From Paraspadella gotoi (taxonomy: Eukaryota; Animalia; Chaetognatha): a stretch of DNA of 10,838 nt. The translations under genes and the position numbers were made by a program. The DNA lies in contig JBJCIZ010000294.1 in the NCBI GenBank assembly GCA_051294375.1, positions 1 to 10,838 of the forward strand, written 5' to 3'. Under the pieces are notes generated by a model that worked only from the letters and a program-made list of their open reading frames with translations, did no database searches and had not been told where the DNA came from. This document shows, one piece after another, positions 1 to 10,838 of this stretch (the first letter of the stretch is position 1; each line of letters starts with the position of its first letter).

Positions 1-2551
1 TCGCCGCCCGCAGCCAGCCGCAGCCGCACGACACCGCCTCCCTCCTCAATCGAGCAGCCTATCACTTTCGTTTGCTTATGATTCCATCGTAAAAGAGAAG
101 CCCTAAGGCCTTGGAGAAGAAAGGACGCGGGACTACGAGAGTGACTATGTTTATGAACAGTACTCACGCACTCCCGCGACATAGTAACGAGCTAAAGCGA
201 CATTTGTTAGGAGTGGGCTACGGGTCAGAGTACCTTTAAAAATTAAATTACAATCAAGCATACTTTCTTGCTGGCACAGTTTTTCTGTGCGTTGACTAGT
301 GTACCCATCTTTATTTGTCCTCGTTTATGATTTGCATTCTTGATATGGAGCAAGTATTATGGAGCATCTACCAAGCTGAATTCCACCACCCACCATGTGG
401 ACTTTACTTCAACATTCCTAACAAATAGCACACTTCCCCACTGCTCCAGATGAATGAAAATTGATGGGTGGTCATCTGAAAAAATCACTTGAAAATCATG
501 ATGACATAACTTTTCTCCCATTGACGAAGACTACAATGAACTATTACCATTCCAAGGGACCTTCCATGGATTTCGGCTTCAGTCTGGATATCACGAGTTA
601 ATCCTCATCGTTATAGTTTCTGACTGCACACAAGACATCTTAACTCGGGTCTTTCAGTTATATTACTGAAATTGATCATTCACACAATTTTCCGCATTAC
701 ATCTAGGAATGTTTCTCTGAAAAGCATACCAGCTCTCGTGAAGATAAGCAGGGACTTGTTGCGATTCGAAGAGGGACAGTAAAGGTTGGCGGAGGCAGCG
801 ATGAGGTTTTCTAGCTTATACGTAAGGGAGGAGAGAGCCCAGAGCAGAGATACACGATAGACTTAGAGAGAAAGTATCCACAAGATATTTTTTCACTACA
901 TGTTTTCGAATTTTCCTCTCCTGCGATCAGATTCAAAGAGCAGACGCAAGGAATCACAGCTTTGGCCATCTATCATCATCGATCATGACGGCATGTTATT
1001 TGTCTATATGGAGGCTTATTTTTATATTATATTTCATGACACAGTGGACACGTATCCTCTCAAGTACATGAACGGGGCTAATTTACAAAAATTTTCCTTC
1101 CCATCTCTTTAGGCTTTTTTTAATTTTCTTTCAAATATATGACCGCTAACATCTCTGCCAGTTGCGAAAACCACTAGTCTTTCTGCTTTATAAAACAAGA
1201 TAACAATAATTGAAAATTAAAAATAAAGTTTTAATACCTGCATTTGGATTAGAGCGAGAAGTTATGTGTTATCACCCTTACTCGAACACGAGAGATGAAC
1301 ACATGTATGCTAGATAATAAAATAAACAAATGCAAACGAGAACTACTGCAGGGAAGTGTTTTTGATGCTATTCTCTCAAATGACACAGGACCTGGACACT
1401 GCGCATGAATATCTAACAAAAGAAGCAGAGGGGAATTTTGCCCGTTAGACACATAAAGAATAGGGTAGACGGACGCTTCCAACAAGACACCCTGGCCTGT
1501 AGCAGAATTTTTTCAAGAAGAGTGAGTAGATTCACCTTACACCTGCTTTTATTTCTCAGCTACACCAAGACCGGAGACCACGTCTTATCGCTCTTCGTTT
1601 AAATTCTGTTCCTTATATCTTCACTGCCAAACAACCACCTCCCAGTCTCCCGCCACATTCTCACTTCCCCACTTATCGTCCCTGAACTGTCTCTCCAACT
1701 TCGAAGTCTCTCGTTCTTTGTCATCATTATCTTCTCAGTTCCTATTTCTCTCTCTTGTTCATATCTGCCGCTACACTTCTTTCACAATTCCGGACCATTC
1801 CAACTCTAAGCTCACTAACCGCTCCACAAGACGAATATCCCACTATCTAACAGCTCAGATGTCGGTCGCAAAAAAAAGAGAGGAATTGTAGTGAATTTGG
1901 TTTTAAAGACTGACTTATTTGCTTTAAAAACGAACTAGTTTAATAGTGAAATCTGGTAATATTAAATTCAGGTTATAAAAGTCGTGATAACTTCAACAAT
2001 AAAATAAAATAAAAAATATTAAACGCAGGGACACAAGGCAAAGAAACTAGAAGTAAAGGAGAGAGATAGATAGATTATGGCTTTGCTTCAATCGCAAGTT
2101 TGATTGACTTGATGGATTGAATTGATTAATGATTGGGTTTGATTGCAAAAGCCTTACAAAACTTTTTGACGAAGCTGTGATATATTGCTTGTTCCTGGAT
2201 ATATTCTCCTTTCAACAAACATCTATTCATCTGAGGCGTATGTTAATTTCTATTACAGTCGTCAGTGCTCATCTCATGCTCTCGCAATGATCTTTAGGAT
2301 CCTCGCCAATCGCTCTACGTTGGTTCCGGTTTCTCACAAAAGAAAAGTCACATTCGCCCTTTAATCAACAAAACTTTTGGGGTATTTTCATTCCGAGGGA
2401 ATGTTAAAAGAAAGACAAATTTGTTTATTTTTAATTTTAAATCAGCGTTTTAAAAAACGTTTCCAACAAAGATTTCTATAGATCACATTTTTTATAAAAA
2501 AATTGTCCTTAGACCAGCTGCTTACCTCAGGACTTGTTGTCAGCTTTGTCA

Positions 2552-2623
2552 GCTCTGGTGGAAACGTCTCAACCTCCTCGCGGGTACCGAGCGGGAACAT
2601 CCTTTGGGATGGCAAAAGAGACG
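2552..2623 (+). ncRNA. HDV-like self-cleaving ribozyme
   Basis: P1 GCTC(T)GGT 2552-2559 / ACCGAGC 2586-2592. P2 CGTCTC 2565-2570 / GAGACG 2618-2623. P3 ACC 2572-2574 / GGT 2583-2585 with L3 TCCTCGCG. P1.1 GG at 2593-2594. P4 CATCC-TTTG-GGATG 2598-2611. J4/2 GCAAAA with the catalytic C at 2613. Confidence 0.88.
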
Positions 2624-2678
2624 GGGGCCCGAAAAACAAGGAAAAGGTCAGCCGAAAGGGGACTCCCGATCCGTTTTT

Positions 2679-5600
2679 ATGGGCAACGGAGTGGGCAAGG
2701 ACCTGCCACCCATGTCACCTCCTAAAACAACATACTGGCTACAGCTCTTAGGGCTGCGTCGCGTGATTTCAATAAGGATGAGGAACGAAGAAACTGATGG
2801 AAGTGAAGGCGGCCCTGGTGACAATCCATCCTAACCCAGGGCCAAGGGACAAGTCAGAGACAGCAAAGGAAGCAAGGAGGAATAGAAGAAAGGAAAAGAG
2901 ACAGGAGAAAAGAAGGAGGAAGCTAGAAAATGAAAGGCGAGAAGACAGTCAGAACGATGAAATTAAACAGCTAAATGTGGTTACCTGGAATGTCGCCAGA
3001 GAATGTCTTTAGAAGGCGCTAATTTTAAGAAAGCCCGATTAGTCGCCGCGAGAGGCGTTATAAGAGAATGGGATGTCGTTCTTCTAGAGCGAAATTTGGG
3101 CGGAAAAAGATGGTGTCATTTGGATGGGACAGGAGGAGGAAGCAGTAGTCATCATACATTCAACGAAGGCAGGAATCCTCCTGAGAGACGAAGCTTTAAA
3201 GAAATGGTGTGAAGAGGGACAAAAGAAAAAATTCTCAGAAAGATGCGTGTCAGTTAAACTGGGTAGGATCACACTGGTATCCACATACATGCCGGTGAAA
3301 AAGCGAGGAAACCTGATAGAAACAGAAGAAACTCGGGAAACGCTAAAAGAGCATATAGGCTGGACAAAAGATGATGAAATATTACTAGTGGGAGGAGACT
3401 TCAATGCGCATATAGGGGGAGATGAAAGTAGGAACAGGACTACGGGGGTCTTTGGACTAAGAAGGTCAAACGAGCAGGGCCGAGATTTGGTGAACTGGTG
3501 CGAGGAGAATGGGTTGTGTTGGGTCAACAACTTCTATAAGGAGAAAAACAGAGGGACATGGTTTTCAACTTTGAACGGGAGATGGTACGAGCTAGATGGA
3601 TTCATAATGAAGGCAGACCAACGCCACCATTACGTTANNNNNNNNNNGACTGTAGGTGATTTGTTCCTATCAGATCACAAACCCAAAAGAATTCTTGTGA
3701 AATTAAAAGGCAAAAAATGGAGGAGAGCCTTTAGCAGGAAAAAAGTACCGGAAATCAAATGGGAGATGTTGAAGATAGAGGAGACAGAGAGAAAGTACCA
3801 GGGAGAAGTAAGAAAGAAGCTAGAACAAGACAGAGAAGATCTAGGATTTATTTCATCTAACTGGAACAGATTAGCACGATGTGTAATGGAGGCAGCGGAG
3901 TTAACATGCGGAAAGAAGGACAAGGGAGTTTCAGACCCATGGATGCTAGGGAAGGAAGAAGAGATGGAACTTATGAAAAGATCGATAACAAACTTAATAA
4001 ACAAGAGGAATGAAATGATGGGAATAGGACGAGGAGGTGGAGGAGGAGATGAAGATTTAAATAAAGTAAAGACAGACCTGAGAGAAGCCAGAAATCTGTG
4101 GAATAAGACCAAGCGTAGATGGGAAAGAGAATGGTGGAATAATGTAATTAAGGAGTGTGCAGAGGCGGGCAGCAGAGGAGATATAGGGAAGNNNNNNNNN
4201 NTTTTACGCCAACTAGGAAGTAGAGGAATGAAGAAAGAAAGCTCGACCACACTGACCAAAGAGGAATTTAAGAACCAATTCTCAAAAGTAGGGTGTGAAA
4301 GGTTTGAAAACAGCCCAGATTCAATTATGAAAGAGGTGGACTGCGCGGTGGATTTAAGAAATGATATAAGGACAAAGAAATGGAGAAAAATTTTAAACGA
4401 AACACCAGACAAAAAAGAGATAGCGAGGGAAATGTCGAAGATGAGAGACGCTGCTCCGGGTGAAGATGGAGTCAGGTTGTTATATTTGATAAAAGGTGGA
4501 GATTTGGTGATGAACGAGTTTGTTAAGGTAGTAACTTTTATGTTTGAAAACGATGCAGACACGTGGGAAGAGGGCCTAAAGAGAGGTTTGGTGGTACCAA
4601 TTTGGAAGAGAAAAGGTAACAAAAACGACCCCAATAACTACAGAGGAGTTTGTCTNNNNNNNNNNGCGAGCAGAGTCTTGGCTAGAGTAGTAGCTAGCAG
4701 ACTTAAAAAGTGGGCTGAGGACATGGGGCTTCTGGATGACGATCAGGCAGGTTTTCGAAATGGTAGATCAACGGCTGACGCGACACAGATGATGATGAGG
4801 ATGCAGGAGGATGCTTTAGATCTGGAGAGAAGGAGATTAAAGAATCAAGACACATTTAATCCATCGGCAAGGTTGCTGGACCTAAGGAAAGCTTACCCAA
4901 GAGTAAACAAACCGGCTTTGTGGCGACTCCTAGGAAGATATGGCCTCGATGGTGCTTTCTTAAAAGTTCTGATAAACCTCCACGAGACGACAGAGTACGC
5001 GGTGAGAGGAAAAGAAGGAGCAAGTGAAGCATGGGTCCCACAGAGGGGTTTGAGAGAAGGGTGCCCTACCTCATGTGACTTATTTAACATCTACCATCAA
5101 GCCGTCATGAGGAGAGCTGCAGAGGAGAGAAAAAACAAAGCGAGAAGAGAAGAACCAAGTTTTTTGGGATCGAGTACAACTGGGTTCCGGTTGTTCTATT
5201 CAAGGGATATGTGGGTAGGAACAATTCGGAATCAGTCACGATAGTAATAGACAAGAGCCTTTTTGCGGACGACACGACGTTAGTAGGGGATGAGAGGAGC
5301 TAGAGGTTGGGGTCGAGATGTGAAAGAGTCATGGGCAGATATGAAGAGAGAAATAATGATGACAAAGAAGAGAGACTCGAGTTGGGAGAGGGATAGTGGG
5401 GAAAGTGAGAATGCCTGGGGAGCTGGATGCGGTTGAGTGAAGATATAGGAACAGAATAAAGAGAGCGAATTAAGACGTGGTGGAAGCTGAAAAAGCAGTT
5501 AAGTGGATCTAGCCTATCTAAAAGATTGCAGGCAAGGGTTGTGGAAGCGTGTGTAGAAAAATTCCTTGCTCTTTTGACAGCGCAGTCAGGGTCTGGACTT

Positions 5601-6477
5601 TGAGAGAAATTAAAACTCTGCAGAGTTTCGTAGATAAAGCATACAGGTATGTGTGGAGGAAGGGAAACAAACCGCCTCTAATCCAAATGCAGCAAGAAGT
5701 CGCAATATGCAAGATGTTAGTGTCCTATTTGAAATAAAAAGCCTAAGATGGAAAATTGAAAAGCGAGTACTTGAGAGGATAGGCCATGTGATGCGTATGG
5801 ATGATGATAGAATGGCAAAAGCTGTGATTCTTGGTTGATGAAGGAATTGGAAAAATGGGAACTTAAGGGTAGAAGAAACAGGCGCACAAACCATTACTGG
5901 AGAAAGCTACTACGAGAAGCTGGATAGATGTATGCGAAATTGGAGAAATAACTAAAGACCAGTAAAATCTGGAGAATTAACGTGAAAGAGCGAATGAGTC
6001 ACTTATGGAATGGGAGAAAAGTTTAGGACACAAATGGACAGGGGAAGTTGTAGTTAGGAATGTTGAAAGAAAGCCAGGGACGTTGGTATGCTCATACTGC
6101 AACAAGGAATTGCATCAAGGGCGGAGTCTAGCAACGCACAGAAAGCGAATGCATGAAGTCTCTAGCCATAAAAAGTCTTTTAGTTGTACTAAGTGCGGGA
6201 GTTGTTTTCAACAAGAGGCCAACTTGATGAATCATAGCAAAGTGTGTGGTGGTAGAGCCAAGGACCCGTGCAAAAGGAAATGTATTTGTGGAAAGAATTT
6301 AGCCCTCACTATACCAGTAGGCATAGGAAAATGTGCGAGAAGGCTCAGAACATGTTAACTGGGCATGAACATGAGTCAGCTAGAGTCTTTAAGAGTGTTG
6401 AGAGTAAAGTGTGAAATTATGTGGACTCGAGCTCGACAGATCAACATCGGCTAGGCCACATGCGACGACAGCACTAA
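2679..6477 (+). CDS. Retrotransposon polyprotein (APE endonuclease - reverse transcriptase - Zn fingers), broken by frameshifts in this sequence
   Basis: Joined from ORF pieces 2604..2834, 2797..3012, 3003..3212, 3124..5244, 5549..5737, 5653..5838 and 6005..6358. Stop TAA at 6475-6477 is equivalent to the stop at 10810-10812 in copy 2. The start ATG at 2679 is tentative (alternatives 2712, 2797). Confidence 0.85.
2797..2844 (+). other. Degenerate 2A-like (StopGo) motif, MEVKAALVTIHPNPGP
   Basis: NPGP at 2833-2844 follows a hydrophobic stretch and sits just upstream of APE, where 2A-like peptides occur in APE-type LINEs. It deviates from D(V/I)ExNPGP: T replaces D and H replaces E. Confidence 0.6.
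2971..3678 (+). other. APE (EEP-fold) endonuclease domain
   Basis: Motifs LNVVTWNV (2971-2994), WDVVLL(x)E, GGDFNAH (3391-3411), TW...ELD and SDH (3670-3678). Confidence 0.92.
4441..5430 (+). other. Non-LTR reverse transcriptase domain
   Basis: Motifs APGEDG, NYRG, QAGFRNGRSTAD, LDLRKAYPRV and GLREGCPTS..LFN. The catalytic FADD is at 5262-5273, in a shifted frame, and LGSW follows. Confidence 0.95.
6089..6474 (+). other. C-terminal array of four zinc fingers (frameshifted here, intact in copy 2)
   Basis: Copy 2 reads CSYC..HRKRMH, CTKC..(H)...C, CIC..HRKMC and CEIC..HMRRQH. The H of finger 2 is masked in copy 2 but present in copy 1 (NHSKVC). Confidence 0.85.
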
Positions 6478-6481
6478 GAGT

Positions 6482-6523
6482 GAGGCAGTCCCTCGTAGAC
6501 GAACGCCTTTCAAGTCAAGTCAA
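6482..6523 (+). other. LINE 3' UTR stem-loop and (TCAAG)n tail
   Basis: GAGGC 6482-6486 / GCCTT 6505-6509 encloses GTCC/GGAC (perfect in copy 2, 10823-10836). TCAAGTCAAGTCAA follows at 6510-6523. Confidence 0.7.
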
Positions 6524-6772
6524 TCGAAATATGACGCGATGCGTGGATCAGCGTGGGCAAAATAGCAGAGAAAACTTTTTCGCCTTTGCCGTCTTTTGAT
6601 TAAGGCATTGGAAAGTCACGAGTTCGATCCTAAGCGGCTTTGTTATTTTAAGCAGATGGCGCAATGGGCACTTAGATTGTCACTAACGTCGCGTATATTG
6701 TTAAAAAACCAACAAAAAAAAATACCAAAGTACAACAGAAACTCAACAACAACAACAATTTTCTCTATCATT

Positions 6773-6893
6773 CAGCTCTCTATCTCCATCTGTCCATCTC
6801 CATCTCCTTTCTATCTCTCCATTTCCTCTTTATCTCTCCATCTCTCCATCTCTATCTCCTTTCTATCTCTCCATCTCCCTCTCTTTCTCTCCA
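6773..6893. repeat. Degenerate (TCTCCA/TCTCTA)n pyrimidine-rich simple repeat
   Basis: Visible tandem tctcca/tctcta units. Confidence 0.8.
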
Positions 6894-7482
6894 TGAGAAA
6901 AAAAGAATCGATATCTCACCTGGATTTCTGCTCTGAAAAGTCGATGTGGACGAAAGGCGAAACCTTTTGTGCCGGTGGCGTTCCCCGACCGCCACGGAAG
7001 ATGGCGCCGGCGACTACGACGACGACACCGACGACGAGAGATCGCGACAAGGGCTCCTCCGATTGGCGGCGTCGACTTCGGCGTGTTTTCGTTCTCTGTG
7101 GGCGTGGGAGGGTCGGTGTCGCGATGCGGAAGGATCGTCGATCTGTGGTTTGAAAAAGGATGTATTTGATGCGTTGGGCGAAAATTGCGGATTTACAGAG
7201 TGACGCAATTAGGCGAAATAAACAATTAACAATTATTCTAACACTTACTTAAATTTTCTTCGAATTCGAATAAAGAGATGTTGGAAATATTTTATAAAAA
7301 TATACGGCGATATAAGTCGAAGAAAAAAAAAATCATCGAGGGGAAAAAAAGGGCAAATGAAAGAGCAAGAGAAAACGAAGGAAATAGTCAACCGAAAATA
7401 ATAACGCGAAAGATAATCGTAAAACGGTGAGTGAGATTAAGGTCAGAATTCTTTTACCCAGATCCTGGGATTCGGTCAGGGA

Positions 7483-7750
7483 TCACGATGAGTGTCGCGA
7501 GCGACGTCGTCGTTTCTTGTTTTTGTTTTGTTCTTTTTTTTTGTGTTGTTGTTGACTATTTTAAATCTACGTAATTAATAATTTATCATCAGTTTCTCGT
7601 TCTTGAGGCCCTAGCCTACCGCTTATATAACTCACTCAATCCCTCCTTTGTATCCGCGCCTTCCTTCTCCTTCGCTCTCACGCGGGTGATCGGCGTCATC
7701 GTCATCGTCAGAAAAGTGATACGGGTCCGCTGAGTCAGCGGGCGCGCCAT
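7483..7750 (-). CDS. Possible spliced host gene fragment (basic, low-complexity product of unknown function)
   Basis: ATG 7750 is open to a GT donor at 7619. A 64-nt AT-rich GT-AG intron (7619-7556) joins in phase to RQQQHKKKEQNKNKKRRRRSRHSS, with TGA at 7485-7483. An alternative ATG at 7773 lies in CAAGATGGCGGC. No homology recognised. Confidence 0.3.
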
Positions 7751-7765
7751 CTGGATTCGTTGGGC

Positions 7766-7891
7766 GCCGCCATCTTGAAGAAGAAGAAGAGGAGAGAGGA
7801 GGAGGCGTTCGGTGTGTCAGACTCGCCAGCGACGGCGCGCGGGTAATGTGGCCGCGGGGGCGTGACTAATCGATTGACGCGTCCCTTTATA
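7766..7891 (-). promoter_or_regulatory. Candidate Pol II promoter / 5' region
   Basis: On the minus strand, TATAAAG (7891-7885) is followed by a CpG-rich segment, a pyrimidine tract and the YY1/Kozak-like CAAGATGGCGGC. Confidence 0.3.
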
Positions 7892-8114
7892 GGGGGGAGG
7901 AGGAGAGGGAAGGGGGGATAAACGTTGAAGCGAAGTCGAATACAAAAGATGATAATAAGCTAAATGTATTAAGAGACTAAGGCAACTTATCATAGACCTT
8001 ACTCATTGGTAAGTCGCCTCAAGACAATATTAATGAATGCGCGAACCCTACGGACGAATCTATAAAAAAGACGATCGATGTTGAGACTAAAAAGTGATTA
8101 ATAAATCGAGCAAG

Positions 8115-8346
8115 TGAAGAGACAGTAATTATTGATAAGTGTTAATGACAGAACCGTTCAATATAAGCAGTTCCTGAGCTTCGGATCAGGCTGTAACACC
8201 ATGTTACAGGCGGGTTAAAGCGCCCCGTCCCTTCTAATTGCAGACGACCACCGGGCTAGAACCCCGACCTTTGGTTGGGAGGCGAATGACTTGCCTCGCA
8301 CCAATGGCCGTGATGAACGGTTGGTGGATTTTAAGTCCACCATACA
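8115..8346 (-). repeat. 3' LTR (232 bp)
   Basis: Direct repeat of 8524-8751. Similarity ends essentially at the TG/CA termini. Confidence 0.88.
8244..8311 (-). pseudogene. tRNA-like (Gly-CCC-like) segment in the 3' LTR, putative Pol III internal promoter
   Basis: Acceptor-like CGGCCA/TGGTCG, a CT-CCC-AA loop, a GGTC variable loop and a B-box-like GGTTCTAGCCC. The anticodon stem is poorly paired, so this is not a functional tRNA. Confidence 0.65.
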
Positions 8347-8357
8347 TCCCCCCTCCC
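8347..8357 (-). other. Polypurine tract (PPT)
   Basis: Minus strand GGGAGGGGGGA lies immediately before the TG of the 3' LTR. Confidence 0.85.
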
Positions 8358-8504
8358 GTAGGAGAAGTCTGTTGCGTCTCTTCAGTGAATTGTTGTTGGT
8401 GGAAAGTTCGTCACCAGTTGAGGCATGTCGCCTGATGTGTGTGGGCGGAAAGTGCATCGCCAGGTTTGAGATGTCGCCTGAAAGTGTTGTTGTTGCTGTT
8501 GTGT

Positions 8505-8522
8505 TCGGAAGTCGGCTCACCA
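8505..8522 (-). other. Primer-binding site (PBS)
   Basis: TGGTGAGCCGACTTCCGA begins 1 nt after the 5' LTR end (..CA-T-TGG). TGG is complementary to the tRNA CCA end. The priming tRNA is not identified. Confidence 0.75.
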
Positions 8523-8523
8523 A

Positions 8524-8751
8524 TGAAGAGACAGTAATTATTGATAAGTGGTTAATGACAGAACCGGCAATATAGCAGTTCCTGAGCTTTCGGATCAGGC
8601 TGTAACACCAATGTTACAGGCGGTTAAGCGCCCCGTCCTCTTAATGCCAGACGACACCGGCTAGAACCCCGGACTTTGGGTTGGGAGGCGAATGACTTGC
8701 CTCCGGCACAATGGCCGCTGATGAACGTTGGTGATTTTAGTCCACCATACA
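8524..8751 (-). repeat. 5' LTR (228 bp)
   Basis: Minus strand TGTATGGTGG...GTCTCTTCA. Matches 8115-8346 apart from mostly small indels. Confidence 0.88.
8651..8718 (-). pseudogene. tRNA-like segment in the 5' LTR
   Basis: GCGGCCATTGTGCCGGAGGCAAGTCATTCGCCTCCCAACCCAAAGTCCGGGGTTCTAGCCGGTGTCGT, the same architecture as the other copy. Confidence 0.65.
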
Positions 8752-8879
8752 AGTTTTTTTTTTAAGTCTGCGTGCGCGAGACGTTTTAAACAATGAATCA
8801 TTTAAGGGACGAAGCCTTCCGAAGGTCAACAGTTTTCATCGTAACAAATGAGACGTGAATTTGAAATTTAATCGAAGCC

Positions 8880-9060
8880 GAGCGGAGAGGATGGGAAGGC
8901 GGGGATGGGATGGGGAAGGCCAAAACGGGACGGATAGGGAAGAGACGGGATGAGGATGGTCAGGGGGAAAAGAAGGGAAAGATTTGAAGATATAACTTAA
9001 AAGAAGGGTAAGGAAGGTTGGATAGGCTATGGGGGACGGAGGGGACGGAAACAGGAACAA
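8880..9060. repeat. Purine-rich (GGA/GGGA) low-complexity tract
   Basis: Strong G/A skew on the + strand with no strict period. Confidence 0.55.
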
Positions 9061-9240
9061 GTATAGTGGCGTGGGAGAATGGCTTCGTTGTGAACCAACG
9101 GTGATCTTACTGAACTTTTTTTTTTGTTTAAGATGACCTAATGTAAATTGTGGATGTACGTCGTTTTCTCAGAGAATCTATTTTCAATGAGACAGGAAAT
9201 ATTTTTTACGGGCTTAAATGGGTATTCAATTTTGACCTAG

Positions 9241-9270
9241 TTTAGTTTAGTTTAGTTTAGTTTAGTTTAG
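9241..9270. repeat. (TTTAG)6 microsatellite
   Basis: Six perfect copies. Confidence 0.95.
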
Positions 9271-9681
9271 CAATAATCGCACTGCACGGCATAAGAAAAA
9301 CGTTTCCTTCACATCATAATCTCAAATCTCTCTCGAAAATGACGCGTTAATCATCATCGTTAAAACTGGAATGTGCTCGAGTTTGAACATGCAACATAAA
9401 AAAGTAAATAATCTGAATAAATACATGAATATAAAATTAAATAGCGAACGACGAAGTAGAATTTTTGCCAAAAAATTATTTACACTTTTGAGGGAGAAAC
9501 GTAGTGAGGGTTTTCTTTCTACTCGATCGATTTTTTTCAAAGTTGATCTGGTATCGTCCCTTGATTTTGGCCGGAGTCGAATCCGACGCTTGCTTGTCCT
9601 TTGAAAATCGAGGGGGATGTTAATCATGGTGTGGAGGTGGGGAGATATGGGGAGATNNNNNNNNNNNNNNNNNNNNNNNNN

Positions 9682-10838
9682 AATGATGACAAAGAAGAGA
9701 GACTCGAGTTTGGGAGAGGGGATAGTGGGGAAGTGAGAATGCTGGGGAGCTGGATGGGTTGGAGTGAAGATATAAGGAACAGANNNNNNNNNNCGAATAA
9801 GACGTGGTGGAAGCTGAAAAAGCAGTTAAGTGGATCTAGCCTATCTAAAAGATTGCAGGCAAGGGTTGTGGANNNNNNNNNNGAAAATTCCTTGCTCTTT
9901 GACAGCGCAGTCAGGGTCTGGACTTTGAGAGAAATTAAAACTCTGCAGAGNNNNNNNNNNAAAGCATACAGGTATGTGTGGAGGAAGGGAAACAAACCGC
10001 CTCTAATCCAAATGCAGGAAGAAGGTCGCAATATGCAAGATGTTAGGTCCTATTTGAAAATAAAAAGCCTAAGATGGAAAATTGAAAAGCACGAGTACTG
10101 AGAGGATAGGCCAATGTGATGCGTATGGATGATGATAGATGGCAAAAGCTGTGATTCTTGGTTGGATGAACAAGGAATTGGAAAAAATGGGAACTAAAGG
10201 GTAAAGAAAACAGGCGACAACCATTACTGGAGAAAGCTAGCTACGAGAAGCTGGGATAGTGATGCGAAATTGGAGAAAATAACTAGAAGACCGTAAAAAT
10301 TCCTCTGGAAGAATTAACGTGAAAGAGCGAATGAGTCACTTATATGGGATGGATAAAGTTTAGGACACAAATGGACAGGGGAAGTTGTAGTTAGGAATGT
10401 TGAAAGAAAGCCAGGGACGTTGGTATGCTCATACTGCAACAAGGAATGCAAGTCAAGGGCGGGTCTAGCAACGCACAGAAAGCGAATGCATGAAGTCTCT
10501 AGCCATAAAAAGTCTTTTAGTTGTACTAAGTGCGGGGAGTTGTTTCAACAAGAGGCCAACTTGATGNNNNNNNNNNAAGTGTGTGGTGGTAGAGCCAAGG
10601 ACCCGTCAAAAAGGAAATGTATTTGTGGGAAAGAATTTAGCCCTCACTATATCAGTAGGCATAGGAAAATGTGCGAGAAGGCTCAGAACATGTTAACTGG
10701 GCATGAACATGAGTCAGCTAGAGTCTTTAAGAGTGTGAGAGTAAAGTGTGAAATATGTGGACTCGAGCTCGACAGATCAAATCGAGCTAGGCACATGCGA
10801 CGACAGCACTAAGAGTGAGGCAGTCCCTCGTAGGACGA
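9682..10838 (+). mobile_element. Second, 5'-truncated copy of the same LINE (RT C-terminus to Zn fingers and 3' UTR), running off the window end
   Basis: Aligns to ~5355-6502 with mostly indel differences. ORFs 9601..10101 (homologous from ~9682) and 10420..10812. The 5' junction is hidden in or near the 25-N run at 9657-9681. Confidence 0.93.

Follow-up and report, generated by a model that had tools for sequence, protein, structure and literature searches.

Two groups of described elements come closest to the locus reported here (published work is cited throughout from excerpts of each paper). One is Helenus (TRIMp3; Kojima 2024, PMC10886601), whose target site duplications (TSDs) measure 4 bp in animals and 5 bp in fungi and plants. 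The other comprises the LTR retrozymes, which carry hammerhead ribozymes and are known primarily from plants, whereas the hammerhead retrozymes of animals are non-LTR elements (PMC4918200, PMC7761336, PMC7229834). Replication of retrozymes is modelled as formation of a circle, priming by a tRNA, repeated reverse transcription and integration by Gypsy (PMC4918200, PMC7761336).

Here, we analysed one window, i.e. the whole stretch of DNA under study (10,838 nt), which contains a very small LTR retroelement on the minus strand. Its known part is a Helenus-like TRIM with a tRNA head, and its new part would be the twister ribozyme that is predicted in the LTR. In the literature examined (including, in excerpts, PMC11722881, PMC13570524 and 10.64898/2026.07.22.740005, most subscription papers lying outside it), neither a twister in an LTR element nor a ribozyme in TRIMp3 was found.

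Structure, copies and surroundings of the element

The element and its parts are located as follows:

8115..8751, minus strand: whole element, a 637-nt non-coding LTR retroelement (TRIM)
8524..8751 (8751-8524), minus strand: 5' LTR, 228 nt, TG..CA ends
8650..8718, minus strand: decayed tRNA-Gly-like block, 5' LTR copy (tRNA-Gly model 8.2 bits, E 0.66)
8575..8648, minus strand: predicted type-P5 twister of the 5' LTR, with cutting expected between 8626 and 8625
8506..8522, minus strand: primer-binding site (PBS), tRNA-Trp-like; TGGTGAG.. begins at 8522, 2 nt behind the 5' LTR
8394..8481, minus strand: two 42-nt internal repeats, 76% identical, each with predicted hairpins
8376..8384, minus strand: internal segment with complementarity to the 3' end of the LTR and predicted pairing across the PBS
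8347..8357, minus strand: polypurine tract (PPT), 11 nt, abutting the 3' LTR
8115..8346 (8346-8115), minus strand: 3' LTR, 232 nt, TG..CA ends
8243..8311, minus strand: decayed tRNA-Gly(CCC)-like block, 3' LTR copy (ARAGORN -ps92; 26 bits, E 1.3e-6)
8167..8241, minus strand: predicted type-P5 twister of the 3' LTR, with cutting expected between 8217 and 8216
8218..8224 (5' copy 8632-8627), minus strand: self-complementary linker replacing P1, 6-bp self-duplex of -8.3 to -8.5 kcal/mol
8111..8114, plus strand: 4-nt target site, single copy in the empty allele

The element is almost certainly a real TRIM: it is shorter than 1 kb and non-coding, it has two LTRs with TG..CA ends, and a PBS and a PPT bound its internal region. 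A preliminary description had reported TG..CA direct repeats, a PBS and a PPT that agree on the minus strand, with no credible protein-coding ORF. These features were confirmed with exact coordinates; the longest Met-started frame in the element has 80 aa, and a Pfam search with the two longest open frames gave no family at E<=1. The alignment of the two LTRs contains 215 identities, 5 mismatches and 20 gap columns. Because the window is noisy (about 5% indels; in a 198-nt flank compared with contigs, 7 of the 8 listed indels consist of letters that the window lacks, two dinucleotides among them), much of this difference is probably read error. The 42-nt internal repeats, judged by their predicted folding, could possibly act as a packaging signal. 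The first ~25 nt of each LTR (8747-8728 and 8342-8322, minus strand) form a small predicted hairpin upstream of the tRNA block, and the loop of this hairpin differs among copies.

The PBS matches the Trp PBS of Gypsy-32_NVi (PMC10886601) at 12 of 13 positions if an extra base at 8513, present in 32-99% of contig depth, is counted. A search with the PBS complement returned 125 matches, 84 of which fall at tRNA 3' ends. Most of the 125 matches (70) are to tRNA-Lys(TTT) of bacterial appearance, and the primer isotype can be called Trp-like only tentatively. A PBS pattern was also found at 9 loci in viral contigs, where similarity is limited to the pattern itself.

Evidence on copies came from contigs of four public runs (of 9 runs in 3 studies) that were placed on 7950-8950 with a threshold of 85% likeness; 2760, 8465, 1505 and 606 contigs matched this region in the four runs. 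As the preliminary description had expected of a mobile element, dispersed copies with fixed ends are present in all four. Loose contig ends start sharply at 8115 in 20, 125, 87 and 33 contigs, respectively, and 48 contigs of run X2 have loose ends at 8749. Beyond these two ends, agreement among the flanks is only 0.41-0.49, which implies many unrelated insertion sites. Relative to the flank, contig depth is 18,000-39,000x at the LTR peak and 600-3,800x in the internal region, ratios that do not equal copy numbers. A 21-nt LTR pattern had 0 matches in viral and metagenome contigs. Both LTRs carry a minority base at 8172/8580 (the other base accounts for 96-100% of contig depth) and share a minority letter at 8238/8645 as well, as expected if both had been copied from one template. 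Three joints in runs X2 and X5, which connect 8212-8218 to 8310-8312, cut out the tRNA block together with half of the predicted twister (the first); these forms are rare, at flank-like depth, and seem not to have been amplified.

The insertion itself is polymorphic. An empty site was observed in four of four runs (X2, X3, X4 and X5, representing 3 samples of 2 studies; 8736-8960), with one contig in each, and no filled junction was found among the contigs of these runs over 8736-8960. As contigs drop rare variants, the empty-site contigs show insertion polymorphism rather than absence of the insertion. One X2 contig connects 8105 directly to 8754. A second copy of the target site is present in the window at 8750-8753, where it overlaps the terminal dinucleotide of the LTR, and the window as it stands shows no clean TSD; a 4-bp TSD is probable for this one site, provided that a repeated dinucleotide was dropped from the window. 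Mobilisation in trans, as originally suggested, is thus supported by a non-coding element with many unrelated insertion sites and an empty site in each of the four runs.

Several other features lie in the surrounding sequence. A non-LTR retrotransposon at 2556-6522 (plus strand) carries an HDV-like ribozyme at the 5' end (31.4 bits, below gathering) and further comprises endonuclease and RT domains, a short 5-nt tandem tail and, close to the 3' end, C2H2 fingers (scored on its second copy). Most of its matches are without a name; the named ones belong to Symsagittifera and to Branchiostoma, the latter with 54% over the RT region. Taken with the 4-bp target and the Trp-like PBS of the TRIM, these homologues make an animal host probable. 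The second copy, at 9682-10838 (plus strand), is 5'-truncated, indel-rich and 91% identical, and older antisense fragments occur at 1577-1745, 951-983 and 402-422 (minus strand). A 9-nt antisense match between the TRIM and the 3' end of this neighbouring LINE was attributed to chance by a rough hand estimate, and a short-word BLAST of the two gave no match. CpG-rich stretches are located at 7700-7920 (minus strand) and 6950-7150; one of them contains a TATA-like box near 7890 and, behind it, a pyrimidine-rich tract. A gene or element could possibly start here, a short way downstream of the TRIM.

The tRNA-like block and the predicted twister

According to the preliminary description, a ~70-nt tRNA-shaped block with a CCC anticodon lies about 35 nt into each LTR on the same strand. 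Location and strand were confirmed, the block beginning at LTR nt 34-36. The tRNA shape with a CCC anticodon held for the 3' copy, in which the relaxed search with ARAGORN -ps92 identified tRNA-Gly(CCC) c8243-8311 as the sole gene in the 10.8-kb window; any gene was found at this setting in 5/5000 shuffles of the LTR and 24/5000 of the element. The 5' copy was recovered neither by ARAGORN in the tRNA-Gly(CCC) register nor by an A/B-box scan, and even in the 3' copy the anticodon stem pairs at only three of five positions. ARAGORN reported 0 tRNAs in the window by default and no gene with -ps93, and Rfam RF00005, the covariance model proposed earlier as a check, had no match at E<=10.

Comparison with other tRNAs points to tRNA-Gly. 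When the blocks were compared with 126 tRNAs, each matched a Gly best (48 identities; 0/300 shuffles). A model built from 67 tRNA-Gly genes ranked the two blocks first and second of 8 matches, in a test that is partly circular as these genes had been chosen with a block-like pattern; a model of 30 non-Gly tRNAs gave 6.4 bits (third of 10), which is not significant. An anticodon/T-arm pattern taken from the window was discarded: it hit 74 loci with only 2 tRNAs, both Gly, and Gly was built into the pattern. With regard to the promoter boxes, a scan with an A/B-box consensus found only the 3' copy, with 3 mismatches, a result equalled by 76/2000 shuffles. The GGTTC of box B is present, and box A departs from TRGCY, the form reported in most Helenus. 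Where copies vary, the changes preserve or strengthen box A and the acceptor-like stem: those at 8244 and 8247 convert G-U to G-C in the stem, that at 8705 yields the canonical A14, and those at 8302 and 8704 exchange purines at R positions.

It is highly probable, judging from sequence likeness, that the block is derived from a tRNA. It is a decayed, promoter-like relic rather than a working tRNA, because its anticodon stem is broken. These features suggest that Pol III probably uses the block as an internal promoter. The sense strand of the element has no T4, which is not significant (166/2000 shuffles), and the first T4 lies 22 nt past the element; neither AATAAA nor TATAAA occurs on this strand.

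Immediately after the tRNA block, the 3' half of the LTR can be parsed as a twister of the circularly permuted type (P5). The preliminary reading of a SINE/LTR hybrid stands insofar as the element is a Helenus-like dispersed TRIM with a tRNA-derived block, and it had missed this fold. The predicted order is P5 strand, P2', GA, PK2' (CGG), short linker, U|AA, P2, GC, P3, P4 and P5 strand, with a P3 of 8 bp and a P4 of 5 bp that closes U-CCG-AA-GC. The conserved nucleotides of L1 and L4, the general acid A, the general base G and both pseudoknots are all present. A descriptor based on Table 1 of PMC8501958, which was written after the LTR sequence had been seen, matches the window once, in the 3' LTR with the cut after 8217; it matched 0/20,000 shuffles of the LTR and 0/10,000 of the element, and a version with a looser P2 matched 0/20,000 shuffles for each LTR. 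The 5' LTR copy fails the descriptor, being one base short in each of two P2 homopolymers, and we read these missing bases as read error. By inspection, this copy has the L1, PK1 and PK2 nucleotides, P3 and P4, with one extra A in L4.

The descriptor was controlled on viral loci. With the common core, 7 of 120 passed and all seven are Rfam twister-P5 RNAs above gathering, and a descriptor-failing locus had no Rfam match. With the PK2 variant of the element, 4 of 120 passed, namely two twister-P5 RNAs above gathering (57.5 and 52.9 bits) and two loci that match twister-P1 below gathering. Altogether, 11/11 passing loci match an Rfam twister family, 9 of them above gathering. Since two Rfam twister-P5 RNAs carry it, the compensatory PK2 swap of the element occurs in recognised twisters. 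The twisters seen in viral contigs are L554, L591, L520, L534, L369, L393, L397, L400, L424, L429 and L466; L554 and L591 satisfy the permuted descriptor, yet their best score is twister-P1 below gathering.

Some parts of the predicted fold are weak. P2 has 2 Watson-Crick pairs, P1 has at most 1 bp as a monomer, and P5 pairs at 4 of 5 positions in the window copy (all 5 if 8238 has its common letter). Pairing probabilities in the 3' copy are 0.81 for P3 and 0.96 for P4, and the monomer twister fold, with pseudoknots left out, lies about 9 kcal/mol above the minimum-energy fold. Rfam twister covariance models missed both LTR copies, and a sequence-only profile of 8 natural twisters placed the LTRs first and second of 4 matches (12.2 and 3.4 bits), out of register. 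Within 8173-8232, the sole substitution of at least 10%, among the variants listed for contigs placed at 85% likeness, lies in the P3 loop. When ~1,950 natural twisters of type P1 were tested, they tolerated defects in P1 and P2, in contrast to defects in pseudoknots or catalytic bases (PMC11662667), and P1 is dispensable (PMC5408937); by analogy, the defects here would fall among the parts that twisters tolerate. Two other candidates were set aside: a first narrow twister pattern hit 1 locus, itself not a twister, and a hammerhead reading of the P4 region has, by eye, an incomplete core. An Rfam scan of the element gave no hammerhead match in the LTRs.

The linker in place of P1 has the form of a 1-bp stem with a palindromic tetraloop, and the chance of 6-nt self-complementarity in it is 0.02-0.05. 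The modelled self-duplex suggests that it may pair between the two LTR copies. Axolotl hammerheads with a 1-bp stem and a palindromic tetraloop cut better as dimers (PMC7229834). Taken as a whole, the 3' half of the LTR is very likely of genuine twister ancestry and would probably cut.

Possible modes of replication

Based on models and on analogy with retrozymes, we consider it moderately probable that the element replicates in a retrozyme-like manner, through a self-cut and probably circular RNA that would be copied by Gypsy enzymes. Pol III would initiate at LTR nt ~35, and the predicted twisters in both LTRs would cut after 8626 and 8217, possibly as a pair. The released RNA of 409 nt (~410 nt) would consist of the PBS, the internal region, the PPT and the tRNA block of the 3' LTR. 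After its ligation into a circle, tRNA priming and more than one round of reverse transcription would follow, and enzymes of a presumed Gypsy element would carry out the integration. The retrozyme model was applied because the cut RNA would keep no terminal repeat. A more specific version, in which the two LTR copies pair via a palindromic P1 into a double twister and yield a ~410-nt circle for Gypsy reverse transcription, can be put forward tentatively from the modelled pairing.

The best surviving alternative, which we regard as unlikely on balance, is that the twister serves only to make the 3' end. Its cut in the 3' LTR would substitute for a Pol III terminator while the 5' copy is slow, and the linear RNA would retain a ~95-nt terminal repeat for ordinary strand transfer, making a circle unnecessary. 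Such a role would fit the absence of both T4 and AATAAA from the sense strand. The weak P1 and P2 together with the competing fold could slow the first copy, and a circular monomer would have only modest structure: when folded in this form, the 409-nt RNA is 50% paired (z -1.7), below the 70% cited for animal retrozyme RNAs. However, both LTRs copy one sequence, and hence neither should stay uncut indefinitely; once the 5' end is cut, no repeat is left, and known LTR elements with two ribozymes form circles (PMC4918200).

It is distinctly unlikely that the element is an ordinary Helenus-type TRIM with standard linear replication, in which the twister is a dead passenger from a SINE-like insert. 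The short P2, the nearly absent P1 and the lack of an Rfam match would be expected of such a remnant, and all remaining features fit Helenus. On the other hand, the defects lie in tolerated parts with pseudoknots and catalytic bases intact, common variation spares the core (among the variants listed), and the PK2 change is compensatory.

We consider it very improbable that a TRIM with retrozyme-like replication is driven by Pol II or by read-through, with the tRNA block as a relic and not a promoter. Neither box A nor box B fits the consensus fully, and 76/2000 shuffles do as well, and the LTR promoter of the plant retrozyme NbRZ1 drove a GUS reporter (PMC12029980). However, the sense strand lacks AATAAA and TATAAA, just ~35 nt are available upstream of the block, and forms without the block occur only at flank-like depth. 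Finally, there is next to no chance that the element is a local duplication or arose from the assembly of a noisy read, to which the missing filled junction in the runs examined and the indel rate of the window could point. Thousands of contigs have fixed ends but differ in their flanks, and the insertion falls precisely on a 4-nt target that the empty allele has once; as regards the family, this reading is largely refuted.

Comparison with known systems

If the retrozyme-like reading is true, a SINE-type promoter, a twister and Gypsy signals would be combined in 640 nt. The element would join LTR retrozymes, animal retrozymes and Helenus, the last of which is without an explained transcript end, and would offer both a natural function for the permuted twister and a candidate dimeric twister. 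It represents a small, polymorphic, high-copy system for studying cutting, circle formation and Pol III use.

With regard to the twister, the same element order, U|AA cut site, GC, U-NNN-AA-GC loop and GA are found in type-P5 twisters (RF02684; PMC5408937, PMC11662667), as are both pseudoknots, P3, P4 and P5. Type-P5 twisters have a long P1 hairpin, whereas the element has a self-complementary linker of 6-7 nt, and their P2 has 4 pairs as compared with 2 Watson-Crick pairs in the element, which Rfam missed. A retroelement with a twister has been described as well: Perere-3 (PMC8501958) carries one of type P1 at the 5' end of a LINE. The Sm-alpha SINE-like repeats of Schistosoma (PMC6765202) share the order of a Pol III promoter (likely here) followed by a ribozyme (predicted here), and axolotl non-LTR retrozymes (PMC7229834) share the 1-bp stem with a palindromic tetraloop, which acts as a dimer in them and may do so here; the ribozyme of both is a hammerhead. 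Unlike the element, Sm-alpha, the animal non-LTR retrozymes and Perere-3 have no LTRs, PBS or PPT.

The element agrees with Helenus (PMC10886601) in its length of less than 1 kb, two LTRs, PBS, PPT, absence of an ORF and a tRNA-like block with box A/B in each LTR, and with animal Helenus in a Gypsy-type PBS and a 4-bp TSD (probable in the element). It differs in the twister fold behind the block. Many Helenus LTRs, among those inspected, have a T-run after the block, which is lacking in the element, and the block of the element is Gly-like, whereas a search of the Helenus supplement returned no 'Gly'. Short-motif searches of that supplement revealed no listed family like the element. The suggestion of a new family thus holds with respect to the Helenus set of Kojima, compared by short motifs only. 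No ribozyme is reported for Helenus in the excerpted text of PMC10886601. In its DataS1, two Trp-primed LTRs, Helenus-2_SyJa-LTR and Helenus-2_SyUm-LTR, have an apparent hammerhead core by eye, which is complete, shows loop-loop complementarity, lies behind the tRNA-like block and is absent from the same text. Together with these apparent hammerhead cores, and if the present reading is true, part of Helenus would be unrecognised retrozymes in which the class of ribozyme is interchangeable, and ribozyme scans of Helenus LTRs would be predicted to yield more cases.

The closest parallel in mode of replication would be the plant LTR retrozymes (PMC4918200, PMC7761336), which are likewise non-coding with a self-cleaving motif in each LTR (predicted here). 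A PBS, a PPT, a 4-bp TSD (probable here), Gypsy dependence (presumed here) and a monomer bounded by two cut sites (predicted here) are also shared (PMC4918200). Their motifs are type III hammerheads, in contrast to the twister fold of the element; they have a tRNA-Met PBS and LTRs of ~350 bp, as against a Trp-like PBS and a 230-bp LTR, and their circles are highly paired, whereas the monomer here is half paired as a circle. A tRNA-derived promoter, which would correspond to the tRNA head of the element, is not reported in the excerpts of PMC4918200 and PMC7761336, and their hosts are plants, whereas the element is probably from an animal. By analogy, then, the element would be better said to work like an LTR retrozyme than to be one, with a twister fold in the place of the hammerhead.
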